In this document: positions 1 through 64,000 of the stretch, one piece after another | How positions within the stretch are numbered: position 1 is the first letter of the stretch | How the letters are laid out: every line of letters starts with the position of its first letter | Origin: an uncultured archaeon | GTDB lineage: Archaea; Nanobdellota; Nanobdellia; Pacearchaeales; GW2011-AR1 | NCBI GenBank assembly: GCA_903831045.1 | Contig: CAIKWG010000045.1 | Span: 3,088-67,087 of the forward strand | Length of the DNA stretch: 64,000 nucleotides | Reading direction: 5' to 3' | The notes under the pieces: generated by a model | Told to the model about the DNA's origin: nothing | The model's input: the letters and a program-made list of their open reading frames with translations, nothing else | The model's database searches: none | Program-made: the position numbers and the translations under genes

Positions 1-360
1 AGAAGTTCTCCTCAAACCTATATTATTTGGAATCCTCGAACAATTCGAGCGATGTCCATCCTGCAAGAAACTCTTTTTGTAAATTCATTTGAGGCACTAA
101 AAGTAGGTGGAGAAATAATATACTCCACTTGTACTCATGCTCCAGAAGAAAACGAAGAAGTAATAGACAGATTTCTAAAAAAGCTAGGAAACAGAATAGA
201 AGTCATGGATTTTGAACTTCCAGTTAGAACACGACCAGGAATTACAAGTTGGGAAAATAAAGAATATGATAAAAGAGTGGTAAAAGCAAAAAGAGTCTAT
301 CCTCAGGATAATGACACAGAAGGATTTTTTGTATCTAAATTTAGGAAGGTGAAACCATGA
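1..360 (+). CDS. RNA cytosine-C5 methyltransferase, NOL1/NOP2/Sun family (C-terminal fragment, 5' end outside window)
   Basis: Frame 1 is open from base 1. 'GGEIIYSTCTHAPEENEEVI' and C-terminal 'TEGFFVSKF' resemble the conserved TC-motif and tail of Sun-family m5C methyltransferases. Confidence 0.6.
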   Translation, partial: RSSPQTYIIWNPRTIRAMSILQETLFVNSFEALKVGGEIIYSTCTHAPEENEEVIDRFLKKLGNRIEVMDFELPVRTRPGITSWENKEYDKRVVKAKRVYPQDNDTEGFFVSKFRKVKP

Positions 361-833
361 TTCCAACAATAAACTTTTTCAATTCAAAAGAAAATAAAGC
401 ATTTCTAGAACAGTTGAAAGAACAATTTGGAATTACTAAACTTCCAGGAAGAGTTACAAAGATAGGAAAAGAAAAAATATTTCTATTTGCAGGAAATCTT
501 GAAGAAGACAAAATAATGAAAATGCAAAAACTTATCCCAATTGAAAGAATTGGTATCTATCTTGCAAAAGAATTTGAAAGAGAATACAGACTTTCAATCG
601 AAGGAACACAAATACTAAAAGATCAAATAACAAAAAACGTTATTGAATTGAACGAAGAACAGAAAGAAACTTGGATGATGGGCCATGAATTACTAATGAA
701 AACAGATAAAAAAGGCTTTGTCATAATAAAATATAAAGAAGACATGCTTGGAACAGGTAAAGCATCGGAAGAAAAAATAGCAAACTTCATTCCAAAATCA
801 AGAAGACTGAAAGATAAAACAATTGAAAAATAA
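357..833 (+). CDS. PUA-domain protein, Nip7-like (tentative)
   Basis: ATGA overlap with the upstream methyltransferase. C-terminal 'KGFVIIKYKEDMLGTGKA...NFIPKSRRL' resembles a PUA domain of Nip7-type proteins. Confidence 0.4.
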   Translation: MIPTINFFNSKENKAFLEQLKEQFGITKLPGRVTKIGKEKIFLFAGNLEEDKIMKMQKLIPIERIGIYLAKEFEREYRLSIEGTQILKDQITKNVIELNEEQKETWMMGHELLMKTDKKGFVIIKYKEDMLGTGKASEEKIANFIPKSRRLKDKTIEK

Positions 834-834
834 A

Positions 835-1713
835 ATGGATAAAGAACAAATAATTAAGGCAGGGAAAATAGCTCAAGAAGTAAAGGTTTATGCACGATCG
901 ATCATAAAAAAAGACATGCTTCTTCTAGAAATTGCAAATAAGATAGAAGAAAAAATATTTGAACTTGGTGGAGAACCAGCTTTTCCAACAAATCTTTCAA
1001 TAAATGAAATAGCAGCTCATTACACTCCAACCTACGATGATGACACCAAAGCATCAGGATTGCTAAAGGTAGATTTAGGAGTTCAGGTTAATGGTTGGGT
1101 TGCAGATACAGCTTTTTCTCTAGACCTAGAAAATTCAGACGAAAATAAAAAATTAATTGAAGCTGCAGAAGATGGACTTAAAGCAGCAGAAAAAATACTT
1201 TCATCAAAAGCAACTCTCTCACAGATAGGAGAAGCAATAGAAACTGCAATAAATAAAAAAGGATTTAATCCAGTTTCAAATCTTTCCGGACATTCAATGG
1301 AAGAATATGATTTGCATGCAGGAATTACAATTCCAAATGTAAAGAATAATGCAACTTCTGAACTTGGAGAAGGATTGTTTGCAATAGAACCATTTGCAAC
1401 TTCGGGAACAGGAAGAATCTACGACGGAAAACCTTCTGGAATTTATCAGTTAGTTAGTGGAAAAAGTATTAGAAATCCAAATTCAAGAGAAATTTTAGAA
1501 TATATTACTGATTATTATTCAACACTTCCATTTGCTTCTAGATGGCTAGTTGAAGAATTTGGAACAAAGGCATTAATTGCTCTAAAACAATTAGAACAAA
1601 ATGAAAATGTTCTTCAGTTTAATCAATTGGTAGAATCAAGCAAAGCGAAAGTAGCTCAAGCAGAAAATACTTTCATCATTGAAAAAGATAAAGTTATCAA
1701 AACAAGTGAGTAG
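835..1713 (+). CDS. map: Methionine aminopeptidase, type 2 (M24)
   Basis: First ATG is at 835 (track start 823 is TTG). Motifs 'AAHYTP', 'GHSMEEYDLHAG' and 'FAIEPFATSG' are present, and the size is typical of archaeal MetAP2. Confidence 0.85.
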   Translation: MDKEQIIKAGKIAQEVKVYARSIIKKDMLLLEIANKIEEKIFELGGEPAFPTNLSINEIAAHYTPTYDDDTKASGLLKVDLGVQVNGWVADTAFSLDLENSDENKKLIEAAEDGLKAAEKILSSKATLSQIGEAIETAINKKGFNPVSNLSGHSMEEYDLHAGITIPNVKNNATSELGEGLFAIEPFATSGTGRIYDGKPSGIYQLVSGKSIRNPNSREILEYITDYYSTLPFASRWLVEEFGTKALIALKQLEQNENVLQFNQLVESSKAKVAQAENTFIIEKDKVIKTSE

Positions 1714-1729
1714 ATTAACTAATAAAAAA

Positions 1730-2374
1730 TTATTTCTTAGAGAATACAAAAACATTCCAAGCTGTATCCTTTACAGGCAAATCAGTAAAAGGAATAATCT
1801 CTTTTTGCATTAAATCCCTTGCAAAAGCGGTCTTGAAAGCGCTTATAGAATGTTCTGTGTAAGTTAAATAAAATTTTGTACCAGAATTAAATTTTTTTAA
1901 AAAATTGTATGCAGCTTTTGCATCTCGAATACAATCATAAAATAAAGAATTTGAAAGATAGACTTTATTAAACTTAGAAAAATTTGGCCTCACTCTAAAA
2001 AAATTTCCTTCCTTCAGAGTTAAATGTTCTAAATTATTTTTGACTAATTCGGGGTTTATGTTAGAAAAATATTCATTTCTAAGCCCATAATTTGGTAGAT
2101 ACTTACCACAATCATTTCTCCCAATAGCTAAAGACCTAAAAAAAGAAAGATCGCTATCTTGAGAATTTTTTAAATCCTTAATTCTTGCTTCTACAAAAGC
2201 TAATTGATAAGGATTGTAATCTACAGCACAAACCTTAGCCCCATGTTCAATGAACATAAAAGGCACATCTCCCCCCCCACAGATAGAATAAATATTGTCT
2301 TCTGGTGAAGGTTTTAATCCTTCTCTAATTGCAAAAATGTTTTCATTAGTAACAGGAAATCTGCAAGATATCAT
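1730..2374 (-). CDS. SAM-binding-fold protein, DUF3419/BtaA-like (tentative)
   Basis: 'SICGGGDVPFMF...AKVCAVDYNPYQLAFVEARIKDL' resembles the N-terminal region of the DUF3419 family. The match is weak and by eye only. Confidence 0.35.
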   Translation of the reverse strand: MISCRFPVTNENIFAIREGLKPSPEDNIYSICGGGDVPFMFIEHGAKVCAVDYNPYQLAFVEARIKDLKNSQDSDLSFFRSLAIGRNDCGKYLPNYGLRNEYFSNINPELVKNNLEHLTLKEGNFFRVRPNFSKFNKVYLSNSLFYDCIRDAKAAYNFLKKFNSGTKFYLTYTEHSISAFKTAFARDLMQKEIIPFTDLPVKDTAWNVFVFSKK

Positions 2375-2427
2375 AAAAAAAGTTTACAATACAGAATATA
2401 TAAAGTTAATTATAATAGAAAAATCAA

Positions 2428-2841
2428 TTATTTTTCTCCCCTAATCTTCTCAGCTACTTCATCCAACTTACTAAAATTCTCTGATGCTCCAAGAAACCAT
2501 AACTTAAGTTTATCTTCTTTATATCTTGGAAAAACATGAAAATGAATATGCATAACTTCCTGTCCTGCAGCAACTCCAGAATTATTTAGGATATTAATTC
2601 CTTCTGCATTTAGTTTATCTTTTAACATTAGGCTAATTCTTTTACAAGATTTGTTTAATCCTGCAATAACTGATTCAGAAACATCAAACATATTTTCATA
2701 ATGCTTCTTAGGAATAACAATTGTATGCCCATCACAAATAGGATCAATACTCAAAAAAGCCAAATAATTCTCATCTTCCCAAATCTTATTACAAGGAATT
2801 TCCCCATTTGCAATTTTACAGAATATACAATCTTCAGCCAT
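2428..2841 (-). CDS. HIT-family (histidine triad) nucleotide hydrolase
   Basis: Histidine triad 'HIHFHVFPR' and N-terminal 'CIFCKI'; 137 aa. Confidence 0.85.
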   Translation of the reverse strand: MAEDCIFCKIANGEIPCNKIWEDENYLAFLSIDPICDGHTIVIPKKHYENMFDVSESVIAGLNKSCKRISLMLKDKLNAEGINILNNSGVAAGQEVMHIHFHVFPRYKEDKLKLWFLGASENFSKLDEVAEKIRGEK

Positions 2842-2875
2842 AAATAAACAAGAAAAAAAGAGTTTTTAGTTTTTT

Positions 2876-3076
2876 CTAATTTAATTTAGAATAATAATCA
2901 GTATCATACTTTTTATAAAAAGTAACTAATCTATTTCGATTGTCAATATAATCAAGAGTATCTTTTAATTTTTCTTTTGTTCTATCCAATGTGTTTTCAA
3001 TACCTTCCAACATCTTCATTACTAAATTGTAAAATTCTTCTTCAGACAAATCTTCTAAATTAGGCTTAATCTCCAT
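2876..3076 (-). CDS. Hypothetical small acidic/helical protein
   Basis: ORF only. Track start 3121 is TTG, and the first ATG gives 'MEIKPNLEDL...'. Confidence 0.3.
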   Translation of the reverse strand: MEIKPNLEDLSEEEFYNLVMKMLEGIENTLDRTKEKLKDTLDYIDNRNRLVTFYKKYDTDYYSKLN

Positions 3077-3123
3077 AATTTCAAAACAAATTAACAGTTT
3101 AAAAGAATTATTGTAATGCAAGT

Positions 3124-3735
3124 TTAACTTTTTATTGAAAAAAAGAGGCCGGAAATACCCAAAACAAAAAGAATAACGCCTAGCACTCCAAATGATGAAG
3201 AGCTAAGACCAGTTACAGCTCCAGTAAAACTATTAACTCCAACAGCCAGTCCTGCAAAGGTAGCAATCCCAAAAATAGAAGTTAAAATCTTATTTGTAAG
3301 ATTATTTCCTTTATGTTCTTCAAGAAAATCAGTAATAAGTTTTTCATTTTTTGCTGGAATTTTCATTCCAGATTCTATTCCTGTATTGTAAGCCTTTTGC
3401 AATCTTCTCACAACAGAATTTCTATTCCCATAACCCATTCTATCATAAAGAATTGCTCCCATATGTGCTACAATAGGATTATTTTCCTTGACTCCTGTTT
3501 TTAGTAATTCTTCTGCTACGGCCAAAGCTTCTCCAGTTTCTTCATCTCTGAATTTTTCCCCCTTCGCCCACTTGGTCACATAATATTCAGCTTTATTTGG
3601 CAATTCAAATTCTAAAGGGACAGAAAATAAACCAACTTTTAATAAAAATTTTTGATAATCATCGGACTTAGAGTTTTTGTAATGCTCATACTCTTTTTTA
3701 TAACCTTTTTTAAAATTATCACTCACCTTAGACAT
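3124..3735 (-). CDS. Hypothetical protein with hydrophobic C-terminal anchor
   Basis: 203-aa ORF. The C-terminal ~50 aa are hydrophobic ('ILTSIFGIATFAGLAVGV...VILFVLGISGLFFSI'). No recognisable catalytic motif. Confidence 0.4.
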   Translation of the reverse strand: MSKVSDNFKKGYKKEYEHYKNSKSDDYQKFLLKVGLFSVPLEFELPNKAEYYVTKWAKGEKFRDEETGEALAVAEELLKTGVKENNPIVAHMGAILYDRMGYGNRNSVVRRLQKAYNTGIESGMKIPAKNEKLITDFLEEHKGNNLTNKILTSIFGIATFAGLAVGVNSFTGAVTGLSSSSFGVLGVILFVLGISGLFFSIKS

Positions 3736-3765
3736 TAATAGAATAAATTATTATTATTTATATAT

Positions 3766-6081
3766 TTAACCTAAATAACCATCATCTTTTCTGTCTGTTG
3801 CTGATTTTGCAGATTTGATAAAGCTCTCTTCCATTTTCTTGTAAGTTTCAATTGATCTCTTAGTTACACTTGGATTTACCTTTGTCAAAGCTTCATCAAA
3901 ATGTTTCTTAAATACTTCCTTAGAGTTTATATCCTCACGAAGAGCAATCATTGCTGCTTCACGAACCAACCCCTCAATATCTGCACCTGTGAATCCATCC
4001 AACTCTTCTGCAAAATGTTTAAGGTTTACATTTTTAGCGAGAGGCATATTTCTAGTGTGAATCTTAAGAATAGTTTCTCTTCCTTCTACTCCTGGAGCAT
4101 TTACTAAAAGTATCTTATCAAATCTTCCCGGTCTCAGTAATGCAGTATCTAACATGTCGGGTCTATTTGTAGCTCCAATAATTAAAACATCAGTCATTTC
4201 TTCAAGGCCATCCATCTCTGCTAATAATTGATTCAGAACTCTTTCAGTAACCTTTTGCCCACTGTCCATTCCTCTTTTCCCTGCAAGTGAATCTATTTCA
4301 TCAAAGAAAATAATACATGGAGCAACTTGTCTTGCTCTTTCAAAAATCTTTCTAACTCCTTCTTCAGATTTACCAACCCACATGCTTAACAGTGAAGGAC
4401 CCTTAACCTGTATGAAGTTAGCTTCTGATTCTTTTGCTACCGCTCTTGCTAACAGAGTTTTACCTGTTCCAGGAGGGCCATAAAGTAAAATTCCTCTAGG
4501 AGGTCTAATTCCCATTCTCTTAAAACTTTCAGGATGCTTCATTGGCCATTCAACCGCTTCCTGCAAATCTTGTTTGATTGAATCTAATCCACCAACCTGC
4601 TCCCACCCAACATTTGGAGTCTCAACAAGAACTTCTCTCATTGCAGAAGGTCTAACAACTCTCAAGGCATCCTTGAAATCTTTTTGATAAACAATTAATT
4701 GTTCTAATATTTCCTTAGGAATTTCTTCCTCATCTAATTTAATTTTATTAAGATTTTTTCTTAAAACCACCATTGCAGCTTCTTTAGTTAAAGATTCTAA
4801 ATCTGCACCAACAAATCCGTGAGTCAGAGAAGAAATATCCTTCAGATTAACATCTTTTGCAAGAGGCATTCCTCTTGAATGAATTTTTAGAATTTGCAAT
4901 CTTCCATCTTTATTTGGAACTCCAACTTCAATTTCTCTATCAAATCTTCCTGGTCTTCTCAAAGCTTCATCAAGAGCATTGATTCTATTTGTTGCACCAA
5001 TAACAATAACTTTTCCTCTAGCCTTAAGCCCATCCATCATTGTTAAAATCTGAGAAACAACTCTTCTTTCAACTTCTCCCTGAACATCTTCTCGCTTCGG
5101 AGCAATTGCATCAATTTCATCAATAAAGATTATTGAAGGTGCATTTTTTTCAGCTTCTTCAAAAATAGTTCTAATTTTCTTTTCAGATTCTCCATAAAAT
5201 TTAGACATAATCTCTGGACCGTTTAATAAAATAAAATGTGCTTCTGTTTCGGTTGCCACAGCTTTTGCTAATAAAGTTTTACCTGTTCCGGGAGGACCAT
5301 ATAACAATACTCCTTTAGGGGGAGTAATCCCAAGTCTATTAAAAATTTCTGGATGCTTCATAGGAATTTCAACCATTTCTCTTATTTTTTTAATTTCTTC
5401 ATTTAATCCTCCGATATCTTCATAATGAATCTCTTGAATATTCTCTTCAACAACATCTACTGCCTTCGGATTAAGTATTACTTCAGTATTCTCGCTTACA
5501 ATAACAGGAACATTAGATGGGGTTGTGTTCACTACTAAAAATTTAAGATTGGTTACTCCTCCTCCAAAATTTCCAAAACCAAATCCTCCAAGAATATCTC
5601 CAAGATTACCGAAAAGATCATCTATTTCTCCCCCTTCTCCTCCGCCCATTAAATCTTGTCTTTTTTGAACACCACCAATTACTACCATATCTCCCTTAAC
5701 AAAACTTCTACCAAGAAGTCCCCTTCTTAAACTATCGGGGTCTCCTTGAACCATTAATCCTTTTTGTGCAGGAGCGATTGTAACTTTTTTTGCTTCCTTA
5801 ATATCTGCTTTAGAAACAAGAATTTCATCTCCAATACCTGTTCTAGCATTTTTTCTTTGAATTCCATCTATTCTTATAATTCCTTCACCAACATCTGCAG
5901 GATATGCTTTATCTACAATCGCTACACTAATTTTAGTTCCATTAATTAGAATAAAATCTCCTCTCTTAACTCCGAGAGTTCTCATAACTTCAGGGTCTAT
6001 TCTTGCAATTCCTTTGTAAGCATCATCTTGCAATGCTTCGGATACTTTTAATTTAACTTCTACATTTTTTGTTTTTTCCAT
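3766..6081 (-). CDS. cdc48: Cdc48/VCP-type AAA+ ATPase (two AAA domains)
   Basis: Two Walker A motifs 'GPPGTGKT' and Walker B motifs 'IIFIDEIDA' and 'IIFFDEIDS'. N-domain '[23 protein letters not shown]'; 771 aa. Confidence 0.95.
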
Positions 6082-6605
6082 TATTCTTCTTCTCCAATTT
6101 CAATATCATTTTCATTTTCATCTTTGTCTATTTTAATTAATTGTTTTTTATTTCTTTCTGGATGCGCAGAATCAGAAAATTCTCTCGCATGCAAAACTGG
6201 TTTATTATTTTTAACAACATGAACTTCTCTAGATTTAATAACTCTTGAATTTGGTTCTCCTTCTTCACTGGTATTAAACATTAATCTAAGTCTTCCTGCA
6301 TTTTCAAAGGAGAGTCTAACCATGTCATCAATCATGCTTTCCTGATCTCTCATAAAGTCTACAATCTCACGCGGAATTGAAACAGCATAGGAATTTCCAA
6401 CCATCCTCATCTTAACATTAAATTCTTTCTGTTTAAGTCTCATAAAATTTTCATATTCAGCTTTATCCTGAGGATGAACAATAGCTTCTCCACATTTAGC
6501 ACATTTTTTTGCTCTTAGATTAAAACCATTTTTAGAAATAAGTACGGTCTCCATAGGTTTTTCACAATGCTTGCATAAAATCTGATTGTCAAATATATCC
6601 ATCAT
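6081..6605 (-). CDS. Zinc-ribbon + SpoVT/AbrB-like domain protein
   Basis: 'CKHCEKP...CAKCGE' zinc ribbon, '[16 protein letters not shown]' AbrB-type motif and an acidic tail. Its stop codon shares base 6081 with the cdc48 ATG (TAATG). Confidence 0.55.
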
Positions 6606-6702
6606 GTGTATACAGATAAGTGTATACTATTTAAATGTTTTGATAAACTTCCATTTAAATTATACACAAAATTTTAAAAACAAATCTCTTCCTTAATGTA
6701 AT

Positions 6703-7053
6703 ATGAATCTAAAAAAAATATTAGAAAATAAAAAAATTCAACTAAAGTTTAAAAAAATTAATCCAAATGAGATATTCGAAGAAGAATTATCCAAGATTTC
6801 CTTAAATTATCAAGAACAAAAAAATTTTGAAAAATACGCATTAGATGAAAGAGGCGTTCATCCATTATTTGATAAATATATTTCTGCATTTAAAAAAGTG
6901 GATGAAATACTTTTAAACCTCTCATGGGACGATGCAAGAAAATATGTTTCTTTAATGAATAGAGAAACAAATAGAGCTTTTTACTTTTCCACAATAAAAG
7001 GACTCTGGAAATGTAAAGGACCTTCTCCAGATATAGAAATTGGCCATGAATAA
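6703..7053 (+). CDS. Hypothetical protein
   Basis: 116-aa ORF with an ATG start in an otherwise empty interval. No motif recognised. Confidence 0.35.
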   Translation: MNLKKILENKKIQLKFKKINPNEIFEEELSKISLNYQEQKNFEKYALDERGVHPLFDKYISAFKKVDEILLNLSWDDARKYVSLMNRETNRAFYFSTIKGLWKCKGPSPDIEIGHE

Positions 7054-7092
7054 ATCCACCAACCTTAAAAACTAATAAATCTTTTCTATTAA

Positions 7093-7728
7093 ATGGAAAA
7101 AAGAGGGTCAAAATTTAAGAATTTCTGGAAAAAGTTTTGGTTTACAGTTTGGGGAGATAATTCATTTAAGGGTTGGATAATCTCTATAATATTTTTGTTT
7201 CTTCTAATCAAATTAGTTTTCTTCCCATTAATGAGTTTAACAACTGGAACAAAATTACCTCTGGTTATTGTAGAATCATGCTCGATGCATCATCAAGACA
7301 CAATCTTTGGAAATTTTGATAGTTGGTGGTCAAGACATGAATTGAAATATTTTAAGGTTGCAATTGATATAAATGAATTTGAAACTTTCACAATGAAAAA
7401 AGGATTTACCAAGGGAGACATTCTTTTTGTAACAGGAGTTAAACCAGAAAAAATTAAGGTAGGAGATATAATTATATTCCAAACAGATGGATACAAAACC
7501 CCCATAATTCATAGAGTAATAAGAATATATTCAAAAAATAATCAGACCATTTATAGCACAATGGGAGATAATAATAATGGGCAACTTCCTGCAGAAAAAG
7601 AGATATATGCAAATCAAATTATAGGAAAAGCAAGATTTCAATTAGTACCATATGCTGGTTGGGTAAAATTAATTTTCTATGAACCTCTTAGAGCTCAAAA
7701 TGAAAAGGGAACCTGCACTGAGAATTAA
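7093..7728 (+). CDS. Signal peptidase I (archaeal/Sec11-type S26)
   Basis: N-terminal TM segment, catalytic-Ser box 'VESCSMHH', then 'GDILFV', 'IIHRVI' and 'MGDNN'. Confidence 0.75.
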   Translation: MEKRGSKFKNFWKKFWFTVWGDNSFKGWIISIIFLFLLIKLVFFPLMSLTTGTKLPLVIVESCSMHHQDTIFGNFDSWWSRHELKYFKVAIDINEFETFTMKKGFTKGDILFVTGVKPEKIKVGDIIIFQTDGYKTPIIHRVIRIYSKNNQTIYSTMGDNNNGQLPAEKEIYANQIIGKARFQLVPYAGWVKLIFYEPLRAQNEKGTCTEN

Positions 7729-7826
7729 TAATAATCTCAAAACTCCTCTTTTAAACATTTAGCTCGTGCTTTTAGGGACACTTCATTAAACACAACTTTT
7801 TTAAACAAAAAAAGAGTAGAACATTA

Positions 7827-8141
7827 ATGGAATTTTGTCCCAAATGTGGTGCTGTTTTAGTACATAAAAAAAGTAGTAATGAATGCCCAAGATGTAAATA
7901 TGTAAAGAAAGGCGCAACATCATTAGCAACATCTGAAAAAACTTTTGAAAAAAAAGAGATTGCAATTGTAAAAGACAAAGATAAGGGAATGGATGTAATG
8001 CCAACAACCTATGAAAAATGTCCAAAATGTGGTTGCGATAAAGCATATTTCTGGTCTGTTCAAACACGGGGAAGCGACGAGGCAGAAACAAAATTCTTCA
8101 AATGTGTTAAATGCACTCATACTCGAAGAGATTATAGTTAA
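7827..8141 (+). CDS. tfs: Transcription factor S / RNA polymerase subunit M
   Basis: N-terminal 'CPKCG...CPRC' ribbon. C-terminal TFIIS-type ribbon 'CPKCGC...QTRGSDEAETKFFKCVKC' has the acidic DE loop. Confidence 0.85.
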   Translation: MEFCPKCGAVLVHKKSSNECPRCKYVKKGATSLATSEKTFEKKEIAIVKDKDKGMDVMPTTYEKCPKCGCDKAYFWSVQTRGSDEAETKFFKCVKCTHTRRDYS

Positions 8142-8170
8142 ATTAAAAAGCAATTTCTACAAAGCAACAA

Positions 8171-8179
8171 TTTTTTAAA
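8171..8179 (+). promoter_or_regulatory. TATA-like box upstream of tRNA-Lys
   Basis: 'ttttttaaa' is centred about 28 nt upstream of tRNA position 1. Confidence 0.4.
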
Positions 8180-8202
8180 CTCACTCTTGCTCAAAATACC
8201 AT

Positions 8203-8277
8203 GGCTCCGTAGCTCAGTCTGGTTAGAGCACTGGACTCTTAATCCAGGTGTCGTGGGTTCAACTCCCATCGGGGCCA
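8203..8277 (+). tRNA. tRNA-Lys (anticodon CUU)
   Basis: Hand-folded cloverleaf: GGCTCCG TA GCTC AGTCTGGTTA GAGC A CTGGA CTCTTAA TCCAG GTGTC GTGGG TTCAACT CCCAT CGGGGCC A. All stems pair. CCA is not encoded. Confidence 0.9.
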
Positions 8278-8295
8278 TAGTTCTTTAAAATAAAT

Positions 8296-8359
8296 GGAGT
8301 TGTGGTTGCTGGACTCCTAGAACCCGCTGGAGGTTGTAGTTCAACTCCCATCGGGGCCA
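8296..8359 (+). ncRNA. tRNA-linked conserved element, copy 1 (core plus duplicated tRNA-Lys 3' end); function unknown
   Basis: 8339-8361 is an exact 23-nt repeat of 8257-8279. Core 8296-8338 is ~88% identical to 35371-35413. Candidate 8-bp hairpin 8317-8324/8332-8339 with a 7-nt loop. Confidence 0.4.
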
Positions 8360-8362
8360 TAA

Positions 8363-8370
8363 TTTTTTTT
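8363..8370 (+). terminator. Oligo-T run (T8) after the tRNA-Lys/element unit
   Basis: Eight consecutive T directly after the element. Archaeal RNAP commonly terminates at oligo-T. Confidence 0.4.
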
Positions 8371-8528
8371 AGAATACATTTAAGTTAGTAATAAATTATC
8401 CGAATAATAAAAAGAATAAACTTCCTAATATAAAATATTCTTCAGAATAAATTCAGTTAAAAAACCATTTTATCTTCTAGCTTTTAACTAAACTTCTCAT
8501 TCAAGGGGCAGGTAGTAATCACCTCTAC

Positions 8529-8795
8529 CTATCGTATGATTGATTGAATCTTTTCAATAGCTTCAGCAGCTTCTTGACCTTTCTTAGTGAGTTTGATTAA
8601 TTTTATTCGCCCCTTTTTATCAAACTCAACTAATCCAAGATCTTCTAAGATCTGTAGGATCTTCACTGCGTGGCTATATGTACAATCAACTTCCTTAGCC
8701 AAAACACTACCATACCTCAATCGTGTATTCTTCTTCAGAGAGACCAACATCATTGCTGGCTTTCGTCTGAAAAAGACATCGAAATTGTCTTTCAT
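8529..8795 (-). CDS. Small winged-helix DNA-binding protein
   Basis: 88 aa. 'RYGSVLAKEVDCTYSHAVKILQILEDLGLVEFDKKGR' has an HTH-plus-wing pattern (ArsR/MarR-like). Confidence 0.5.
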   Translation of the reverse strand: MKDNFDVFFRRKPAMMLVSLKKNTRLRYGSVLAKEVDCTYSHAVKILQILEDLGLVEFDKKGRIKLIKLTKKGQEAAEAIEKIQSIIR

Positions 8796-8945
8796 TTTTC
8801 AGATTGGATATTTAATGTATATATCCTGATATATACTTCCTTTTAAACCTTTTCAAAACTCTATGTTCTAACATAGGGTTACAAGATATAGATATTAATC
8901 AGATGAGAAACCAAAATTTATTAACCTCTTTTAATATAAACAATC

Positions 8946-9548
8946 ATGAAAATACTTGCAGTGGGAGACTTACATGGAGATAGTGGCTTAGCAAGAAAAC
9001 TAGCAGAAAAAGCAAAAAAAGAAAATGTAGATCTAGTAATTATAACTGGAGATTTAACTTTTCTAGAACAATCTACTTATCAATTAATTGGACCCTTTGA
9101 AAGAGAAGGAAAAGATGTTTTGATTATTCCTGGAAACCATGAATCTAATGCTACGATGAATTTTTTAGAATCAAAATACATGAAAACAAAAAATATTCAT
9201 GGAGCTCATTCAGAAAAAAACGGAATAGGATTTTTTGGAGTTGGATATGCAACAACTGCAGGACCTTTTGCAATTGAAGAAAAAGAAATGATGCATTTAT
9301 TAAAAAAAGGTCATGAAAAGATTAAGCATTTAGAAAAAAGCATAATGGTAACCCATATGCATCCAGAAGGAAGCTCTTCTGAAAAAACAGGATTTAAGGG
9401 TTCAAGCTCAATAAAAAAAGCAATCAAAGAATTTCAACCAGATGTTGCATTGTTTTCTCATATTCACGAAGCAGGTGGAGTAGAAGATAAAATTGGCAAA
9501 ACAAGATTGATTAATGTTTCAAGAAAAGGAACTATTTTTGAGATTTAA
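8946..9548 (+). CDS. Calcineurin-like metallophosphoesterase
   Basis: Motifs 'AVGDLHGD', 'ITGDLT', 'PGNHE', 'VTHMHP' and 'SHIHEAGG'. Confidence 0.75.
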   Translation: MKILAVGDLHGDSGLARKLAEKAKKENVDLVIITGDLTFLEQSTYQLIGPFEREGKDVLIIPGNHESNATMNFLESKYMKTKNIHGAHSEKNGIGFFGVGYATTAGPFAIEEKEMMHLLKKGHEKIKHLEKSIMVTHMHPEGSSSEKTGFKGSSSIKKAIKEFQPDVALFSHIHEAGGVEDKIGKTRLINVSRKGTIFEI

Positions 9549-10396
9549 TTTCTCTTTCCAGATTCAAAGGCTCTTCGAGTTGCTTCTTTCATTTTAATTA
9601 AATCTTCTAAAGAAATATTTTTAAAATTATTCTCAAGGTACATTTCAACTGCCCCAATTAAATCTGATAATTCTTGCAAGGCCATTAATTTATTTTCCTG
9701 AGTAACTGCATCCTTAAATTCTAAAAATTCTTCATTAATCTTAGAATAACTTCCTATTTCTCCTTTGGGAATATCCTTTAGATGGTATGATTTTTTTTCC
9801 AATCCCAAAACTTGACTAAGCCTAGGTTCTGCAACACCAGTTCCATATATCCAAGAAAAATTATCGTAATTTCTAAGCCCATAAGATCCAAGTTCAATTT
9901 GACTTTTCTTAGATAGTATATCTTTTCCTTCAAAAGTATCGATTATTTCAATATCAAGATATTTTTTAAAAAAAGACTCTGCTGTCTTTAAAACATCATG
10001 AACATTATTTTCAAATTTGTCCTTAGAAAAGTTCCCATATCCCAAGAAATCAATAAGCTCTACTTTCTCAAACCAATTAAAGTGAAGATTATCAAGAATT
10101 TTTTCATCTCTGAAACAAGGAGTACAACAAACATATTTTCCAGGAACCAATTTATTCTGCATTATTAATTCTAAAAAAGATTGTTCTCCAGAAGCAACAT
10201 TACATCCAAGAAAATTATCAAACAATTTAACTCCTTTTGGAGCAGTTATTGTATTTGCTTTTTCAGAAACAATCCATGGCACTTCAAGATATTCAAAACC
10301 TTCTGAAACATAAAACTCAATAGCATGAGAAATCTTAGAGTAATCTATTTTAAAATTACTCTTCAAAAAGTGTTCCAAATAAGGTTTTAATTCCAT
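9545..10396 (-). CDS. Class II aminoacyl-tRNA-synthetase-like catalytic core fused to MazG-like all-alpha NTP pyrophosphohydrolase domain
   Basis: Motif 1-like 'EGFEYLEVPWIV', motif 2 'CFRDE..LHFNWFEKVE' and motif 3-like 'GTGVAEPRLSQVL'. C-terminal 'EEFLE-x15-ELSD' acidic pairs. No tRNA-binding domain. Confidence 0.55.
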   Translation of the reverse strand: MELKPYLEHFLKSNFKIDYSKISHAIEFYVSEGFEYLEVPWIVSEKANTITAPKGVKLFDNFLGCNVASGEQSFLELIMQNKLVPGKYVCCTPCFRDEKILDNLHFNWFEKVELIDFLGYGNFSKDKFENNVHDVLKTAESFFKKYLDIEIIDTFEGKDILSKKSQIELGSYGLRNYDNFSWIYGTGVAEPRLSQVLGLEKKSYHLKDIPKGEIGSYSKINEEFLEFKDAVTQENKLMALQELSDLIGAVEMYLENNFKNISLEDLIKMKEATRRAFESGKRN

Positions 10397-10952
10397 TTTC
10401 TATTTTTTTTGAATATTTAATAATTTCAGTTAAATCTCTATTTCCATAAATAATTCCAACTTCCCCATCATTAGTTTCCCCCTTGAATTCGCAAGCCACA
10501 CAAGGATTTCTCAGAATAGAATCTTTATCAGGATTAGAATCAATACCCATAGGAGATTTACAAGTATGCCTTAATTTCCAAGTTAATTCTTCTGTTTTCC
10601 GATTATAATTTCCCCCAAGATAGGGATACTTTCCAGAAATCAAAATAGATTCTGGATGAAATTCAATTAGATAATTGATTTTATTTGCATTGACTTTTAT
10701 TTCAGAAATATTTCCATTTTCAATAACCAATTTTGCAAGATTGATTTTAAGCTCTCTATTTGAAGTTTCAAAATACAAATTTAATAGTCTATACTCATTA
10801 TTCATAGCATTATACTTATCCCAAACGTCTCCAGCAAGCTCACTTCCATAATCTTCAACTATACTTTTAGTAAGTTGATATTGATATTCTACTTCTTCCT
10901 TTAATTTTTCTATTCTTTTCTTTAATTCTAGTTCAATTTTTTTATTTTCCAT
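10356..10952 (-). CDS. ORFan, coiled-coil N-terminus (operon paralog family, member D)
   Basis: 198-aa ORF starting with 'MENKK' inside the repeated junction. Its C-terminal 'LTEIIKYSKKIENGIKTLFGTL' resembles the tails of the 11597-13315 proteins. Confidence 0.5.
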   Translation of the reverse strand: MENKKIELELKKRIEKLKEEVEYQYQLTKSIVEDYGSELAGDVWDKYNAMNNEYRLLNLYFETSNRELKINLAKLVIENGNISEIKVNANKINYLIEFHPESILISGKYPYLGGNYNRKTEELTWKLRHTCKSPMGIDSNPDKDSILRNPCVACEFKGETNDGEVGIIYGNRDLTEIIKYSKKIENGIKTLFGTLFEE

Positions 10953-11172
10953 TTTCCACTTCTCCTTCCAAACTTTTTTGTTTTTTGTAAGCTACACAGT
11001 TAAGATAATCGTCACATCCCGAATCACAATCTGGATGACCTTGAGGCATTCCATACTCTCCATAATAGGTTCTTAACGTACAAACATAACTTCCTAAAGA
11101 AGAGTAAAGTAAATCATAACCCTCAAATTGAGAGTATGGACAATCTTTTCCACATTGTTTTTTATTTTCCAT
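10942..11172 (-). CDS. Cys/Tyr-rich mini-protein C1 (CPYS family)
   Basis: ATG at 11172 gives 'MENKKQCGKDCPYSQF...'. It has 6 Cys and ends 'EGEVENGK'. It overlaps both neighbours by 11 nt. Confidence 0.5.
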   Translation of the reverse strand: MENKKQCGKDCPYSQFEGYDLLYSSLGSYVCTLRTYYGEYGMPQGHPDCDSGCDDYLNCVAYKKQKSLEGEVENGK

Positions 11173-11374
11173 TTTCCACTTCCTTTTCTTTTTGCATTCG
11201 ATAAACTTCACATTCAAGATGATTAGTTTTTGGACAAATAAGATATCCTAAAGGTTCATAATAATGATCATAAAGTATTCCTAAAGGAAGACATTGATAA
11301 TTCCCTAGAGAACGCAGAGGATCATAAAGATCAAATTTAGAATAAGGACAATCCTTTCCACATTGTTCATTCAT
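11162..11374 (-). CDS. Cys/Tyr-rich mini-protein C2 (CPYS family)
   Basis: ATG at 11374 gives 'MNEQCGKDCPYSKF...'. It ends 'KEVENGK' and is a paralog of C1. Confidence 0.5.
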   Translation of the reverse strand: MNEQCGKDCPYSKFDLYDPLRSLGNYQCLPLGILYDHYYEPLGYLICPKTNHLECEVYRMQKEKEVENGK

Positions 11375-11600
11375 TTTTGACTTCCCCATCCAATTTAATT
11401 TTATTAAGATATTCTAAACATTTCAAATATTCTACACATTCACATCTCAAAAAGATAGATTCGTTCGCAAGAGCATTCTTATTTTCTTGAATAGTACATT
11501 CCCCATATTCTATTGGAAATGGAATTCCAGGAGAGAGATAATAATCTTCATAGTCAATAAGGACGTAAGGACAACCTTCAGAAAAACTATTTGTTATCAT
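11367..11600 (-). CDS. Cys/Tyr-rich mini-protein C3 (divergent CPYS family)
   Basis: '...SEGCPYVLIDYEDYY...' with 5 Cys; ends 'LDGEVKNE'. ATGA overlap with the upstream gene. Confidence 0.45.
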   Translation of the reverse strand: MITNSFSEGCPYVLIDYEDYYLSPGIPFPIEYGECTIQENKNALANESIFLRCECVEYLKCLEYLNKIKLDGEVKNE

Positions 11601-12124
11601 CCTACCAACATCTCACTCATTTTAATTATATTTTTAAGCTTAGCCATTATAGATGGTTTCAAATTCTTAGATTTATAAAAATCCAATAATTTTTCATAAG
11701 AATTAGGAAAATTTATTCCAGATTTAGAATTATACTCATACAGAACATTCATTTTTCTTTTTGCAGCATCTTCATCCTTTAACAAAATATCAACTGCAAA
11801 TTCTCCTATTGGTTTTGAAGCAGAGAATTTAAATCCCTTAGTATAGAATTCTTCAGGTTTATTCTCTCTATCCCAAGGATGCATAATTTCAAAACCTTCT
11901 TGTAAATTAACTACCTCACATTCTAGCATTTGAGAATAATCAGAAGTGTAAATTTTTAATTCTTTTTCCAGTTGAGAAAAAGATAAAACTGGAAATCCAA
12001 TATTTTCCAAAAACCCTTTCAATTTTTCACTATCCTTAATTTGCTTTTCTAAATCTTTTTTTTCCTGCTCCAAAGATTTAATATAATCATTCATTTCATT
12101 AAACGAAGTTAAAGCCATATCCAT
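11597..12124 (-). CDS. ORFan, coiled-coil N-terminus (operon paralog family, member B)
   Basis: ATG at 12124 lies 1 nt after the upstream stop (track start 12175 overlaps it by 50 nt). The tail 'YEKLLDFYKSKNLKPSIMAKLKNI' resembles A1/A2. Confidence 0.5.
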   Translation of the reverse strand: MDMALTSFNEMNDYIKSLEQEKKDLEKQIKDSEKLKGFLENIGFPVLSFSQLEKELKIYTSDYSQMLECEVVNLQEGFEIMHPWDRENKPEEFYTKGFKFSASKPIGEFAVDILLKDEDAAKRKMNVLYEYNSKSGINFPNSYEKLLDFYKSKNLKPSIMAKLKNIIKMSEMLVG

Positions 12125-12125
12125 T

Positions 12126-12746
12126 TTACCAACAACTCCATTCACTTTCTTCAGGATTTTTCTTCCTAATTTCATTTATTTGATTATAAAGACTCAAAAG
12201 CAAATCCTTCTTTACACCATGATTTTGATAAAATTCAATTATCTTATCAACATGCACAGGATGAGTTCTTTGATATCTCTCCCAATCACCATGAAGAGAG
12301 GCTCCAGAAACAGTATGTTTAGTTTGATATATTACATTCAGATAATCATATGGTCCAACATCGTGCTCATGTCTGCAAAAAATAGGCATCATCAGTTTAG
12401 AGTTTTCATCTTTTAATTCAAAGTAAAAATCAAAAATGCAAAATTTATCTTCATCACTATAATTTATTCCAGAATAATTATAACGCCCTCTTGCTTCTTC
12501 TATTTTAATTTTTTCTGCAAGCGAGTAATCCCTTGAAATAAATTCTTCTCTTTGAAAGCTTTTTCTTGAATGCCCAACCAACCTCTCGTCAGTCAAAGTT
12601 TCTACTAAGATTTCCCCAGAAAATTTCCTTAAAATTTCTGTTTGATTTTTTAATTTTTCAAGATTTTCTAAAATTTCTGTTTGATTTTTGATTCTCTCAA
12701 ATTCTTCTATTTTAGGTTTGAAATATTCTTCTAATTTTTTTGTCAT
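12126..12746 (-). CDS. ORFan paralog A1
   Basis: Clear paralog of 12743-13315 ('RDYSLAEKI', 'FCIFDFYFELKD', 'FCRHE', 'FYQNHGVKKDLL'). ATGA overlap with A2. Confidence 0.55.
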   Translation of the reverse strand: MTKKLEEYFKPKIEEFERIKNQTEILENLEKLKNQTEILRKFSGEILVETLTDERLVGHSRKSFQREEFISRDYSLAEKIKIEEARGRYNYSGINYSDEDKFCIFDFYFELKDENSKLMMPIFCRHEHDVGPYDYLNVIYQTKHTVSGASLHGDWERYQRTHPVHVDKIIEFYQNHGVKKDLLLSLYNQINEIRKKNPEESEWSCW

Positions 12747-13315
12747 CTTCTTCCTCCAAGAATTATTTCAGCAGGCTTTGCTTTTCGAAGATCATTTATT
12801 TGCGTATAAAGGTCAAAGAGAAGTTCTTTTTTTACTCCTTTAATTTCATAAAAACTTATTATTTCATCGAGAGGTTTTGGATGAAATCTTCTGGTAGTTT
12901 CAAATTCATCATAATGACCTCGATAAGAAGTATGAGTATTATAGATAACATTCATTTTATCAAATTCAAGATTTTCATGTCTACAATAAACTGGAATGCA
13001 AAGATTATATTTATCATCTTTTAGTTCAAAGTATAGATTAAAAATACAGAATTCTTCGTCATCTGAATCTTTCACTCCTCCAGGAGTATAGTGCCCAGAT
13101 AGGTTCATTATCTGGATTTTTTCTGCAAGTGAATAATCTCTGGTAATACACTCTGCTCTCTTTCTATCACGCTCATTATATCCAGAAAGCTGATCAGTTA
13201 AAGTATCTATGAATAGCTCTCCAGGAAATTTTTCAAGAAGTTCTTTTTGTCTTTTTATTTTCTCAAGCTCGTCTAATTTAGGTTTGAAGTGTTCGTCTAA
13301 GTTTTTTGTTACCAT
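12743..13315 (-). CDS. ORFan paralog A2 (first gene of operon)
   Basis: 190 aa. Shares 'RDYSLAEKI', 'FCIFNLYFELKD', 'YCRHE' and 'FYEIKGVKKELL' with A1. Confidence 0.55.
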   Translation of the reverse strand: MVTKNLDEHFKPKLDELEKIKRQKELLEKFPGELFIDTLTDQLSGYNERDRKRAECITRDYSLAEKIQIMNLSGHYTPGGVKDSDDEEFCIFNLYFELKDDKYNLCIPVYCRHENLEFDKMNVIYNTHTSYRGHYDEFETTRRFHPKPLDEIISFYEIKGVKKELLFDLYTQINDLRKAKPAEIILGGRR

Positions 13316-13423
13316 CTTAATTATCCCTAGACTTGTATTATTAATGACTCTTTCTGTACAAAATTTGTCAATAGTGTTGTATAAAACATAAAATATTATA
13401 AATAGAAGAAATCAAGAAACATT
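13316..13423. promoter_or_regulatory. Divergent control region between the ORFan operon and the wHTH regulator
   Basis: 108-bp AT-rich gap between head-to-head starts (13315 minus, 13424 plus). TATA-like 'tattataaata' lies ~25 nt upstream of 13424. Confidence 0.4.
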
Positions 13424-14266
13424 ATGCTAAACAATGAAACAATTCAAAAAATAGAAAAATTTGTTTCTCAAAAACCAAGAAGTGTTCAAGAGATTGCAAC
13501 ACATCTGGATAAAAATTGGAGAACTGCAGATAGATATATCAAAGAAATTGAAGATGAAACAGGAACAATCTCCACACGAACATTTAGAGAAGGAACCAGA
13601 GGAGCACTAAAAATTGTTTATCTTCTGAATCCAGATAAAATAAGCTCTTCAAAATTCCAAGAAGAATTAGAAGAAAGAATAATGAGACTTAGAAGAAAAG
13701 AAGAATTCTCTGCTTTTGATATATTCCAGTGTGTTCCAGAAAAAAATAAATTAGCAATTGTAGAAGAAGAAATATCCGAAGCATCTACTAATCTTCAAGA
13801 ACTAATATCTATCCTAAATGGAACAGAAAAAGAATTAAAACTCTTTTCAGGAAATCTTTCTTGGATTAATCTAAAAAAAGGAAAAATAGATTTATTCAAT
13901 ACATTAGAAAAACTTGTAAAAAGGGGAGTTAGAATTAAGGTCCTTTGTAGAGTCGATTTAGATGGGGTAGATAATATAAAACAAGTTTTACAATTAAATT
14001 ACAAATATGGGAAAGAACTAATAGAAATAAGACACCGAGAGCATCCAATTAGAGCATTTGTCATTGACAATACATCAATCAGATTGAAGGAAATAAAAGA
14101 ACCAACAGGGAAGATAAAAGAATTAGATAAAAAGAAATTTATCTTTTATACCATCCGAGATAAAGAATGGGCAGAGTGGCTATCAAAGATATTCCTTAAA
14201 ATGTTCAACACATCAATTAGTGCTGAAAAAAGAATCACAGAGCTAAATAAACTCATAAAAAAATAA
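13424..14266 (+). CDS. Putative transcriptional regulator (N-terminal winged helix, TrmB-like architecture)
   Basis: 'PRSVQEIATHLDKNWRTADRYIKEIE' HTH. The C-terminal ~170 aa are unassigned and resemble TrmB-type effector domains only loosely. Confidence 0.45.
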   Translation: MLNNETIQKIEKFVSQKPRSVQEIATHLDKNWRTADRYIKEIEDETGTISTRTFREGTRGALKIVYLLNPDKISSSKFQEELEERIMRLRRKEEFSAFDIFQCVPEKNKLAIVEEEISEASTNLQELISILNGTEKELKLFSGNLSWINLKKGKIDLFNTLEKLVKRGVRIKVLCRVDLDGVDNIKQVLQLNYKYGKELIEIRHREHPIRAFVIDNTSIRLKEIKEPTGKIKELDKKKFIFYTIRDKEWAEWLSKIFLKMFNTSISAEKRITELNKLIKK

Positions 14267-14322
14267 AAACCCCAAAACTATAAATCTTTTAAAACCTCTA
14301 TTCTAATAGAATATATAAGAAA

Positions 14323-16764
14323 ATGCTAAAACCCAAAAAAACAAAGCAAGAACAAGCAGTGGAAGCTCACCTTTTTGAAAACAAGGATATTAAGCAGATC
14401 ACAGAAAAAAAAGTAAGTTCAGAACCAAGAAGAGAAGATTTACTTAGAAATACAACCGAAAAGGAAGTTACAACTTCTAATCAAACTATAGAAAAACCAA
14501 GAAAGGTTGTAGAAAAGAAAACAAAAAGAATCAATCCAAGAGATTTAGAAACAGTAGAAAAAATTGGAGAAGGATTATCCAAGGCCAAAAGAAAAAAAAC
14601 AAAGATTAATTCAAAAGGAAAATCATTCAAATCTAAAAGAACCGTAGTAAAAAGGGAAGCCTATCTCCCTCCGAAAATAATTCTAAAAAAGGGTGGCTAT
14701 GAACTAGTAATTACAGAAAAACCTCAAGCAGCAGCAAAAATTGCAGCAGCTCTAGGAACTGCAACAAAAAGAGAAATTAAGGGAGTTCCATATTATGAAG
14801 TAACACGAGATAAGAAAAAAATAATTGTTGCATGTGCAGTAGGTCATTTGTTCACTCTAATGCAAACAACTTCAGGTTCAGAAGTTCCAACTTTCTCAAT
14901 CGATTGGGTTCCGAATTTTCAAGCAAAAAAAGGAGATTTCACAAAAAAGTATTATGAAGTTCTTTTGGCCCTAGCAAAAAATGCAGGAAGTTTAACAGTT
15001 GCAACAGATTATGATATTGAAGGAGAAGTTATTGGAACAAATGTAGTAAGATTAATTTGTAATCAACCAGATGCAAATAGAATGAAATTTTCGACACTAA
15101 CTACAAAAGAATTAAACAAAGCTTATGATGAAAAATTACCTTCGCTTGATTGGGGCCAAGCGACTGCAGGAGAAACAAGACATTTCTTGGATTGGTATTA
15201 TGGTATCAACCTATCTCGTTCTTTAATGAATGCAATAAAGACAACTGGAAAGTTCAGAATAATGTCTATTGGTAGAGTGCAGGGACCAGCACTAAATATG
15301 ATCGTTCAGAAAGAAAGAGAAATTCAAGAATTTAAACCAGAACCCTATTGGCAAGTATTTGTTATACTAGAAAAACCAGAAATTGAATTAAAATATGTAA
15401 AGGATATTTTTGATAAAAAAGAACTAGATAAGTTCAAGGATTTAGAAGGAAAAACTGGAGAAGCAAGAACAGATAAGACAGAACAAATTCTTCCTCCAAA
15501 TCCGCCTTTTAATTTAACAACATTACAAACAGAATCATATAGGCTTTTTGGATACAGTCCTTCAAGAACCCTACAACTTGCACAAACATTATATCTAGCA
15601 GGATTGATTTCTTATCCAAGAACTTCATCTCAACAATTACCAGATTCAATTGATTACAAACCAATTTTAGAAACACTAAAAAAACTTTACAAAGTTGCTA
15701 AATTAATAAAAAAAGAAAAACCAATACAGGGAGAAAAAACAGACCCAGCCCATCCTTCTATTTATCCAACTGGAAACCAGCAAGTTCTTTCTGGAGATGA
15801 AGAAAAGATATACGACTTAATTGTAAGAAGATTTTTATCTCTATTTTGTGAAGATGCAATAATTGATAAAAAAAGAATAGTTGCTAAAATAGAAAAATTT
15901 GATTTTACAACAAATGGAGCAGAAATAAGAAAGAAAGCCTGGTTAGAGATTTATCCTCAAAAAATTAAAGAAACTCAAATTCCAGATGTAACTGGAACAG
16001 TTAAAGTAAAATCCTCACGAACAGAAGAAAAGGAAACTCAACCTCCAAAAAGATATTCTCAAGCTTCGATAGTATCAGAGCTAGAAAAAAGAAATCTGGG
16101 AACTAAGGCAACTCGTGCAGCAATTCTAGAAACACTCTATGACAGAGGATACGTTAAGGAAAAATCAATTGAAGCAACACCCTTGGGAATTTCTTTAATT
16201 AGCACGCTAGAAAAATATTCTCCAATAATTATTGATGAAGAATTAACAAGAGGACTGGAAGAAGACATGGAACATCTTGCAGAATCTAAAGAAAAAGATC
16301 TAAAGAAAAAAGAAGAAAATATTCTAGAAAAAGCAAGAGAAATTATAAGAAAAATAACCACAGACATGAAACAAAAAGAAAATAAAATAGGAGAAGAATT
16401 ACTTCAAGCTCAAACAGAATTAAGAGAAATGGAGCAAAAAGAAAATACATTAATCCAATGCCCTAAATGTCACAAGGGAGATTTAAGAATTACCTACTCA
16501 AGAAAGAACAGAAAATTCTTTGTAGCCTGTTCAGCCTATCCTGATTGTAAAAACACATATTCTCTTCCTCCATACGGAGCATTAAAGAGAGTAGACAAAG
16601 TTTGTGAAGATTGTAATTTTCCTATGTTAATGTCTCTAAGAAAAGGAAAAGGTCCATGGATATTCTGTTTTAATCCAGAATGCCCAAAAAACAAAAAGAG
16701 AGTTGAAGAATACAACGAAAAGAAAGAAAGAGAAAATACAGAAGCTTCTAATCTTTCTGCCTGA
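14323..16764 (+). CDS. topA: DNA topoisomerase I/III (type IA) with Lys-rich N-terminal extension
   Basis: Toprim 'LVITEKPQAA' and 'ATDYDIEGE'; active-site 'ISYPRTSSQQL'. C-terminal zinc ribbons 'CPKCHKG...CSAYPDC' and 'CEDCNFP...CFNPEC'. Confidence 0.9.
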   Translation: MLKPKKTKQEQAVEAHLFENKDIKQITEKKVSSEPRREDLLRNTTEKEVTTSNQTIEKPRKVVEKKTKRINPRDLETVEKIGEGLSKAKRKKTKINSKGKSFKSKRTVVKREAYLPPKIILKKGGYELVITEKPQAAAKIAAALGTATKREIKGVPYYEVTRDKKKIIVACAVGHLFTLMQTTSGSEVPTFSIDWVPNFQAKKGDFTKKYYEVLLALAKNAGSLTVATDYDIEGEVIGTNVVRLICNQPDANRMKFSTLTTKELNKAYDEKLPSLDWGQATAGETRHFLDWYYGINLSRSLMNAIKTTGKFRIMSIGRVQGPALNMIVQKEREIQEFKPEPYWQVFVILEKPEIELKYVKDIFDKKELDKFKDLEGKTGEARTDKTEQILPPNPPFNLTTLQTESYRLFGYSPSRTLQLAQTLYLAGLISYPRTSSQQLPDSIDYKPILETLKKLYKVAKLIKKEKPIQGEKTDPAHPSIYPTGNQQVLSGDEEKIYDLIVRRFLSLFCEDAIIDKKRIVAKIEKFDFTTNGAEIRKKAWLEIYPQKIKETQIPDVTGTVKVKSSRTEEKETQPPKRYSQASIVSELEKRNLGTKATRAAILETLYDRGYVKEKSIEATPLGISLISTLEKYSPIIIDEELTRGLEEDMEHLAESKEKDLKKKEENILEKAREIIRKITTDMKQKENKIGEELLQAQTELREMEQKENTLIQCPKCHKGDLRITYSRKNRKFFVACSAYPDCKNTYSLPPYGALKRVDKVCEDCNFPMLMSLRKGKGPWIFCFNPECPKNKKRVEEYNEKKERENTEASNLSA

Positions 16765-17212
16765 TAAAAGAATATTTATTAAAAATATTTTTGTCTAACT
16801 TTAGTTTTCCGGAAGCATCTTCAAGAGGAATTAAAGAACCAGAAAAAAATTTCAAATTAACTAACACCTCATTATTCGCTAACAATTCTTCCAATTTTCC
16901 CAGACTATCTGGTAAGCTGACCTTGCCAATACACATCCCTTTTAATCTTCTTGAAGAAAACCCCTTTTTAACCTTAAGAGAATCTTTTCCAGAAAGGTAG
17001 TTCAGGTGATAAAATCCAGCAAAAAGATAGGAATAATCTTCTAATTTTTTATCTAATTCTCCTCTCTCAACGGAGGGAAAATTTTCTTTGAATTTTTCTA
17101 ATTCTTCATACCAAACAGGCTCCATCTTTATCACAACATTTCCTTTGGGAGGAAAAAAAACATACCTAATTCCATGATAGGCAGAAAATCCTGCTAATAG
17201 ACTTATGCTCAT
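16748..17212 (-). CDS. Hypothetical protein with N-terminal TM segment
   Basis: Track start 17266 is GTG and overlaps nreA. The first ATG at 17212 gives 'MSISLLAGFSAYHG...'. Confidence 0.35.
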   Translation of the reverse strand: MSISLLAGFSAYHGIRYVFFPPKGNVVIKMEPVWYEELEKFKENFPSVERGELDKKLEDYSYLFAGFYHLNYLSGKDSLKVKKGFSSRRLKGMCIGKVSLPDSLGKLEELLANNEVLVNLKFFSGSLIPLEDASGKLKLDKNIFNKYSFIRQKD

Positions 17213-17256
17213 AAATAATGAACCAAATGAAGGTTTAAAAAAATTTATATCCAAGA

Positions 17257-18465
17257 TTAAAACCACTTTCTCAAGCTTGTCTGGGATTTCATATTAGAAA
17301 GTAACTTACTTTTGGAATAAATTAAATCATTATCAAAGTCATATTTTATTTCAGCAATTTTCTTTGCACTTTCAAGAAGTTCTTCATTAGTTTCAAATTT
17401 CATAACCCCTCTAGCAAGAGCCTTTCTAACACTCTCCCTCACAACCCACACTCCAAGAGCAGCCCAATAGGAAGGAGTTTCTAATCTAATCACAAGTACA
17501 CTTGCCTGTTTTCTAATTGAATTAAGATATTCTAATATAGGCAAACGTGAAGCATAATAACCTCCAACACAATTAGAAGCATAATCTTTTCTTCCTTCAT
17601 AGCCTTCATAGTCAGTAGAGGCTTTCATTTCAGAAGTTGGATTCCATGAACTTCCGGGATAATATAATTCAAATAATTCATAGGTCCAAACACCAGGAAA
17701 AAGTAAAATTAAATATTGATTTCCTAAAAATTCTCCAAAAAATAATTCATGGTTTTCAATCCAAGGATATTCTCTTACAGATTTCCACAGATATTTTCCA
17801 ATCGTATCATCCGTAGCAGTGATACTCCAACGAGTAGGAACCATCTTTTTATCTTTCTTCAATCCGAGAACCCCGACGGATAAAATCTTTGCTAAAGAAT
17901 ATTCATCAAAATTATTTTTATACAAATAATTCATACCTTGAACAGATTTTATATCATCATTAATAACCTTATCAACTTTTTGTTCAATTTTAACATTAGA
18001 AACAACCTTAGCATCTTTCAAATCAGCTTTCATTCCATGCGGAGTTAGAACTTTATCGTTCTTTCTTCCAAATTCCAATCTATTTTTTAATTCAATTTCA
18101 ACATCAACAGGTCTAGATGCAATAGCAATATCTTTTGCAATTTCAACAAATCTTTTATTTAATCGAACATCATGAACTTTGGATTTAAAGCGAGAATTAA
18201 GTAAGCCCTCACGTAAATGCACCACATCAGATATAGAAAAATTTTCTTTAGCCCAATATTTCATATCATCATAAACCCAGGCATTATCATCTCTTTCAAG
18301 AGGACTCATAATTCCAACATTAACATTAGGATACTGAAGTTTAGAACCAACGAAAACAGAAGGCGGGCTAATGGATTCAAACTTGGATATTTTCTTTAAA
18401 TCATTATAATTAAACTTGAACTTTGCTGCTTTGGTTACTGCTTCAAATTTAATATCAGAGCTCAT
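17257..18465 (-). CDS. nreA: Archaeal DNA-repair protein NreA family
   Basis: 'SPPSVFVGSKLQYPNVNVG', 'PTRWSITATDD', 'GGYYASRL' and 'LGVWVVRES' match the conserved blocks I recall for the Nre (DUF650/651) family. Confidence 0.7.
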   Translation of the reverse strand: MSSDIKFEAVTKAAKFKFNYNDLKKISKFESISPPSVFVGSKLQYPNVNVGIMSPLERDDNAWVYDDMKYWAKENFSISDVVHLREGLLNSRFKSKVHDVRLNKRFVEIAKDIAIASRPVDVEIELKNRLEFGRKNDKVLTPHGMKADLKDAKVVSNVKIEQKVDKVINDDIKSVQGMNYLYKNNFDEYSLAKILSVGVLGLKKDKKMVPTRWSITATDDTIGKYLWKSVREYPWIENHELFFGEFLGNQYLILLFPGVWTYELFELYYPGSSWNPTSEMKASTDYEGYEGRKDYASNCVGGYYASRLPILEYLNSIRKQASVLVIRLETPSYWAALGVWVVRESVRKALARGVMKFETNEELLESAKKIAEIKYDFDNDLIYSKSKLLSNMKSQTSLRKWF

Positions 18466-18487
18466 AAAAATTAAAGAGAATTTAGTA

Positions 18488-18505
18488 TTAATAAGGATTT
18501 ATTGT
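18488..18505 (-). promoter_or_regulatory. Upstream motif/TATA region of nreA (shared with radB)
   Basis: On the minus strand it reads ACAATAAATCCTTATTAA. Its proximal end lies 22 nt upstream of the nreA ATG, and it is near-identical to 19710-19726. Confidence 0.45.
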
Positions 18506-18520
18506 CTCTGAAAGATAGAA

Positions 18521-18994
18521 TTATTTAGGAAGAAAAAGATTAAAATGTCGGTTATATTGATCTAAATTATAAATAGAAAAAATTTGATTATTTTCAGTTT
18601 CATTATCTAACATCTTAATATAGGCCAATTTTCCTTTAACATTTTTCAAATCTGTATAATCGGCTGGAACCACAATTTTTCCCACATGAACTATCTCTGA
18701 CTCAGAAGGCTCTGTACATCTTACTAAACCAAACTCTTTCTTTTTTCCTTCACCCGCATTTTGGTATTGTAATTGAATCTGATAAAACCCAATAAAATCT
18801 TTTTGATAATCAACAAAATTCTTCAAACAATGAAGACTAAACTTTTCTTCATTTTTATCAAAAAAACTCTTAAAATCTTGCCAATCAATAGAATCAATTC
18901 CAATAAATTCTTTTACTCTCATAATAAAAGTATAAATTTTTCGTTTATAAAGATTATTACACTCAAAACAATCCTCTTCTGAAGATTCCCTCAT
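18521..18994 (-). CDS. Hypothetical protein
   Basis: ORF between radB and nreA. Track start is TTG. The first ATG (18994) overlaps the radB end by 32 nt; an alternative ATG is at 18922. Confidence 0.4.
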   Translation of the reverse strand: MRESSEEDCFECNNLYKRKIYTFIMRVKEFIGIDSIDWQDFKSFFDKNEEKFSLHCLKNFVDYQKDFIGFYQIQLQYQNAGEGKKKEFGLVRCTEPSESEIVHVGKIVVPADYTDLKNVKGKLAYIKMLDNETENNQIFSIYNLDQYNRHFNLFLPK

Positions 18995-19688
18995 TTTTAA
19001 TGATAAATCCAATTTCTTTTTCAGGAAGATTTCTATGTTTTAACAAAACTGCTTTCTTACCTCTATCATTTTTTAATTCGATTATGCACTTACACCAATA
19101 CTTAAACAAATCACCTCCAACAATATTCATTTTTCTTTCAACTCCATTTCTAAAATCATCCTCAGATAAAAAATCTCCATAAACTTGATTAGTAATTATA
19201 ACGGGGATTTTTTGCTTTCTAGCAATTTCTGCTAGCATTCTCATTTGCATTGCAACCTCTCGATTAATCTCTTTGACTTTATCCCCCTCTCCAGATTGAA
19301 TTGCATCTCCTATCTCAAGTCTATACAACATAGCCATAGAATCAACAATAATCAAACCTGCATGCTCTTTCTTAATTTTATCAAGAAGTTTTTCAAACAC
19401 CTGCCTTTGCTCATCAAAATTTGTGGGCCCTAGTAATAAAATATTCTCAAGAATTTCTTCATATTTATCTCCAACAATTTGTTTAACTCTCTCAACAGAA
19501 AATCCTCCTTCCGTATCAATAAATATAACTTTATTTCCATGCCTAGATTGACTACATGCAGCAAGAATTGCAAAATTAGTTTTTCCACTTCCAGGAGGAC
19601 CTGCAATCATAGTAATCACATCATTCTCATAACCCCCAAAAAGCCATTTATTCAAATCATAACTTCCAGTAGAAATTTTTTCTGTCAT
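18963..19688 (-). CDS. radB: RadB-type recombinase paralog (RecA/RadA family)
   Basis: Walker A 'GPPGSGKTNFA' and Walker B 'LIIVDS'. About 240 aa with no N-terminal HhH domain. ATG at 19688 (track start is TTG). Confidence 0.8.
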   Translation of the reverse strand: MTEKISTGSYDLNKWLFGGYENDVITMIAGPPGSGKTNFAILAACSQSRHGNKVIFIDTEGGFSVERVKQIVGDKYEEILENILLLGPTNFDEQRQVFEKLLDKIKKEHAGLIIVDSMAMLYRLEIGDAIQSGEGDKVKEINREVAMQMRMLAEIARKQKIPVIITNQVYGDFLSEDDFRNGVERKMNIVGGDLFKYWCKCIIELKNDRGKKAVLLKHRNLPEKEIGFIIKNEGIFRRGLF

Positions 19689-19709
19689 AAAATTCAAACA
19701 AAATTAGAA

Positions 19710-19726
19710 TTAATAAGGATTATTGT
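19710..19726 (-). promoter_or_regulatory. Upstream motif/TATA region of radB (shared with nreA)
   Basis: On the minus strand it reads ACAATAATCCTTATTAA. Its proximal end lies 21 nt upstream of the radB ATG. Confidence 0.45.
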
Positions 19727-19727
19727 T

Positions 19728-20204
19728 CTATTGAAATTCAAGCAAACATCTACCATTACCCATTTTTTTGATTATTCCATTAAGAGAATATTCCCAAGAA
19801 GGTTTTCCCCTTTCAACGAGAACCTTCATTTTATTTTCTTTCGTAAAGGAGTATAATTCTTCTAAAGTTTCAGGCATTACAACTCTTCCATGCAAATTGA
19901 ATTCACCAGGTATTTCTTTACTTGCCAAAAGTCTTAATGTTAAATCCTCTGGAGCTCCATTCATATGTGACTGAATTTCAAATCTAGCCCCTCTGAAATT
20001 GTCCAAATAATTCCAAACTGTCTTGTAGACTGAAGAAGTGTGAGAAATTCTATTCAATGCCCAGGGAATACTATCCAGAGTATTCTGTCTTTCTAATGTA
20101 TTGAAGAAATCTTTAGAATAATGATAAGAAGATTGATCGTTTTTCAAAACTTCAAAAAGTTCCCCTACTTTGGGTTGATGTAAATGTAAATAATTTCCAG
20201 ACAT
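19728..20204 (-). CDS. Hypothetical protein
   Basis: 158-aa ORF with an ATG start and 'tttataaaa' about 25 nt upstream. No motif recognised. Confidence 0.4.
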   Translation of the reverse strand: MSGNYLHLHQPKVGELFEVLKNDQSSYHYSKDFFNTLERQNTLDSIPWALNRISHTSSVYKTVWNYLDNFRGARFEIQSHMNGAPEDLTLRLLASKEIPGEFNLHGRVVMPETLEELYSFTKENKMKVLVERGKPSWEYSLNGIIKKMGNGRCLLEFQ

Positions 20205-20247
20205 TTTAAAATTAATAAGAATAGGGTTTATAAAAATTACTATAAGT

Positions 20248-20511
20248 TTATTTTAACTTTTTAAAATCAGCTTTAAATTTATCAAGCTCTTTGGTAATAT
20301 CTTCAGCAGCATCTTTGATTAATTTCTTAACATCCTTGCCCTTAGATTTAACTTTCATAATTGGTTGTTCAGTAGGATGTTCTCTTTTCCAAGCTGCAAA
20401 ACTAACATTTTCATTTTGATTAAGATAAACTCTAAGAAGTTCAGCAATTGTTAAACTTCCAACTCTAAACTCAATTTCGTCTTTTGACTCACTAAGAATT
20501 TCAAATTCCAT
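20248..20511 (-). CDS. rpoL: DNA-directed RNA polymerase subunit L (Rpb11-like)
   Basis: ATG at 20511 gives 'MEFEILSESKDEIEFRVGSLTIAELLRVYL...FAAWKREHP', the typical RpoL pattern. Track start is TTG. Confidence 0.7.
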   Translation of the reverse strand: MEFEILSESKDEIEFRVGSLTIAELLRVYLNQNENVSFAAWKREHPTEQPIMKVKSKGKDVKKLIKDAAEDITKELDKFKADFKKLK

Positions 20512-20592
20512 AATAACAAATCTAAACAATGGTTTATAAAGATTTTGTTTAAGAATCAACTAGTAGAAACAACAAGAATAACTCAAGAAATC

Positions 20593-21399
20593 CTACTTCT
20601 TCTTGCTAAAAATCAAATCATTAATCTCTTTTTGACTTAAATCTTTTTTTACAGGAGCAGCCTTTGGTGCTTCCTTAGGAGATTCAACAGGTTTCTCTTC
20701 AACAGGCTGTTCTTCTTCTTTCATCTCTCCATCTTCTTTTTTTTCTTCCCCATCTTGCTCAGGAACTTCTTCTTTTTTCTTTTTCTTGAATAGTTTAGAA
20801 AAGAACCCTTCTTTCTTCAAATCTCCAACAGTTAAATCACTTGGAACCTTTGATTCCTGTGCTAAAAGTGCAGGATTGAAGAGTTTTTTAGGTTCTTTGA
20901 ATAATTGAATTTTCAAAGCTTCTTCTACTTTACTTATTAGATTTTCATATTCTTGAGGTAAAATTCCTTTTTCTAAAAATTCTATAGCAACGGCAGGTTC
21001 ACAAATTCTTTCTGCAAGATCCTTCTGACTAATTTTGTAATGCCTTCTTTTCCTCATTACAACCCAGTGGAAGTTAGGAACAAGGTCACTTGGATCAACC
21101 TTTACTTCACTTAGATTTTGTCTATAATTCTTCTCTATTAAATCATTTAAAGAAACATCATGTAAAGTTCTTCTTGGAGCCTTGGGAACTTCTTTCTCAA
21201 CACTCATATTATTCATTTTAGCAAGTCTTTCTCTAACTGTTGCCTGAGGAATTTTATTAGGATCTCTTCTTTCAACAACAGGCATTTCATTTTCCTTAAA
21301 ATAGCATCTTCTACAAACGGGAACAACACCTTCTTTTCCTACAACTTCGTATAAAATTGCCCTTTCTTCAGAAATTCCACAAAAATAACATTCCCTCAT
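20593..21399 (-). CDS. Zinc-ribbon + HTH protein, MBF1-like, with long K/E-rich tail
   Basis: 'CYFCG...CRRC' ribbon and an XRE-type HTH 'ISQKDLAERICEPAVAIEFLEKG'. The C-terminal region is low-complexity K/E/P. Confidence 0.45.
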   Translation of the reverse strand: MRECYFCGISEERAILYEVVGKEGVVPVCRRCYFKENEMPVVERRDPNKIPQATVRERLAKMNNMSVEKEVPKAPRRTLHDVSLNDLIEKNYRQNLSEVKVDPSDLVPNFHWVVMRKRRHYKISQKDLAERICEPAVAIEFLEKGILPQEYENLISKVEEALKIQLFKEPKKLFNPALLAQESKVPSDLTVGDLKKEGFFSKLFKKKKKEEVPEQDGEEKKEDGEMKEEEQPVEEKPVESPKEAPKAAPVKKDLSQKEINDLIFSKKK

Positions 21400-21453
21400 G
21401 CAAAATTATATGAAACATCCCTTTTTTAATATTGCTATACTAGAATATCTAAA

Positions 21454-22110
21454 TTATTGCAAATATTTCTCTAAATCTTGAGCAGAAGTAAGCTCACTAA
21501 ACACGTATTTCTCGTCGATAATCACCACAGGATATTCTGTGATATTTTTATCTGCAATTAGAAGTTTTAGTGAACTTAGATTATTATCTGATGCGATTGG
21601 AAGCAAAGCAACCTTGTTTCCTTTGTCTTGTTTCACTTCATAGAGAATTCTTGACCAAACATTTTGCTGAGCTTTCTTAACCAAGTCATCTTGATTATAA
21701 GTATAAAGATAAACTATTGTGTGATATTGAGTTGGACATTTTTCTTTTAGCTTAATGAAGTTAATCCAAAGATATGTTCTCATCATATCATATTTTTTAT
21801 GTTCTGATTTGATACTTTCAGTAATTTTTCCAGAAGCTTCATATTCTTCAAGCTTAATTGCTTCTTCATACACTCTATCTAAGAGGTTAAAATTTGCTTG
21901 AGTAAAGTCAGTACAAGTAACTCCCTTTGATTCCATAAGCTCATTTAAAGCTAAAACATCCATTAACGAAACTTCGGATGCAGTGAAATAAGCATTTGCT
22001 TCAGAGAACTTCTTTTCTTCAAAAATAACCCCTGCGTACATACCAGCAATGAAAACTACGACTGTTAAAATTAATGCTTGCATGAATACCCATCGAGTTG
22101 TGTTTACCAT
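21454..22110 (-). CDS. Membrane-anchored hypothetical protein
   Basis: N-terminal TM 'WVFMQALILTVVVFIAGMYAGVIF'. Overlaps the GT2 gene end by 7 nt. Confidence 0.4.
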   Translation of the reverse strand: MVNTTRWVFMQALILTVVVFIAGMYAGVIFEEKKFSEANAYFTASEVSLMDVLALNELMESKGVTCTDFTQANFNLLDRVYEEAIKLEEYEASGKITESIKSEHKKYDMMRTYLWINFIKLKEKCPTQYHTIVYLYTYNQDDLVKKAQQNVWSRILYEVKQDKGNKVALLPIASDNNLSSLKLLIADKNITEYPVVIIDEKYVFSELTSAQDLEKYLQ

Positions 22111-23339
22111 ACTTTCTTACCTCGAATTAATTTATATGCAGAGGTTATTAAAATTATCGGATATATAATTAAATAGAAAAACATGTAAACAGTCATAGCT
22201 CCAAACCCTGGCCTTCTATATTTAGGATCTTCTTTTATACTAAAAAACGCGATTAGAGTGAATATAAAACTAAGTAAGAATACTGTAATTCCAAGGAAAA
22301 CCAAAACGTTTGGTGTTAGATTAATATCCCTTAATGTTAACATAACGGCATTTGTTTGAACAGAATAACTTGTAGCGAATATCTTCAAAATCAAAGTTCT
22401 AATTAATCTATAAGCAATCACACTAATTCCAAACACTCCTATCAACCAAGAAAAAATGAAAAATGGTAAAACGAAAGCACCCAACATCCCATTCTTGAAA
22501 AAATGTTTTTTATATTTGAAAATAGTTTGAACTCCACCCATATTCCATCTCAATCTTTGTTTAAACCAAACCTTAACTTTACTAGGAGCAATGGAATAAA
22601 CCTTTGAAGGAACACACATTTTGACTTTATATCCATGAGCTAAAAAATTCCAAGTAATTTCAATATCTTCAGTTAAATTTTTTTCATCAAATCCCCCAAT
22701 CTTTACAAAATATTCTCTTCGATACATAGCAAGAGGACCAGGAGTTACATAAATTGAATCAACAAATTCCAAAAGTTTTCTACTAAATTTAATCACAATA
22801 TATTCAATGGCCTGCAATCTTTCTAAAAAATTACCTCTATTGTATACAAGCACTGTAGAAGTTACAGCTCCAACTTTCAAATCATCAAAGAATCCAACCA
22901 TCTTACCAATTGAACCAATCTCTGGAAAACTATCTGCATCACTAAAAGCAATCAATTCTGTTTTTACAAATTTTGCACCATAATTTTTAGAACCAGCAGC
23001 ATTACCAGTGTTTTTTGGTGTCTGAACTGCCATCACTAAGCCAGGATATTTTTTTTCATACTGCTTCATAATTTTATAAGAATTATCTTTACTTTGATCA
23101 TCAACAACAATAATTTTTTTCAGATAGGGATACCCGTTATCAACTATATTCTGAATTGTCTGCCCAATACTTCCCTCTTCATTATAACATGGAACAACAA
23201 TTGAAACCCCATATTTTTTTTTAGAAATAGGATACCAGAATATTTTTTTCCTATTTTGAATATAAATTAAAATAAACAAAAATAGAAAGTATAATGCAAT
23301 AAATGAATAGACCAGATATACTTTTGTTAAAAATTCCAT
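22104..23339 (-). CDS. Family 2 glycosyltransferase, membrane-integrated processive type
   Basis: 'VSIVVPCYNEEGSI', 'FSDADS' and 'QRLRWNMG' (QxxRW), with TM segments flanking the catalytic domain. Confidence 0.8.
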   Translation of the reverse strand: MEFLTKVYLVYSFIALYFLFLFILIYIQNRKKIFWYPISKKKYGVSIVVPCYNEEGSIGQTIQNIVDNGYPYLKKIIVVDDQSKDNSYKIMKQYEKKYPGLVMAVQTPKNTGNAAGSKNYGAKFVKTELIAFSDADSFPEIGSIGKMVGFFDDLKVGAVTSTVLVYNRGNFLERLQAIEYIVIKFSRKLLEFVDSIYVTPGPLAMYRREYFVKIGGFDEKNLTEDIEITWNFLAHGYKVKMCVPSKVYSIAPSKVKVWFKQRLRWNMGGVQTIFKYKKHFFKNGMLGAFVLPFFIFSWLIGVFGISVIAYRLIRTLILKIFATSYSVQTNAVMLTLRDINLTPNVLVFLGITVFLLSFIFTLIAFFSIKEDPKYRRPGFGAMTVYMFFYLIIYPIILITSAYKLIRGKKVW

Positions 23340-23350
23340 ATTGACTCCAA

Positions 23351-23902
23351 TTAATCTTCTGATTCTTCAACAGAATCATCCTTTAAAGGGTTTTCTGCAC
23401 TAGAAGACACATTAAAATAATCATAGAATTCTTCAGATAAACTAAGAATGTTAGTATGTCCTTCTTTTTTAGCTTTCACCAAGTCCAGATCAATAAATTT
23501 TTTAACATGCTCATAGGCCTTATTCCCTCGAATCTTAATAATTACAGATTGCTTGATTGGTTGTTTATACGCAATTAAAGCCAAAGTCTCTTGCTCTGCC
23601 TTTGAAAATTCAGATTTTCCAGTTGCAAGTTTAGCAATGATAAAAGAATAATCAGGTTTTACATCCATCTTCCACATATTGGACTTTTCAACAATTTCAA
23701 TAGCAGAATCTTCTGCATTATATTTATCCTTTAATTTATCTAGAGCTTCCCTTATTATAAGAGGATTGAAATCAGAAAGAGCAATCAATTCTTGCATCGT
23801 TAAAAATCTCCCAGAAACAAACAAAACGGCTTCAATAATTCTCTGTACCTCTTTTTCTTTTTCACCATCCAGCTCTTGAGCCGTTTTACTACTCATGTCC
23901 AT
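23351..23902 (-). CDS. scpB: Segregation and condensation protein B
   Basis: 'IIEAVLFVSGRFLTMQELIAL' and a second winged-helix region 'ETLALIAYKQPIKQSVI'. Confidence 0.7.
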   Translation of the reverse strand: MDMSSKTAQELDGEKEKEVQRIIEAVLFVSGRFLTMQELIALSDFNPLIIREALDKLKDKYNAEDSAIEIVEKSNMWKMDVKPDYSFIIAKLATGKSEFSKAEQETLALIAYKQPIKQSVIIKIRGNKAYEHVKKFIDLDLVKAKKEGHTNILSLSEEFYDYFNVSSSAENPLKDDSVEESED

Positions 23903-23973
23903 CCCATTAAAAAACTTCGCAAATTTAAAAACCTTGTCAATAAATATTTAAGACTCTACACCCTCAAGTTAAT

Positions 23974-25371
23974 ATGAAATTTAAACTTCCTTGGTTAAAG
24001 GACAAATATTTTCTAACTTTTATCGGAGTGATTCTACTTTTTTTAATTATTAAAATATCCCAAATTGGATTCAAATTTAGTGATGAGAACATTTATTTTT
24101 ATATGGGAAAATTGATATTGGAAGGCCAACTGCCTTACAGAGATTTCTTCTTTGCAAGTCCCCCAGTTCAGATATTCGGAACTGCAGGATTTTTAGGATT
24201 ATTTGGCACCCATGTAATTCTTCTAAAAATTCTTCCGATAGTTGCCTGTGTAGTTAGCAGTATCTTTCTATTTGTTATTGTAAAAAAGAAGTTTAATTCA
24301 CTAACTGGCCTAATCGCATCCACGCTGTATTTATTCTCATTCGTAATTCTAACAACAACAGATCATTCAACAGGAATTCATCTAACAACAATGCTGGTAG
24401 TGATAAGCTATTACTTTCTTGATAGAGAAAAATATTTTTTGGCAGGGGTCATAGCTTCACTTGCTCTATTAACCAGATTATATGCTGCAATTGCAATAAT
24501 CGGACTGATGATTTATCTTCTGATAAAAAATAGAAAAGCTTTATTAAAATTTATTCTAGGAATAGCAGTAATATTTATCCCGGTAAATCTCGCTTTAATT
24601 CTAATGTTCAAAGAAAGTTATCTAAATTCTGTTTTTTTATATCATTTACTTAAATCAGCAGGCATCTCAAAGCTAAACATTTTTGCATTTTTCCTAAAAT
24701 GGGACATTCTATTAGTTCTTTTATCCTTATCTTCCCTATTTTTTAAGAATAAAAAAAGATTATTATTGCCTTTTATTACTACAGCCACAATTTTTTTATT
24801 TTATTTATTCTATGCAGACATTTACTATTTATACCTAGGACTGATGATCCCCTTCCTAGCAATTTTAGGAGCAAGCACGATACATAATCTAACTGAAAAA
24901 ATACAAGAAAAAAATAGATTTATTATAATTATTCTTATTCTCGTAATCCTAATAACTCCAACTACCTGTTTTTATCTCCGGGATCATGCTCAGGCATCTA
25001 AAATAACTTTTACTTCTGAAATCACAGAATTTGTCAAAAACAATACAAGCCCTCAAGAAACAATTTATGGAAGTTTTGAGATAACCCCCCTAATCGCGCT
25101 ATTCTCAGATAGGAAGATTGCAGGAAATTATATTGATACAAATGAAAAAACCTTTCTAAGCGGGATATACAATGTAGAAAATAGAACCAATGAGCTGAGA
25201 GGAAATGTGAGTCTAGTAATCATGAAAACACTATTGGACCAAAATGGAAACCCTCTTTATTTAGAAAAAATCGTTAGTTCTGATTTCCTGTTAAAGGAAT
25301 GCAATTTAACCAAGATCTATCCAATAAAAAAAGATTATGAAGATAATGCAGTCATCATATATACTTGCTAG
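23974..25371 (+). CDS. GT-C fold membrane glycosyltransferase (ArnT/PMT_2-like)
   Basis: More than 10 hydrophobic segments. The first loop 'SDENIYFYMGKLILEGQLPYRDFFFASPP' is typical of this family. Confidence 0.6.
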   Translation: MKFKLPWLKDKYFLTFIGVILLFLIIKISQIGFKFSDENIYFYMGKLILEGQLPYRDFFFASPPVQIFGTAGFLGLFGTHVILLKILPIVACVVSSIFLFVIVKKKFNSLTGLIASTLYLFSFVILTTTDHSTGIHLTTMLVVISYYFLDREKYFLAGVIASLALLTRLYAAIAIIGLMIYLLIKNRKALLKFILGIAVIFIPVNLALILMFKESYLNSVFLYHLLKSAGISKLNIFAFFLKWDILLVLLSLSSLFFKNKKRLLLPFITTATIFLFYLFYADIYYLYLGLMIPFLAILGASTIHNLTEKIQEKNRFIIIILILVILITPTTCFYLRDHAQASKITFTSEITEFVKNNTSPQETIYGSFEITPLIALFSDRKIAGNYIDTNEKTFLSGIYNVENRTNELRGNVSLVIMKTLLDQNGNPLYLEKIVSSDFLLKECNLTKIYPIKKDYEDNAVIIYTC

Positions 25372-25471
25372 AAGCCGAAATTTAGTTTAAAAAATTAAAG
25401 CCATAAGATTAAAAAAGACATATTACTTTAAAGAATTAGATAAATAAGGGTTGACAAATAAAAGAGATAAA

Positions 25472-26026
25472 ATGTTTGGAAGTAGAAGAAGAAGAGAAAG
25501 ATATGCAAATAGAACCTATAGAAGACATTCTGGATTTAGGAAAATATTCTTTTTTATAATAATACTATTGATAGCATTAGTTTTTATGAGAGCAAAAGGA
25601 TTGAGAGAAATAGATGATGTTTCTCCGAGTATTCCCTGTGAACAGGCTTACATGGACAAAGCAAATATTCTCTGGGTAATTCCAGATTATAATGGAACTT
25701 CAATTGCGAATAATCCAGAATGGTGCCAAAAGATAATTGCAATGAACAAGACTCTTGGACTTCATGGAGTAACACACAACTATGATGAATTTCAAGGAAA
25801 TATTACTAAAACACAAATGGAAAAGGCAATAGCAGATTTTCAAACATGTTTCAAACAAACTCCAACAATGTTCAAACCACCACAATTAAAAACTTCAAAA
25901 GAAAATTTAGAGCTAATTAAGCAATATAACATGACCTACAAGGGATCATTTAATCAAGTAATACACAAGGTTTATCACTGTGACAATACTGGAAAATTAC
26001 CCAACTGGTTTCATAATATTTTTTAA
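25472..26026 (+). CDS. Membrane-anchored protein, possible DUF2334/polysaccharide-deacetylase-like
   Basis: ATG at 25472 (track start is TTG). R-rich N-terminus plus TM. 'LGLHGVTHNYDEF' is weakly reminiscent of DUF2334. Confidence 0.3.
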   Translation: MFGSRRRRERYANRTYRRHSGFRKIFFFIIILLIALVFMRAKGLREIDDVSPSIPCEQAYMDKANILWVIPDYNGTSIANNPEWCQKIIAMNKTLGLHGVTHNYDEFQGNITKTQMEKAIADFQTCFKQTPTMFKPPQLKTSKENLELIKQYNMTYKGSFNQVIHKVYHCDNTGKLPNWFHNIF

Positions 26027-26079
26027 TATATATAATTCTATACAATAAAGAATAAAAACTATTAAAATTCTAAACTTCT

Positions 26080-26664
26080 ATGAAGAGTTTAGCCAAAATT
26101 TTATTGCCCCTTGCATTTCTATCAATGCCTTTGGCGGCTTCAGCTCAAACTCCCAAACCAACCTATTTCAAAATAGGAACCGCAGTTTCTCAATCACATA
26201 ATAGTTCAATAAAAAGTAATTTTAAAACTCCAATTGGATATGAATTGGTTATTGGAAAGGAGCTTCTTCCAGAATTAACTGCAGAAATTTCCGAAAGTCA
26301 AGTTTGGGCTAAAGAAATAAATAATTCAGGATACAAGCAGAGAATAAGTCTTTTAGGAATTGGGCCTAATATTCTATGGACTCCAGAATTTAATGGAGCT
26401 AAGGGATTATATTTTGGAGGAGGAGTTAAATATAAAATTTTAAAGTCTATCTGGACTCCTGAACCAATTAATGGATTTAGTCAAAATGAAAAGTCCGAGT
26501 CAGTTGATGGTTTAGGATTTTCAATAAAATTCGGAAATGAATTCAATCTTGGAAAAAGAGCAAAGCTATACATTGAAACCGAATATGATCAAGCTAAAAT
26601 AGATAGAGATGGTGAAAAAACAGATATAGGCACAACAAAGCTTAGTCTTGGAATAAGATTCTAA
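26080..26664 (+). CDS. Secreted beta-barrel protein resembling bacterial 8-stranded outer-membrane proteins
   Basis: Signal peptide 'LLPLAFLSMPLAASA|Q', alternating amphipathic strands, and C-terminal 'KLSLGIRF' ending in Phe (OMP beta-signal-like). Confidence 0.55.
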   Translation: MKSLAKILLPLAFLSMPLAASAQTPKPTYFKIGTAVSQSHNSSIKSNFKTPIGYELVIGKELLPELTAEISESQVWAKEINNSGYKQRISLLGIGPNILWTPEFNGAKGLYFGGGVKYKILKSIWTPEPINGFSQNEKSESVDGLGFSIKFGNEFNLGKRAKLYIETEYDQAKIDRDGEKTDIGTTKLSLGIRF

Positions 26665-26702
26665 AAGAGAATATTTATAATTATAAAATTCTATTATTAA
26701 TT

Positions 26703-26948
26703 ATGCCAACAAAAAAGCAGATGCAAGATTTAGAAAGATTTGATTTTCTTTGGGGTCACCCAAGCTATCAAGGCAGAGAACACGATTCCTCTCCGTTAAC
26801 TGAAAAAGATTATGAATCTGAAATAAATAACGAGAATTATAATTCTGGTGAAATTTTAGGAACAATAACCTATGACCCAATTAGCAAAGAATTGAATATA
26901 ATTCCGCTTGAAGAAGATAACAAAAAAGGATTAGAAAAAAAATTATAA
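26703..26948 (+). CDS. Hypothetical small protein
   Basis: 81-aa ORF with an ATG start. No motif. Confidence 0.3.
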   Translation: MPTKKQMQDLERFDFLWGHPSYQGREHDSSPLTEKDYESEINNENYNSGEILGTITYDPISKELNIIPLEEDNKKGLEKKL

Positions 26949-26955
26949 ATTAAGT

Positions 26956-28050
26956 TTAATTCTCCAACTTAAATCTTAAAAAAGCTCCAGCACCAGATAA
27001 CTTACCGAATTGATCTCCTTCTTCAGTTTCTGTAGAAATCATTTCAATTTCAGTTCCAGCACTAATAGCCAAATCTCTCAGTTCTTTAATTTTTGAAAAT
27101 TCCAAATCTTTTGAAATTAAAAGCAAACTAACAGCCCCATATTCAAGAGACTTTCTAACATCTTCATATTTGTAAGCAGTTTTATCTGGAGTTTGCCCAA
27201 GAGATTCAAAGAATTTATCTAATATTTTTTTCTCTTTTGTAATTTCTTGACTAGCTAAAATGTCGTTACTATTCTCAACCAATTCATGTAATCCAGATTC
27301 AGAGGTGTCCCCCTGGTCCTTAACTCCAATGATTAATTTTTGCAATTTATTCATTAAATATTCCCCATCTACAAATTCATCTTTTGTTGGAATGGGACCG
27401 CCAATCAAAATACCTTTTAATTTAGGATCATCATAAAATAAATTCTTCATTTCATCTGCAATTCGTTTATAGAATTCTTTAGTCAGTCCTTCAGTAATTC
27501 TATGAAATCGCTGTGCACTCTGCCCCCCAGCCTTAACCTTAGATGGAACACCAGAAGTCATTTTTTGAAGAAATTCTACTCGCTTTCCAGTTAGTCTTCC
27601 AATTGTTGCTTCTTTTCTATCCATTACAAGAAGAGCATAGGTCTCTCCAGCAGCAAGCATTTCTTTTAGAGGATCCAGAACAAAATCTTTATCACATCTA
27701 TACATTCTTATCATAACTGGTTCTGGAGGTTCAATGTCCCACATTCTCAGATCATCTTGACCCTCAGTCTGAGAAATATTGCCAGCAAACAGAGCCGATC
27801 CATTTTCAGGAGTAAATTTCAATGTTTTAAGATGACGCACAATTTTTTCAAGAGCATCGATAACATTTTTACGAGTTGCAGTGGACTTAATATTTTTAGC
27901 AGTTGATTTTTCTGCTTCAAGTTGTCTTTGCACTGCATTGACATCATAACCTGCAGAAATATATACAGTAATAAGCTCGGTATGTCTTCCCTTGTACTGA
28001 CTAAGTTCATTTATTTGTTCTTCAAGTTGATTTTTAGTTAGTTTAACCAT
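26956..28050 (-). CDS. prf1: Peptide chain release factor aRF1
   Basis: 'NIKS' stop-codon recognition motif and 'GGQSAQRF' GGQ motif. Confidence 0.9.
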   Translation of the reverse strand: MVKLTKNQLEEQINELSQYKGRHTELITVYISAGYDVNAVQRQLEAEKSTAKNIKSTATRKNVIDALEKIVRHLKTLKFTPENGSALFAGNISQTEGQDDLRMWDIEPPEPVMIRMYRCDKDFVLDPLKEMLAAGETYALLVMDRKEATIGRLTGKRVEFLQKMTSGVPSKVKAGGQSAQRFHRITEGLTKEFYKRIADEMKNLFYDDPKLKGILIGGPIPTKDEFVDGEYLMNKLQKLIIGVKDQGDTSESGLHELVENSNDILASQEITKEKKILDKFFESLGQTPDKTAYKYEDVRKSLEYGAVSLLLISKDLEFSKIKELRDLAISAGTEIEMISTETEEGDQFGKLSGAGAFLRFKLEN

Positions 28051-28087
28051 ATTATTTAGAGAAAATCTTATGTTTTAAAGCTTGGGG

Positions 28088-30430
28088 CTAGAGAAATTTA
28101 ACTTCAAAAATTTTCCCAGCCTTAATCTCTTTAGAATTTGTAACATTTTCAAAATCTCCTTCCATCTCCTTAACAAGTTTCATTTGATCCTTATTAAAAG
28201 TCAAAATACATTCTGCATTCATTGGCTTTTGATTTTTTGATTTTTCCTGTCTAACATTAGAGATAAGTTCTAAAATTTTATCCCAAGAATCTTCCTTAGA
28301 TTTATCTTCCTTGGATTCTGGCCATTTAGAAGAATGAATAGAATTATCCTTTTCGTTTTTTTTAAAACTAGTTTGATAAATTTCCTCCGTGATAAATGGC
28401 ATTATTGGAGCAAGCAATTTGTTGATAACAAGCAGAGAACTATAAAGAGTATATTGAGCAGAAAGTTTCTTATCCCCCTCTCCTTGATAAACTCTCCTCT
28501 TAACAATCTCTAAATAATTATCACAAAAATCTTTCCAAAAAAATTGCTCAATTTCTTGTTTAGCCCGAGAGTATTCATAGTTTTCAAAATCCTCAGTCAC
28601 TGATTTAATTAAAAGATTAATTCGCCTTAAAAATAATTCATCAATGGGTTCTAATTTTTTAGGTTTTTTCTTTCCATTATAATCCTGTAAATTCATAAAT
28701 ACAAATTTAGATGCATTAAGAAGTTTGTTAATCATTTTTTTTCCAGCAATTAAATCTTTTTCCTGATAATCTAAGTCCATTCCAAGTTTAGACCCAGCAG
28801 CCCAGAATCTCAAAGCATCAGCTCCATACTCTTCTAGAACTTTTTTCGGATCAATTACATTTCCCTTAGATTTACTCATTTTTTCTCCGCCCATAGAAAC
28901 ATTACCAGAAATAACAATATCTTTCCACGGAATCTTTCCCTCATGAAGATAAGCTCTTACAATTGTATAAAATGCCCAGGTTCTTATTATATCATGAGCC
29001 TGAGGTCTCAGTGCAAAGGGCAATTTAATTTTTCCATCCGCAAGATTGCTAGCAATTACTGGACTCATAGAACTTGTAGCCCAAGTATCAAGAACCATTT
29101 TTTCGGGAACAGCATTAATTTTACATTTAGAACATTTTTTAGATAACACTAGAGGATCAACGGGCAATTCTTTTTCTTCTGCTAGAATTATCTCCCCACA
29201 CTTCGGACATTCCCATACTGGAAAAGGAATACCAAAATGTCTATTTCTAGAAATAGACCAATCCCATTCTAATCCATTAACCCAATTAACATATCTTTTT
29301 TTCATAAATTCGGGATACCAATTAATCTTATCTGCCTGTTTAACTAACTCTTTCTTAATATTTAAAATTCTAATAAACCACTGATCAGCTTCAATAAATT
29401 CAATATCCGTTCCACATTTATCATGAACATTTACAATGTGAGTAACTTCTTTTTGCTCAATTATTAAACTTTCATTTTTCAAATCTTCAAGAATTTTTTT
29501 TCTAGCATCTTTGATTAAAAGATTTTCATAACCTGCTACATTTAGTTTTCCATTTTTTTCAATAACAAGTTTAGGAGTAAGTTTGTATCTGTTAATTGCA
29601 TCAACATCAAATTTATCCCCATAGGAACAGACCATCATTGCCCCAGTACCCTTATCAATTTGAGCAGATTCATCTTCAATAATTGGAACTTCTATTCCAA
29701 AAAGAGGAACCATTGCTTTTTTACCAACATATTTTTTATATCTCTTGTCCTTTGGATTTACAAAAACTGCAACACACGCCCCAAGCAATTCTGGTCTCGT
29801 TGTTGCAATAGGTAAAATTTCTTTTCCAACTAAAAACTTTAAAGTAGAAAACAATGAAGTCCCTTCTTTATCCTCTAATTCTGCCTGAGCAATAGAAGTT
29901 TGACATTCTGGACACCAGATAGTTGGAAACTTTTTCTTATAGATATGCTTGCCTTTGTAAAGATTAATAAAACCTTTTTGAGAAATTTTTCTAGAATCAG
30001 CATCAATTGTAGAATAAACCTTACTAAAATCACAAGAAATACCCAAATCCTTCCAATCTTGAACAAACTGAGGAAGAACATCTTTTAGAATCTTCAAACA
30101 AAGCTCAATGAATTCAGTTCTACCCATTTCTTTACTTTTTACTTTGTTTAGTTTTTCAACTAATCTTTCAGTGGGTAAACCATTATCATCCGTTCCAAAT
30201 GGATAAAAAACATTTCCTTGAGACATTCTTCTAAATCTTGCAATAAAATCTTGTTGAGCATAACTGAATGCATGTCCGATGTGCATTGCTCCAGATACGG
30301 TTGGAGGAGGAGTATCAATTGAATAAATATCTTTATCGCTCAGATTTTTACTAACATAAACTTTTTCCTTATCCCATAATTTCTTCCATTTATCTTCCAC
30401 AAGTTTAAAATCAAAATCACTTTTAGCCAT
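28088..30430 (-). CDS. valS: Valyl-tRNA synthetase
   Basis: Class I 'HIGHAFSY' and 'KMSKSKGN'. 'PPPTVSGAMHIGH' is ValRS-like. An editing-domain insertion is present. Confidence 0.8.
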   Translation of the reverse strand: MAKSDFDFKLVEDKWKKLWDKEKVYVSKNLSDKDIYSIDTPPPTVSGAMHIGHAFSYAQQDFIARFRRMSQGNVFYPFGTDDNGLPTERLVEKLNKVKSKEMGRTEFIELCLKILKDVLPQFVQDWKDLGISCDFSKVYSTIDADSRKISQKGFINLYKGKHIYKKKFPTIWCPECQTSIAQAELEDKEGTSLFSTLKFLVGKEILPIATTRPELLGACVAVFVNPKDKRYKKYVGKKAMVPLFGIEVPIIEDESAQIDKGTGAMMVCSYGDKFDVDAINRYKLTPKLVIEKNGKLNVAGYENLLIKDARKKILEDLKNESLIIEQKEVTHIVNVHDKCGTDIEFIEADQWFIRILNIKKELVKQADKINWYPEFMKKRYVNWVNGLEWDWSISRNRHFGIPFPVWECPKCGEIILAEEKELPVDPLVLSKKCSKCKINAVPEKMVLDTWATSSMSPVIASNLADGKIKLPFALRPQAHDIIRTWAFYTIVRAYLHEGKIPWKDIVISGNVSMGGEKMSKSKGNVIDPKKVLEEYGADALRFWAAGSKLGMDLDYQEKDLIAGKKMINKLLNASKFVFMNLQDYNGKKKPKKLEPIDELFLRRINLLIKSVTEDFENYEYSRAKQEIEQFFWKDFCDNYLEIVKRRVYQGEGDKKLSAQYTLYSSLLVINKLLAPIMPFITEEIYQTSFKKNEKDNSIHSSKWPESKEDKSKEDSWDKILELISNVRQEKSKNQKPMNAECILTFNKDQMKLVKEMEGDFENVTNSKEIKAGKIFEVKFL

Positions 30431-30524
30431 AATTCACTTAATTCCCCAAGATTTAAAGGCTTTTCTGTATAAGAATAATTATCCTTACAATAACTTTTAA
30501 AAACTACCTATTATTCTTTAATCC

Positions 30525-30680
30525 ATGGCAAACACAGGAATTAACTTACCTTCAGGATTTGGGGGTTTAATGCGTTATAATGAAGAGTATCATACTAAAT
30601 TTAGTTTAAAACCAGCTCATGTAATAGGATTAATTGTTTTCATAATTCTTCTAAGAATTGGTTTGGGATTCATATTCTAA
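30525..30680 (+). CDS. secG: Preprotein translocase subunit Sec61-beta (SecG), 51 aa, absent from ORF track
   Basis: Hand translation gives MANTGINLPSGFGGLMRYNEEYHTKFSLKPAHVIGLIVFIILLRIGLGFIF. 'GLMRY..E....KP.HVIG' plus a C-terminal TM fits archaeal Sec61-beta. Confidence 0.65.
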   Translation: MANTGINLPSGFGGLMRYNEEYHTKFSLKPAHVIGLIVFIILLRIGLGFIF

Positions 30681-30681
30681 A

Positions 30682-31008
30682 ATGTTTGGTGGAATAAACC
30701 CTTCGCAAATGCAAGGAATGATGAAAAAAATGGGCATCTCCCAGGAAGAAATTTCTGCAAATAGGGTGATTATTGAAAAAAAAGACGGCAAAAAGATTAT
30801 TATTGAAGATCCTTCAGTTATGAGAGTAAAGATGCAAGGCCAAATAAGCTTTCAGATTTCTGGAGAAGAAAAAGAAATAGAAGAAAAATATTCTGAAGAA
30901 GATGTTAAAACAGTTATGGAAAAAGCTGGTTGCACAAAGAAAAAAGCTATAGAAACACTTGAAAAAACAGGCGGAGATTTAGCAGAATCAATTTTGGAGC
31001 TAAGTTAA
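30682..31008 (+). CDS. nac: Nascent polypeptide-associated complex protein (NAC + UBA)
   Basis: ATG at 30682 (track start is TTG). NAC domain 'VIIEKKDGKKIIIEDPSVMRVKMQGQ' and a C-terminal UBA-like 'EEDVKTVMEKAGCTKKKAIETLEKTGGDLAESI'. Confidence 0.8.
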   Translation: MFGGINPSQMQGMMKKMGISQEEISANRVIIEKKDGKKIIIEDPSVMRVKMQGQISFQISGEEKEIEEKYSEEDVKTVMEKAGCTKKKAIETLEKTGGDLAESILELS

Positions 31009-31206
31009 ATGGTAAGAGTAGATAAAACAAAAGATTTTTTAGAAAGAATTAGATTAGCAGGAGTAACAAAGTATTATCCTAGCACTCAAGAAGATTATGA
31101 AAATATGCAAAAAATGGATGAAAACTTAGAAAAAGTGAGAAGAGATTATATTGTGAAGGATTATCTTTCTGAACTTGATGCCCAAAATTGTTATTTTACC
31201 GCTTGA
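31009..31206 (+). CDS. Hypothetical small protein
   Basis: 65-aa ORF whose ATG immediately follows the nac stop (TAAATG). Confidence 0.3.
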   Translation: MVRVDKTKDFLERIRLAGVTKYYPSTQEDYENMQKMDENLEKVRRDYIVKDYLSELDAQNCYFTA

Positions 31207-31300
31207 TTATTAGTTCACTTAAAAGTTAAATAAAAGCCTTTATAAAGCATAACTATAAAAACTCCGGGTTCTTTCTATTCTAAATTTTATATTTGAGCAA

Positions 31301-31741
31301 ATGGAAGAAATTATTCAGGAAAAAATAAGTGCAGATCACCTTCTCTATGTGAGTTTAAAATATACAAAAACCTGCGACGTAATTTTGAACTTATTATTAA
31401 GATGGAGAAAAATGATTGATACAAGCATAGAAAGAATTCTCAAACATGCTCTAAAAAAAGGAAAACTAACTAAAGTTGAAGAAAGCCCAATAGGAAAATT
31501 AAATCAGATAAAAACTTTATTCAAGAAAGATGAAAATTTCCAAAAAACAATTGACTTCTTTATGATGCTCAAAAAAATTGAAGAATTAAAAAAAGAGAGG
31601 ATTGGGGAATTCAGAAAAAATGTTGCACTCAAAGTTACTTTTAGAGGGGAAGAAGTTTTAATAAATCTCGAACAGCTCAAGGTTTACGCCGATATGCTGG
31701 AAAAATTTATAAGTACAACAAAACAATTTGTTCTATCCTAA
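31301..31741 (+). CDS. Hypothetical helical protein
   Basis: 146-aa ORF preceding the MinD-like gene. No motif. Confidence 0.35.
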   Translation: MEEIIQEKISADHLLYVSLKYTKTCDVILNLLLRWRKMIDTSIERILKHALKKGKLTKVEESPIGKLNQIKTLFKKDENFQKTIDFFMMLKKIEELKKERIGEFRKNVALKVTFRGEEVLINLEQLKVYADMLEKFISTTKQFVLS

Positions 31742-31748
31742 TTTCAAA

Positions 31749-32516
31749 ATGAGAAAAAAAATAATTGTGATTACTTCCGGTAAAGGCGGTGTCGGAAAGA
31801 CAACAACTGCCATTAATTTGGGAGCAGCTATTAACTATTTTGGAAAAGATGTATTAGTTATAGACGCAAACCTTTCAACTCCAAATATTGGAATACATTT
31901 GAATTCCCCAGAAGTACCAATAAGCCTAAATCATATTATTCAAAATAAAGCGGAAGCCTATGAAGGAGTTTATGAACACGAATCTGGAATGAAGATTATT
32001 CCATCTTCTTTATCTGTAAAAGAATTAAAAAAGATAAAACCAGAAAGATTAAAAGATTTTAAAGAAGATTTTAAACAACTTGCAGAATATATTATTCTGG
32101 ACAGTGCCGCAGGATTAGGGCATGAGGCTCAATGTGCGATAGAAATGGCAGATGAGATAATTCTAGTAACCAATCCGGAAATGCCTGCAATAACAGATGC
32201 ATTAAAAACATTAAAAGTTGCTGAAAGTTTAAATCGAAACATTAAGGGGATTATTGTGACAAGGGTAAAAGGAAATAGTTCTGAAATGAAATCTGATGCT
32301 GTAAAAGAAATGTTAGAATTCCCAGTTCTAGGAATGGTTCCGGAAGATAAAGCAATGCAAAAAGCTCTAAGCCTAAGAGATGCCATTGTTCATACTCATC
32401 CAACAAGTAAAGCCGCCAGAGCTTACAAAGAGATTGCAGCAAAGCTAATTGGAGAAGAATATGATTCTAGAAAAGATAAACCCAATTTCTTCAAATGGAT
32501 TCTTAAAAAAGTATAA
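31749..32516 (+). CDS. minD: MinD/ParA-family P-loop ATPase
   Basis: ATG at 31749. Deviant Walker A 'SGKGGVGKTT' and 'IILDSAAG' Walker B. Confidence 0.8.
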   Translation: MRKKIIVITSGKGGVGKTTTAINLGAAINYFGKDVLVIDANLSTPNIGIHLNSPEVPISLNHIIQNKAEAYEGVYEHESGMKIIPSSLSVKELKKIKPERLKDFKEDFKQLAEYIILDSAAGLGHEAQCAIEMADEIILVTNPEMPAITDALKTLKVAESLNRNIKGIIVTRVKGNSSEMKSDAVKEMLEFPVLGMVPEDKAMQKALSLRDAIVHTHPTSKAARAYKEIAAKLIGEEYDSRKDKPNFFKWILKKV

Positions 32517-32639
32517 ACTTACCTAAATTCATTTCGAATAAATTTAACTAATCTAACAACTGCAAAAGGTAAAACAACAATTGCCACAAAAGTTCCATAA
32601 AGATAATCAGAAAATTCTTCAGAATTCATAGAATTTTAA

Positions 32640-34532
32640 TCACCCAATTCTAACACCGTTTTCAATATCTTTTTCAGGAGAAATTAGGACAACCTTTGAA
32701 TGATCAGATGTTGAAGCAGCCAAAAGCATCCCCTGAGATTCAACTCCCTTCATTAATCTTGGTTTCAAATTTGAAAAATAAATAATTTTTTTACCTTTAA
32801 GTTCCTTATCAGAATAATACTGCTTAAGTCCTGCACAGATAGTTCTTTTTCCGAGTTCACCAACATCAAGACTTAATTTCCACAGCTTATCTGCTCCTTC
32901 AATTGATTCAACTTTTTCTATTTTTGCAACTCTTAAATCAATTTTGTCCCATTCACTAAAATCAACACTGCCTAATCCTTCTCCAACCATTTTAATTTTA
33001 GGTTCATTTGATTTATTAATCTTATTATCTTTCTTTTTTTCCTCTGCTCTTTCTTTAGATTTTTCTTCTTTAAACTCTTCTTCTTCAGTTTCTATTTTAT
33101 TAAATAAAACTTCTCTTTTTTTAATTTCAGTTTTAGAATTCAGAGATTTTCCAAGTTCTTTTAATTCAAATTTAAATCCGCCAAAATCTTCTGCTATTCT
33201 TTCACAGCTAGCAGGAATAAAAGGCCATAGCAGAATTGCAATTTTCTTGATTGAATCTGCTAATTCATAAAGAACCTTCTTATCTTTAGTTTCCCAGGGT
33301 TTTTTCTCTTGGACATATTCGTTACATCTATCAATAAACCTAAATATTTCTCCGAGAGCTTTATCAATTTCAAATTTTTCCATTAAATCTTTAATTTCTT
33401 CTACATTGAGTTCATTCACAAGCTTGTTATCACATTTCTGCATCCCATTTTTTTCAATTAATCCCTCTACTCTAGAAATTAGATTTCCCAATTTGTTTGC
33501 AAGTTCGTTGTTATGTCTTTCAATCAATGCGAATTCTGAAAAATCTCCATCCTCTCCAAAAGAAGCCCCTCTCATTAAAAAATACCTAACAGAATCTGGA
33601 TTTCCAGTAAGAGAAATTAGTTCATCAATATTAATTACTTTTCCAACAGATTTAGAAATTTTTTCCTTATTAAAAGTCCACCATCCATGAGCAAAGACTT
33701 GCTTAGGCAATTCAATTCCAGCAGACATCAAGAATGCAGGCCAATAAACAGTGTGAAACCAAATTATATCTTTACCAATGAAATGAACATCTGCAGGCCA
33801 ATATTTTTCTTTGTCTTTTCTTCTAGTTGCAGAGTAGTAATTAAATAATGCATCGAACCAAACATAACAAACATGCTTTTTATCAAAAGGCAATGGAATT
33901 CCCCAATCAAAGTTAGTTCTAGATATTGACAAATCTCTAAGGTCTTCTTTAACTCGATTGATAATTTCAGATTTTCGGTATTCAGGAGAAATAAAGTTTT
34001 TATTTTTTTTATAAAAATCCAAAAGCTTCTTTTGATATTTACTTAATTTGAAAAAATAGGTTTGCTCTTTAATTATTTCTGCAGGTTTTTTATGAATCGG
34101 ACAGCAACCATTAACTAAATCTTTTTCAGTATAATATGCCTCACAGCCAGTACAATAAAATCCTTCATATTCTCCAAGATAGATATCTCCGTTTTCATAA
34201 ACTTTTTTTAGAATTTCTTGAACTACTTTTTCATGATCTTTGTCAGTAGTTCTAATGAATTGGTCATAATCAATGTTTAAAGATTTCCATGCATCCTTAA
34301 ATTTAGGAATTAAGCCATCAACAAATTCCTTTGGTTTTTTACCTGCTTTTTTTGCGGTATCTGCAATTTTTTTTCCATGATCATCAGTTCCGGTCAAGAA
34401 AAAAACATCACTGCCAAGAAGTTTGTTCCATCTACTTACAACATCCGCTACAATTGTGGTATATGCATGACCGATGTGAGGAATGTCATTGGTATAATAA
34501 ATAGGAGTTGTAACATAAAATTTTTTTGCCAT
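32640..34532 (-). CDS. metG: Methionyl-tRNA synthetase with C-terminal Trbp111/EMAP-like tRNA-binding domain
   Basis: 'HIGHAYT' and 'KISKSVG'. Zinc knuckle 'CTGCEAYY...CCPIH'. A K/E-rich linker is followed by 'LRVAKIEKVESIEGADKLWKLSLDVG'. Confidence 0.9.
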   Translation of the reverse strand: MAKKFYVTTPIYYTNDIPHIGHAYTTIVADVVSRWNKLLGSDVFFLTGTDDHGKKIADTAKKAGKKPKEFVDGLIPKFKDAWKSLNIDYDQFIRTTDKDHEKVVQEILKKVYENGDIYLGEYEGFYCTGCEAYYTEKDLVNGCCPIHKKPAEIIKEQTYFFKLSKYQKKLLDFYKKNKNFISPEYRKSEIINRVKEDLRDLSISRTNFDWGIPLPFDKKHVCYVWFDALFNYYSATRRKDKEKYWPADVHFIGKDIIWFHTVYWPAFLMSAGIELPKQVFAHGWWTFNKEKISKSVGKVINIDELISLTGNPDSVRYFLMRGASFGEDGDFSEFALIERHNNELANKLGNLISRVEGLIEKNGMQKCDNKLVNELNVEEIKDLMEKFEIDKALGEIFRFIDRCNEYVQEKKPWETKDKKVLYELADSIKKIAILLWPFIPASCERIAEDFGGFKFELKELGKSLNSKTEIKKREVLFNKIETEEEEFKEEKSKERAEEKKKDNKINKSNEPKIKMVGEGLGSVDFSEWDKIDLRVAKIEKVESIEGADKLWKLSLDVGELGKRTICAGLKQYYSDKELKGKKIIYFSNLKPRLMKGVESQGMLLAASTSDHSKVVLISPEKDIENGVRIG

Positions 34533-34616
34533 AAAAATAAATATTCACAGGAATATATAAAAGTATTTAATAGAAAACTAAAAGTTTTTTAAAGGGTGAT
34601 TCTTAGATAGACAATC

Positions 34617-35243
34617 ATGGTAAGAAAAAAATGTACAAATTGCAATGGAAGAGTTAAGAGTTCACACAATTTTTGCCCAAATTGTGGAAAAGCAATGAAG
34701 CAAGATGCTTTTGAAGACTGGGGAATGCTGGGCAAGAACGATGCGATTAGCCAACAGGATGAATTAGCAATGATGCTTCAAGGAATGGGAGGAGGAATGC
34801 TTGGAAAAATAGTAAACACAACAATGAAAATGCTAGAAAAAGAAATGACCAAAGACACCCCAACCCAAAATAAAAAATCCAATGTAAGAGTAATGATAAA
34901 TGGAAAAGAGATTCCGATGCAAGAGAAAAAACAACCGAAAGTCCCAATAAAAATTATGCCAATAGATTTTTCAGAAGATGCTCAAAAAAAGTTTAGCAAA
35001 TTAAAAAAATCTGAACCAAAAACAAATCTTAAGAGATTAGGAGACAAGATAATCTATGAATTGGAGACTCCTGGAGTTCAATCTATTAAAGATATCTCAA
35101 TTATAAGATTAGAAAAAGGGTTAGAAGTAAAAGCAGTTTCAAAAACTAAGGCTTATCAAAAGTCAATAAAGATAGATCTTCCACTCACAAAATATCAACT
35201 TTTAGAAGGAGTTATTACACTTGAGCTAGAAGCAAAAGAGTGA
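34617..35243 (+). CDS. Zinc-ribbon protein with possible Hsp20/ACD-like C-terminal domain
   Basis: 'CTNCNG...CPNCG' at the N-terminus. The C-terminal beta-rich 'IIYELETPGVQSIKDISIIRLEKGLEVKA' is loosely ACD-like. Confidence 0.35.
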   Translation: MVRKKCTNCNGRVKSSHNFCPNCGKAMKQDAFEDWGMLGKNDAISQQDELAMMLQGMGGGMLGKIVNTTMKMLEKEMTKDTPTQNKKSNVRVMINGKEIPMQEKKQPKVPIKIMPIDFSEDAQKKFSKLKKSEPKTNLKRLGDKIIYELETPGVQSIKDISIIRLEKGLEVKAVSKTKAYQKSIKIDLPLTKYQLLEGVITLELEAKE

Positions 35244-35290
35244 TTCATAACTTTTATAAATCCCCCTAAACTTCTTTTTTGGTCTAACCT

Positions 35291-35365
35291 GATCCTGTAG
35301 CTCAGCCTGGTTAGAGCGCTGCTCTGATACGGCAGAGGTCCACGGTTCAACTCCGTGCAGGATCA
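35291..35365 (+). tRNA. tRNA-Ile (anticodon GAU)
   Basis: Hand-folded: GATCCTG TA GCTC AGCCTGGTTA GAGC G CTGCT CTGATAC GGCAG AGGTC CACGG TTCAACT CCGTG CAGGATC A. Confidence 0.9.
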
Positions 35366-35370
35366 TTTCG

Positions 35371-35433
35371 GGAGTTGGGTTGCAGGACTCCAAGAACCCG
35401 CAGGTGGTTGTTGTTCAGCTCCGTGCAGGATCA
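35371..35433 (+). ncRNA. tRNA-linked conserved element, copy 2 (core plus duplicated tRNA-Ile 3' end); function unknown
   Basis: 35419-35435 exactly repeats 35351-35367. The core matches 8296-8338. Hairpin 35391-35398/35406-35413 carries a compensatory A:T where copy 1 has T:A. Confidence 0.4.
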
Positions 35434-35471
35434 TTGAAAAAACTTCTAAAACAAGTTTTTCCCGATAAAAA

Positions 35472-35483
35472 CCTTTAAAAACC
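35472..35483 (+). promoter_or_regulatory. TATA-like box upstream of rpl15e
   Basis: 'cctttaaaaacc' is centred about 26 nt upstream of the ATG at 35503. Confidence 0.4.
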
Positions 35484-35502
35484 AATTTTATCTCAAATAA
35501 AC

Positions 35503-36150
35503 ATGACAGAAAAAAAAGAAACTAAAAAGCCAGTAAAAAAAGTAGCTAAAGAAGTAGTTAAGGCAGCACCTCAAGCATCTGCAAGAGGGATGTACTATTA
35601 TATTAAGCAAGCTTGGAAAAAGCCGGATGATAAAACTCTTAGAGAAAGAATGATTGCATGGAGAGCTTCAGATGTGTTTACAAGAGTAGACAAACCATTA
35701 AGACTGGATAGGGCAAGAGCTTTAGGATACAAAGACAAAACTGGATATGTTGTAATAAGAGTAAGACTAAACAGAGGAGGACATGTTAGACCAAGACCAA
35801 ACAAAGGAAGAAGATCAAAAAGAATGCATACAAACAAGAATCTTAAGATGTCTTACCAATGGATTGCAGAACAAAGAGTTTCAAAAAAATTCACAAATTT
35901 AGAAGTATTAAATTCTTATCCTCTTGGAAAAGATGGAAAACATTATTTCTTCGAAGTTATATGTGTTGATCCTCAAAGACCAGAAATAAAAAATGATAAA
36001 ACAATAAACTGGATAACAAAACCTCAAAATCAAAATAGACCAGAAAGAGGAATTACAACTGCTGGTAAGAAATCAAGAGGATTGGAAAACAAGAGTCCAA
36101 CTTCAAAAGTAAGACCTTCAGTTAGAGCTGGTAAGGGTAGAGGAAAATAA
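35503..36150 (+). CDS. rpl15e: Ribosomal protein L15e
   Basis: 'YYYIKQAWKKP', 'RASDVFTRVDKPLRLDRARALGYK' and 'YVVIRVRLNRGG'. Confidence 0.9.
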   Translation: MTEKKETKKPVKKVAKEVVKAAPQASARGMYYYIKQAWKKPDDKTLRERMIAWRASDVFTRVDKPLRLDRARALGYKDKTGYVVIRVRLNRGGHVRPRPNKGRRSKRMHTNKNLKMSYQWIAEQRVSKKFTNLEVLNSYPLGKDGKHYFFEVICVDPQRPEIKNDKTINWITKPQNQNRPERGITTAGKKSRGLENKSPTSKVRPSVRAGKGRGK

Positions 36151-36198
36151 TTCTTTAGAACATAAAAATTTATAAATAGATTCTAATTAACAAACAAC

Positions 36199-36483
36199 AT
36201 GTCAGATCCATTCAGTTACTTAAAGATGTATAAAGAATTGACCCCATATTTCGAAGCAGTTGAAAAAATAAAAACTGGCGAATATATTTCAGATTTAGAA
36301 GATATAAAAAAAGCATGCATTAAAGCCAATCATAAAAATATTTCTTGGGGAGATAAAGGATTAGAATGTATTCCAGAAGTACAAATGCTCTTCAAAATTA
36401 CTCTAGCAGAAAATGAATCTAATAAAAACGGCGGTTCTGAAACCTCTATTACAAGAAAAAGAACATTGGAAAAAAGGTTTTGA
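36199..36483 (+). CDS. Hypothetical protein
   Basis: 94-aa ORF. No motif. Confidence 0.3.
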   Translation: MSDPFSYLKMYKELTPYFEAVEKIKTGEYISDLEDIKKACIKANHKNISWGDKGLECIPEVQMLFKITLAENESNKNGGSETSITRKRTLEKRF

Positions 36484-36534
36484 TTAAAATCCATTCTTAA
36501 AAAATTATTTAAACCCTAGCTATCTAACTATTTT

Positions 36535-37116
36535 ATGGAATTTAAAGGGAGTGAGACAGAAAAAAATTTATTAAAATCTTTTGCTGGAGAAAGCCAAGCA
36601 AGAAATAGATATACATATTTTGCATCTGTCGCTAAAAAAGAAGGCTATGAACAAATATCTGCAATATTTTTAGAAACAGCAGATAATGAAAAGGAACATG
36701 CAAAAATATTTTTTCAGTATTTAGCTAAATCCGAGGGAAAACCAGTAGAAATAACTGCAAGTTATCCAGCAGGAAAAATAAGCAAAACACAAGAACATCT
36801 TTTGGCAGCTGCAAATGGAGAATTAGAAGAACATTCTAAATTATATCCTGAATTTGAAAGAATAGCAAGAAAAGAAGGATTTAAGGAAGTTGCAGATTCA
36901 TTCAAGGAAATTGCAGAAGTTGAAGAACAGCACGAAAAGAGATATAGAAAATTATTAAAAAATATTAAAGAAGGAAAAGTTTTCAAAAAAGATAAAGTTG
37001 TAAGGTGGAAGTGTAGAAATTGTGGTTATGTTCATGAAGGCAAAGAAGCTCCAAAAAATTGTCCTGCATGTAAACACCCTCAAGCATACTATGAAGTTCT
37101 AGAGGAGAATTATTAG
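36535..37116 (+). CDS. rbr: Rubrerythrin
   Basis: Ferritin-like diiron 'ETADNEKEHAK' and 'EVEEQHEKRY', plus a C-terminal rubredoxin 'CRNCGY...CPACKHP'. Confidence 0.9.
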   Translation: MEFKGSETEKNLLKSFAGESQARNRYTYFASVAKKEGYEQISAIFLETADNEKEHAKIFFQYLAKSEGKPVEITASYPAGKISKTQEHLLAAANGELEEHSKLYPEFERIARKEGFKEVADSFKEIAEVEEQHEKRYRKLLKNIKEGKVFKKDKVVRWKCRNCGYVHEGKEAPKNCPACKHPQAYYEVLEENY

Positions 37117-37377
37117 ATGCCAATAGTTATCTGCCAAAGCTGCGGAATGCCTTTAACAAATGAGCAAAATAAGGGCACAAATGAAAATAAAACATTAAAC
37201 GATGAATTCTGTAAATTTTGTTTCCAAGATGGAACTTTTGTCCATCCAGAAAGAACAATGGAAGATCAAATAGAAATAGGCGTTGAAATGTCTAAAAAAC
37301 TTTGGATGCCAGAAGATAAGGCAAGAGAAATTGCGTTTGAAACAATTCCAAAATTAAAAAGGTGGCAAGAACAATAA
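37117..37377 (+). CDS. Putative zinc-ribbon domain protein
   Basis: 'CQSCGMPL...[11 protein letters not shown]' four-Cys pattern. Lies between rbr and dfx with no gaps. Confidence 0.5.
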
Positions 37378-37736
37378 TGACAAATCAAGAAGAAGTTTAC
37401 AAATGTGAAATCTGTGGAAATATTGTAGAAGTTCTGCATGAAGCAGGAGGACAATTAGTTTGCTGCGGCCAATCAATGAAACTTCAAAAAGAGAATACTG
37501 TTGAAGCTTCAAAAGAAAAACATATTCCAATCATCAAAGGAAAAAAAGTATTGGTTGGAGAAATTGCACATCCAATGGAAGAAGGACATTATATTGAGTG
37601 GATTGAAGCAACCGACGGGAAACAGACAATAAGAATTTTTCTAAAACCAAAGCAAAAGCCAGAAGCCGAATTTTGTTTTAAACCAAAATCAGCAAGAACA
37701 TACTGTAATCTTCACGGACTTTGGAAGAGTCGATAA
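37377..37736 (+). CDS. dfx: Desulfoferrodoxin (2Fe superoxide reductase)
   Basis: ATG at 37377 overlaps the upstream stop (TAATG). Desulforedoxin '[12 protein letters not shown]...CCG' and SOR centre 'KHIPI', '[13 protein letters not shown]', 'CNLHGLW'. Confidence 0.85.
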
Positions 37737-37740
37737 AAAA

Positions 37741-38976
37741 TTATTTTGAACTAAGATCACTTAACTTTCTAACCGTTATTGCTTGTTTATATTCGTCCAG
37801 AGTAGGAGTCCCTTCTTTTAATCCCTCTTTGATTAATCTAGCCCCACAAATTCTTTCAGCATATCCACAAACATCTTTTATATTTCTTCCAGAAAAATCA
37901 TCTGTATCTTTAGCTAATTTTTCTAAAGATTTTTTATCTAATTGTTTTGCATAGGTTTCAAAAATAAGTCCTCTTTCATCAATAGTAGGAAGAGGGAAGT
38001 AAATCATAGTATCAAATCTGCTAAGTAATGCTGGGTCTATTATAGGCTTTCTGTTTGTAGCTCCAAGCAAAAGACTTTTTCCTTTAGCTTCTATTCCATC
38101 AGTTTTTTTTAAAATAACTGAAAGAACTCTTTTAGAAGATTCATTGGAATCTCCTCCATCTCTGTCTTCGGATATAGCATCAATTTCATCAATAAACAAA
38201 ATTGAACGAGGATACAAATCTGCTGCTTCAAAGATACCTGCCATTCTGTTTTCACTTTCACTGTACCATTTACTCAAAAAAGCTTTAAGTGGAACATAAA
38301 TAAACGGAACATTTATTTGTCCTGCAATAACTTTTGCAGAAACAGTTTTACAAGTTCCAGGAGGACCATAAAATAAAACAGCCTTAGGTAAATTTGATTC
38401 TTGCATTTTTCTAGTTTTATCTGTGATTCCGTTAAAAATTTCAGGGTTAGTAAACGGCAGAAGCACGTTTTCTTGAAGTTGCTTTTTTATCTCATCATAT
38501 CCGGCAATAGAATCCCAAGTTAACTCTTTACGAGGTAGATAAATTGAAGCTCCAAACTCTTCTAGAAGTTTTTTTGGATCTTTAACTTCATTTTTAACAT
38601 TTAGTTCAGCATATAAACTTAAAATAGTATCCAGTTCTTCCTTAGATATTTTTCCAAATTTGTTATAAGTAACTGCATGAACAGGACCTTCATAAAAACT
38701 AACTGAAAAATTAAGAGAAGGATCTTCTAATGTAAAGGAAATTCCAGGAGCTCTTCTTGCTTCAAGTCTAGAACTATGTTGAGTAAATTTTTGTTGTATA
38801 TCATAAAGATCAATTTCTTTTTTTATAGGAAAATAAAAGGTGATAGTTTCATCTTTATCCCCCCTGCTAACCCTTCTATCAATACTCCATTCAGATAAAG
38901 AACCACATTTATCCTCAAGATCCTTCATGAAGTTATCTGTATACTCCTTAGCTTGCAGGAAATTATATTCTGTCAT
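37741..38976 (-). CDS. Single-domain AAA+ ATPase with unassigned N-terminal domain
   Basis: 'LFYGPPGTCKT' and 'ILFIDEIDA'. I prefer the ATG at 38976, because the track start at 39048 would lie only 6 bp from the divergent lig ATG. Confidence 0.6.
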   Translation of the reverse strand: MTEYNFLQAKEYTDNFMKDLEDKCGSLSEWSIDRRVSRGDKDETITFYFPIKKEIDLYDIQQKFTQHSSRLEARRAPGISFTLEDPSLNFSVSFYEGPVHAVTYNKFGKISKEELDTILSLYAELNVKNEVKDPKKLLEEFGASIYLPRKELTWDSIAGYDEIKKQLQENVLLPFTNPEIFNGITDKTRKMQESNLPKAVLFYGPPGTCKTVSAKVIAGQINVPFIYVPLKAFLSKWYSESENRMAGIFEAADLYPRSILFIDEIDAISEDRDGGDSNESSKRVLSVILKKTDGIEAKGKSLLLGATNRKPIIDPALLSRFDTMIYFPLPTIDERGLIFETYAKQLDKKSLEKLAKDTDDFSGRNIKDVCGYAERICGARLIKEGLKEGTPTLDEYKQAITVRKLSDLSSK

Positions 38977-39054
38977 TGAAAAATGAATACAATTAACCTT
39001 TTTAAACATTTTGAATAGAATTATACTTAAAAACTCTTTCTCCTTCATTTCTTC

Positions 39055-40767
39055 ATGCTCTATAAAACACTTGCAGAAACCTATGAAAAACTTTCTTCTA
39101 CAACCAAGCGTTTAGAGAAAATAGATATCCTTGCGGAATTCCTAGAAAAAGTTTCAGAAAAAGATGGAGAACTTCTTTATCTTCTTCAGGGAGAAATTTA
39201 TCCAGAATATGACGAAAGAAAAATAGGCATTTCAAATCAGTTAGCAATCAAAGCACTTTCAAAGGCAACTGGCACTAATTCAAAAAAGATTATTCAAGAG
39301 TGGAAAAAAATAGGAGACCTCGGAGAAGTCGCAAGAAAATTAACAAAAACCAAATCCCAAACTACTCTTCAAACACATATTTTAACAACCCAAAAAGTAA
39401 TTGAAAATTTAAGAAAACTTCCAGACCTAGAAGGAAAAGGGACAGTGGATAAAAAAATATCTCTTATAACCGAATTACTAACCTCTGCATCTTCAATAGA
39501 GTCAATTTATCTGATGAGAACTCTAATTGGAGATTTAAGGATAGGTGTTCAAGAGTCAACAATAAAATACGCAATAATAAAAGCATTTTTTCCAAATGAA
39601 GAAAACGCAGATGAAATTGTTCAAAGAGCAATAGATAAATCAAATGATATTACAGAAATATTCCAATTAGCAAGAAAAAAGAAATTAAAAGAATTAGAAA
39701 ATATCTCTCTAGAAGTAGGAAAACCAATTAAAGCAATGCTTGCACAAAAAGCAGCTTCAATAGAACAAGCATTTGAAGCACTGGGAAAACCCATGGCAGT
39801 GGAATATAAATATGATGGATTTAGATTATTAATCCACAAGAATAAAGATAAAATAATTTTATTCACAAGAAGATTAGAAAATGTAACTAAACAATTTCCA
39901 GAGGTAGTAGATTATATTAAGGAATATATTGGGGGAGAGTCTTTTATTCTAGATTCAGAAGCGGTAGGATTTGATAGGAAAACAAAGCAATATACCGGAT
40001 TCCAAGCAATATCTCAAAGAATAAGAAGGAAATACGATATTGAAAAGGTACAAGACAAACTTCCAGTAGAAGTAAATATTTTTGATATTTTATATTATAA
40101 CGGAAAATCCCAACTGGATAAACCCTTTGAAGAAAGAACACAGTTAGTCAGAAAAATAATTACTAATCATCCATACAAGATAATAGCCTCAAAAATGATT
40201 ATTACTTCTGATGAAAAAGAAGTAAACAAATTTTACAAAGAAGCCCTTGCAAATAATCAAGAGGGAGTAATGCTCAAAAATCTTAAAGCAGAATATAAAC
40301 CCGGAAGAAGAGTAGGAAATATGCTTAAACTGAAACCTGAACAGAGAGATTTTGATTTGGTAATTACAGGTGCAGAATGGGGATCGGGTAAACGTTCAGG
40401 ATGGCTTTCATCTTTCAACCTTTCATGTAAATCAGGAAAAGAATTTTTAGAAATTGGAAAAGTAGGAACAGGAATTTCAGAAAAAGAAACAGAAGACAAT
40501 AAGATAACTTTCCAAACTCTAACCGAATTGCTAAAACCTCACATCATAGCAGAAAAAGGAAAAGAAGTTACAATAAAACCAAAAGTTATTGTATCAGTAA
40601 CCTATCAAGAAATTCAAAAATCTCCTAATTACAAATCAGGAGTTGCGCTAAGATTCCCAAGATTTGTAGCCCTAAGAGAAGACAAACCTCTTGCAGAAAT
40701 AACAACTCTAGAAGATATAGAAGCTGAATTAGGCTCTCAAAGAAAAGAAAGTTGGAAGTATGGATAA
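39055..40767 (+). CDS. lig: ATP-dependent DNA ligase
   Basis: Adenylation motif 'EYKYDGFR', then 'LDSEAV', 'EGVMLK' and 'LKLK'; 570 aa. Confidence 0.9.
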   Translation: MLYKTLAETYEKLSSTTKRLEKIDILAEFLEKVSEKDGELLYLLQGEIYPEYDERKIGISNQLAIKALSKATGTNSKKIIQEWKKIGDLGEVARKLTKTKSQTTLQTHILTTQKVIENLRKLPDLEGKGTVDKKISLITELLTSASSIESIYLMRTLIGDLRIGVQESTIKYAIIKAFFPNEENADEIVQRAIDKSNDITEIFQLARKKKLKELENISLEVGKPIKAMLAQKAASIEQAFEALGKPMAVEYKYDGFRLLIHKNKDKIILFTRRLENVTKQFPEVVDYIKEYIGGESFILDSEAVGFDRKTKQYTGFQAISQRIRRKYDIEKVQDKLPVEVNIFDILYYNGKSQLDKPFEERTQLVRKIITNHPYKIIASKMIITSDEKEVNKFYKEALANNQEGVMLKNLKAEYKPGRRVGNMLKLKPEQRDFDLVITGAEWGSGKRSGWLSSFNLSCKSGKEFLEIGKVGTGISEKETEDNKITFQTLTELLKPHIIAEKGKEVTIKPKVIVSVTYQEIQKSPNYKSGVALRFPRFVALREDKPLAEITTLEDIEAELGSQRKESWKYG

Positions 40768-41145
40768 TTATTCATTTAATTTAAAATAATCATCAAATGT
40801 TTTAGGTATTTCCTCAATACCTACTGGCTTTACCATCCACTTTAAGATTCCTGGAACCCATCCAGATTTCAAAAGAGATTCAGGAGAATCATAACCGCTC
40901 AAAACAATAATTGGAGCACTTGGATTATAACCTTTAGAGATAGTAATTAAATTAAAAACAGAATAATCTTCATTTTCATATTTGGCATCAAAAATAGCTG
41001 CATCATAATCTGCAGATTCATCCATATATTTATGAGCTTCATGAGGAGATGCAAAGGATTTAACCGAATATCCTTGATCACATAATGCATTTTTTAGGAA
41101 TCTTCTTAATATTGCATCATCTTCTACTAACAAAATCTTTCTTAA
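40768..41145 (-). CDS. Stand-alone response-regulator receiver domain (CheY-like)
   Basis: ATG at 41145 gives 'MLRKILLVEDD'. 'AAIFDAKY' is the putative phospho-Asp site; 'VLSG' and 'VKPV' supply the conserved T/S and K. Confidence 0.65.
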   Translation of the reverse strand, partial: LRKILLVEDDAILRRFLKNALCDQGYSVKSFASPHEAHKYMDESADYDAAIFDAKYENEDYSVFNLITISKGYNPSAPIIVLSGYDSPESLLKSGWVPGILKWMVKPVGIEEIPKTFDDYFKLNE

Positions 41146-41229
41146 CATAAAACAAACTTTCCAAAGAACTTTATAAAACTTCCTTTCTAGCCCAATAAAA
41201 TCTATAAACTTCAACCTACTAAAAAATCA

Positions 41230-42312
41230 ATGCAAGAACCAAGAAATTACCTCTCAGTTGCATTAAAATTAATTTTAATTTTGTCAATTCTCAGTTCAAT
41301 TTATTACCAACTCTGGCATCTTCTTTCAGCAAATGTATTTCTCCTAATTTTAATATTTATTCCAGATATTTTAAAGAGTTCATCAAAAGTAGTTTTTCCA
41401 AAAGAATTTGAATGGACCCTAATGATATTTATTGTTCTCACAATAATCTTTGGAAGAACAAAAGGAATAATTGCTCCTATAGCCTTTGGAATAGGAATTT
41501 CATTTATTGGATTTATAATGTCAATGATATTATATTCAACAAATAGAGTTAAGCAAAACAGATTCTTGATTACAATTTTTTCTTTTAGTCTAGCAGTAAC
41601 TTTCGGAGCAACAATAGAACTTGTAAAGTATTATCTTAAATTAGCCCTAGGTCAACCAATCACCACAAGCGTTTATACTTTTTCAATGTCTACTCTAACC
41701 TATGTAATTGCAGGAGCTCTGCTATCCTCCCTTGTAGGTTATTTTTACATGAAAACTGAATTGACTCCAATAAAAAAGCTAGTAAATAAATTCAAATCCA
41801 AGAATCCAGATATTTTTGAAAGAGAAACAGATGAAAAAGAGTTAGAAGAATTGATCAAAAAAGGAGAAAATGAAAAATTAGAATTTAAATCAACACTAAG
41901 AACAAATTTGCATACAAATCAACCAGATAGAAAAATAGAACATTCCGTTCTAAAAACAATTGCAGCTTTCCTAAATTCCAAAGGTGGAGAACTAATCGTT
42001 GGAGTTGAGGACAATGGAGAAATTTTAGGAATAGAAAAAGACAATTTTGAAAATGTAGACAAATTCAATCTTCATCTAATGAATCTAATTAAACAAAGAA
42101 TAGGAAAGAAACATTTAGAATTAATTAAAGTAGAAACACTAGAAATTCAAAATAAAAAACTAATCAAAATAGAATGCAAGCCATCAAATAAACCAGTTTT
42201 CCTTTCTCAAGATGACCAGGAAGAATTTTATATAAGAATTGGACCTTCAACAGTACTGGTTATAGGAAGCGAATTGATAGAATACGTTAAAAAAAGATTT
42301 GAAAAAAAGTGA
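41230..42312 (+). CDS. Membrane protein with C-terminal AlbA_2/Schlafen-type putative DNA-binding domain
   Basis: About 6 TM segments in the N-terminal half. C-terminal 'GENEKLEFKSTL...AAFLNSKGGELIVGVEDNGEILG' is typical of the AlbA_2 domain. Confidence 0.55.
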   Translation: MQEPRNYLSVALKLILILSILSSIYYQLWHLLSANVFLLILIFIPDILKSSSKVVFPKEFEWTLMIFIVLTIIFGRTKGIIAPIAFGIGISFIGFIMSMILYSTNRVKQNRFLITIFSFSLAVTFGATIELVKYYLKLALGQPITTSVYTFSMSTLTYVIAGALLSSLVGYFYMKTELTPIKKLVNKFKSKNPDIFERETDEKELEELIKKGENEKLEFKSTLRTNLHTNQPDRKIEHSVLKTIAAFLNSKGGELIVGVEDNGEILGIEKDNFENVDKFNLHLMNLIKQRIGKKHLELIKVETLEIQNKKLIKIECKPSNKPVFLSQDDQEEFYIRIGPSTVLVIGSELIEYVKKRFEKK

Positions 42313-42320
42313 AATTATTT

Positions 42321-42617
42321 TTATTCTTTTCCAAATTCAAAATTAGTTACATTAAATTCAACTCTGCTGGAATTCCAAGAGCACTGACTTTCCAATCCTC
42401 TTTCTGTTTCCACTAGATGATGCAATTGACAAGAATAAGAAGGAAAATCCTCATCAAAGAACATACCAATTCTTTGTTTACAGATAACTGAACCAGGTTT
42501 GTAAATATCCCCACCAACAGTTAATTCATTAGATAAAATTCTAGAATAAGGACATCCAAAAGAAGCAACTTTTAAGTTTTCTATATATTCTTTTAATGCA
42601 TTATCTCCAGTGCTCAT
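42321..42617 (-). CDS. Hypothetical Cys-containing protein with 'GCPYS' motif
   Basis: ATG at 42617 (track start is TTG). 'SFGCPYSRIL...VIC' loosely parallels the CPYS mini-proteins at 10942-11600. Confidence 0.35.
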   Translation of the reverse strand: MSTGDNALKEYIENLKVASFGCPYSRILSNELTVGGDIYKPGSVICKQRIGMFFDEDFPSYSCQLHHLVETERGLESQCSWNSSRVEFNVTNFEFGKE

Positions 42618-42700
42618 AAAAAAATTTACAAGATTCTTGTTTATAATAATATCTAGTATAGAAAATATACAATAAAATAAAGGTTTTTGCTCCAAAAACC

Positions 42701-42708
42701 TTTATAAA
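42701..42708 (+). promoter_or_regulatory. TATA-like box upstream of tbp
   Basis: 'aaaaaccTTTATAAAcccc' is centred about 28 nt upstream of the ATG at 42733. Confidence 0.4.
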
Positions 42709-42732
42709 CCCCGTATTTCTTTATAAAGGATA

Positions 42733-43320
42733 ATGGTAGCATCAAAATCTAAAGAGACCAAATCAAAAAAAGATTCTGAGTATAAAATTCAAAATATTGT
42801 AGCAACTACTTCTCTTGAGAAACCAGTTCCATTAACAAAGCTTGCAAGAACTCAACCCAATACCGAATATAACCCAGAGACATTTCCAGGATTAGTTCTA
42901 AGAATTAAGGAACCAAAATCTGCAGTGTTAGTATTCTCATCAGGAAATTTAGTATGCACAGGAACAAAATCTGTTGCTCAAGTTAGAAAAGTTATTGATG
43001 AAGTAATTAAACAATTAAAAAAGATAAATGTTAACGTAACAATAACTCCAAAAATTACAGTTCAAAATATTGTTGCTTCAGGTACAATTAATCTAAAGTT
43101 AAACCTAAACTTTTTAGCTCTAGAAATGGAAAACACAGAATATGAACCAGAGCAATTTCCAGGTTTAGTTTACAAATTAGAAGAACCAAATGCAACATTC
43201 CTTCTTTTCTCAAATGGTAAGCTTGTTTGTACAGGAACAAAGAATAAAGAACAATTAGAAGAAAGTATGGACCAACTTCTAAAGAACGTTAAAACTGCTC
43301 TTAAGAATTATAATAAGTAA
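42733..43320 (+). CDS. tbp: TATA-box binding protein
   Basis: Two direct repeats: 'IQNIVAT...FPGLVLRI...LVFSSGNLVCTG' and 'VQNIVAS...FPGLVYKL...LLFSNGKLVCTG'. Confidence 0.95.
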   Translation: MVASKSKETKSKKDSEYKIQNIVATTSLEKPVPLTKLARTQPNTEYNPETFPGLVLRIKEPKSAVLVFSSGNLVCTGTKSVAQVRKVIDEVIKQLKKINVNVTITPKITVQNIVASGTINLKLNLNFLALEMENTEYEPEQFPGLVYKLEEPNATFLLFSNGKLVCTGTKNKEQLEESMDQLLKNVKTALKNYNK

Positions 43321-43359
43321 ATTTTATAAATTCTCAACAATCTCTCTTTTTGATTAAAA

Positions 43360-43923
43360 ATGAAGAAACTAACTTCAATTTTATTAGCAATCCCTCTGGC
43401 CCTTGGCTTATCCTATTCTCAAGAGATACCAAAAACAATTACAAAAAATCCCCCTTTCTTTGAAAACGCAAAAGAAATAAGAATAAATACAGAATATATC
43501 AGAACTTTTTACAACGGGATTTATAATGGAGGAGGTTATGGCCCAGGGCTATTAGATTATGCAAAAGAAGTTCAAAAAGACTCAACCAAAGCAAGAGAAT
43601 TAATGCCAGCTCGGATAGTCTCTTACTATTTACTAACAAAAACCGGAAAAGATACAATAATTCTGGATGTGAATAATGAAAATTTTTCTCCCCATTATTT
43701 TAGCCCAGGAGTTTATTCCAAGGGTGATGCTTCAACACTTATCTATCTAAGAGATTCTTTACATCCAAGAGTAGTATTGAGTATAGTCAAAGCTTTAGTA
43801 AATGAAAAGGGAGACACTCTAAGTCTAATAAAATGGAAAAATGCTTGGAGTCCATCAAAATATTACTCAAAATATGGCTTAGAAGGAGTGAATAAACCAT
43901 CTCAGATAAGAAGAATCAGATAA
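43360..43923 (+). CDS. Secreted hypothetical protein
   Basis: Signal-peptide-like 'MKKLTSILLAIPLALGLSYSQ'. No other motif. Confidence 0.4.
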   Translation: MKKLTSILLAIPLALGLSYSQEIPKTITKNPPFFENAKEIRINTEYIRTFYNGIYNGGGYGPGLLDYAKEVQKDSTKARELMPARIVSYYLLTKTGKDTIILDVNNENFSPHYFSPGVYSKGDASTLIYLRDSLHPRVVLSIVKALVNEKGDTLSLIKWKNAWSPSKYYSKYGLEGVNKPSQIRRIR

Positions 43924-43954
43924 TCTGAAAAACTACTTTTCAATTCATATAAAT

Positions 43955-43963
43955 CTATAAAAA
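43955..43963 (+). promoter_or_regulatory. TATA-like box upstream of mcm
   Basis: 'ctataaaaaccc' is centred about 26 nt upstream of the ATG at 43985. Confidence 0.4.
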
Positions 43964-43984
43964 CCCAATGAACCTCAATTTCTC

Positions 43985-46039
43985 ATGGAAGAGGAATTTG
44001 AGTTAACAGGAGAGGATAGAAACAAAGAGCCATCTTCAAAGCAGGAAGAATTGATTAATGATGCAAAAGGATTTATTGATTTTTCAAAGAAAAATCTAGC
44101 CCATTATTTTAGAAACGAAAATAACGTGGTTTTTATTGATTTTCAACAGTTGGCAGAATACTCAAGTACGCTTTCTGATGAAGTTTTAAAGAACCCAGAT
44201 GAAGTTTTACGTTACATTGAGCTAGCAATCGAAGAAATGGGCTTGGCTTCAAACGTAAGAGTAAGACTCTACAATCTTTTTGAAAGTCAAGAAGTAAGAA
44301 TTAGAAACATAAGATCAAAACACCTAAATGAACTAATTGTAGTTGAAGGAATTATTAGACAAGCTTCCGATGTAAGACCCCAAGTAGTAAATGCGAAGTT
44401 TGAATGTCCGAGTTGTGCCACAGTTATTTCTGTTTTACAAATTGAAAAAAAGTTTAGAGAACCAACCAGGTGTTCCTGTGGAAGAAGGGGAGGATTCAGA
44501 TTAATATCAAAAGAGATGGTAGACACCCAAAGATTAATTGTTGAAGAAGCACCAGATATGATTTCAGGAGGAGAGCAACCAAAAAGAATTAATGTTTTTG
44601 TTAAAGAAGATTTGGTGGAACCACGAATGGAAGATAAAACAACTCCAGGTTCTAGAGTAAAAGTTATTGGAGTTCTAAAAGAAGTTCCCGTTCCCCTAAC
44701 AACTGGAGGATTGTCAACTAGATTCGATTTAGCTGTAGAAGTAAATAATCTTATTCCACTGGAAGAAACTTTTGAAGAGTTAGATATTACCGAAGAAGAT
44801 GAAAAGCAAATTCAAGAACTGGCTGCAGACCCATTGATATTTGAAAAATTAAGTCAAAGTATTGCTCCAAGTGTTTTTGGATATAAAGAAATTAAAGAAT
44901 CTTTAGTTTTGCAATTATTTGGAGGAGTTCAAAAACAAATGATGGAAGGACAAAAAACAAGAGGAGATATTCACATATTAATGATTGGTGACCCCGGTGT
45001 AGCAAAATCTGTAATCCTTGGATTCATGGCAAGTATTTCTCCGAAAGGAAGATATGTTGTAGGAAAATCCACATCGGGTGCAGGATTGACAGCAACAGTT
45101 GTAAGAGATGAATACCTCAAGGGTTGGTCTTTAGAAGCAGGAGCGATGGTTCTAGCAAACAAGGGACTAGTTTGTATTGATGAATTAGAAAAAATGGACC
45201 CGCAAGATAGGTCAGCCATGCATGAAGCAATGGAACAGCAAACAGTTACAATTTCAAAAGCAAATGTTCAAGCAACTTTGAAAGCTCAAACTTCAGTTCT
45301 TGCAGCGGCAAATCCAAAATTTGGAAGATTCGATCCAACTCAAGGAATCCCACAACAAATAGATTTACCTCCTGCATTGATTAACAGATTTGATGTTATT
45401 TTTACGATGAGAGATGTACCAAACAAGGCCCATGATGAAAGAGTTGCTACACATATTTTAGATGAACACAAGACAGTAGCAAAGCAGATGATAATTGAAA
45501 GAGAAATTTTTAGGAAATATGTTGCCCATGCAAAACAGAAAGTTAAACCAAAATTATCAGAAATTGCGATTAAGACAATGAAAGATTTTTATGTGGGACT
45601 TAGAAACAGACCGATGTTAGAAGGACAAGAAATGAGAACAATTCCTATTTCTGCAAGACAATTAAATTCTCTTATCAGAATGGCAGAGGCTTCAGCAAAA
45701 TTAAGATTATCCGAAGAAGTAACTGAGAAAGATGCTGAAAAAGCAATCAATCTAATGAAATATTATTTAGAACAAGCAGGCTATGATGAAGAAACAGGTC
45801 AGATTGATCTAGATAAAATTTCTGGAAAGATAAGATCTTCTCAAAGAAATAAAATATATTTAGTGCGAGACACCATTAATGAGCTAAGGGGAGAAATCGG
45901 AGAACAGATACCTGTAGAAAAAATAGAAGAAGCACTGAAAGACAAAATGAATACTGATGAAATTGAAGAAGCCTTGGAGAGGTTAGCAAAAGAGGGTAAT
46001 CTTTTTAGACCTAGACACGGCTATGTCCAAAAAACATAA
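43985..46039 (+). CDS. mcm: MCM replicative helicase
   Basis: Zinc motif 'CPSC...CSCG', Walker A 'IGDPGVAKS', Walker B 'VCIDELEKM', 'SARQLNSLIRMAEA', and a C-terminal wHTH. Confidence 0.95.
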   Translation: MEEEFELTGEDRNKEPSSKQEELINDAKGFIDFSKKNLAHYFRNENNVVFIDFQQLAEYSSTLSDEVLKNPDEVLRYIELAIEEMGLASNVRVRLYNLFESQEVRIRNIRSKHLNELIVVEGIIRQASDVRPQVVNAKFECPSCATVISVLQIEKKFREPTRCSCGRRGGFRLISKEMVDTQRLIVEEAPDMISGGEQPKRINVFVKEDLVEPRMEDKTTPGSRVKVIGVLKEVPVPLTTGGLSTRFDLAVEVNNLIPLEETFEELDITEEDEKQIQELAADPLIFEKLSQSIAPSVFGYKEIKESLVLQLFGGVQKQMMEGQKTRGDIHILMIGDPGVAKSVILGFMASISPKGRYVVGKSTSGAGLTATVVRDEYLKGWSLEAGAMVLANKGLVCIDELEKMDPQDRSAMHEAMEQQTVTISKANVQATLKAQTSVLAAANPKFGRFDPTQGIPQQIDLPPALINRFDVIFTMRDVPNKAHDERVATHILDEHKTVAKQMIIEREIFRKYVAHAKQKVKPKLSEIAIKTMKDFYVGLRNRPMLEGQEMRTIPISARQLNSLIRMAEASAKLRLSEEVTEKDAEKAINLMKYYLEQAGYDEETGQIDLDKISGKIRSSQRNKIYLVRDTINELRGEIGEQIPVEKIEEALKDKMNTDEIEEALERLAKEGNLFRPRHGYVQKT

Positions 46040-46083
46040 ACTCGCACATAAATATTTAAAAATCTTCAGTTCTTCCCAAAACC

Positions 46084-46713
46084 ATGACAGACCAATTTAA
46101 AAGACACATAGCATACAAGTTAAGAATAGGAGACATACTTCTAGGCAAGCCTATTTTCGATAATGATAAATTCATTAATCTAGAACTTGGAGATAAAAAA
46201 ATAGTAAGAGTGAATGTAATAGGGAATATTGTGGATAAATATGAAGCTGATGGAGATAAAAAGTATATCTTTTTCACATTGGATGACGGATCTGGTCAGA
46301 TAAAATTAAAGATATTTGGAGAAGAAGGATTGAAAAAATTCAAAGGTGTTCTGCAAGGTCAAACAGTTGCAGTAATTGGGACAATAAGAAGCTGGAATAA
46401 TGAAACCTACATTCAGCCAGAAATAATTAAAGAACAGGATTCAAGATATTTATTGGTGAGAAAGTTAGAAATAGAAAAACACAGAAAAGCTTCTGCTCCA
46501 AAAATAGAAGATAAGAAAGAAATAACTGCAATAAAAGATCAAATTTTAGAGAAAATTAAAAAAGCAGAAAATGATGGTGGAATTGACAAGGAAAAAATAA
46601 TTATGGATTTAAGAAATGTTTCTCCGGACATAATTAATCAAGAAATTCAAAAACTTCTAGAAGAAGGAATTATATTTGAACCACGACCAAGCAGACTGAG
46701 ATATTTAGGATAG
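46084..46713 (+). CDS. OB-fold protein, RPA-like single-stranded DNA-binding subunit (tentative)
   Basis: OB-like 'VRVNVIGNIVDKY...FFTLDDGSGQIKLKIFG...VAVIGTIRSWN' plus a C-terminal wHTH-like tail. Adjacent to mcm. Confidence 0.45.
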   Translation: MTDQFKRHIAYKLRIGDILLGKPIFDNDKFINLELGDKKIVRVNVIGNIVDKYEADGDKKYIFFTLDDGSGQIKLKIFGEEGLKKFKGVLQGQTVAVIGTIRSWNNETYIQPEIIKEQDSRYLLVRKLEIEKHRKASAPKIEDKKEITAIKDQILEKIKKAENDGGIDKEKIIMDLRNVSPDIINQEIQKLLEEGIIFEPRPSRLRYLG

Positions 46714-46715
46714 AA

Positions 46716-47054
46716 TTATTTTTTCTTTCTTAGCATTTTCCCAAACATTTTTTCATATTCCATCTGAATTTCTTCAAATTTTTCAAGATATTTATACTCA
46801 TTTGGAGCATCATAAGAATCAAAGTCCGTGTTAATTCTTAGAATTAAATCTTTTTTTCTAAAATAAGGAAAATGCTTCACACTTACTCCCTTCTTTTCAT
46901 AGAAAGTGAGATATTTAAAAGAATCAGAAAAAACTCTTTCAACCAGGTCCATAGTTTTACCTTCTTTTATTTTTATTTCCAACCTAACCTTTCTAAGCCA
47001 ATCTTGTATTTCTTCCTTTCTTTCTCTTTCTTCTTTAGTTAATATTTTCATCAT
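46716..47054 (-). CDS. Hypothetical protein
   Basis: 112-aa ORF. No motif. Confidence 0.3.
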   Translation of the reverse strand: MMKILTKEERERKEEIQDWLRKVRLEIKIKEGKTMDLVERVFSDSFKYLTFYEKKGVSVKHFPYFRKKDLILRINTDFDSYDAPNEYKYLEKFEEIQMEYEKMFGKMLRKKK

Positions 47055-47121
47055 AACTTTATCATAAAGATGGAGTTTAAATCAATTTCCATATTCAAAT
47101 CATAAATTTTCCTCTCAAAAA

Positions 47122-47130
47122 CCTTAAAAA
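47122..47130 (+). promoter_or_regulatory. TATA-like box upstream of aIF2-beta gene
   Basis: 'aaaaaCCTTAAAAAcccc' is centred about 26 nt upstream of the ATG at 47152. Confidence 0.4.
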
Positions 47131-47151
47131 CCCCTCTAAATTCTAGATTCT

Positions 47152-47562
47152 ATGGAAAACTACGAATCTTTGTTAAATGATGCCTATTCTAAAGTTAAGG
47201 TTGTTGAAGGTTCAGGAGAAAGATTTGAGATGCCCGCAGTTGAAGGATTTTTTGAAGGAAAAAAAACAATAATTACAAACTTCTTTCAAATTGTTGCTCA
47301 TCTGAGAAGAGATGCCGAACATTTACAAAAATTTCTATTGAAAGAACTTGCAACCCAAGGACAAATTGAGGGAGATAGATTAATTCTTAATAATAAAATA
47401 TCCAGTAAAAAGATAAACCCTAAGCTGGAACAATATGTAAATGAGTTTGTACTATGCCAAGAATGTAAAAAACCGGATACAAAAATTATTAAAGAAGGAA
47501 AATTAACATTAATTCACTGCTTAGCCTGTGGAGCAAAACACCCCATAAGGGGAAAAATATAA
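47152..47562 (+). CDS. eif2b: Translation initiation factor aIF2 subunit beta
   Basis: 'FEMPAVEGFFEGKKTIITNF' and the C-terminal zinc ribbon 'CQECKKPDT...CLACGA'. Confidence 0.85.
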   Translation: MENYESLLNDAYSKVKVVEGSGERFEMPAVEGFFEGKKTIITNFFQIVAHLRRDAEHLQKFLLKELATQGQIEGDRLILNNKISSKKINPKLEQYVNEFVLCQECKKPDTKIIKEGKLTLIHCLACGAKHPIRGKI

Positions 47563-47603
47563 ATTTAAAAAAAGAATTCACTTAATAAAAATATAAAAAC
47601 AAA

Positions 47604-47608
47604 GGAGG
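47604..47608 (+). promoter_or_regulatory. Shine-Dalgarno-like GGAGG
   Basis: GGAGG lies 9 nt upstream of the ATG at 47618. It is one of the few clear SD sites in the window. Confidence 0.4.
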
Positions 47609-47617
47609 ATAAAAAAA

Positions 47618-47812
47618 ATGGTTGAAGCTTATTGTGTAAAATGTAAGAAGAAAGGACAGAAAATGAAAGATGCACAAATGACTCAGACTGCAAGAGGCGG
47701 ATTCATGGCTAAAGGAAAATGCCCTGTTTGTGGAACTGTAATGTGTGCAATGATGTCCAAAGACAATGCTGAAAAGGCAATGAAAAGCGGCGAAGCTAAA
47801 AAAGCTTTTTAA
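47618..47812 (+). CDS. Small zinc-ribbon protein
   Basis: 'CVKCKKK...CPVCG' four-Cys ribbon; 64 aa, basic. Confidence 0.45.
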   Translation: MVEAYCVKCKKKGQKMKDAQMTQTARGGFMAKGKCPVCGTVMCAMMSKDNAEKAMKSGEAKKAF

Positions 47813-47843
47813 GCAAAAATAATTTTTTTAATTTTATTTTAAA

Positions 47844-48140
47844 ATGTTTGTGAAAGTAATGAACTCCTATAGAACAATAGTCGCAGCATGCGATAAAGAA
47901 TTAATTGGAAAAATGTTTGAAGAAGGAAAACTACAATTAAATCTTAAAGAATCATTCTATCAAGGAGAAGAACTTGAAAAAAAAGAAATGGTAGACCTTC
48001 TAAAAGACTATGCTCAAGAAGATGCTACATTTAATCTAGTTGGAAAAAAAGTAATTAATTGCGCCTTGAAAGCAGGTGTGATTAAAGAAGAAAACGTTGG
48101 AACAATTCAAAATATTCCCTATGCATTAATATTATTATAG
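47844..48140 (+). CDS. DUF424-family conserved archaeal protein
   Basis: 'IVAACDKELIGKMFEEGKLQLNL...FYQGEE' matches the pattern I recall for DUF424. Confidence 0.5.
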   Translation: MFVKVMNSYRTIVAACDKELIGKMFEEGKLQLNLKESFYQGEELEKKEMVDLLKDYAQEDATFNLVGKKVINCALKAGVIKEENVGTIQNIPYALILL

Positions 48141-48332
48141 AAATGGTTTTTCCTCAATAAGAGTAGTATACCCTCTTAGAGTGTAATAGAGTTTAGTTAA
48201 TCTAGAAAAGAAGAGATTAGGATAAATATGAACCATTTTGTTTTCTTTATCGATATTTAATTCAGGACCAACTGACTTCCAAATAGCAATAAATTCTTCA
48301 TCCATTACCTTTGAAATATCTTCTAACTTCAT
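48135..48332 (-). CDS. Hypothetical small protein
   Basis: 65-aa ORF. Weak support. Confidence 0.25.
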   Translation of the reverse strand: MKLEDISKVMDEEFIAIWKSVGPELNIDKENKMVHIYPNLFFSRLTKLYYTLRGYTTLIEEKPFL

Positions 48333-48412
48333 TCCAGCTAAAAATATTAAGTATTTATATTAATTATTATACTCAGCAATAATCTTATAAACTGCAATTT
48401 CTCTCTATAATT

Positions 48413-48730
48413 ATGTCACACGAAGAAGAAACAAATGAACCAATAATTCAAAGAGCTCCACTTCCAAGAGGAGAAGAAATTATTGGAGTGATCGAACAAA
48501 GACACGGTGGAAACAAAATGAAAGTAAATTGCCGTGATGGAAAAGATAGAGTTTGTAGAGTTCCTGGAAGACTAAAAAGAGCCCTCTGGCTAAGACCTGG
48601 AGATGTAGTAATAGTTGAACCCTGGGAACTTGACAAAGATAAGGGAGATGTAATTCTAAAATACAAACCTGCTCAGATTAATTGGCTAAAGCAAAATGGC
48701 TATCTAGAAACAGAAAGTGAAGAGTTCTAA
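48413..48730 (+). CDS. eif1a: Translation initiation factor aIF1A
   Basis: S1-like OB 'GEEIIGVIEQRHGGNKMKVNCRDGKDRVCRVPGRLKRALWLRPGDVVIVEPW'. Confidence 0.9.
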   Translation: MSHEEETNEPIIQRAPLPRGEEIIGVIEQRHGGNKMKVNCRDGKDRVCRVPGRLKRALWLRPGDVVIVEPWELDKDKGDVILKYKPAQINWLKQNGYLETESEEF

Positions 48731-48732
48731 AA

Positions 48733-49263
48733 ATGAAAACAATAATATCAGAAAAATTTCTACGAGTAATTAAAAATAAGAAGAAACTGGAAAAAGTTCT
48801 AAATGTGCAGATTTCAAATCGAGGAAAAGAAATTACAATTGAAGGAGAACCCGCAGAAGAACATGTTGCACTTCAAGTTCTAGATGCATTAAGTTTTGGA
48901 TTTCCATTTTCAACAGCAATTTCAATAAAAGAAGAAGATAAAGTTCTGGAAGTAGTAAATATAAAAGAGCATACCAACAGAAAAGATTTTGCAAGCATAC
49001 GAGCAAGAATAATCGGAAAAGAAGGAAAAGCTCTGAGAACTCTCTCTAATCTTACTGGATGCGATTTAGAATTAAGAAATAATCAGGTGGGAATCATTGG
49101 TGAATCCACCCTAATGAAACATGCAAAAGACGCACTAATATCCTTAATTCGAGGAGCAAAACACGGAAATGTTTATACTTTTTTAGAAAGAACTCCAATT
49201 GCATCAGATGAAGATTTGGGATTAAAAGAAAAGCCCAAGAAGAAGGCAAAAAAAGCAGAATAA
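48733..49263 (+). CDS. KH-domain RNA-binding protein (Dim2/Pno1-like)
   Basis: Two KH-like modules ('ARIIGKEGKALRTL'). The position immediately after aIF1A is conserved in archaea. Confidence 0.6.
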   Translation: MKTIISEKFLRVIKNKKKLEKVLNVQISNRGKEITIEGEPAEEHVALQVLDALSFGFPFSTAISIKEEDKVLEVVNIKEHTNRKDFASIRARIIGKEGKALRTLSNLTGCDLELRNNQVGIIGESTLMKHAKDALISLIRGAKHGNVYTFLERTPIASDEDLGLKEKPKKKAKKAE

Positions 49264-49268
49264 AAACC

Positions 49269-49276
49269 TTTAAATA
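49269..49276 (+). promoter_or_regulatory. TATA-like box upstream of tRNA-Asn
   Basis: 'aaaaaccTTTAAATAac' is centred about 30 nt upstream of tRNA position 1. Confidence 0.4.
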
Positions 49277-49301
49277 ACAAAATTCTCTAAAAATTCTATA
49301 T

Positions 49302-49419
49302 GCCCTGATAGCTCAGTTGGTTAGAGCGAACGGCTGTTAAGTCAGAGAAAAACTGACTCACAAGAAATTGTGATTTCGCAGCAACCGTTAGGTCGTAGGT
49401 TCGAGTCCTACTCGGGGCG
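49302..49419 (+). tRNA. tRNA-Asn (anticodon GUU) with 44-nt intron at canonical 37/38 position
   Basis: Exon 1 is 49302-49339 (GCCCTGA TA GCTC AGTTGGTTA GAGC G AACGG CTGTTA). The intron is 49340-49383. Exon 2 is 49384-49419 (A CCGTT AGGTC GTAGG TTCGAGT CCTAC TCGGGGC G). Confidence 0.85.
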
Positions 49420-49467
49420 TTATTTCTTTCCCATTAAACTTAAAATCTCGCTTTACTATTTATTTTA

Positions 49468-50595
49468 ATGCACTTGTTCAAAAAACCAAAAGTACTTCTG
49501 GCAATGTCCGGAGGAGTCGATTCTTCTGTAGCAGCGCTCCTTTTGAAAAGAAAAGGCTATGACGTTTATGGGACATTTATGAAAAACTGGTCTGATACAA
49601 AAAACAAGATTACTGGTCAGTGCGCCTGGGTTGAAGAAAGAGATCATGCCATAAAGATTGCAACGAGATTAGAAATTCCATTAATTACTCTTGATTTTGA
49701 AAAAGAATACAAAAAAGAAGTTGTAGATGAAATGTTCAAAAAATATAAAGCAGGTATAACCCCTAACCCAGATATTGACTGCAATAAAAAAATAAAATTT
49801 CCTCTGCTTCTAAAAGAAGCTCAAAAAAGAGGAATTAATCTAATCGCCACCGGACATTATTCTAGAATAAAAAAAAGAAAAGGAAAATGCGAACTCCACA
49901 GAGCAAAAGATGAATCCAAAGATCAATCATATTTTCTATATGCTCAAAATCAAAATGAACTTTCACATACTTTATTCCCGATAGGCAACCTAACAAAGAA
50001 GAAAGTAAGAAAAATTGCAGAGAGAAATAAATTTCAAAACTTTGACAAAAAAGGAACAGTAGGAATTTGTTTCATTGGAAAAATAAACCTAAAAGATTTC
50101 CTGTCCAAAAGAATAAAATCAAAAAAAGGAAAGATTCTTGACCCCCAAGGAAAAATAATCGGAGAGCATGACGGAGTTTATTATTATACAATTGGGCAAA
50201 GGCTAGGTCCAAGATACGGATTTGAATTAGAAAGAAAAAATGAAAAAACCGGAAGAATGGAAAGATGGTATGTTGCAAAAAAAGACGTTAAGAAGAATAT
50301 AATAATCGCAGCTCCAGAAGGACATCCACTTTTAGAAAAAGACAAAATAATTGTAAAAGAATTCCATTTAATATCCGAAGATGAAAAAACATTTCTAAGA
50401 GATATTTCAAAAAATCCAAAACAAATATGCTCAAGAATTAGGCAGGTTGGAGAATTAATCCCAAGCGTAATATCCTATAAAAATAAAAAGATAATTGTAA
50501 CATTAGATAAACCAATCACTGGAATTTCCGAAGGTCAAGCAATTGTAATCTACCAAAAAACAAAATGCCTTGGTGGAGGGGTTATTAGTTTCTAA
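49468..50595 (+). CDS. mnmA: tRNA-specific 2-thiouridylase MnmA (bacterial-type)
   Basis: PP-loop 'AMSGGVDSSVAA', 'ATGHYSR' and 'KDQSYFLY'; 375 aa. Confidence 0.8.
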   Translation: MHLFKKPKVLLAMSGGVDSSVAALLLKRKGYDVYGTFMKNWSDTKNKITGQCAWVEERDHAIKIATRLEIPLITLDFEKEYKKEVVDEMFKKYKAGITPNPDIDCNKKIKFPLLLKEAQKRGINLIATGHYSRIKKRKGKCELHRAKDESKDQSYFLYAQNQNELSHTLFPIGNLTKKKVRKIAERNKFQNFDKKGTVGICFIGKINLKDFLSKRIKSKKGKILDPQGKIIGEHDGVYYYTIGQRLGPRYGFELERKNEKTGRMERWYVAKKDVKKNIIIAAPEGHPLLEKDKIIVKEFHLISEDEKTFLRDISKNPKQICSRIRQVGELIPSVISYKNKKIIVTLDKPITGISEGQAIVIYQKTKCLGGGVISF

Positions 50596-51797
50596 ATCTC
50601 ATTAATCAAACAATGAATATTACCCTGTTTAATCCAAGAATCATTTTCCACAGGAATAACTTCTAATCCACAACTCTGAAAAAATTCCTTGGCTTGTTTA
50701 TTTCTAAAATAATTAATATCGTAAATGCTATTAGAGTTTGGAAATATGGGCATGAGAATTTTTTTCTTTCCTTCATTCATAAACAATCTTGAATTTATAT
50801 AAGATTGATAATTTAAAATTTGCCAATAGCTTGCTGGCAAAGAAAAAGTTTCATAACCCAATTTATTAAATTTATTTTTTATTTCATTAAGCATTTTTTT
50901 AGAATAATTCAATGATTTCTCCAAAAGATTGGAAACCAATTCTCCATTGGCTCCATAGGAAGAATAATTAAGATAAAACTCTTTTTCAAAAATAGATAAA
51001 TCCCCTTCTGATTCGTTATAAAAATCTTTAATAGAATATTTATCTAAATTTAAAATTGCTACCTTACCAGAATCAACAAAGGTAAAACATTGATCTAGAT
51101 GAAAAAGAGGGGTTTCGTTAGAATCATAATTAAAAAAAACAACACTATCTGCTCCAAACTCTTTTTTGTAGTTCATAATCTTTTCATTTTTATTTAGATT
51201 ACGAAAGTTAGAGAATTTATCCCCCACAAAAAGAATATTTTTTCCCCTGAAAGAATCATAGGTCACACTACCTCCTTCAAAATTATTAAGAGAAATGATA
51301 TAATCTTCATAATCTTGTTCAAGCAAATTAATAAAAGAACTATATGAGTTTACAGAAGAAGAACTGTTCATAGAAAAATAATTAGGAAGAATAACCCTCT
51401 CATTTTTGTCCGTTACCAAAAATTCAAACAAATCCTGAGCCCAAGCCTGTCTAATCCTTCCTTCAGATTTATAATAAATAGGGTTTATTTTATTCCCTTC
51501 AACTGGAAGAGTTTTTGAAAAAGATTCGAATTCTTTTTTATAACTTTCTGCAACTAAAAAATCTACATCTGAATATTTTAACACTTCTTTTATGAGATTA
51601 GCCTGATATTTAATCTCTGGTTGAAATTTCATAAAAACATTTCTTAATTCTCTTTTATATTCTGGAATAAAATTTTCAACGTGAGATATAGGAAAGTCCA
51701 GATAATTCTTTTTATCTAGTTTATCCCCCCCAATAAAAGGCATAGCAATCAAAGAAGAAAATAAAACTCCTCTAGCAAATTTTTGAATTAAGCTCAT
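50592..51797 (-). CDS. Guanidino-group-modifying-enzyme superfamily protein (agmatine/arginine deiminase-like), N-terminal hydrophobic segment
   Basis: C-terminal 'GNIHCLINEI' (catalytic Cys context) and 'HLDQCF'. N-terminal 'GVLFSSLIAMPFIGG'. Tentative. Confidence 0.4.
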   Translation of the reverse strand: MSLIQKFARGVLFSSLIAMPFIGGDKLDKKNYLDFPISHVENFIPEYKRELRNVFMKFQPEIKYQANLIKEVLKYSDVDFLVAESYKKEFESFSKTLPVEGNKINPIYYKSEGRIRQAWAQDLFEFLVTDKNERVILPNYFSMNSSSSVNSYSSFINLLEQDYEDYIISLNNFEGGSVTYDSFRGKNILFVGDKFSNFRNLNKNEKIMNYKKEFGADSVVFFNYDSNETPLFHLDQCFTFVDSGKVAILNLDKYSIKDFYNESEGDLSIFEKEFYLNYSSYGANGELVSNLLEKSLNYSKKMLNEIKNKFNKLGYETFSLPASYWQILNYQSYINSRLFMNEGKKKILMPIFPNSNSIYDINYFRNKQAKEFFQSCGLEVIPVENDSWIKQGNIHCLINEI

Positions 51798-51829
51798 AAT
51801 TTCGCAAGATAAAGATATTATTTAAAGAT

Positions 51830-52393
51830 TTATTTACCAAAAATTTCTTTTCCTGCATCAAGCATAGTGGAATAAATATATCTTCTATAATAAGGGTATT
51901 GTTCTTTTAATCCTTCAACTCCAAAATTAAAGATTTCATTCAAAGCTATCCCAACCGCAGGAGAACGATTTTGCCCTTTTTTGCAATGTATCAAAACAGC
52001 CTCAGCCCCCTTACTAAGATTATCAAAATCATTAATTATTTTGATAGCATCAGACTTTTCAAAAAGAATCACTCTATCATAAGCGTGCCCTCTTGATTCT
52101 AGCAATCCTAATAAACTTTGTTTTGTCATCAGAGGATATTTTTTTGAAAGATTCTCCCAACTATCAGCTAAAGTTCCATTAAAATAAGAATCATTTAAAT
52201 CAACCCAAGAATATTCTTTCCATTCTCTAGGCCAAATATCATCAAAACAATAAGTTTTAATTTGCATCCAGTTATCACTTTCCCTGAGATTATCAAATCC
52301 ATAATCCCAACTACCTTCCAGTCTTATTGCATAGGTTTTCTTGTTAGGAATATGTTTCATAGCTTCTTCAAGAGATTTAATTAGGAGCTCCAT
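51830..52393 (-). CDS. Cys-based phosphatase (PTP/DSP-like)
   Basis: CX5R signature 'HCKKGQNRS'. Confidence 0.55.
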   Translation of the reverse strand: MELLIKSLEEAMKHIPNKKTYAIRLEGSWDYGFDNLRESDNWMQIKTYCFDDIWPREWKEYSWVDLNDSYFNGTLADSWENLSKKYPLMTKQSLLGLLESRGHAYDRVILFEKSDAIKIINDFDNLSKGAEAVLIHCKKGQNRSPAVGIALNEIFNFGVEGLKEQYPYYRRYIYSTMLDAGKEIFGK

Positions 52394-52470
52394 AAAAAAA
52401 TCAATAAATTATAGTTCTTAAATTCTATGATAAAAACAAATCTTAAAAACCCACCTTACCTTATTATTTA

Positions 52471-53037
52471 ATGAAATTAGATGAAGCAATTCAATCGCGA
52501 AGAAGCATTAGAAAATTCAAAGAAAAGAGACCAGACTGGAGAGATATTATGGAAGCTCTTGATGCAACTCGGTATGCCCCAATGTCCGGAGACATCTTTT
52601 CCTTAAAATTTATTTACATAGACAACGAAAAAACAATTTCTGAAATTGCAAAATGGTCTGGGCAAGATTTTATTGCTCAAGCAAAATGTGTAGTTGTTTT
52701 TATTAGAACTCCAACAAAAACAAAATTGAGTTTTAAGGATAGAGCAGAATTGTATCTCCCACAACAAGCAGGTGCTGCAATACAAAATTTTCTATTAAAA
52801 TTAGAAGAAAAAGGTCTTTCAACCTGCTGGATTGGACATTTTGATAACGAAAAAATAAAACATCTACTAAAGATACCAAAAGACAAAGAAGTTGAAGCTT
52901 TATTCCCAATTGGATATGCAAAAGAAAAACCTTCAACACGAAGAGCCAGAAGAGATTTTTATGAAATGATGTTCTTCAATGAATGGGGTAATGAACAATT
53001 CGGAGAAGTTAAATCCAAAAGAACTTTGGAAGTTTAA
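52471..53037 (+). CDS. Nitroreductase-family flavoprotein
   Basis: 'RRSIRKF' N-terminal signature; 188 aa. Confidence 0.75.
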   Translation: MKLDEAIQSRRSIRKFKEKRPDWRDIMEALDATRYAPMSGDIFSLKFIYIDNEKTISEIAKWSGQDFIAQAKCVVVFIRTPTKTKLSFKDRAELYLPQQAGAAIQNFLLKLEEKGLSTCWIGHFDNEKIKHLLKIPKDKEVEALFPIGYAKEKPSTRRARRDFYEMMFFNEWGNEQFGEVKSKRTLEV

Positions 53038-53126
53038 ACTCTAAAATAAATTTCTATTAAATTTATAAAAGAATAATCTAGATTATAGCATCTATGCAAT
53101 TCTAAAAAATATTATAAAAAAAAGAA

Positions 53127-53150
53127 GCCCGAAACCCCCTAGTTCCGGGC
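53127..53150. terminator. GC-rich hairpin between convergent genes
   Basis: GCCCG (53127-53131) pairs with CGGGC (53146-53150) in an otherwise AT-rich gap between the nitroreductase and ftsZ 3' ends. Confidence 0.25.
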
Positions 53151-53190
53151 GATCTAATATAAAAACAAAATCAATCTTTATTAATCTTAC

Positions 53191-54279
53191 TTATAGAATA
53201 TCGATTCCTAGATCTGACATTTCCCTTGAAATTGACATGCCTCCTCTCGAAGTTCCTTCGTCAAAGTCCTTTCCAAGCACGTATGGTGATTTAACACCAG
53301 TCATGATTGTAATTACTCTTATTTTTCCAACGAAGTCCTTTGAGATTCTTGCACCAATAATAACGTTAGCTTCAGCGTTAAGGTTTTCAGAAACTGTTCT
53401 ACCAATTACATCGAATTCTTCTAATTTTAAATCAGGTCCACAAGTAATATGTATCAAAGCACCAGTAGCACCTTTGTAATCCACGTCAAGTAGAGGATGT
53501 GTAAGTGCTTGTCTAACTGCTTCGTGTACTCTATCTGTAGCATCTGATTCACCAATACCAATAACTGCAACTCCTCCACCTTTCATGATAGAAGATACAT
53601 CAGCATAGTCTAGGTTAATCAAAGAAGGCAAAGTAATAGTCTCAACAATACCCTTTACCATTGTACTAACCAATTCGTTAGCAACTGCGAAAGCTTGTTC
53701 TAAAGGAAGTTGTCCTGCAATATCTACAAGTCTATTATTATCTAAAACAATACATGTGTCTGTAGCTTCTCTCAACTCAGCTAAACCAAATTCAGCTTTG
53801 TCGATTCTTGCTTTTTCTGATTCGAAAGGCATTGTAACAACACCGATAACAACTGCACCAGTTTCTTTAGCCAATTGAGCTATAACTGAAGCTGCACCAG
53901 TACCTGTTCCACCACCCATACCTGCTAAAACAAAAACCATATCAGCACCACCAACTGCTTTTTTCAAATCAACTAAAGCTTCTTTAGCTGCTTCTCTACC
54001 CTTCATTGGTTTACCACCAGCACCAAGACCCCTAGTCAATTCCTTACCAATAAGGATTTTCTCATCAGCCTTAGTTACACTTAAATGAAGAGCATCAGTG
54101 TTTGCACCGTAAACAGTAGCACCGTTGATACCTTTGTTAAATAACCAGGTAACCATATTACATCCACATCCACCCACACCAATAACTTTAATGTTAGCTT
54201 TACCAGCTCTTAATTCATCAAAATTAATACTATGAGTTTCAGAATTTTGTATTGCTTCTTTAGCAAAACTTAATACCAT
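53191..54279 (-). CDS. ftsZ: Cell division GTPase FtsZ
   Basis: Tubulin signature 'GGGTGTGAA', then 'NTDALHL' and 'IKVIGVGGCGCN'. Confidence 0.95.
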   Translation of the reverse strand: MVLSFAKEAIQNSETHSINFDELRAGKANIKVIGVGGCGCNMVTWLFNKGINGATVYGANTDALHLSVTKADEKILIGKELTRGLGAGGKPMKGREAAKEALVDLKKAVGGADMVFVLAGMGGGTGTGAASVIAQLAKETGAVVIGVVTMPFESEKARIDKAEFGLAELREATDTCIVLDNNRLVDIAGQLPLEQAFAVANELVSTMVKGIVETITLPSLINLDYADVSSIMKGGGVAVIGIGESDATDRVHEAVRQALTHPLLDVDYKGATGALIHITCGPDLKLEEFDVIGRTVSENLNAEANVIIGARISKDFVGKIRVITIMTGVKSPYVLGKDFDEGTSRGGMSISREMSDLGIDIL

Positions 54280-54449
54280 TTTTTATTCCTCCTTTGTACA
54301 TTTTTTGTTTTTTCACTATGTGAAATCCCCTATTTATAGAAAATAAATTCTCAACTATTTAAATACATTTAGTTTATTTAGTAAATATTTCGCTAAAAAC
54401 TAACTTTTTAAGGAAAATGTCTAAAAAAATTTAAATACTAGCAAAATAT

Positions 54450-55250
54450 ATGAATTTTATGGAAAAGAGGTTTGTAGCTTTAGAAATAGGAATTCTTATG
54501 CTTTCTCTTTTATCCGTTTCTATATTTGTTTTAGCAGATTCGAAACCAAAAACAATTACAGGCCATAGTTTCTTTGATGTCTATAACCAACCAGGTGAAT
54601 TTTTATTTGAAAACAGCTGCTCTAGTCAAGGTGGAATCTGCACGGCTAAGAATCTCTTTGGAGGCTATTCTTGTGGTACATCAAGAATGAAGTCTACACT
54701 TTATTCCTGCCCAATCGGTCAAGGTTGCTGCTTATCAAAAGAAGTAGAATCCCAACCAGAAAATACAATTCCTGATTTAGAGCAATTCGAAACCATTCCA
54801 GAGATAGTTAATCAGGATAGAAATGTTACAAGAAATATCACCAATGGTTCCTATAAAGGAATTCTTGGAGAAGCCTATGCAGAAAGTTCTCCAGAAACAA
54901 ATGTATTTGCAGGCTATGAAGTTCAATATGATGATGCAGGAGTTTTAATCTATGAACTAACTAGTGCAAAAACAATCCTTGCTGTTGGAGTTGATACGAT
55001 AATTAACCAAACAGATAACACAATTACAATTTCTACTCCCGCATCAGCAGATGTTAAAAAATTGGATTGCAAATGTAAATCTCAAGCAAAAGCTACATGC
55101 AGCCCAACTTCAAATGGATGTCAAGTAGATAAGATGAAGACTGGTCCTTATTATGGATGTTCTGGCCTTTGCAGGGGAGAAGGCTGCCAAGGAGGATGTG
55201 CTTTTTATGATAAATCCGGTAAAGAAGTTGGAGATCTAGCGCATCAATAA
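54450..55250 (+). CDS. Secreted Cys-rich hypothetical protein
   Basis: N-terminal TM/signal 'ALEIGILMLSLLSVSIFVLA' and Cys clusters at both ends ('CSSQGGICT', 'CSGLCRGEGCQGGC'). Confidence 0.4.
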   Translation: MNFMEKRFVALEIGILMLSLLSVSIFVLADSKPKTITGHSFFDVYNQPGEFLFENSCSSQGGICTAKNLFGGYSCGTSRMKSTLYSCPIGQGCCLSKEVESQPENTIPDLEQFETIPEIVNQDRNVTRNITNGSYKGILGEAYAESSPETNVFAGYEVQYDDAGVLIYELTSAKTILAVGVDTIINQTDNTITISTPASADVKKLDCKCKSQAKATCSPTSNGCQVDKMKTGPYYGCSGLCRGEGCQGGCAFYDKSGKEVGDLAHQ

Positions 55251-55793
55251 TCTTAATTTTTCTAATTTATCCCACCCTCTCTTCAAACTGCCATTAGCTC
55301 TTTCTAGAATAAGTTTAAGGAATCTTTCATCAACCAATAACCCTCCATTTGTGGCTAAGGGAAATTCAATTTTATCCGAGCCCATAAACTCAACAATAAT
55401 ATTCTTTCCAAAAGAGATAGCTCCAAATTTTTTCCAGCCAGCCTTTTGCCCAATCTTCATTAAAGCTTCAGCAGAATCCAAGTCTCTACAAGCAATGTGA
55501 ATGATAGCCGGTTCAAATTTAAATTTAACAGCAGATTTTGGAAGTTTAAGACTCTTGAAAAAATCCCCCCCAACCATTTCATGGGAAACCTTCAAAAATA
55601 ACCCCCTGCCCTTCTTTTCCTGATCCACCATTATCAAAATTCTTCCAGAGCAAGATGAAGTTGTATAATAATTTGGAAGGTCATTGATGGATTGACAAAG
55701 TTCCAAAATATGCCTGTCCCAACTTCCTTTTGAAGACTTGTCTATTTTGGCCAACACCTCTTGCTTTCGTTGCTGAAATCTGTCTCTAATCAT
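55236..55793 (-). CDS. taw3: tRNA wybutosine/wyosine-synthesizing protein 3 (Taw3/TYW3)
   Basis: 'YYTTSSCSGRI' signature; 185 aa. Confidence 0.7.
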   Translation of the reverse strand: MIRDRFQQRKQEVLAKIDKSSKGSWDRHILELCQSINDLPNYYTTSSCSGRILIMVDQEKKGRGLFLKVSHEMVGGDFFKSLKLPKSAVKFKFEPAIIHIACRDLDSAEALMKIGQKAGWKKFGAISFGKNIIVEFMGSDKIEFPLATNGGLLVDERFLKLILERANGSLKRGWDKLEKLRLLMR

Positions 55794-55907
55794 AAAAAGA
55801 AGTAAGCAAAATCCTATTTAATCCTATCTTTTGCCAAAAAATTCTTGTCTTTTTTTAGGAAATAAAAAGATTTAAATACTGATTAAAATTAAGTTCGTAA
55901 AGCAAAA

Positions 55908-57023
55908 ATGAAACGCAGCAACAAACTAAATGAAGAGGAGCCACCTCTACTAGATTCTAGTCATTTGATAGACTCTCCGACGATAACAGACATTAATTCT
56001 CTTAAAAAATCTCTCGCAAAAAAGCATATAACTCTTTCTGACAAGGAAACAAAAAATATTGAAGAAGTAATAAAAAAATATCCCATGAGAATAAGCCCAT
56101 ATTATTTCTCATTGATAAAAGAAAAAAATGATCCCGTGTGGAAACAGTGTATTCCAGACATAAAAGAAATCACAGATACCAGAGGAGAAGAAGATCCTCT
56201 AATGGAAGAAAATAAAATTCCTTTCTTGACCCACAGATATCCCGATAGATGTTTACTTTTAATTTCAAATACCTGTGCAATGTATTGTAGATTTTGTACA
56301 AGAAAAAGAAAAGTTGGAGAACTCAGAAAAAATCCTTCAATGAAAGAAATTGAAAAAGCAATTGATTATATTAAAGAACACAAAGAAATTAGAGATGTAA
56401 TTTTATCCGGAGGAGATCCACTTCTAGTTGGAGATGCATTTTTGGAAAAAGTTTTAATTGCATTAAGAAAAATACCTCACATTGAAATGATAAGAATTGG
56501 AACACGTGTTCCCTGCGTGATGCCTGAAAGAATAACTCCAAAATTATGCAGAATGTTAAAAAAATATAATAGAAAACCAATCTTATACATTAACACTCAT
56601 TTTGAACATCCAGATGAAATAACTGAACAAACAGAAAAAGCTTGCTCAATGTTAATTGATTCTGGAATACAATTGGGAAATCAAAGCGTTCTATTAAAGG
56701 GTGTGAATGATAAACCAGAAGTGTTCAAAACATTGAATAGAAAACTTCTTTCAATAGGAGTTAAACCATATTATCTCTATCAACCAGATCCAGTAAAAGG
56801 AACTTTTCATTTCATCGGTCCAGTTGAAAATGGAATAAGGATAATTAAGGAAGATCTAAGAGGACACACAAGTGGAATGGCAGTACCGCACTTTGTTATT
56901 GATGCTCCCGGTGGAGGAGGAAAAATACCTCTAATTCCAGATTATGCAAGAATACAAAAAGATGGGTCTGTAAAAATGAAAAATTATCAGGATAAAGAAT
57001 TCAAATATCCTAAAACAAGGTAA
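55908..57023 (+). CDS. Lysine 2,3-aminomutase family radical SAM enzyme (KamA/EpmB-like)
   Basis: 'CAMYCRFCTRK' CxxxCxxC cluster and 'SGGDPL'. The C-terminal 'GGGGKIP' is typical of KamA-family proteins. Confidence 0.75.
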   Translation: MKRSNKLNEEEPPLLDSSHLIDSPTITDINSLKKSLAKKHITLSDKETKNIEEVIKKYPMRISPYYFSLIKEKNDPVWKQCIPDIKEITDTRGEEDPLMEENKIPFLTHRYPDRCLLLISNTCAMYCRFCTRKRKVGELRKNPSMKEIEKAIDYIKEHKEIRDVILSGGDPLLVGDAFLEKVLIALRKIPHIEMIRIGTRVPCVMPERITPKLCRMLKKYNRKPILYINTHFEHPDEITEQTEKACSMLIDSGIQLGNQSVLLKGVNDKPEVFKTLNRKLLSIGVKPYYLYQPDPVKGTFHFIGPVENGIRIIKEDLRGHTSGMAVPHFVIDAPGGGGKIPLIPDYARIQKDGSVKMKNYQDKEFKYPKTR

Positions 57024-57025
57024 AA

Positions 57026-57727
57026 TTATCTTACTTCATATTTATCAAACTCTTTTTTCAAAGCAGCCTTGGTCATTCTAGGATGCCTTCTACAGTGATA
57101 TTCTATTTGTAAAGCGTGTCTGTGAGCTTCAGGATAGTTCATACCTTTACGCATAAGATTTCTTTCATATACCTCATGCAATAAAACAAACTTTATTTCT
57201 CTCCTAGAAAGATCATCGTCAATCCAGATTTCATTTTTAGGAACAAAAGAATAAACATCGTCGTGTCCTCCCTCGGTGAAATCTAAGAAAAATATTCCTC
57301 GAACAATCTCTCCATGAACAATCCAGACATTACATTTATCATTACTATACTTTCTTGAATGTCTTTTGTAAACAAGTTTAAGGTATTTATCTTTTTTTCT
57401 GGAAACTTTTATTTTATTTTTAACTAACAGATAAGCACTTCTTTCCTTTTTTTCAACTTTATTTGCAACTGCAATGGCTTTTTTGTGGCTCATTCCACGA
57501 GCCATAAGACGATTAATTACTAACATAGTGGTAATATAAAATTTATCTTCAACTCTTGAAGCTCCCTGATCAATCCAGAATTCATCTTTAGGAATGAATT
57601 TAAATTGATAATGTTGAGCATAGTTAGTAAAATCTTCATTCATATTTTTCCTAACATAGATTCCATCAACGATATAAACACTAAATCCTGCAACTTCTTT
57701 TAATTTGTATAAATATGGTTTTTTCAT
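57026..57727 (-). CDS. Hypothetical protein made of two tandem ~100-aa repeats
   Basis: 'VYIVDGIYVR..FIPKDEFWIDQ..RLMARGMSHKKA' aligns with 'VWIVHGEIVR..FVPKNEIWIDD..RNLMRKGMNYPEA'. Only the second repeat has 'HEVYE'. Confidence 0.45.
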   Translation of the reverse strand: MKKPYLYKLKEVAGFSVYIVDGIYVRKNMNEDFTNYAQHYQFKFIPKDEFWIDQGASRVEDKFYITTMLVINRLMARGMSHKKAIAVANKVEKKERSAYLLVKNKIKVSRKKDKYLKLVYKRHSRKYSNDKCNVWIVHGEIVRGIFFLDFTEGGHDDVYSFVPKNEIWIDDDLSRREIKFVLLHEVYERNLMRKGMNYPEAHRHALQIEYHCRRHPRMTKAALKKEFDKYEVR

Positions 57728-57728
57728 T

Positions 57729-58394
57729 TTATTCCTTATCTAAAATCTCACACCTAATTCCCTCTCTTTCACAAAGTTCCTTGAATTCTTTGGCATCATG
57801 TTCAGATCCAACCATTTCCCCCCAATGAATTGGAATAACAATTTCTGGTTTAATTAATTTAGCTGCTTCAAAAGCTTCTTCAGCATTCATAGTAAATCTT
57901 CCCCCAATGGGAAGCAGAGCAACAAAACTTTTGCTTGGTTGATTATATCCAGTAAGTTTCTGCATTTCAGGAATAAAATCCGTATCCCCTGCATGATAGA
58001 TGATTATATCATTCATTTTGATAATATACCCTAGCAAATTTTCTTTTTTCGGATGAAAATTTTTATCAATATTATATGCCGGAAAGCTAGAAATCTTTAT
58101 TTTTCCATATTCAAATTCTTGATCAGGCTCAACAATCTGCATTCGAAGAGGTAAATCAAACCTAGCAATTTTACTCTGACATCCGGCAGTCATCAATAGA
58201 ATAGTTTTTTTATCAACAATTTTATTCAAATCATTAAAACTACAATGGTCATAATGATCATGAGTTAGTAAGATAATGTCTGCTTTAGGTAATCCTTCTT
58301 TTATTTGATAGGGGTCAATATAAATTACCTTTGAGTTTTCGATTAAGAACCCTGAATGACCAAGCCATCTAAGCTCTATCCCCCCTATTTTCAT
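57729..58394 (-). CDS. Metallo-beta-lactamase-fold hydrolase (UPF0173-like)
   Basis: 'LLTHDHYDHC' metal-binding motif; 221 aa. Confidence 0.75.
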   Translation of the reverse strand: MKIGGIELRWLGHSGFLIENSKVIYIDPYQIKEGLPKADIILLTHDHYDHCSFNDLNKIVDKKTILLMTAGCQSKIARFDLPLRMQIVEPDQEFEYGKIKISSFPAYNIDKNFHPKKENLLGYIIKMNDIIIYHAGDTDFIPEMQKLTGYNQPSKSFVALLPIGGRFTMNAEEAFEAAKLIKPEIVIPIHWGEMVGSEHDAKEFKELCEREGIRCEILDKE

Positions 58395-58420
58395 ATAATC
58401 TTTTTAAGGAAATCTAATTT

Positions 58421-59896
58421 TTAAAACTTAGTATTTTGAGAAATAAAAAGTTTAGAAGTACGTAATCTTTTTAAAAAAGTATCCAAGTCCTTTTCCATTA
58501 ATTTTGCCCCAGCTGCCTGTCTATGCCCCCCACCATTTGCGTCTTCAAGACCTTCTGTACATTCTTTCATTAAAAGTGAAACATCAACTATCCCTGCATT
58601 GGATCTTGCATTGGCATGTATTCCATCTTTCCATTTCTGATAAAAAACAAATACCCCTTGATTTTTCATTTTGGAAATCATGGTTGCAATAGTAGAAGAT
58701 AATTTAAAATTAGATACAACTTCATAAATATGCAAATCCTTTTTTTTGTCAAACTTTTCGTTTTCAAAAAAATCATTTACAATCCTTTCTATTTCTTCCT
58801 CTACAATATCATGAACCTGACTCAACTGATCTAAATCACGAGTTTTAATAATTTCATAAACATGCTCCAGAGTTTCATTATAGTAAGTGGTTGCAGAATT
58901 TATCTTTCTAGCATTAATTCCAGGGATAGAACCCGAAATATTATCAAAAGTTATCCCAGGATAAAGTCTTTTCATAATTTCAAAATTTTTTGGAACACGA
59001 TAGGAATAATCCGAGAACATTGCAGCTCCAAGTAACCATTTCCATTCTTCTGTATCAAAAACTCCCTGACCAATATCGTAAATTAACATAGTTGCGCAGT
59101 CTTCACTAGAAGATTTTATTATATTATCTTTAAATTGGAAATTTTCATTCATAGGATGATGATCTAAAATAAAGAAATCCATTTCTTTACTCATTTCTTC
59201 TAGCCCTTCGGAATCTATGGTATCAACTCCAAGGTCACAGAAAAAAACTTTAGTTATTTCTTTTTCATGAAGTTTAAATAAAATTTTCTTAACCATATCT
59301 GCATGTATATCAAAAAATTCAATTTCTACGGCTCCAATATTTTTTGATTCCAATATCTCTTCCAGAAAAACAGCAGAAGCCAATCCATCTACATCGTTGT
59401 GCGTTAAAATTGCAACCTTATCTCTAGGAGTAATCATTCCAATAAATTCATAGAATCTCTTCTTACTCCCAGTTAGATAGTTTATCCAAGGCAAAATTTT
59501 TCCTTGCTCAATTAAAAAATGAATATTTGGAGCAACATTAAACTTTCCTTCCATAATATCTCTAACAAGCAACCATCTTACTTCATGATTCTCATATTCA
59601 AAACCCCTGAAATCACGGATATCCTGATTCAGTTCAACACGAAAATGGTTCAGCTCTATTTCAACATCTTCTCCAGTCACGGGCCTTTTATCAACAGTCA
59701 TCGTTGGTAAACTCTCAAGAATTTTTCCTTCAAAGTTAGTTTCTTCTTTTAATTCCCTTAAGACACAATCAACAAGTTCTTCTCCAGGATGCAGAGTTCC
59801 TCCAGGAAGTTTATAGAATTCATCTTTCCAATCCCTACTAACTAAAAGTCTCCCATCCTTCACAATAACTGGCCCCGCAGCAATGATTTTTTCCAT
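58421..59896 (-). CDS. NUDIX hydrolase fused to DHH/DHHA1 phosphoesterase
   Basis: Nudix box 'GGTLHPGEELVDCVLRELKEETN'. DHH motifs 'THNDVDGLAS' and 'LDHHP'. DHHA1 'GGGHRQAAGA'. Confidence 0.75.
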   Translation of the reverse strand: MEKIIAAGPVIVKDGRLLVSRDWKDEFYKLPGGTLHPGEELVDCVLRELKEETNFEGKILESLPTMTVDKRPVTGEDVEIELNHFRVELNQDIRDFRGFEYENHEVRWLLVRDIMEGKFNVAPNIHFLIEQGKILPWINYLTGSKKRFYEFIGMITPRDKVAILTHNDVDGLASAVFLEEILESKNIGAVEIEFFDIHADMVKKILFKLHEKEITKVFFCDLGVDTIDSEGLEEMSKEMDFFILDHHPMNENFQFKDNIIKSSSEDCATMLIYDIGQGVFDTEEWKWLLGAAMFSDYSYRVPKNFEIMKRLYPGITFDNISGSIPGINARKINSATTYYNETLEHVYEIIKTRDLDQLSQVHDIVEEEIERIVNDFFENEKFDKKKDLHIYEVVSNFKLSSTIATMISKMKNQGVFVFYQKWKDGIHANARSNAGIVDVSLLMKECTEGLEDANGGGHRQAAGAKLMEKDLDTFLKRLRTSKLFISQNTKF

Positions 59897-59926
59897 TTAT
59901 ATCTTACGGGGAAGAACTATTTAAGA

Positions 59927-60670
59927 TTATTTAAACCTAAGCATGAGATAACTTGCGAGGATAATCAATCCTCCTCCAATCCAAACAAGAACAGTAGGAA
60001 CTTCTCTAAAAAACAAAAAGGCAAAAACAACTGGGAAAATAATTTCTAATAAAATAAAAATTCCTGCAGCCTTGCCCTTAACTTTTTCCAATCCCTTAAA
60101 TAAAAAAACAAAAGGAATAGCAGTTAAAAAAATACCTAAAATTAAAACTATTCCTAAATCCAAATAAGTAAATTTAGGAAAATCAATAAATAAAAGAGGA
60201 AGTAAAAAAGGAATTGCAATAACATTTTGCCAAAAGGTTAAAGAAATTTTATCATATTTTTTAAAAGTTTTTGAAATTACATAAACCCAAGCCATTCCAA
60301 TTCCTGCTAAAAGTCCAGCAATAGACCCAATTAAGCTTTCTCGAAGAAAAAGATTTTGAGGAGAAACTACAAAGATTAATCCAATAACTGCAATGAGAAT
60401 GATTAAGATATCAATCTTTTTTATCTTTTCTTTTAAAATAAGTGCAGAAAATAAAATCATCCAAACTGAAGAAGAATATAATAATAAAACTGCTGAAGCA
60501 ATGGATAAAAATTGTATTGCTAAGAAATAACCCAAAATGATAAATCCATGCACTGCTCCAAAAAAGAATAGTTTAGTTTTTTCATATTTAGGCCACACAA
60601 ATTTTTTATTAAATATTAAGTAAAAAAATAAAATTGCTAAAGCAGCTATAAACACTCTAAAAAAAGACAA
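59927..60670 (-). CDS. EamA/DMT-family transporter (N-terminus apparently displaced by a frameshift, see findings)
   Basis: About 8 TM segments across two EamA-like halves. Track start is TTG. The likely true N-terminus is encoded in another frame at 60722-60774. Confidence 0.6.
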   Translation of the reverse strand: MSFFRVFIAALAILFFYLIFNKKFVWPKYEKTKLFFFGAVHGFIILGYFLAIQFLSIASAVLLLYSSSVWMILFSALILKEKIKKIDILIILIAVIGLIFVVSPQNLFLRESLIGSIAGLLAGIGMAWVYVISKTFKKYDKISLTFWQNVIAIPFLLPLLFIDFPKFTYLDLGIVLILGIFLTAIPFVFLFKGLEKVKGKAAGIFILLEIIFPVVFAFLFFREVPTVLVWIGGGLIILASYLMLRFK

Positions 60671-60796
60671 ATTATAAGGACCAAGATTATTTCCAAATCT
60701 AACAATAATTGGGATAAACCCCCCAAAATAGAAGCAATAAAAATTTGTAAGAAACCAATAGTTTGTTTATTCATAGATAAAATAAATGAAACATAT

Positions 60797-61726
60797 TTAT
60801 AATCTTTTTGAAGAATAAAAACTCACTCTCTTAATTTTTCCATTTTTCTCATTAATATCAACTAAAACCTGAGCATTTTTTCCAAAACCTGGATTAATAA
60901 CGAGAGTTTTCCCAATTTTATCTTTTCCGGCACATTCATGAATATGCCCTCCAACACAGATTAAAGGTTTACACTCTTCACAGAACTTTCTAGCAATGCT
61001 AGAACCAAGATGCTTTTTATGAGCATAGGATTCTTTATTTTTTACTATATCCAGTTTTGTTTTGAATGGAATATTATGAGAAATAAAGAAAACAGGAAAT
61101 TGCTTATTTCTTTTTCCATGAGCATTTTTCAACTTGCCATAAAGCTTTTTGGATTCATAAATTAACATTGCCCTTTCTCTTTTATTTAGGTCCATACTTC
61201 TTTTTCTATCTGATAAAATCTCTGGCCCCGAACTTAATCCATACCCCACAAAATTGAGCTCTCTAAAAAAATAATTTTTAAAATGGCAATCATGAACATT
61301 TTTTAACCCCTTCAACAATTTTTTATTTGCTTTTCCATAAAGATAAAAATCAAAGAATGCTTTCAGATAATTGTAGGAACTTTTATCCATATCCTTAATT
61401 TTAGTTTTACCATAGCTTTCATCCCAATTTCCAGGAACGAAAAATACTGGTTTTCCAAAACTATCCAGATATCTTAAAATTTCATGCCCTCGAGAAAGAG
61501 ATTCACTGACTATTCTATTAAAACCTTTTTTTCCTACTTTAGAAATAATAAATTCGTCCATTCCAGAAACCTCTTTTCCCTGCCTCAATAAATTAAAGAA
61601 TTTGTTCAGATAAGGTCTAAACCCCCTGTCATCACAAACATCTCCAATCTGAACAATGCAATCAAAATCCTTAAATCCGATTACGGGCTTTTTACCATGT
61701 AAATCTCCAATCACAAGAATCTTCAT
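60797..61726 (-). CDS. Calcineurin-like metallophosphoesterase
   Basis: 'VIGDLHGK', 'GDVCD', 'GNWDE' and 'GGHIHE'. Confidence 0.7.
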   Translation of the reverse strand: MKILVIGDLHGKKPVIGFKDFDCIVQIGDVCDDRGFRPYLNKFFNLLRQGKEVSGMDEFIISKVGKKGFNRIVSESLSRGHEILRYLDSFGKPVFFVPGNWDESYGKTKIKDMDKSSYNYLKAFFDFYLYGKANKKLLKGLKNVHDCHFKNYFFRELNFVGYGLSSGPEILSDRKRSMDLNKRERAMLIYESKKLYGKLKNAHGKRNKQFPVFFISHNIPFKTKLDIVKNKESYAHKKHLGSSIARKFCEECKPLICVGGHIHECAGKDKIGKTLVINPGFGKNAQVLVDINEKNGKIKRVSFYSSKRL

Positions 61727-61833
61727 AACAAAAAAAGTAAAAATAACTATAAAAATCTTTCAAATTGCCAAAAACTAAAACTAACCAGTAGTGAGCATAA
61801 ATTTATAAAAAAACCAAAACTCTCTTTTTTACA

Positions 61834-62073
61834 ATGGCAATGAGTGGAGACGTAAATAACTACATTGGGGCAATTAAAGCACACGCTTCAACAGTGAAGG
61901 AAACACCCTTGGCTGTAAACGGCAGAAGACAAACTGTAATTGACCAACAAAACAAATGTGCTATCTGCCATAAGGAATTAAATCCTTATTACAGCAAGTA
62001 CCTGATAGAACCGGGATCAAGAAAGGGCAAAGTAATTTGCTCAAATTGTGCAATTCCAATTCAAAAGAGATAG
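61834..62073 (+). CDS. Small zinc-finger-like hypothetical protein
   Basis: 'CAICHKEL...CSNCA' four-Cys pattern; 79 aa. Confidence 0.35.
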   Translation: MAMSGDVNNYIGAIKAHASTVKETPLAVNGRRQTVIDQQNKCAICHKELNPYYSKYLIEPGSRKGKVICSNCAIPIQKR

Positions 62074-62254
62074 TTATTCAAATAGGGGAAAATTCTGAAT
62101 AGATTTCACCAGTGAGAGAACTAATTATTAATCTTCTTCTGACCAGTCATAATCTTCTTCATCTTTCTTATCTAGAAATCTCCAAGAACCTTCTTCTTCA
62201 AACATTATAATTTTTTTAAGCTGAACATGCATTTAAGTTTATTTGAGAATTAAT

Positions 62255-63550
62255 TTAAGGGTTTAGTCTGTTCATGGTTCTGGGAAATGCAATTGCATCC
62301 TTAACATCTTCTAAACCACAAATCCATTTGATAACTCTCTCAGTACCCATACCAAATCCAGCATGAGGTATGCTCCCATATCTACGAGTATCTAAATAAT
62401 AAGAATAATCTTCAATTTTTTCCCCCTTACTTTTCAAAGTTTTGATTAATTCATTCATATCTGTGTCTCTTTCACTTCCACCCATAATTTCATGATTTCC
62501 TTCTGGAGCAAGTAAATCAAAACAGACTGCCACTTTAGGATTTTTAGGATCTCTTGGTTTATAGAACGCCATTGTTTCTTTTGGATAATGTGTCACAAAA
62601 ACAGGAGTATCATAATCTTCCAATAGTCTCTCTTCTTCCACAGTTCTCAAATCTTTACCCCATTTAATCTTAATATTTTTTTTCTCATCTAATATTTTAA
62701 GAGCTTCATCATAGGTTATTCTTGGAAACTTCTTTTTGATAGTAGGTTCTAATTTTTTAATATCTCTTCCGAGAATTTCTAATTCAAGTTTATTATCTTC
62801 AATAACCCTTTTGAAAATATGTTTGATTAATCCTTCAGCATATTCCATTAATTCGTCAAGATTTATCCATGCCACTTCCATTTCATGCATCCAAAATTCA
62901 GCCAAATGACGAGAAGTTTTAGATTTCTCAGCTCTAAATGTTGGAGCCATCGTATAAATTTTTTCCAATGCAAACATAGCTGCTTCAGCGTACAATTGCC
63001 AAGTTTGAGTCATAAAAGCTTTTTTACCAAAATAATTAACTTCAAACAAAGTGGGTCCTTCTTCTGCTCCTCCTGGAATTAAAACAGGAGATTGAAATTC
63101 GTAGAAACCAAGACCATGATAGTATTCGTGAATTGCATTAAAAACAGTACTTCTAATCTTTAAAATAGCAGTCATCTTTCTACTTCTCAACCACAGATGT
63201 CTTCTATCTCCGAGTAATTCTTCATTCAAATCTTTATTGATAGGATAATCTTCAGCAATTTGGATAATATTTATTTTATCAACAGCAATTTCATAACCTG
63301 TTGGAGCCCTCTTATCTTCTTTAATTTCTCCCTCAAGCTCAATAGAACTTTCAATTTTCAGCCCATCAATATCTTTCCATTGTTTTTCAAAATTTTCTTT
63401 TTTAAGAACACACTGAATAATATTAGAAGAATCTCTCAGAACAATAAACTTCATAGCATTGCTTCCTCTTTCTCTATAAACCCAACCACGCACAGCTACC
63501 TTACCCTTGCCCTTCTTTATTGCATCCTGAACGGAAATAAATTTTGTCAT
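62255..63550 (-). CDS. asnS: Asparaginyl-tRNA synthetase
   Basis: Class IIb: N-terminal OB, motif 2 'FRAEKSKTSRHLAEFWMHE', motif 3 'GFGMGTERV'. 431 aa, typical of AsnRS. Confidence 0.8.
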   Translation of the reverse strand: MTKFISVQDAIKKGKGKVAVRGWVYRERGSNAMKFIVLRDSSNIIQCVLKKENFEKQWKDIDGLKIESSIELEGEIKEDKRAPTGYEIAVDKINIIQIAEDYPINKDLNEELLGDRRHLWLRSRKMTAILKIRSTVFNAIHEYYHGLGFYEFQSPVLIPGGAEEGPTLFEVNYFGKKAFMTQTWQLYAEAAMFALEKIYTMAPTFRAEKSKTSRHLAEFWMHEMEVAWINLDELMEYAEGLIKHIFKRVIEDNKLELEILGRDIKKLEPTIKKKFPRITYDEALKILDEKKNIKIKWGKDLRTVEEERLLEDYDTPVFVTHYPKETMAFYKPRDPKNPKVAVCFDLLAPEGNHEIMGGSERDTDMNELIKTLKSKGEKIEDYSYYLDTRRYGSIPHAGFGMGTERVIKWICGLEDVKDAIAFPRTMNRLNP

Positions 63551-63664
63551 CTTGTATTGAAAAGAAAGATGGATTTTTAATTATTGCTATTAGAATTATT
63601 ATTCAGTTCTAAACACAAAATTGCTTCCATCGTTTAGCTAATAAAGAAGTATTTATAAAATTAT

Positions 63665-64000
63665 CTAAGGATTTAATCTTTGAGTATCTCTTGGCAAGAA
63701 AGTAACTTCTCTAACATTTTTCAAACCCAACATTAACATCAAAAATCTTGTTGGACTAATTGCAAACCCCCCATGAGGAGGGCATCCAAATTTAAAAAAG
63801 TTAAGATAATCTTCGATAAGTTTTAAATTAATTTTCTTTTCAATCGCTTGTTCTTTTAAGATATCATGTCTATGTTCTCTTTGAGCTCCAGTTGTAACTT
63901 CTGTTCCCTTCCAGATTAAATCAAAACTCTTAGTCAATCCATTTTCATGCCTCATATGATAAAAAGGACGAGCACTCCAAGGATAATCTTTTACAAAAAC
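63665..64000 (-). CDS. aspS: Aspartyl-tRNA synthetase (C-terminal fragment; 5' end outside window)
   Basis: The frame stays open to the window edge. 'GAQREH', 'FGCPPHGGFAISPTRF' and 'FLPRDTQRLNP' (motif 3 region). Confidence 0.75.
   Translation of the reverse strand, partial: VFVKDYPWSARPFYHMRHENGLTKSFDLIWKGTEVTTGAQREHRHDILKEQAIEKKINLKLIEDYLNFFKFGCPPHGGFAISPTRFLMLMLGLKNVREVTFLPRDTQRLNP

Follow-up and report, generated by a model that had tools for sequence, protein, structure and literature searches.

The window analysed here, a 64 000 nt stretch of archaeal DNA, carries an intact tRNA-Lys(CTT) gene on the forward strand at 8203–8277 (Rfam RF00005, 69.9 bits; ARAGORN), followed on the same strand by an element in which part of the tRNA recurs. 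By direct reading of the sequence, positions 8257–8279 (GTTCAACTCCCATCGGGGCCATA), which belong to the functional tRNA and span G53 to two nucleotides beyond the discriminator, are repeated exactly at 8339–8361; in the repeat table the match extends to 26 nt if one mismatch is allowed. The 59 nt cargo between these direct repeats begins with an A/T-rich spacer (8280–8293) and a segment designated X′ (AUGGAGUUG, 8294–8302), an inverted copy of the T-loop and the T-stem 3′ strand. Within X′, the exact 7 nt complement GGAGTTG (8296–8302) pairs with CAACTCC at 8342–8348 and also at 8260–8266 (flank-helix test, p=0.01). Next comes a 36 nt core (GGTTGCTGGACTCCTAGAACCCGCTGGAGGTTGTAG, 8304–8339), which contains a hairpin, P2 (core positions 14–36; 8317–8339), and an SD-like GGAGG (8329–8333), and which shares its last nucleotide, G8339, with the second repeat copy. 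A T8 run follows at 8363–8370, near which no hairpin-type terminator was found. Archaeal transcription termination occurs at oligo-T, and the T8 run is probably the original tRNA-Lys terminator, moved downstream.

The tRNA-Ile(GAT) locus, also on the forward strand, has the same arrangement: an intact tRNA (35291–35365; Rfam, 67 bits), the first repeat copy (35345–35367), X′ GGAGTTG (35371–35377), a core with the variants A7, A15, A25, T28, and T35 (35378–35413), and the second repeat copy (35413–35435), with 45 nt of cargo between the repeats. The two copies differ by a single mismatch, A58>G at 35418, which preserves a G-U pair with X′. The exact 23 nt repeat, the T8 run, and the analogous tRNA-Ile layout described in the earlier note are therefore all confirmed. 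The shared core of 43 nt that it described is real, but its bounds were drawn too wide; the conserved unit is the 36 nt given above for each locus. The preceding GGAGTTG is outside the family consensus and is a locus-specific inverted copy of T-loop/T-stem sequence (CAACTCC), being identical at the two loci because both tRNAs share that T-loop sequence.

These two are the only core copies in the window, in which the chance expectation for the long pattern is 0 matches and in which a search for diverged copies with a covariance model and nhmmer identified no third. Both are in the same sense and are followed by tRNA fragments, not by an ORF, and in neither is the GGAGG placed 5–10 nt before the AUG of a real ORF, as in an SD leader. 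No copy precedes the two window genes whose orthologues elsewhere carry one, an RPA-like gene (46084) and the orthologue of the gene at locus L060 (18402–17260). Co-transcription of tRNA and element is plausible from their spacing, with a gap between the tRNA and X′ of only 5 nt at the Ile locus.

The element at the Lys locus is one copy of an almost invariant 36 nt hairpin repeat of Woese-/Pacearchaeota-type (DPANN) archaea. This family is apparently undescribed so far; literature searches by sequence string and by DPANN, BHB, and Woesearchaeota tRNA topics found no description of it. At least 83 distinct copies were identified in DPANN MAGs and metagenomes (genome scan, 11 DPANN matches and 4 chance bacterial matches; metagenome scan, at least 80 loci), and the search of related MAGs suggested in the earlier note found further copies after other tRNAs. 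A covariance model, with which the Lys copy scores 50.7 bits, and nhmmer were also used to search 0.52–0.56 Mb of related contigs for diverged copies, recovering the known copies and a few degenerate or variant ones. There was no real match in the IMG/VR, phage, or plasmid collections, and a viral, phage, or plasmid origin of the core was rejected on this evidence. In Rfam 15, the gathering-threshold scan of the window placed no family on the element, and in a scan of 8100–8500 at E≤10 the overlapping matches were at chance level only (E 6.9–9.1, far below gathering score).

Base pairs in the core are 14–36, 15–35, 16–34, 18–32 to 21–29, and 22–27, so that the hairpin makes up the 3′ two-thirds, with A28 bulged and covarying with U7. 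Across copies, pair 15:35 is UA in 63, AU in 12, and GC in 1, and pair 7:28 is UA in 64 and AU in 10. The formal count (93.7 % paired; covariation 0.142 versus 0.050; 0 out of 500 shuffles as high) bears out the earlier suggestion of a structured element, the pairing being conserved across copies. Three variant copies (L015, L013, and L011) have the apical loop swapped for an extra stem-loop and several copies of the main type have changed ends (L029, L075, L043/L048, and L038/L044); comparison of the ends of the core identified no terminal inverted repeats. By inspection, a K-turn, sarcin-ricin motif, preQ1-like pseudoknot, or small self-cleaving ribozyme either clashes with the 15:35 and 7:28 covariation or lacks its signature nucleotides here. 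Likewise, the core was rejected as protein-coding. The changes at positions 7, 22, 25, and 28 are synonymous in frame 2 (VAGLLEPAGGCR) and those at positions 3 and 15 in frame 1 (GCWTPRTRWRL*), but no frame accounts for all of the variation and downstream ORFs occur in all phases; RNA pairing is the preferred explanation.

The listed copies fall into several genomic contexts: 38 are 0–3 nt before start codons, 22 are after tRNAs, 3 abut tRNA 5′ ends, 1 (L031) is inside the canonical 37/38 intron of a tRNA-Lys, and 3, from two species, are in frame in topA, which at L013/L040 reads VAGLLEPAGGCR. Others are within ORFs, at gene 3′ ends where the core supplies the stop codon, in tandem arrays (L029 and L095), or in the opposite orientation beside a tRNA. 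The same composite units also occur at non-homologous loci (L043 compared with L044/L038; core-TTGTAAAAT-core in both L034 and L059), which, like the tandem arrays, speaks for spread within genomes. A role as a promoter or fixed transcription start was rejected, as a TATA-like box at a constant distance is lacking. Extended pairing with the 16S 3′ end was also rejected, as it stops at the 6 nt SD when judged against the general archaeal consensus, from which the host's own rRNA may differ.

All of the clean tRNA-linked copies share one order: tRNA, 0–12 nt, X′, 0–4 nt, core, and duplicate. X′ is 7–11 nt complementary to the T-loop/T-stem, in a tRNA-specific manner (p≤0.05 in 13 of the 15 listed tRNA-linked copies, flank-helix test), starting 0–5 nt after the first repeat copy at seven loci and ending 1–2 nt short of T54. 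The direct repeat is 22–26 nt at every such locus, even the shifted L018. The duplicate runs from T54 to between +1 and +9, so includes 1–9 nt of trailer and no CCA, and since it spans the 3′ end of the gene the upstream copy stays an intact tRNA. One and the same core is found downstream of more than 10 kinds of tRNA, with different duplicates, in agreement with the earlier description of a shared core fused to a tRNA-specific tail. The A7/T28 subfamily is common to the Ile and Leu loci and to L085, where the tRNA is not assigned, and has a different X′ and duplicate in each, and therefore X′ and duplicate derive from the target. Pairing of the tail with the tRNA 5′ acceptor strand, proposed in the earlier note for an RNA released from the tRNA transcript, is not supported; what covaries instead is the pairing between X′ and the T-loop portion of the duplicate.

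A tRNA 3′ fragment downstream of a tRNA might indicate an unusual intron or split tRNA, in which the fragment completes the tRNA once the splicing endonuclease has removed an 82 nt T-loop insertion (first repeat copy, spacer, X′, and core), or in which it is a trans-spliced 3′ piece. The intronic copy at L031, the complementarity of X′ to adjacent exon-like sequence, as is found in intron segments, and a minimum free energy fold of the whole Lys transcript in which the 5′ acceptor strand pairs with the distal copy are all consistent with this. Against it, inspection and folding in all registers gave no bulge-helix-bulge (BHB) at G53|T54 and G36|T54; the folds at the junctions show X′:X or X′:core helices and hairpin P2, not 3 nt bulges with a 4 bp helix, and a normal BHB is present only at L031, formed from its own exon and flank. 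In addition, the upstream gene encodes a whole tRNA by itself, the second Ile copy has G at the universally conserved A58, the core has no complementary partner on either strand within the window, and the duplicate holds trailer without CCA. Splicing is therefore hardly credible as an explanation of the window loci. The element itself (8280–8370) has no RF00005 match even at E≤10, the only score being that of the gene at 8203–8277. Together with the lack of a BHB, this upholds the earlier view that the element is not a tRNA and not half of a split one either.

Support for a recombination or insertion origin, as the earlier note had favoured, comes from a comparison of two near-identical strains encoding an identical L15e. 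The empty (L098) and filled (L099) alleles are identical over approximately 400 nt except for one SNP and a 67 nt indel, which consists of X′, core, and a 25 nt duplicate. The empty allele could equally have arisen by precise loss through recombination between the 25 nt repeats, which leaves active insertion as a candidate process.

Insertion could have been that of a conventional tRNA-targeting element, such as a tyrosine-integrase virus or plasmid, if all that integration and deletion left behind was the pair of attL/attR repeats and one terminal fragment, namely the core. Such integrases classically use as attB the tRNA segment that begins at the T-loop and reaches the 3′ end, and the direct repeat covers this and a few more nucleotides, with an exact 23 nt copy in the window; furthermore, the TFS/tRNA-Lys region is rearranged and close relatives have an extra DUF7768 gene. 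However, the cargo is just 41–59 nt, with one internal order across more than 10 tRNA species, and independent deletions would need to have had the same end nucleotides. A Pfam search of 10 ORFs neighbouring both window loci found no integrase, the core is absent from the viral, phage, and plasmid collections as described above, and most copies are not at tRNAs. This footprint reading, one of two put forward in the earlier note, is therefore very improbable.

The best explanation is that the family consists of miniature, non-autonomous, structured repeats specific to Woese-/Pacearchaeota-type DPANN archaea, with the 36 nt core as the mobile or repeated unit. The element at the Lys locus is somewhat more probably than otherwise (probability approximately 0.55) such a repeat, tolerated or partly domesticated, rather than a large integrative-element footprint, intron, or split tRNA. 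The core would enter the tRNA gene at the start of the T-loop, between G53 and T54, and push the original 3′ end and T-run terminator downstream. The repeats would be accounted for by two nicks approximately two helical turns apart, leaving 3′ overhangs, of which the left may fold back and be filled in to give X′, and the right may be completed by fill-in starting at the core's 3′ end, which would give the precise core|T54 junction. Fold-back fits the observed start of X′ just past the first copy and its end just short of T54. In the window, the elements are probably transcribed as tRNA 3′ trailers from which RNase Z would free the tRNA; X′ may sequester the duplicated T-loop strand, such that the fragment would leave tRNA folding undisturbed. 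For the mRNA-class copies, neither a general target duplication nor a general flanking helix was significant; target duplication is clear at only one locus (L044/L038, 17 out of 21 identical) and two others are marginal, so the same mechanism need not apply to every class. No transposase, integrase, or reverse transcriptase was found linked to the family, with no RAYT or other candidate enzyme identified, and to our knowledge the 22–26 nt duplication matches no known transposase family.

Conservation of the core raises a second possibility. It is nearly invariant across species in which the flanking proteins are 50–90 % identical, and is carried by orthologues of rpl11 (L026, L047, and L089), an S3Ae-like gene (L032, L078, and L088), the 'ITLRKYEKP' gene (L004, L012, and L090), and tRNA-Ile (window, L099, and L084). 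The Ile core of the window is identical to that of the orthologous filled locus (L099/L041; 36 out of 36), though the neighbouring intergenic DNA has diverged, and that of L084 is 34/36 identical with the same five variant positions. As conservation drops sharply outside the core and locus-specific variants are inherited across species, purifying selection is indicated and hence function, not merely a tolerated insertion. The copies before start codons have the GGAGG 6–9 nt from the AUG, intact (A28) in 36 out of 38 versus 12 out of 22 tRNA copies. Short upstream ORFs read through the core ahead of these start codons and shun the frame that stops inside it (17/18/2, p=6e-5). At tRNAs, the second repeat copy remains tRNA-identical, its sole change preserving the X′ pairing.

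It is possible, if on balance doubtful, that the repeat is primarily a selected RNA module with a function. The hairpin would bind a protein or an RNA and, being present on translation-apparatus transcripts (ribosomal protein mRNAs, EF-1beta, and tRNAs), would coordinate how these are processed or translated or how stable they are. A tRNA with its linked copy would then be a dicistronic tRNA-sRNA gene, the sRNA (X′, core, and tail) being freed by RNase Z and ending at the T-run, with mobility secondary or ancient. Copies inside ORFs, at gene 3′ ends, in the intron, in tandem, and in the opposite orientation are not easily reconciled with a single cis-regulatory role, however, and close strains or orthologues manage without the core (L098; the RPA gene of the window). 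There are only two copies in 64 kb, with none before either of the window genes noted above, and the core has no Rfam family or known binding partner. Under the mobile-repeat explanation, the retention of cores directly before start codons, with the GGAGG at SD distance and upstream ORFs passing through, suggests that the family is partly domesticated and that these copies may have a translational role. The near invariance, SD placement, and frame bias suggest that translation-apparatus genes have a translational or processing signal in common, in organisms that cannot yet be grown.

Comparison with known systems also bears on the mobile-repeat explanation. The REP/BIME and MITE-like repeats of bacteria (REP with RAYT, Correia/NEMIS, ERIC, BOX, and RUP) are similarly short (20–150 nt), multi-copy, hairpin-forming, and highly conserved in consensus; they also show strand specificity relative to genes, transcription in neighbouring RNAs, occasional regulatory signals, and presence/absence polymorphism between strains. 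The core likewise has many near-identical copies at unrelated loci and presence/absence with target duplication (L098/L099). It differs in its DPANN archaeal hosts, lack of terminal inverted repeats and of a known RAYT or transposase, exact placement, at T54/+1 of tRNAs or 0–3 nt ahead of start codons, and a 22–26 nt duplication accompanied by an inverted target copy. Its cross-species conservation is also far above that usual for MITEs. Rickettsia palindromic elements are small selfish repeats tolerated in frame in essential genes, as here in topA (L013/L040), and beside RNA genes, but are bacterial, 100–150 bp, and without tRNA-end duplication or SD-type placement.

Archaeal tRNA-targeting integrative elements (SSV-type and pNOB8-type) share the direct repeat from T-loop to 3′ end and regenerate an intact tRNA upstream, and casposons and CRISPR integrases also generate long duplications (14–37 bp). 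In contrast to the SSV-/pNOB8-type att duplications and casposons, neither integrase nor casposase is found here, one cargo of 41–59 nt recurs with many different tRNA-specific repeats, and X′ is present. The footprint, and only this, resembles that of non-LTR retroposons and SINEs inserted by TPRT: the 3′ junction is precise, the 5′ one varies and contains additional nucleotides and inverted segments, target duplications vary in length (12–28 nt), and highly transcribed small-RNA genes are preferred. No reverse transcriptase was identified, however, there is no A-tail, and the element is just 36 nt; we know of no archaeal precedent for such insertion. Archaeal BHB introns and split-tRNA leaders (Nanoarchaeum and Caldivirga) likewise combine a conserved sequence immediately ahead of a tRNA 3′ segment with an exon-complementary flank, and there is one intron copy of the core; they differ in that the core lacks a BHB motif or complementary partner and the adjacent tRNA is complete.

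Two other small cargos, B and C, have the same layout of direct and inverted duplication at tRNA 5′ ends. More speculatively, and with rather low probability, DPANN archaea may harbour a new insertion system, RNA-templated (SINE-like) or dependent on a new staggered-cut integrase, that inserts short structured RNAs or DNAs (B, C, and the core) into highly expressed genes, at loop positions and at the ends of their transcripts, with duplications of approximately two helical turns and a fold-back target copy. Domestication would later have made the hairpin a common leader or trailer signal that couples tRNA and ribosomal protein mRNA expression.

The genomes of Woese-/Pacearchaeota-type DPANN archaea are thought to be streamlined and repeat-poor, and if confirmed this would be the first miniature structured repeat family described in them. 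It provides a concrete, testable case of tRNA genes gaining partial duplications and D-loop or T-loop inserts, which are the raw material invoked in origin models for split, permuted, and intron-bearing archaeal tRNA genes. The repeat also affects annotation, through short upstream ORFs, false N-terminal extensions, 12 aa in-frame inserts, pseudo-tRNA fragments, and contig breaks.

The window is AT-rich DPANN archaeal DNA with genes that include TFS, CDC48, MetRS, L15e, and rubrerythrin, and the top matches of its proteins carry Nanoarchaeota or Pacearchaeota labels. Within it, the 3′ end of tRNA-Lys(CTT) (8203–8277; Rfam 69.9 bits, ARAGORN) carries GTTCAACTCCCATCGGGGCCATA at 8257–8279 (G53 to discriminator +2), repeated exactly at 8339–8361, or over 26 nt if one mismatch is allowed, with a T8 run (8363–8370) 3′ of the second copy. 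The layout is the same at tRNA-Ile(GAT) (35291–35365), where the direct repeats (35345–35367 and 35413–35435) have one A>G difference, at 35418. These features, reported in the earlier note, are borne out by the sequence. Its interpretation as a structured RNA or att-type footprint is supported in part. The conserved unit is not 43 nt but a 36-nt core, GGTTGCTGGACTCCTAGAACCCGCTGGAGGTTGTAG, found in the window at 8304–8339 and 35378–35413 only (long core pattern, chance expectation 0). The extra GGAGTTG is not part of the family unit but a locus-specific inverted copy of the T-loop and T-stem, here called X′. Both window copies of X′ are GGAGTTG because both tRNAs have CAACTCC in the T-loop/T-stem, and this made the shared core appear to be 43 nt. 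A third tRNA, tRNA-Asn(GTT) (49302–49419; Rfam 58.8 bits, missed by ARAGORN), has a canonical anticodon-loop intron of ~43 nt and no core element downstream. Three tandem paralogous small cysteine-rich ORFs of 75–91 aa (10942–11600, minus strand; motif CGKDCPYS/EGCPY...) have no Pfam match.

The core is not specific to tRNAs and occurs widely as a repeat. When 185,579 species genomes were scanned for exact matches to the pattern of its central 21 nt, these were identified in 11 Woese-, Pace-, and Nanoarchaeota MAG contigs (10 MAGs), together with four chance matches in bacterial ORFs. A metagenome scan (JGI/ENA) identified at least 80 loci, and with duplicates removed there are at least 83 distinct copies; these DPANN MAGs and metagenomes include copies after other tRNAs, where the earlier note had pointed. 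The two search patterns together fixed most of core positions 1–32, so invariance there is partly built in. A weak AAT preference is seen just 5′ of the core, with T at −1 in 69 % of 39 copies preceding start codons (the mRNA class). No real match to the core was found in IMG/VR, INPHARED phages, PLSDB plasmids, or Rfam, and no description in the literature. In 0.52–0.56 Mb of fetched contigs, nhmmer and a covariance model found a few diverged relatives and no wider divergent family. The family is very conserved and apparently undescribed.

A hairpin is supported by covariation. Pairs are 14–36, 15–35, 16–34, (G17.G33), 18–32, 19–31, 20–30, 21–29, and 22–27, with an extra 7:28, and 93.7 % of cells are paired in 35 distinct sequences. 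Two pairs covary in Watson–Crick fashion at free positions: 15:35 (UA 63, AU 12, GC 1) and 7:28 (UA 64, AU 10). The covariation score is 0.142, compared with 0.050 in shuffles, none of which scored as high (0/500), and it collapses once partners are slid. Since three variants among the fetched loci (L015:1201, L013:2163, and L011) keep GACTCCTAGAACC...GGTTGTAG and exchange the apical loop for an extra A/U stem-loop, the hairpin is independently supported. A GGAGG lies in the apical part, at core positions 26–30.

In all clean tRNA-linked loci, which besides Lys and Ile include Gly, Gln, Ala, and Leu (Val at degenerate loci), the order is tRNA, 0–12 nt, X′, 0–4 nt, core, and duplicate. The duplicate begins at T54 (core G36 being G53), or at position 58 in L018, extends 1–9 nt beyond the discriminator, and is 22–26 nt long throughout. 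X′ consists of 7–11 nt complementary to the T-loop and T-stem 3′ strand with which the duplicate starts; it is tRNA-specific and differs locus by locus, and its complementarity reaches p<=0.05 by shuffle test for 13 of the 15 tRNA-linked copies listed. At seven loci a gap of 0–5 nt separates it from the in-place tRNA end (copy 1), and its last base is the complement of position 55 or 56. A58>G, the one substitution in the Ile duplicate, would be bad for a tRNA but preserves pairing with X′ as G–U. Downstream of tRNA-Lys at L014 (4630–4930, minus strand) come X′ (GGATTTGAACC), an insert of 95 nt, a partial duplicate of the 3′ end, and a tandem pair of cores; beyond these, a third 3′ duplicate is split by a 50-nt insert past T-loop position 60.

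Orthologous tRNA-Ile/L15e loci, reached via L15e homologues, include a filled and an empty site. L098 (SRR11049220) and L099 (JGI Ga0172373) have identical L15e and are identical over ~400 nt save one SNP and a 67-nt indel: L099 reads ...ATCATTTAG|GAGTTG-core-TTCAACTCCGTGCAGGATCATTTAG|TTATATT and L098 ...ATCATTTAG|TTATATT, a difference of exactly X′, core, and 25-nt duplicate. The tRNA-Ile core variant (A7, A15, A25, T28, T35) is common to the window, L099/L041, and L084, whereas the core beside tRNA-Lys of this window genome is the standard one; the Ile locus is therefore vertically inherited and not homogenized within the genome, and for this reason the empty state of L098 may reflect precise loss. 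Members of the A7/T28 subfamily are also found at tRNA-Leu and L085, where X′ and duplicate are quite different; this argues that both are acquired from the target during insertion rather than brought in by the element. That the copies are scars of a large integrative element is very unlikely, and an intron or split-tRNA reading scarcely credible, as both fail specific tests.

The element is absent from more distant relatives (L102, L104, L112); one of them, L105, has only a palindrome. Downstream of tRNA-Ile in L105/L106 (1427–1460) this palindrome reads GAGGATTTG|TTCAAATCCCG, X′ directly abutting a T-loop duplicate of ~10 nt, with no core; this could be a precursor site, or a remnant after core loss. 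Elsewhere, an identical upstream gene with long-core and core is joined to different downstream genes (L043 compared with L038/L044), and core-TTGTAAAAT-core is present in both L034 and L059; the same composite units are thus seen at non-homologous loci. The RPA gene of the window (46084) has no core and its L052 orthologue has one.

For the window copies, the element would have inserted at G53|T54 through nicks spaced roughly two helical turns from each other. The left 3′ overhang would fold back, its fill-in generating X′; this would account for an X′ that begins immediately after copy 1 and ends 1–2 nt ahead of T54. Copy 2, and the exact junction core|T54, would result from fill-in from the core 3′ end. 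The element would then form a transcribed trailer of the tRNA that extends to the displaced T8 terminator, with the stray T-loop strand sequestered by X′.

Among the at least 83 listed copies, 38 precede the ATG of real ORFs by 0–3 nt, including those for L11, S3Ae, S8, S17e, S14, L40e, Nop10, EF-1beta, PheRS-beta, proteasome beta, SBDS, RPA, and PolB. A further 22 are 3′ of tRNA genes with the duplicated 3′ end, three adjoin tRNA position +1 (L051 tRNA-Glu, L082 tRNA-Arg, L061), one is within the canonical 37/38 intron of a tRNA-Lys (L031), and three, from two species, are in frame within topA. The latter (L013 6098–6133, L040 625–660) occupy the same topoisomerase IA site in two species with diverged flanking codons and read as VAGLLEPAGGCR or AAGLLEPAGGCR; by PDB alignment this may or may not be a net insertion. 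The other 16 include gene 3′ ends and tandem arrays (L029, L044, L059). In three orthologous genes with C-terminus ...AKEAV (L006 4970, L030 979 reverse complement, L054 3212), the ORF enters the core and stops at its TAG (positions 15–17) or at a TAG made with G1, therefore the repeat supplies the last codons and the stop. The L029 array (536–700) has four units of period 42 with spacer AACAGCTTAG, and adjoins the 3′ end of an opposite-strand tRNA, an inverted-orientation case.

The mRNA class shows signs of a translational role. Its core-to-ATG distance is 0 nt in 22 copies, 1 nt in 12, 2 nt in two, and 3 nt in two, giving a Shine–Dalgarno (SD) spacing of 6–9 nt, and GGAGG is intact in 36/38 listed copies, compared with 12/22 tRNA copies. 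A short upstream ORF reads into the core in 29 of the 38. Frames 1/2/3 are used 17/18/2 times (p=6e-5), and what is avoided is the frame with a stop at TAG 15–17; frame 1 stops at TAG 34–36 and frame 2 commonly ends at an ATGA overlap. An orthologue that has no core has its ATG ~25 nt 3′ of a TATA-like box, an arrangement like that of leaderless genes, and this position is taken by the upstream ATG in filled loci. The start of the ORF is clearly duplicated in L044/L038 alone (ATGACAGAAAGAAATTGGAAT and ATGACAGCAAGCGATTGGAAC, 17/21); L032 and L063 are marginal cases.

The window and L099 agree at 36/36 core positions while the intergenic DNA just downstream has diverged, a sign of selection. Such strong conservation favours the main rival, in which the element is above all an RNA signal or sRNA under selection on translation-apparatus transcripts; this is possible but doubtful, as the scattered contexts, and close relatives that do without the element, speak against one single cis function. 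Best supported is a miniature, non-autonomous, structured repeat that has spread and undergone rearrangement in these genomes and has in part been domesticated, serving as an SD-bearing hairpin through which upstream ORFs read. The family is like MITE/REP-like repeats in kind, and its tRNA-end duplication architecture is unusual; a truly novel insertion or regulatory system as its source is unlikely.

Other inserts, of 57–79 nt, occur at tRNA 5′ ends (L098/L099, Ile; L023 and L107, Lys), flanked by 12–25-nt direct duplications of the tRNA 5′ part and each holding an inverted copy of the duplicated segment. They are element B (AAGGAACCAAGGTTCCTT...CAACCTCCTT) and element C. Breakpoints are in or beside the D-loop and T-loop, and one intact tRNA copy survives because each duplicate always extends to the gene end. 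Element B (63 nt; GGTAAGGAACCAAGGTTCCTTGACCTTCAACCTCCTTGAAGAA + AGCTACAAGATC + AAAACAGAA) is at tRNA-Ile position +12 in L098 (1290–1370) and L099 (125–205), where it is bracketed by a direct duplication of 12 nt from the tRNA 5′ end and has the inverted copy inside; it is absent from the window tRNA-Ile. Upstream of tRNA-Lys(TTT) in L023 (8876–9150, minus strand) lie three nested partial 5′ copies that reach +14, +14, and +23. Two occurrences of element B and a different insert, element C, stand between them, and the 3′ end of this tRNA has the 36-nt core element.

The TFS/tRNA-Lys locus is a rearrangement hotspot. Strains with TFS 92–96 % identical (L107 1516–2000, L108, L110) have differing TFS-adjacent tRNA-Lys: in L107 it is inverted, with compensatory acceptor and T-stem changes relative to that of the window and 5′ inserts in place of the 3′ core, and in L108 and L110 TFS and the tRNA are separated by an inserted DUF7768 gene. 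A minus-strand tRNA-Ile in L100 (1240–1400), uncalled by ARAGORN, has an anticodon-loop insertion of ~70 nt.

Follow-up and report, generated by a model that had tools for sequence, protein, structure and literature searches.

Eight genes packed end to end on the minus strand of a contig from a tiny, symbiotic-type archaeon, with a putative regulator gene facing away from them, raise the question of whether they constitute one dedicated system or a set of parts with separate histories. The reading that we favor, to which we assign a probability of roughly 0.6, is that a lineage-specific, non-enzymatic cargo cassette is co-resident with a separable, nucleotide-type enzyme in a slot anchored by the regulator gene, R. 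Judged from sequence comparisons, the eight genes appear to be a composite and not a dedicated eight-part system.

The eight-gene operon and its cassette proteins

The operon comprises eight minus-strand ORFs at 9545-13315 of the window (the whole 64,000-nt stretch that was analyzed), with all intergenic gaps ≤1 nt. This gap-free run of seven junctions is the only one in the window; elsewhere, the gap is ≤1 nt at only 9 of 44 same-strand junctions, and other runs reach two at most. ATGA overlaps are found at A2/A1 (12743-12746) and B/C3 (11597-11600), and the A1/B junction reads TAA-A-ATG (12122-12128). Overlaps are 8 or 23 nt at C3/C2, 11 nt at both C2/C1 and C1/D, and 41 nt at D/E. An earlier note on this DNA had described eight gap-free ORFs and a divergent gene, and coordinates and junctions re-read from the sequence agree with it. 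Gene order is kept, with orthologs, in five other contigs. The eight genes are real and almost certainly form one translationally coupled operon, probably transcribed from a promoter region common with R.

The first three products belong to one family. A2 (12743..13315; 190 aa; dN/dS 0.32-0.38) is an A-like protein with an N-terminal helix and DYSLA, YCRH and FYxxxGVKxxLL motifs. Its paralog A1 (12126..12746; 206 aa; 49% identity to A2) has 13 aa of the N-terminal helix duplicated in tandem, with a 39-nt tandem repeat at 12630-12707. B (11597..12124; 175 aa) is a divergent A paralog that lacks the CRH motif; hhalign related A to B with a probability of 87.6% (E-value 3.5e-6), and an A-like HMM made without B matched it (E-value 2e-10). 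Translation from another ATG, upstream at 12175, would make B 192 aa long, although the 175-aa start is favored because orthologs (58-76% identity) are 161-177 aa long. Six close A relatives were found among 5.8 billion proteins, and ~22 distant A-like homologs lie in other archaeal chromosomal contexts. In L046, L100 and L054, A-like genes are in operons with AAA_28 and/or radical SAM genes. No catalytic residue is invariant across 28 A-like members, and a search of IMG/VR viral contigs yielded no A-like gene. Structure prediction was tried for A2 alone among the cassette proteins, and its AF2 model was unusable (pLDDT 41).

The three Cys/Tyr-rich mini-proteins noted earlier proved to be paralogs in which four Cys are conserved; each has 7-9 Tyr. 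C1 (10942..11172; 76 aa) is the best-conserved copy, C2 (11162..11389; 70-75 aa, with a start at 11389 or 11374) is 51% identical to it, and C3 (11367..11600; 77 aa) is the most divergent at 29%; all are on the minus strand. Among the 5.8 billion proteins, 11 C relatives were found; C1 orthologs share 61-83% identity, and C1 has a dN/dS of 0.11-0.30. A perfect 25-nt repeat occurs at both C1 junctions (10938-10962 and 11158-11182) and marks a tandem duplication. The conserved C-protein tail ..EGEVENGK lies within this repeat, where its codons double as ribosome-binding site and start codon for the gene that follows.

D (10356..10952; minus strand; 198 aa) consists of an N-terminal coiled-coil segment followed by a conserved core, in which His129, Cys131, Cys151 and Cys154 are invariant in a Zn-site-like pattern; the D proteins of L038 (160 aa) and L045 (127 aa) consist of the core alone. 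D had been counted with A2, A1 and B as a fourth coiled-coil paralog. That grouping stands for A2, A1 and B, but D was rejected as a member (hhalign probability ≤0.2%), and the tail motif that D was said to have in common with A and B was not found. With no detectable relation of D to A/B, the paralogs number three, not four.

Searches of Pfam, NCBIfam, PHROGs, PADLOC and PDB sequences returned no family match for A, B, C or D, in keeping with the earlier placement of the seven non-enzymatic proteins outside described families. All are soluble, with no transmembrane segment. The cassette has dN/dS values of 0.11-0.50 versus 0.04-0.08 for the flanks, i.e. 3-8 times higher and always <1. Selection on the cassette genes is purifying but relaxed, and the cassette has grown by tandem duplication.

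The aaRS-like::MazG-like enzyme

E (9545..10396; minus strand; 283 aa) joins two domains: a minimal, SerRS-like catalytic core of the class II aaRS type (residues ~17-197) and an all-alpha, MazG-like NTP pyrophosphohydrolase domain (residues ~200-283). A fusion of aaRS-like and MazG-like domains had already been proposed and is borne out by several searches. Foldseek comparison of its AF2 model (pLDDT 94) with the PDB returned PylRS, SerRS and PheRS cores (E-values of 6e-9 and weaker), and a profile search of the PDB returned SerRS (E-value 1e-4). E also matched, over full profile lengths, PHROG 4806 (E-value 6e-39; ~185 aa, annotated ‘histidyl/seryl tRNA synthetase’) and PHROG 6408 (E-value 1e-30; ~83 aa, MazG-like), and a BFVD phage structure aligned with it at TM 0.89. 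Across 63 homologs there is no variation in motif 2 (TPCFRDE) or motif 3 (GTGxAEPR), and the pyrophosphatase motifs are conserved as well as the ligase motifs.

At least 287 homologs of E were found in phages, CPR bacteria and DPANN archaea. In 278 phage genomes the two domains are adjacent genes, which represent the same module; whereas E and its DPANN/CPR homologs are fused, aaRS-like then MazG-like, phages mostly keep the genes separate with the MazG-like gene first. Experimental function was found for neither PHROG family. The two domains are functionally linked, since they occur either fused or as adjacent genes in either order. The cassette is missing from 31 genome loci that have E and from the 278 phage genomes, and the usual neighbors of the family are nucleotide-handling genes: an AAA_28 kinase, a small MoaA/viperin-like radical SAM gene, NrdR, RNR genes and NadR/PnuC. 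In the source lineage E has a dN/dS of 0.20, which indicates relaxed constraint.

The putative regulator and its mosaic slot

R (13424..14266; plus strand) encodes a 280-aa putative wHTH regulator with an uncharacterised C-terminal domain, with weak matches to HTH_11 and to the PH1932 wHTH regulator (E-value 0.004). It is transcribed divergently from A2 across a shared 108-bp control region (13316..13423), as previously described. R shares 87-90% identity with its counterparts in relatives that bear the cassette and 35-75% with those in more distant archaea, has at least 163 relatives in metagenomes and a dN/dS of 0.04-0.07, and in every relative, close or distant, lies divergent from a variable operon. 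By these comparisons R is a conserved anchor that has no specificity to the eight-gene operon and fronts a mosaic, changing one.

The control region contains two TATA-like boxes that precede the respective start codons by ~25-30 nt, which implies leaderless or short-leader mRNAs. It also contains an imperfect 32-nt palindrome centered on TGTACA (13342-13373). The intergenic block TTTTGTACAGAAA..GTCA..AAT.AT.CA.GTCT is kept in five cassette loci and between R and E in L003/L015, and the intergenic DNA is homologous irrespective of whether A or E is the first cargo gene. The region is likely to have both promoter and operator roles. At the far end of the slot, a metallophosphoesterase gene (8946..9548; plus strand; dN/dS 0.05-0.08) is convergent with E, overlaps it by 4 nt, and ends the R-divergent operon in many loci; past this conserved boundary lies another conserved neighbor, a gene for an 88-aa wHTH protein (8529..8795; minus strand).

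What lies between these boundaries varies. In L037 and L038/L052, where R is 90% identical, the order is R, A, B, C, C, D and metallophosphoesterase, and E is absent from the sequenced contigs. L045 has one A-like and one D-like gene but nothing else of the cassette, and no E. In L003, L006, L015, L009, L010 and L011, R and E are direct divergent neighbors, followed in L003/L006 by a radical SAM gene and then a C-like gene. C and E occur together in the window and in L001; L037, L038 and L054 carry C with no E. Among ~60 related contigs surveyed, gene content of the R-divergent operon differs, with AAA_28 in 31 loci, radical SAM in 17, CYTH in 15, A/B-like genes in 10 and E in 7, as well as methyltransferase, MiaB-like radical SAM, P-loop kinase and unannotated genes. 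This content turns over between genomes that share 87-90% identity in the flanking genes, and N-terminal modules are exchanged among different C-terminal domains. Enzyme and cassette, together in the window, each occur alone elsewhere. With the cassette lacking E in close relatives, most E homologs lacking A/B/C/D, and R not operon-specific, the earlier proposal of one dedicated eight-gene system is not supported.

Alternative readings and a proposed arrangement

It is unlikely but possible, and in line with the accessory or conflict module offered earlier as an alternative, that the slot is a hypervariable conflict locus, antiviral or symbiont-host, in which kinase, CYTH, viperin/MoaA-like radical SAM, MazG and aaRS-like enzymes make or destroy modified nucleotides and A/B/C/D are lineage-specific, non-enzymatic sensors, effectors or inhibitors under diversifying pressure. 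As in defence-island-type loci, conserved flanks (R, metallophosphoesterase and wHTH) enclose fast-evolving content with rapid turnover and duplication; the raised dN/dS, paralog amplification, module swapping, E family members in phages and radical SAM neighbors with MoaA, viperin and pVip as best models all fit. However, the slot has no recognized defence genes or effectors (nuclease, TIR, pore or other), PADLOC models were non-significant for all window proteins, and the neighbors’ pVip/viperin matches (22-36 bits) fall far under cut-offs. The dN/dS values below 1 and the lack of A-like genes in IMG/VR viral contigs also argue against it. One conserved regulator and promoter apparently serve all cargo, which elsewhere is largely nucleotide-metabolic, and ordinary salvage of nucleotides or NAD in organisms with reduced genomes would also account for the slot enzymes.

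Less probable still is a dedicated system in which E adenylates or aminoacylates the Cys-rich mini-proteins, as had been suggested; its counterparts would be SerRS-like amino acid:carrier-protein ligases or EpmA/EpmB. The tight coupling runs up to and into E, whose class II ATP-binding motifs are intact, and C and E meet in the window and L001; the C-like gene right behind E and radical SAM in L003/L006 is the only hint of an E-C link. Against this, C genes occur without E in three loci, nearly all of the at least 287 E homolog contexts, phages and bacteria included, have no C, and E is under relaxed constraint and missing at the corresponding place in two close relatives. The window has no carrier-protein (PP-binding) domain and no SPASM or KamA-type radical SAM. 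SerRS-like amino acid:carrier-protein ligases, reportedly described by Mocibob et al. in 2010, resemble E in class II fold, in motifs 2 and 3 and in lacking a tRNA-binding domain, and SerRS cores are its best PDB sequence-profile matches. At ~180 aa, however, the E core falls well short of both SerRS cores and the ligases (~300 aa), its neighborhood has no phosphopantetheinyl carrier protein gene, and the MazG-like fusion is a feature of E and not of the ligases. EpmA (PoxA/GenX) is a truncated LysRS paralog and EpmB a radical SAM lysine aminomutase, and both modify EF-P. A truncated class II aaRS paralog likewise adjoins a radical SAM gene for E in six archaeal/CPR lineages; yet E is SerRS-like, the window has no radical SAM partner, and E-linked radical SAM proteins elsewhere (221-256 aa) score 21 bits against an EpmB model cut-off of 369.

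That the seven non-enzymatic ORFs are a virus or mobile-element remnant, or spurious or decaying, is highly improbable: despite their lack of homologs in annotated families and their narrow spread (6 close A and 11 C relatives), frames and order are kept in five other contigs with dN/dS <0.5, GC (~29-32%) is in line with that of the rest of the window, integrase, flanking repeats and PHROG and viral-contig matches are all absent, the position behind the same promoter is constant, and distant A-like homologs occupy other archaeal chromosomal contexts.

The reading that we prefer, a non-enzymatic cassette beside a separable enzyme in an R-anchored slot, would have two parts. The first would be a cassette, fast-evolving and confined to the lineage, of soluble proteins that appear to be non-enzymatic (A2/A1/B, C1-C3 and D). 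Its tight coupling would yield these products in fixed ratios, assembling together; translational coupling and coiled-coil or helical N-termini suggest such mutual assembly. The second would be E, inherited separately, as an ATP-binding class II SerRS-like ligase core joined to a MazG-type NTP pyrophosphohydrolase. Its substrate is most likely nucleotide-type or amino-acid-plus-nucleotide, and it would act independently of A/B/C/D. A functional connection between cassette and enzyme is nonetheless possible, because A-like, C-like and E genes recur in one regulated slot and a C-like gene follows E and radical SAM in L003.

The slot between R and the convergent metallophosphoesterase would house both parts, with contents shifting across Nanoarchaeota-type genomes. 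R probably binds the conserved palindromic operator overlapping the cargo promoter and would switch the entire slot upon sensing a small ligand. In related loci a small radical SAM gene (best models MoaA, viperin and pVip) comes after the AAA_28 kinase gene, as in pVip and nucleotide kinase pairs, although scores are far under family thresholds and the window has neither gene; this likeness may be taken as a lead on the R slot rather than on the eight genes.

An eight-gene operon and its non-enzymatic families

The ORF listing places eight consecutive genes on the minus strand of the window, in the transcription order A2 (12743-13315), A1 (12126-12746), B (11597-12124, or to 12175), C3 (11367-11600), C2 (11162-11389), C1 (10942-11172), D (10356-10952) and E (9545-10396). 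Divergent from this block, at 13424-14266, lies the gene for R, a 280-aa protein and putative regulator of the winged helix-turn-helix (wHTH) type. Every junction reported in the earlier note was confirmed by reading the sequence: ATGA overlaps at A2/A1 and B/C3, TAA-A-ATG between A1 and B, overlaps of 8 or 23 nt and of 11 nt from C3 through C1 to D, a stretch of 41 nt common to D and E, and an intergenic region of 108 bp between A2 and R. When genes were called crudely across the window, 9 of the 44 other same-strand junctions had gaps of 1 nt or less. The block is a run of seven such junctions and the longest other run in the window is at most two, so the arrangement reflects more than the general compactness of the genome. 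These genes have the architecture of an operon, which is probably expressed as a single leaderless transcript. GC content is uniform across the window at ~29-32%, and the block's proteins are acidic for the most part and have no hydrophobic segments compatible with a membrane span. Elsewhere in the window, a 118-nt tRNA at 49302-49419, called by Rfam (58.8 bits) and missed by ARAGORN, is most likely an intron-containing archaeal tRNA; this tRNA and Nanoarchaeota neighbours mark the organism as archaeal, and its nearest relatives with a name are MAGs of Nanoarchaeota and Woesearchaeota.

A2 and A1 are 49% identical, and B was related to them by profile-profile comparison (probability 87.6%, E 3.5e-6, over 75 columns). 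A family HMM built from 28 members, with B left out, matches A2 (E 2e-62), A1 (E 2e-56) and B (E 2e-10), and by these comparisons the three proteins belong to one family with B as a divergent member. We define this A-like family by an N-terminal helix followed by (S/T)xDYSLA, (V/I)Y(C)xH and FYxxxGVKxxLL within 150-240 aa. It is small, with 6 close members among 5.8 billion proteins and, in an exhaustive search of 1.84 billion proteins, 25 representatives at E ≤0.001. There is no invariant catalytic residue across the family and no Pfam family common to all 28 members. Searching the PDB with A-like and C profiles gave no significant match; for the A-like proteins it returned only alphavirus macro-domains (~35 residues, E 0.25-0.8), which were treated as noise. 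An AF2 model of A2, made from a six-sequence alignment, reached a pLDDT of 41. Within A1, a 39-nt tandem duplication at 12630-12707 (copies 82% identical) gives an extra 13-residue repeat in the N-terminal helix.

The three mini-proteins C1-C3 likewise group as a single family on sequence grounds, with identities of 51% and 29%, four conserved cysteines and 11 members in all. Pfam detects no PP-binding or other domain in C1-C3, D, A or B, and the NCBIfam and Pfam peptide families give no match to C1-C3 (best, Lepto_8Cys, E 0.1). The C proteins were also considered as RiPP precursors matured by a SPASM enzyme (SCIFF/ranthipeptide type), a candidate that was rejected as the operon lacks a radical SAM gene. 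D has a conserved core with invariant His129, Cys131, Cys151 and Cys154, and this core is found in relatives without the N-terminal coiled-coil segment. Both C and D may bind metal.

A perfect 25-nt direct repeat occurs at 10938-10962 (C1/D junction) and 11158-11182 (C2/C1 junction), its copies one C gene (220 nt) apart, and is the footprint of a recent tandem duplication. It coincides with the C-terminal 'EGEVENGK' tails of the C proteins and contains both the ATG of the following gene and its purine-rich stretch. The repeat explains why C1 and D both begin with MENKK and why the C tails are conserved. The earlier note was essentially correct on the ORFs, the junctions and the paralogue expansion, and erred in two respects. 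It had counted D as a further A/B paralogue, and no relationship of D to A, B or C is detectable by profile comparison, nor does the A-like HMM recover D. It had also described a protein tail motif common to A, B and D; no such motif was found, and the C tails represent a translational-coupling signal together with the duplication footprint, as they coincide with the repeat.

A class II synthetase-like core fused to a MazG-like domain

E (283 aa) had been described as an aminoacyl-tRNA synthetase (aaRS)-like core fused to a MazG-like domain, and this assignment holds for both fold and family. In an AF2 model (pLDDT 94; 63-sequence alignment), residues ~17-197 adopt the antiparallel beta-sheet fold of class II aaRS, and Foldseek against the PDB returned PylRS, SerRS and PheRS catalytic cores (E 6e-9 to 1e-7, probability 1.0), with SerRS cores best by sequence profile (E 1e-4). 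Motif 2 (fRxE; TPCFRDE, R96) and motif 3 (GxGxGxxR; GTGVAEPR, G187 and R192, family form GTGxAEPR) are invariant in 63 homologues; the motif 2 and motif 3 arginines bind ATP in class II aaRS. Residues ~200-283 are MazG-like: they form three long helices in the model (217-279), carry metal-binding motifs of the MazG EExxE...ExxD type (NEEFLEFKD and ELSDL) that are conserved in fusion homologues, and match a phage 'MazG-like domain protein' in BFVD. Matches of E to class II aaRS and PRA-PH/HisE models of Pfam and NCBIfam were all below threshold: tRNA-synt_2 at 18 bits (cut-off 25), tRNA-synt_2d at 13.7 (cut-off 19.8), PRA-PH at 14.9 (cut-off 21.3) and TIGR03188 at 17.4 (cut-off 42.7). With an aaRS core of only ~180 aa, no tRNA- or anticodon-binding domain and these sub-threshold family scores, E is unlikely to be a bona fide aminoacyl-tRNA synthetase.

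Both halves are shared with phages. They match PHROG 4806 (E 5.8e-39, profile positions 2-184 of 190) and PHROG 6408 (E 1e-30, positions 2-82 of 83). By tblastn, 278 phage genomes carry both, almost invariably in two neighbouring genes, and in 273 phage records the match spans 80% or more of E. Ribonucleotide reductase, NadR-like and PnuC genes are found close to this MazG-like/aaRS-like pair in those phages that were inspected. In Erwinia phage Hena1 (L132, 3995-8048), for example, the pair is a few genes upstream of a NadR-type NMN adenylyltransferase and a PnuC transporter. In our genome collection the family is present in Nanoarchaeota/Woesearchaeota, many CPR bacteria and scattered other bacteria, and its members in archaea and CPR bacteria adjoin AAA_28 (NadR-kinase-like) genes. 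The two domains occur fused or split in either gene order, a classic sign that they would work together. From its domains and recurrent neighbours, E probably acts on a nucleotide-type substrate. A literature search on the aaRS-like/MazG pairing and on kinase/CYTH/radical SAM operons found nothing relevant.

On three bacterial MAG contigs, two of them CPR (L008 and L014), a gene for an NrdR-type repressor (Zn-ribbon and ATP-cone) is divergent beside E (L008 6698-7159, L014 6665-7105, L031 3396-3842), with a radical SAM gene between the two on both CPR contigs. This neighbour hints at control of E by nucleotide pools. Two further candidates for E were rejected. A SerRS-like amino acid:carrier-protein ligase system would have a phosphopantetheine carrier, for which no gene was found in the block or near E homologues. 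An EpmA/EpmB-type pair would include a KamA-family radical SAM aminomutase; no such partner is encoded in the window, and the radical SAM partner of E in relatives scores 21 bits against an EpmB cut-off of 369.

The R-anchored slot in related genomes

The operon occupies a slot between R and a convergent metallophosphoesterase gene (MPE; 8946-9548, plus strand), and the content of this slot differs among related loci. L001/L053 (E 82% identical) read R / A B C C D E / MPE. Without E are L037 (R 90%; R / A B C C D / MPE, where D directly meets MPE), L038/L052 (R 90%; R / A B' B C D' / MPE) and L045 (R 72%; R / A-like D-like / MPE). In L003-L006 and L015 (R 72-75%, E 55-57%), R and E are direct divergent neighbours and are followed by a 221-aa radical SAM gene; downstream of it, L003-L006 carry a C-like gene and a Zn-ribbon gene and lack A, B and D. 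The R/E pair is retained even at R identities of 35-41% (L009, L010 and L011). At the level of the locus, E and the A/B/C/D cassette are evidently separable, and genomic context argues against an obligatory association of the eight genes. The dedicated eight-component system proposed from the window is unsupported by these loci; it splits into a lineage-specific cassette and a separable enzyme, and the headline claim is weaker than it first looked.

Scanning metagenomes with an R profile gave 163 relatives, from which 80 loci were kept, ORFs were called and the genes divergent from R were clustered. The R-divergent operons contained AAA_28 kinases (31 loci), radical SAM proteins (17), CYTH proteins (15), A/B-like proteins (10) and E (7), along with P-loop kinases, a SAM methyltransferase, a MiaB-like radical SAM protein, Zn-ribbon proteins and several families without matches; very often they end at a convergent MPE gene. 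Judged by gene content, the slot is a mosaic. A-like genes share operons with AAA_28 and/or radical SAM genes at L046 (R 40%), L100 and L054, and distant A-like genes stand alone in unrelated archaeal contexts. Comparison by hhalign found no relationship of the A-like, B, C and D profiles to the unassigned slot families F6, F8, F9, F13, F15, F18, F19, F23 and F25.

Several loci deserve separate mention. At L054 (2483-7837; R 78% identical), a 13-gene R-divergent operon includes two A-like genes, a C-like gene, a HAD-type protein, a P-loop kinase, a 298-aa radical SAM protein and several ORFs of 55-80 aa in which the tails 'YDLN' and 'KLEEGVK' recur. A C-like protein of 106 aa (L003 9540-9860) and an unrelated protein of 194 aa (L015 9703-10287), encoded at the same operon position, have in common a 31-residue N-terminal helical module (65% identical), which looks like swapping of a module between different C-terminal domains. 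A Zn-ribbon family of ~95 aa, with CxxC...CxxC, a conserved SYPFGGSDF tail and no family match, recurs in R-divergent operons (L003 9841-10128, L015 10277-10564, L055 7362-7649). In Saccharibacteria (L017, L022, L024, L028 and L030, ~6500-8900), AAA_28 kinase, MazG-like and aaRS-like genes lie opposite a divergent wHTH-Nudix gene, which makes this the bacterial equivalent of the layout anchored by R; two large adjoining genes (~1260 and 935-1057 aa) resemble RNA polymerase subunits by length alone.

R itself, a candidate ArsR/TrmB-like regulator, matches HTH_11 weakly (16.6 bits, cut-off 25) and the PH1932 wHTH regulator by profile (E 0.004). The R-proximal intergenic DNA is homologous across arrangements, whether A or E is the first gene, and contains the conserved block TTTTGTACAGAAA..GTCA..AAT.AT.CA.GTCT. 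The copy in the window is a 32-nt imperfect palindrome (13342-13373), flanked on either side by a TATA-like box that is ~25-30 nt away from a start codon. R and the promoter region form the conserved anchor of the slot, and R may bind the palindrome under the control of a ligand.

Readings of the locus

We favor, with a probability of roughly 60%, a composite operon in which a lineage-specific, duplicating, non-enzymatic cassette shares a variable, regulator-gated slot with a separable ligase/pyrophosphatase of a kind also found in phages. Given their translational coupling and helical N-termini, the A/B/C/D products may assemble into a complex. Selection was estimated as dN/dS against orthologues, with dS near saturation and the values correspondingly rough: A 0.32-0.38, B 0.20-0.37, C1 0.11-0.30, D 0.34-0.50 and E 0.20, against 0.04-0.07 for R and 0.05-0.08 for MPE. 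On these values the cassette consists of genuine coding genes that are under purifying selection and evolve several-fold faster than their flanks. E too is relaxed in the window's lineage, in keeping with the lack of a copy at this site in two close relatives.

That the whole slot is a conflict locus is unlikely; the gene turnover and the evolutionary rates are compatible with it, but no recognized defense component is present. PADLOC-DB 2.0 gave no significant defense match for ten proteins, with nothing below E 0.002 except a weak match of an 88-aa wHTH protein, and the weak matches involve only HTH or PLD-like stretches of R and that protein. The 88-aa protein (8529-8795), a conserved slot neighbor in many loci, weakly resembles the wHTH domains of CARF-associated regulators (PADLOC E 7e-5) and also PF22665. 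The radical SAM proteins of the slot matched MoaA, viperin and pVip models best, with scores far under the cut-offs, and their identification as pVips was rejected on those scores.

A more specific version, that the slot is a new regulator-gated hypervariable DPANN locus for nucleotide-based conflict, has still lower odds. Were it true, AAA_28 kinase, CYTH, viperin/MoaA-like radical SAM and minimal aaRS-like ligase plus MazG proteins would make or degrade unusual nucleotides or aminoacyl-nucleotides as interchangeable enzyme sets, A/B/C/D would be a new non-enzymatic sensor/effector class replacing or complementing the enzymes, and phages would carry E either as a counter-measure or as a captured form of that chemistry. 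The model of the earlier note, in which E is the enzyme and the C mini-proteins are its substrate, is improbable, the one point in its favor being the E-radical SAM-C gene order of one lineage. A mobile element or spurious ORFs are largely excluded by the uniform GC, the orthologues, the homologous promoter DNA, the dN/dS values and the lack of viral copies in IMG/VR, which was scanned with three sub-alignments of the A-like family.

Overall, the locus is of moderate interest as a variable archaeal operon slot that houses new, unannotated protein families, and the composite operon is our preferred account of it. A minimal SerRS-like core with a MazG-like domain is a widespread module of phages, many CPR bacteria and DPANN archaea for which we found no published function; few class II cores that keep their ATP motifs intact are as small, and the fusions and neighbors of the module open it to direct tests. 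In many Nanoarchaeota-type genomes, a conserved putative regulator precedes an operon with a content that changes from one close relative to the next and mixes nucleotide-handling enzymes with unannotated families, A-like among them. The slot is a concrete place to study nucleotide handling or conflicts in genome-reduced archaeal symbionts.

Follow-up and report, generated by a model that had tools for sequence, protein, structure and literature searches.

Aminoacyl-tRNA synthetase (aaRS) paralogs that act independently of tRNA have repeatedly opened new biochemistry, as illustrated by AsnA, EpmA, HisZ, the amino acid:[carrier protein] ligases, and GluQRS. AsnA is a class II core that amidates a carboxylate through an adenylate. 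In phages, an NTP pyrophosphatase can yield an NMP for an adjacent nucleotide-modifying enzyme, as with MazZ and PurZ in the Z-genome phages and with the T4 dCTPase and dCMP hydroxymethylase. HisZ is an aaRS-derived regulatory subunit that regulates HisG (PMC9437257), and the amino acid:[carrier protein] ligases are described as SerRS-like (Mocibob et al. 2010, as cited in PMC9437257). Here we analyze a protein that combines relatives of both kinds of enzyme.

The window, a 64,000-nucleotide stretch of DNA from an uncultured archaeon, contains a complete ATG-start ORF of 283 aa plus a stop codon (9545..10396, minus strand, as are all features below) that encodes a fused aaRS-like/HisE-like protein. 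An identical 283-aa protein is present in public databases. The original prediction, made from the letters alone, had described a class II aaRS-like core joined to a MazG-type domain, and back-translation confirmed that all of the motif strings it quoted lie in this ORF. It had also listed ValRS, MetRS, AsnRS, and AspRS elsewhere in the window. In substance this was right: we found a class I enzyme of the ValRS/IleRS type, MetRS, and a class IIb enzyme of the Asp/Asn type, so that the match to the list is in part at the level of enzyme type. The window also encodes archaeal MCM, CDC48, DNA ligase, topoisomerase, and a TFS-type zinc-ribbon protein whose counterparts in relatives match Zn_ribbon_TFIIS. 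A prophage or mobile island at this locus was unsupported. The flanks are archaeal housekeeping genes with synteny kept in relatives, and no integrase was seen at the locus, despite a tRNA-Lys gene 1.3 kb away. A plasmid-borne module was also rejected (no PLSDB match), as was a known defense system (no PADLOC match for the fused protein or the upstream ORFs).

Seven small, overlapping, co-directional ORFs lie upstream (10356..13315; 198, 91, 75, 77, 192, 206, and 190 aa) and probably form one operon with the fused gene in the window's sub-lineage. They are conserved in archaeal relatives L048 and L049, and two of the families also occur in L135. Family searches with them gave no matches. Some are paralogous and Cys-rich, overlap the fused gene, and are kept in L048. 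A weak relative of these Cys-rich ORFs lies near a radical-SAM gene in another relative, L007.

Profiles, an AF2 model, and Foldseek support the N-terminal half of the fused protein as a SerRS-like class II aaRS catalytic core of minimal size (residues ~14-198; 9803..10357). This domain matched phrog_4806 (E=5.8e-39) and was modeled with high confidence (pLDDT 94, pTM 0.88). A Foldseek search of the PDB returned 424 matches at E<=1e-3, with SerRS, PylRS, PheRS, and SepRS at the top (E~2e-8, probability 1.0), and the sequence-profile matches in the PDB were to SerRS only (best, 3e-5). Pfam aaRS models had been suggested as a check. The best match of the window protein was indeed to one of these, tRNA-synt_2, but it was weak and below the gathering threshold (18 versus 25 bits), as was tRNA-synt_2d (13.7 versus 19.8), and tRNA-synt_2b gave no match in this search.

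The signature elements of the class are in place. Motif 1, EGFEYLEVPWIV (residues 32-43; 10268..10303), aligns to KKGYEYIETPLML of a canonical DPANN SerRS, and in a 44-homolog alignment P40 is present in at least 90% of sequences and W41 is invariant. ASGEQSF (residues 68-74; 10175..10195) aligns to ATSEQ/GTSEQ and is the counterpart of the SerRS TxE amino-acid-binding stretch, with S69, E71, and Q72 invariant among 48 N-domain homologs. Motif 2, CFRDEKILDNLHFNWFEKVE (residues 94-113; 10058..10117), reads CFRDE, a short loop, and WFEKVE, with R96, F109, K111, and E113 invariant. In 99 of 101 family members its loop is 9-10 residues long, versus 16 in SerRS, a shortening of ~6. A manual SerRS alignment identified ELGSYGLR (residues 168-175; 9872..9895) as the counterpart of the E-x-x-S Mg/ATP-binding strand. 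E168, G170, S171, Y172, G173, and R175 are invariant among the 48 homologs, and three of them (Y172, G173, and R175) are family-specific. The motif 3 region, WIYGTGVAEPRLSQVL (residues 182-197; 9806..9853), contains the motif string YGTGVAEPRLSQVL, and its W182, G187, A189, P191, and R192 are invariant in both the 44- and 48-homolog alignments. Over the same two alignments, the invariant motif residues are P93, C94, R96, F109, K111, E113, E168, G170, S171, G187, A189, P191, and R192, and all of the ATP/Mg ligands of the class II core are invariant in homologs. The three class II motifs that had been read from the window sequence were borne out by P40 (at least 90%) and by R96, F109, and R192 (invariant in 44 to 48 homologs).

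The predicted lack of a tRNA-binding module also held up, because the AF2 model, Foldseek, and the SerRS alignment show a class II core alone. In the model and the alignment, the domain begins at ~residue 14 with no helical arm, so the coiled-coil tRNA arm is absent. Homologs have a total length of 175-200 aa. We take the serine-binding residues of SerRS to be the TxE stretch, the KVE glutamate, and a Thr before motif 3 that holds the serine hydroxyl. In a manual alignment to these SerRS residues, S69-x-E71 and E113 are conserved, and the Thr position is occupied by the invariant W182. A canonical aaRS was rejected as the identity of the protein, on the grounds of the missing tRNA-binding domain, the shortened motif-2 loop, the missed Pfam aaRS thresholds, and a SerRS nearby in a relative. 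That relative, L003, carries a canonical SerRS gene 2 kb away, and therefore the fused protein is not a SerRS replacement. The HisRS/HisZ identity given by PHROG and RefSeq labels was also rejected (profile matches to SerRS only and no his-gene context). The original prediction of an aaRS paralog that does not charge tRNA was right about a class II paralog, but its AsnA/EpmA (class IIb) type did not hold, with PDB profile matches to SerRS only. The aaRS-like family is acidic (pI ~5.3), which is uninformative about tRNA binding because many true aaRSs are likewise acidic.

The C-terminal ~85 aa (residues 199-283; 9548..9802) are supported by profiles and Foldseek as a member of the all-alpha MazG/HisE superfamily and are predicted to be an NTP pyrophosphohydrolase. 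The domain matched phrog_6408 (E=1e-30) and TIGR03188 (E=0.0039). The Pfam PRA-PH model was matched by 17 of 26 family members at E<=0.1 (best, 7.9e-6), with the window domain at 17.9 bits against a cut-off of 21.3. Its AF2 model (pLDDT 90) has three helices. The top five Foldseek matches were HisE/HisIE/MazG entries (probability 0.91-0.98, TM 0.54-0.60), with E values of 0.4-1.0 (0.4-2.4 over the C-domain matches) that are not significant for so small a domain. A profile search of the PDB gave nothing significant; HisE 2a7w appeared at E=0.25, with an alignment that fits the motifs. The superfamily assignment made from the window sequence held up, with the refinement that HisE (Pfam PRA-PH) is a closer relative of the domain than MazG proper is.

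Two acidic motifs mark this domain, the putative metal-binding EEFLEFKD (residues 222-229; 9710..9733) and ELSD (residues 242-245; 9662..9673), with exactly 15 residues between EEFLE (222-226) and ELSD. Every sequence in both C-domain alignments has E222, E223, E226, E242, and D245, as expected from the paired ExxE...ExxD pattern that had been noticed, and D229 is invariant in one and present in at least 90% of the other. The domain opens with a linker and a conserved GYH..I.kG..G..sK segment (residues ~199-219; 9740..9802) that DSSP assigns as coil. Y204 and K219 are invariant in both alignments, and G215 is invariant in one and nearly so in the other. Blocks of 10 linker residues average pLDDT 92-97 in the full-length model, and the first 10 residues of the C-domain modeled alone average only 67. 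The linker appears to be an extended peptide that docks on the N-domain, because it is confidently placed only when the N-domain is present in the model.

The window protein is the fused form of a widespread, near-obligatorily linked two-gene module. Of 278 matching phage genomes, 273 have the two halves side by side, and 76 of 80 contigs from IMG/VR contain both, with both gene orders and fusions represented. In GTDB loci the two genes are either fused or separate, and when separate either the HisE-like or the aaRS-like gene may lead. A neighbor-joining tree places the number of fusion origins at no fewer than 3 to 4. Repeated independent fusion and gene-order switching strongly predict that the two activities are one machine. 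Carriers are large phages, CPR bacteria, and DPANN archaea, and they include 278 cultured phages, among them genetically tractable E. coli and Acinetobacter phages. In Escherichia phage vB-Eco-KMB37, for instance, the split pair is WQN06905 and WQN06904. The ligase family comprises 1,654 clusters at 50% identity and the pyrophosphatase family 1,766 clusters at 90% identity. The CcrColossus aaRS-like protein carries an alphaCTD-like helix-hairpin-helix domain; no other informative extra domain was found in longer family members. RefSeq labels the parts of the module "histidyl tRNA synthetase" or "seryl-tRNA synthetase" and "MazG-like" or "hypothetical." Our literature searches found no paper that recognizes the aaRS-like/HisE-like pair or its fusion. 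The fusion had been thought undescribed, which agrees with these searches, but it is not rare: the architecture is common and its parts are already annotated, or misannotated, in RefSeq. The thought that it might prove both common and characterized is only half true, because it is common yet uncharacterized.

The neighborhood of the module is nucleotide-related. A census of 147 immediate neighbors included Radical_SAM (7), NUDIX (6), AAA_28 (5), and NrdR (5), and also RNR, uridine kinase, and TK. Single loci carry ThyA/DHFR/NDK, ThyX/dNMP kinase/RNR, NrdD/NrdG, or NMNAT/PnuC. No carrier-protein family was among the 25 most frequent of the 99 families in this census or in the archaeal loci, and none of the loci examined contained his genes. 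When 80 viral loci were clustered, no conserved third partner emerged for the phages, with nothing present in more than 9 loci. A gene for a YqeY-type domain adjoins the module in 113 Escherichia phages, and in Stephanstirmvirinae phages it follows directly downstream. The downstream genes of KMB37 and Lazarus, 316 aa and 343 aa, are unrelated.

In most DPANN and WWE3 relatives, the module is accompanied by a small, dedicated MoaA/viperin-like radical-SAM enzyme, and sometimes by an AAA_28 kinase-like protein too. The radical-SAM family has only 32 clusters, at least 10 of them apparently from contigs with fused genes. Its nearest relatives are MoaA, BlsE, TYW1, and pVip, all of which act on nucleotide or nucleoside substrates. 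The match to viperin model NF038283 (E=9e-7) scored 28 bits against a cut-off of 180 and equals the protein's own MoaA match; the match to PADLOC pVip (E~1e-9) covers a partial stretch. Its Pfam record contains Radical_SAM only, plus PF13353 in three relatives, and no SPASM-type domain is reported. The gene is absent from the 64-kb window and from module-bearing phages, and the window's lineage has lost it. A Microcystis phage radical-SAM protein was rejected as a counterpart, its similarity being merely generic.

From these sequence features, we think it about an even bet that the module is a tRNA-independent, adenylate-forming ligase physically coupled to an NTP pyrophosphohydrolase and acting on a nucleotide substrate. 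The N-domain would bind ATP-Mg through its intact motifs 2 and 3 and convert a carboxylate to an acyl-adenylate and PPi. Retention of the SerRS TxE stretch makes an alpha-amino acid the probable source of this carboxylate. With no tRNA arm and a short motif-2 loop, the activated group would therefore go to a small acceptor and not to tRNA. The six acidic residues of the C-domain would chelate Mg and split the alpha-beta bond of an NTP, possibly a modified one, to give NMP and PPi. As to the order of steps, the pyrophosphatase may supply an NMP for the ligase to acylate or amidate, or it may cut an NTP-level product down to its monophosphate, in the way that HisE acts on PR-ATP. The radical-SAM enzyme would provide a third step in most DPANN and WWE3 relatives. 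The coupling logic is not self-evident, because both reactions release PPi. The heterogeneous phage neighborhoods and the YqeY neighbor in the 113 Escherichia phages count against the ligase reading, and a purely ATP-sensing regulatory subunit would also be expected to conserve ATP-binding residues. More tentatively, the pair might be a new enzyme system of phages and ultra-small symbionts that makes or processes a new class of metabolite, an aminoacylated or amidated nucleotide. In DPANN archaea the radical-SAM enzyme would elaborate this product, and its use would lie in modifying the nucleotide pool or nucleic acids or in virus-host conflict.

A house-cleaning or dNTP-pool enzyme would need only the HisE/MazG-like part as a catalyst (of the dCTPase, dUTPase, or MazG type), with the aaRS-like part as an ATP- or amino-acid-sensing regulator. 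HisZ is a precedent for an aaRS-derived regulatory subunit (PMC9437257), the neighborhoods are rich in NrdR, RNR, ThyA/ThyX, dCMP deaminase, and TK, and phage MazG-like enzymes are usually read in the literature as pool shaping. However, more than 1,000 divergent clusters share the adenylate-forming residues (motif 2 Arg/Phe, E-x-x-S, and motif 3 Arg) without exception, and the TxE stretch is invariant too. A mere sensor is not expected to retain this full catalytic set, and HisZ has lost the class II adenylate-forming residues. We consider this explanation unlikely. A nucleotide conflict system is a special case of the ligase reading with a specific biological role: the DPANN/CPR radical-SAM enzyme and fused protein would make an antiviral or toxic nucleotide, and the phage pair would detoxify or counterfeit it as anti-defense. 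This seems quite unlikely to us. The partial matches to prokaryotic viperin models (PADLOC pVip and NF038283), the adjoining AAA_28 kinase-like genes, which recall the kinases beside some pVips, and a patchy distribution over phages and symbionts, with a tendency to horizontal transfer, are consistent with it. Yet PADLOC matched neither the fused protein nor its neighbors, the radical-SAM enzyme is far under the viperin cut-off and no closer to viperin than to MoaA, and the window locus sits amid housekeeping genes without a radical-SAM gene.

It is highly unlikely that the module is a split, minimal tRNA-charging enzyme, to which a tRNA, perhaps tRNA-Ser or one encoded by a phage, would be presented in trans by a YqeY-like protein or the helical C-domain. 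In GatB and GlnRS the YqeY domain binds tRNA, and its gene adjoins the module in Stephanstirmvirinae, but it is limited to that one phage lineage. SerRS is the nearest relative in sequence, including motif 1, TxE, and the KVE glutamate, whereas the Thr that holds the serine hydroxyl in SerRS aligns manually to the invariant W182. The carriers are large, tRNA-rich phages, with two tRNA-Ser genes 5.5 kb away in a Vibrio jumbo phage, and the CcrColossus helix-hairpin-helix domain also speaks for such an enzyme. However, there is no coiled-coil arm, the acceptor-binding motif-2 loop is ~6 residues short, no tRNA-related family is among the 25 most frequent of 99 in the 147-neighbor census, and module-bearing cells also own a canonical SerRS (relative L003). 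Charging would also leave unexplained the near-obligatory pairing with a pyrophosphatase whose acidic residues are invariant. The Cys-rich ORFs that overlap the fused gene raise the idea of a RiPP-like system in which the ligase aminoacylates or otherwise modifies these small proteins and, in relatives, the radical-SAM enzyme acts on the same peptides. Their retention in L048 and the weak relative beside the L007 radical-SAM gene fit this idea, but it is very improbable: the ORFs occur in few close archaeal relatives, the phage and CPR module is conserved without them, the small radical-SAM enzyme has no reported peptide-maturase domain of the SPASM type, and the NTP pyrophosphatase is left without a role.

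Recognition of the pair as one module is what is new here; aaRS paralogs as such were already known. The module persists in the reduced genomes of CPR and DPANN organisms, in which a gene that is retained is usually an important one. Its substrate, once solved, could reveal a new nucleotide modification or salvage step. Solving the module would also set right an annotation error that is widespread, since the phage literature currently lists the gene among auxiliary genes of translation. If our reading is true, the ~180-aa core of this family would be the smallest class II aaRS core in nature to be catalytically complete, a point of direct relevance to minimal "urzyme" synthetases. Such a core would be useful for enzymology and evolutionary studies.

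How does the module compare with the systems it resembles? It shares with SerRS (class IIa) the fold, motif 1, TxE (SGEQ versus TSEQ), CFRxE...FxKVE, E-x-x-S, and the motif 3 Arg. It differs in its ~180-aa core with no coiled-coil arm, a shorter motif-2 loop, and several trimmed loops, in the family-specific invariants Y172, R175, W182, and Y184 of the presumed substrate pocket, in falling under Pfam thresholds, and in always being paired with a HisE-like partner. The amino acid:[carrier protein] ligases, as far as the citing article describes them, are likewise class II, SerRS-derived, without a tRNA-binding domain, and presumably adenylate-forming with a non-tRNA acceptor. By the same account, they come from zinc-dependent, methanogen-type SerRS, are ~300 aa, and are encoded beside carrier-protein genes, whereas the obligatory partner of the module is a predicted pyrophosphatase, with no carrier protein among the 25 most frequent of 99 neighbor families. 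AsnA, EpmA/PoxA, and HisZ are also stand-alone class II cores reused for small-molecule or protein substrates or for regulation, but they derive from AspRS, LysRS, and HisRS, respectively, and are 270-330 aa. To our knowledge, none of them has an NTP pyrophosphohydrolase as a fusion partner or as a constant genetic companion. The C-domain shares with HisE and MazG a small all-alpha bundle with the EExxE...ExxD acidic signature, and the N-terminal SY..L..G...KK.EE of HisE aligns with GYH..I.kG...sKI.EE of the module. Unlike HisE, it has no histidine-biosynthesis context, is always linked to an aaRS-like core, and has an extra invariant T.RAF..G.R helix end at the C terminus and a GYH peptide at the N terminus. 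We know of no modified base in phages that carry the module. Even so, by analogy with MazZ-PurZ and the T4 dCTPase, the module may follow the same pyrophosphatase-then-modifier logic within a nucleotide-metabolism cluster, with an aaRS-like enzyme in the place of PurZ, an ATP-dependent ligase homologous to adenylosuccinate synthetase.

The fused gene occupies exactly the position originally predicted, 9545-10396 on the minus strand, and from an ATG start it encodes 283 aa. Back-translation placed every peptide string quoted in that prediction at the implied residues of the protein: the motif 1-like EGFEYLEVPWIV (residues 32-43), motif 2 CFRDE...WFEKVE (residues 94-113), motif 3 YGTGVAEPR (residues 184-192), and EEFLE-15 aa-ELSD (residues 222-245). 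The window comes from a cellular archaeal genome, with genes for MCM, CDC48, an ATP-dependent DNA ligase, and a topoisomerase. Its 104-aa zinc-ribbon protein (7827-8141) is the counterpart of TFS-type genes in relatives, and its gene order is shared with Nanoarchaeota/Woesearchaeota-type DPANN contigs. The window had also been said to carry canonical ValRS, MetRS, AsnRS, and AspRS; the analysis recovered MetRS together with a class I enzyme of the ValRS/IleRS type and one aaRS of class IIb. A metallophosphoesterase gene (8946-9548, plus strand) runs towards the fused gene, and the two overlap by 4 nt at the stop codon of the latter; members of this family also lie close to the module in L003, L005, L007, L048, and L135, all loci of relatives. 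The fused gene has a tRNA-Lys(CTT) gene (8202-8278, plus strand) 1.3 kb away, which sits between the zinc-ribbon gene of TFS type and a small wHTH gene. The window genome has a second nucleotide-hydrolase fusion, a 491-aa protein with an N-terminal NUDIX domain and a C-terminal DHHA1 domain of the DHH phosphoesterase family (58421-59896, minus strand).

In curated libraries, the N-terminal half gave only subthreshold matches (Pfam tRNA-synt_2, E=0.0016; tRNA-synt_2d, E=0.045), and residues 14-197 matched phrog_4806 in PHROGs (E=5.8e-39). The predicted class II aaRS core was borne out. In an alignment of 44 sequences and another of 48 N-domains, the invariant positions were the class II catalytic residues: R96, the stacking F109, and K111/E113 of "KVE" in motif 2; E168/S171 of the "E-x-x-S" strand; and G187...R192 in motif 3. 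S69 and E71 were also invariant, in an "SGEQ" stretch that aligned with the amino-acid-binding "T-S/A-E-Q" element of SerRS. Searched against PDB sequences, the family profile found seryl-tRNA synthetases only (16 distinct SerRS; best E, 3e-5), and a related DPANN archaeon's canonical SerRS scored 2.9e-7 against it. The AlphaFold model of the fused protein (pLDDT 94, pTM 0.88) matched the class II catalytic domains of SerRS, PylRS, PheRS, and SepRS (E~2e-8) and stand-alone phage proteins of 185-196 aa (TM 0.75-0.89); no close homologue with a solved structure was among the PDB sequence or structure matches. Comparison with SerRS confirmed that the core lacks the N-terminal coiled-coil tRNA arm. 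Its motif-2 loop has 9-10 residues in 99 of 101 family members, whereas that of SerRS has 16, and further loops are also shorter. Therefore, the N-terminal domain appears from its sequence to be a minimal SerRS-derived core with a complete set of catalytic residues, and it is unlikely to bind tRNA by itself. Y172, G173, R175, and W182 are family-specific invariants in the N-domain alignment, around the presumed acceptor pocket. In a manual alignment, W182 occupies the position of what we take to be the Thr that binds the serine hydroxyl in SerRS.

Residues 202-282 matched a separate PHROG, phrog_6408 (E=1e-30), and the NCBIfam HisE domain model TIGR03188 at E=0.0039. Two C-domain alignments, of 26 and 29 diverse members, gave the conserved core GYH..I.kG..G..sKI.EE..E..DA ... 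ELSD..GA ... T.RAF..G.R. E222, E223, E226, E242, and D245 were invariant in both alignments, and D229 was invariant in one alignment and reached at least 90% conservation in the other. The paired acidic pattern that had been read as MazG/HisE-like is the EExxE...ExxD metal-binding signature of this all-alpha superfamily, and when the 26 members were scanned individually, 17 matched Pfam PRA-PH (best E=7.9e-6) and 2 matched MazG. An AF2 model of the C-domain alone had three helices (pLDDT 90). Its top five PDB structural matches were HisE (1yvw and 2a7w), HisIE (6j22 and 6j2l), and Sulfolobus MazG (1vmg), with probabilities of 0.91-0.98, TM scores of 0.54-0.60, and identities of 23-31%, at E values (0.4-1.0) that are nonsignificant for so small a helical domain. 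The match of the C-domain profile to the HisE sequence 2a7w (E=0.25, nonsignificant) brings the two acidic motifs and the conserved N-terminal stretch into register. The acidic signature, the PRA-PH matches, and the HisE-type structural matches together place the C-domain in the MazG/HisE superfamily, with HisE apparently nearest. Its catalytic residues are intact, and it is a predicted pyrophosphohydrolase.

The fused protein is one form of an obligatory pair. A tblastn survey of 50,697 phage genomes found both halves side by side in 273 of 278 records, and most of the rows listed, by a wide margin, consist of two pieces aligned separately, which means two adjacent genes. These phages are mostly large and of unrelated lineages: Phapecoctavirus, Justusliebigvirus, Vequintavirinae relatives, T4-like Acinetobacter, Morganella, and Providencia phages, phiCbK-like Caulobacter and Brevundimonas phages, Microcystis Ma-LMM01-like phages, jumbo Vibrio phages, and uncultured "huge" phages. 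In annotated examples, the HisE-like gene (~83 aa) lies first and runs into the start of the aaRS-like gene (~190 aa). When 80 IMG/VR contigs were chosen by the aaRS-like gene alone, 76 also had the HisE-like gene in the locus (first and adjacent in 35, second and adjacent in 26, near or far in 12, and fused in 3). GTDB carriers were DPANN archaea and CPR (Saccharibacteria, WWE3, Woesebacteria, Magasanikbacteria, and Spechtbacterales), with sporadic cases elsewhere; the genes are fused, aaRS-like part first, in DPANN and some CPR and are split in either order in the others. PLSDB plasmids had no match to the module. Exhaustive HMM searches found 1,654 representative clusters of the aaRS-like family at 50% identity (1,153 at E<=1e-30) and 1,766 clusters of the HisE-like family at 90% identity, nearly all of 81-95 aa. 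Among 256 retrieved proteins, 215 had the N-domain only, 41 were fused with the aaRS-like part first, and none was fused in the opposite order. Fusion is also seen in a cultured phage, as ORF129L of Microcystis phage MaMV-DC. In a rough NJ tree built from 124 N-domains, Fitch parsimony gave at least seven changes of the fused state, which occurs in at least three to four well-separated places, and the main fused clade adjoins lineages with the aaRS-like gene first. The 18-residue linker and "GYH" segment are coil, and the 10-residue blocks covering them average pLDDT 92-97 in the full-length model versus 67 for the first ten residues of the C-domain modelled alone. This suggests that, in the model, the segment docks on the aaRS-like core.

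The ~190-aa gene is widely labelled "histidyl tRNA synthetase" or "seryl-tRNA synthetase" in RefSeq/GenBank phage records (for example, NC_019406, NC_048828, and NC_049493), but the protein has no tRNA-binding domain and scores under the threshold of every aaRS family. Papers on phage genomes enter the two genes individually, as "SerRS" (counted as an auxiliary gene for translation) and "MazG," and a comparative survey of jumbo phages makes no mention of the pair. A 2022 review of aaRS paralogs names only SLIMP and the aa:CP ligases as SerRS-derived (PMC9437257). Full-text searches found no recognition of the pair as a unit, in agreement with the original impression that the fusion was undescribed. 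tRNA-independent aaRS paralogs are known as a kind. New, as far as these searches go, are the minimal ~180-aa core of SerRS type, the HisE-like partner to which it is obligatorily tied, their recurrent fusion, and a dedicated radical-SAM partner.

We scanned the two nearest genes on each side of the module in about 40 nonredundant loci (147 proteins) against Pfam. Radical_SAM (7), NUDIX (6), AAA_28 (5), and NrdR (5) were the commonest families; next came metallophosphoesterase, RNR, uridine kinase, and thymidine kinase. Single loci had ThyA-DHFR with NDK and uridine kinase; thymidine kinase; ThyX with dNMP kinase, RNR, and two other MazG genes; NrdD/NrdG; or NMNAT with PnuC. Saccharibacteria have wHTH-NUDIX and canonical MazG genes nearby. 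Viral loci had no consistent third partner. An AAA_28 (NadR ribosylnicotinamide-kinase-like) P-loop gene is directly upstream of the module in L012 (7466-7996), L027 (7375-7989), and L029 (7354-8010), an arrangement common to a Woesearchaeota genome and Saccharibacteria genomes. NMNAT and PnuC lie about 1 kb from the pair in phage Hena1, and L135 has an isochorismatase/nicotinamidase-family gene nearby. These neighbours make a link to NAD or nucleoside salvage possible.

Domain identities, conserved catalytic residues, and obligatory linkage are established by these results, and everything beyond them is inferred. The simplest account, which we hold with middling confidence, is an enzyme with two activities in a nucleotide-centred pathway. 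A split tRNA-charging enzyme is improbable. YqeY, a GatB C-terminal-like tRNA-binding module, is encoded directly downstream of the pair in Stephanstirmvirinae phages only (e.g., 7843-8277 of the Escherichia phage vB-Eco-KMB37 locus), and apart from it no tRNA- or translation-related neighbour family recurred in the loci examined. The aaRS-like protein is extended in phiCbK-like phages: CcrColossus gp133 (L042:6236-7090) has an extra N-terminal helix-hairpin-helix domain like the RNA polymerase alphaCTD (E=3e-6), and a Brevundimonas phage version (L045:6230-7351) has 373 aa, including an extension without a domain assignment. That the aaRS-like part has a regulatory role like that of HisZ is somewhat less improbable, although still unlikely.

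A viperin-style conflict system, which partly overlaps the two-activity explanation, is also quite unlikely. In the DPANN and WWE3 loci that have the fused gene, a dedicated radical-SAM gene of 221-256 aa sits against it or overlaps it. This family of 200-256-aa proteins (L003:8808-9509, L005:8822-9487, and L135:6350-6955; also L007, L009, L010, and L012) has only 32 clusters among 5.8 billion proteins and adjoins the fused gene in every locus examined; the contigs of at least 10 clusters coincide in size with fused-gene contigs. No curated family accommodates it. The strongest of its weak matches are to MoaA (2e-9), a tungsten-cofactor maturase, viperin (9e-7), NrdG, and QueE, its nearest PDB entries are 8wm2, MoaA, BlsE, and TYW1, and in PADLOC a partial stretch matches pVip (~1e-9). 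These relatives are mostly enzymes acting on nucleotide or nucleoside substrates. No copy was found within the 64-kb window or in the closest relative; this sub-lineage instead has a run of seven small, overlapping, co-directional ORFs directly upstream (10356-13315, minus strand), the last overlapping the start of the fused gene by 41 nt. They include a Cys-rich paralog set (91, 75, and 77 aa) and a 206/190-aa pair with 45% identity, and searches of Pfam, NCBIfam, PHROGs, and PADLOC found no match to any of them. They are kept in the closest relatives (L048 and L049), and two of the families precede an intact fused gene and then the radical-SAM gene in L135. That the module is a peptide ligase acting on these small proteins is very improbable. 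A 280-aa HTH-like protein (13424-14266, plus strand), with weak DUF7342, Csa3, and DrmC-like matches, is a conserved neighbour in six archaeal loci; in L005, L007, and L135 its gene directly adjoins the fused gene in divergent orientation, and in the window the small-ORF block comes between them. It may be an operon regulator.

For the two-activity enzyme, the SerRS-like core would form an acyl-adenylate, most likely an aminoacyl-adenylate because the TxE element is conserved, and would pass the acyl group to a small acceptor. Speculatively, the family-unique invariants R175, Y172, and W182 would suit a phosphate-bearing aromatic substrate. The HisE-like module would split an NTP to NMP and PPi, and this step would either generate the acceptor or process an NTP-level product, as HisE does with PR-ATP. 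That the module represents new chemistry is less likely than not, but the chance is substantial. The logic of an NTPase feeding a modifying enzyme has analogies in the MazZ-PurZ pair of Z-genome phages and in T4 dCTPase with dCMP hydroxymethylase, and AsnA is an analogous class II core that amidates a carboxylate.
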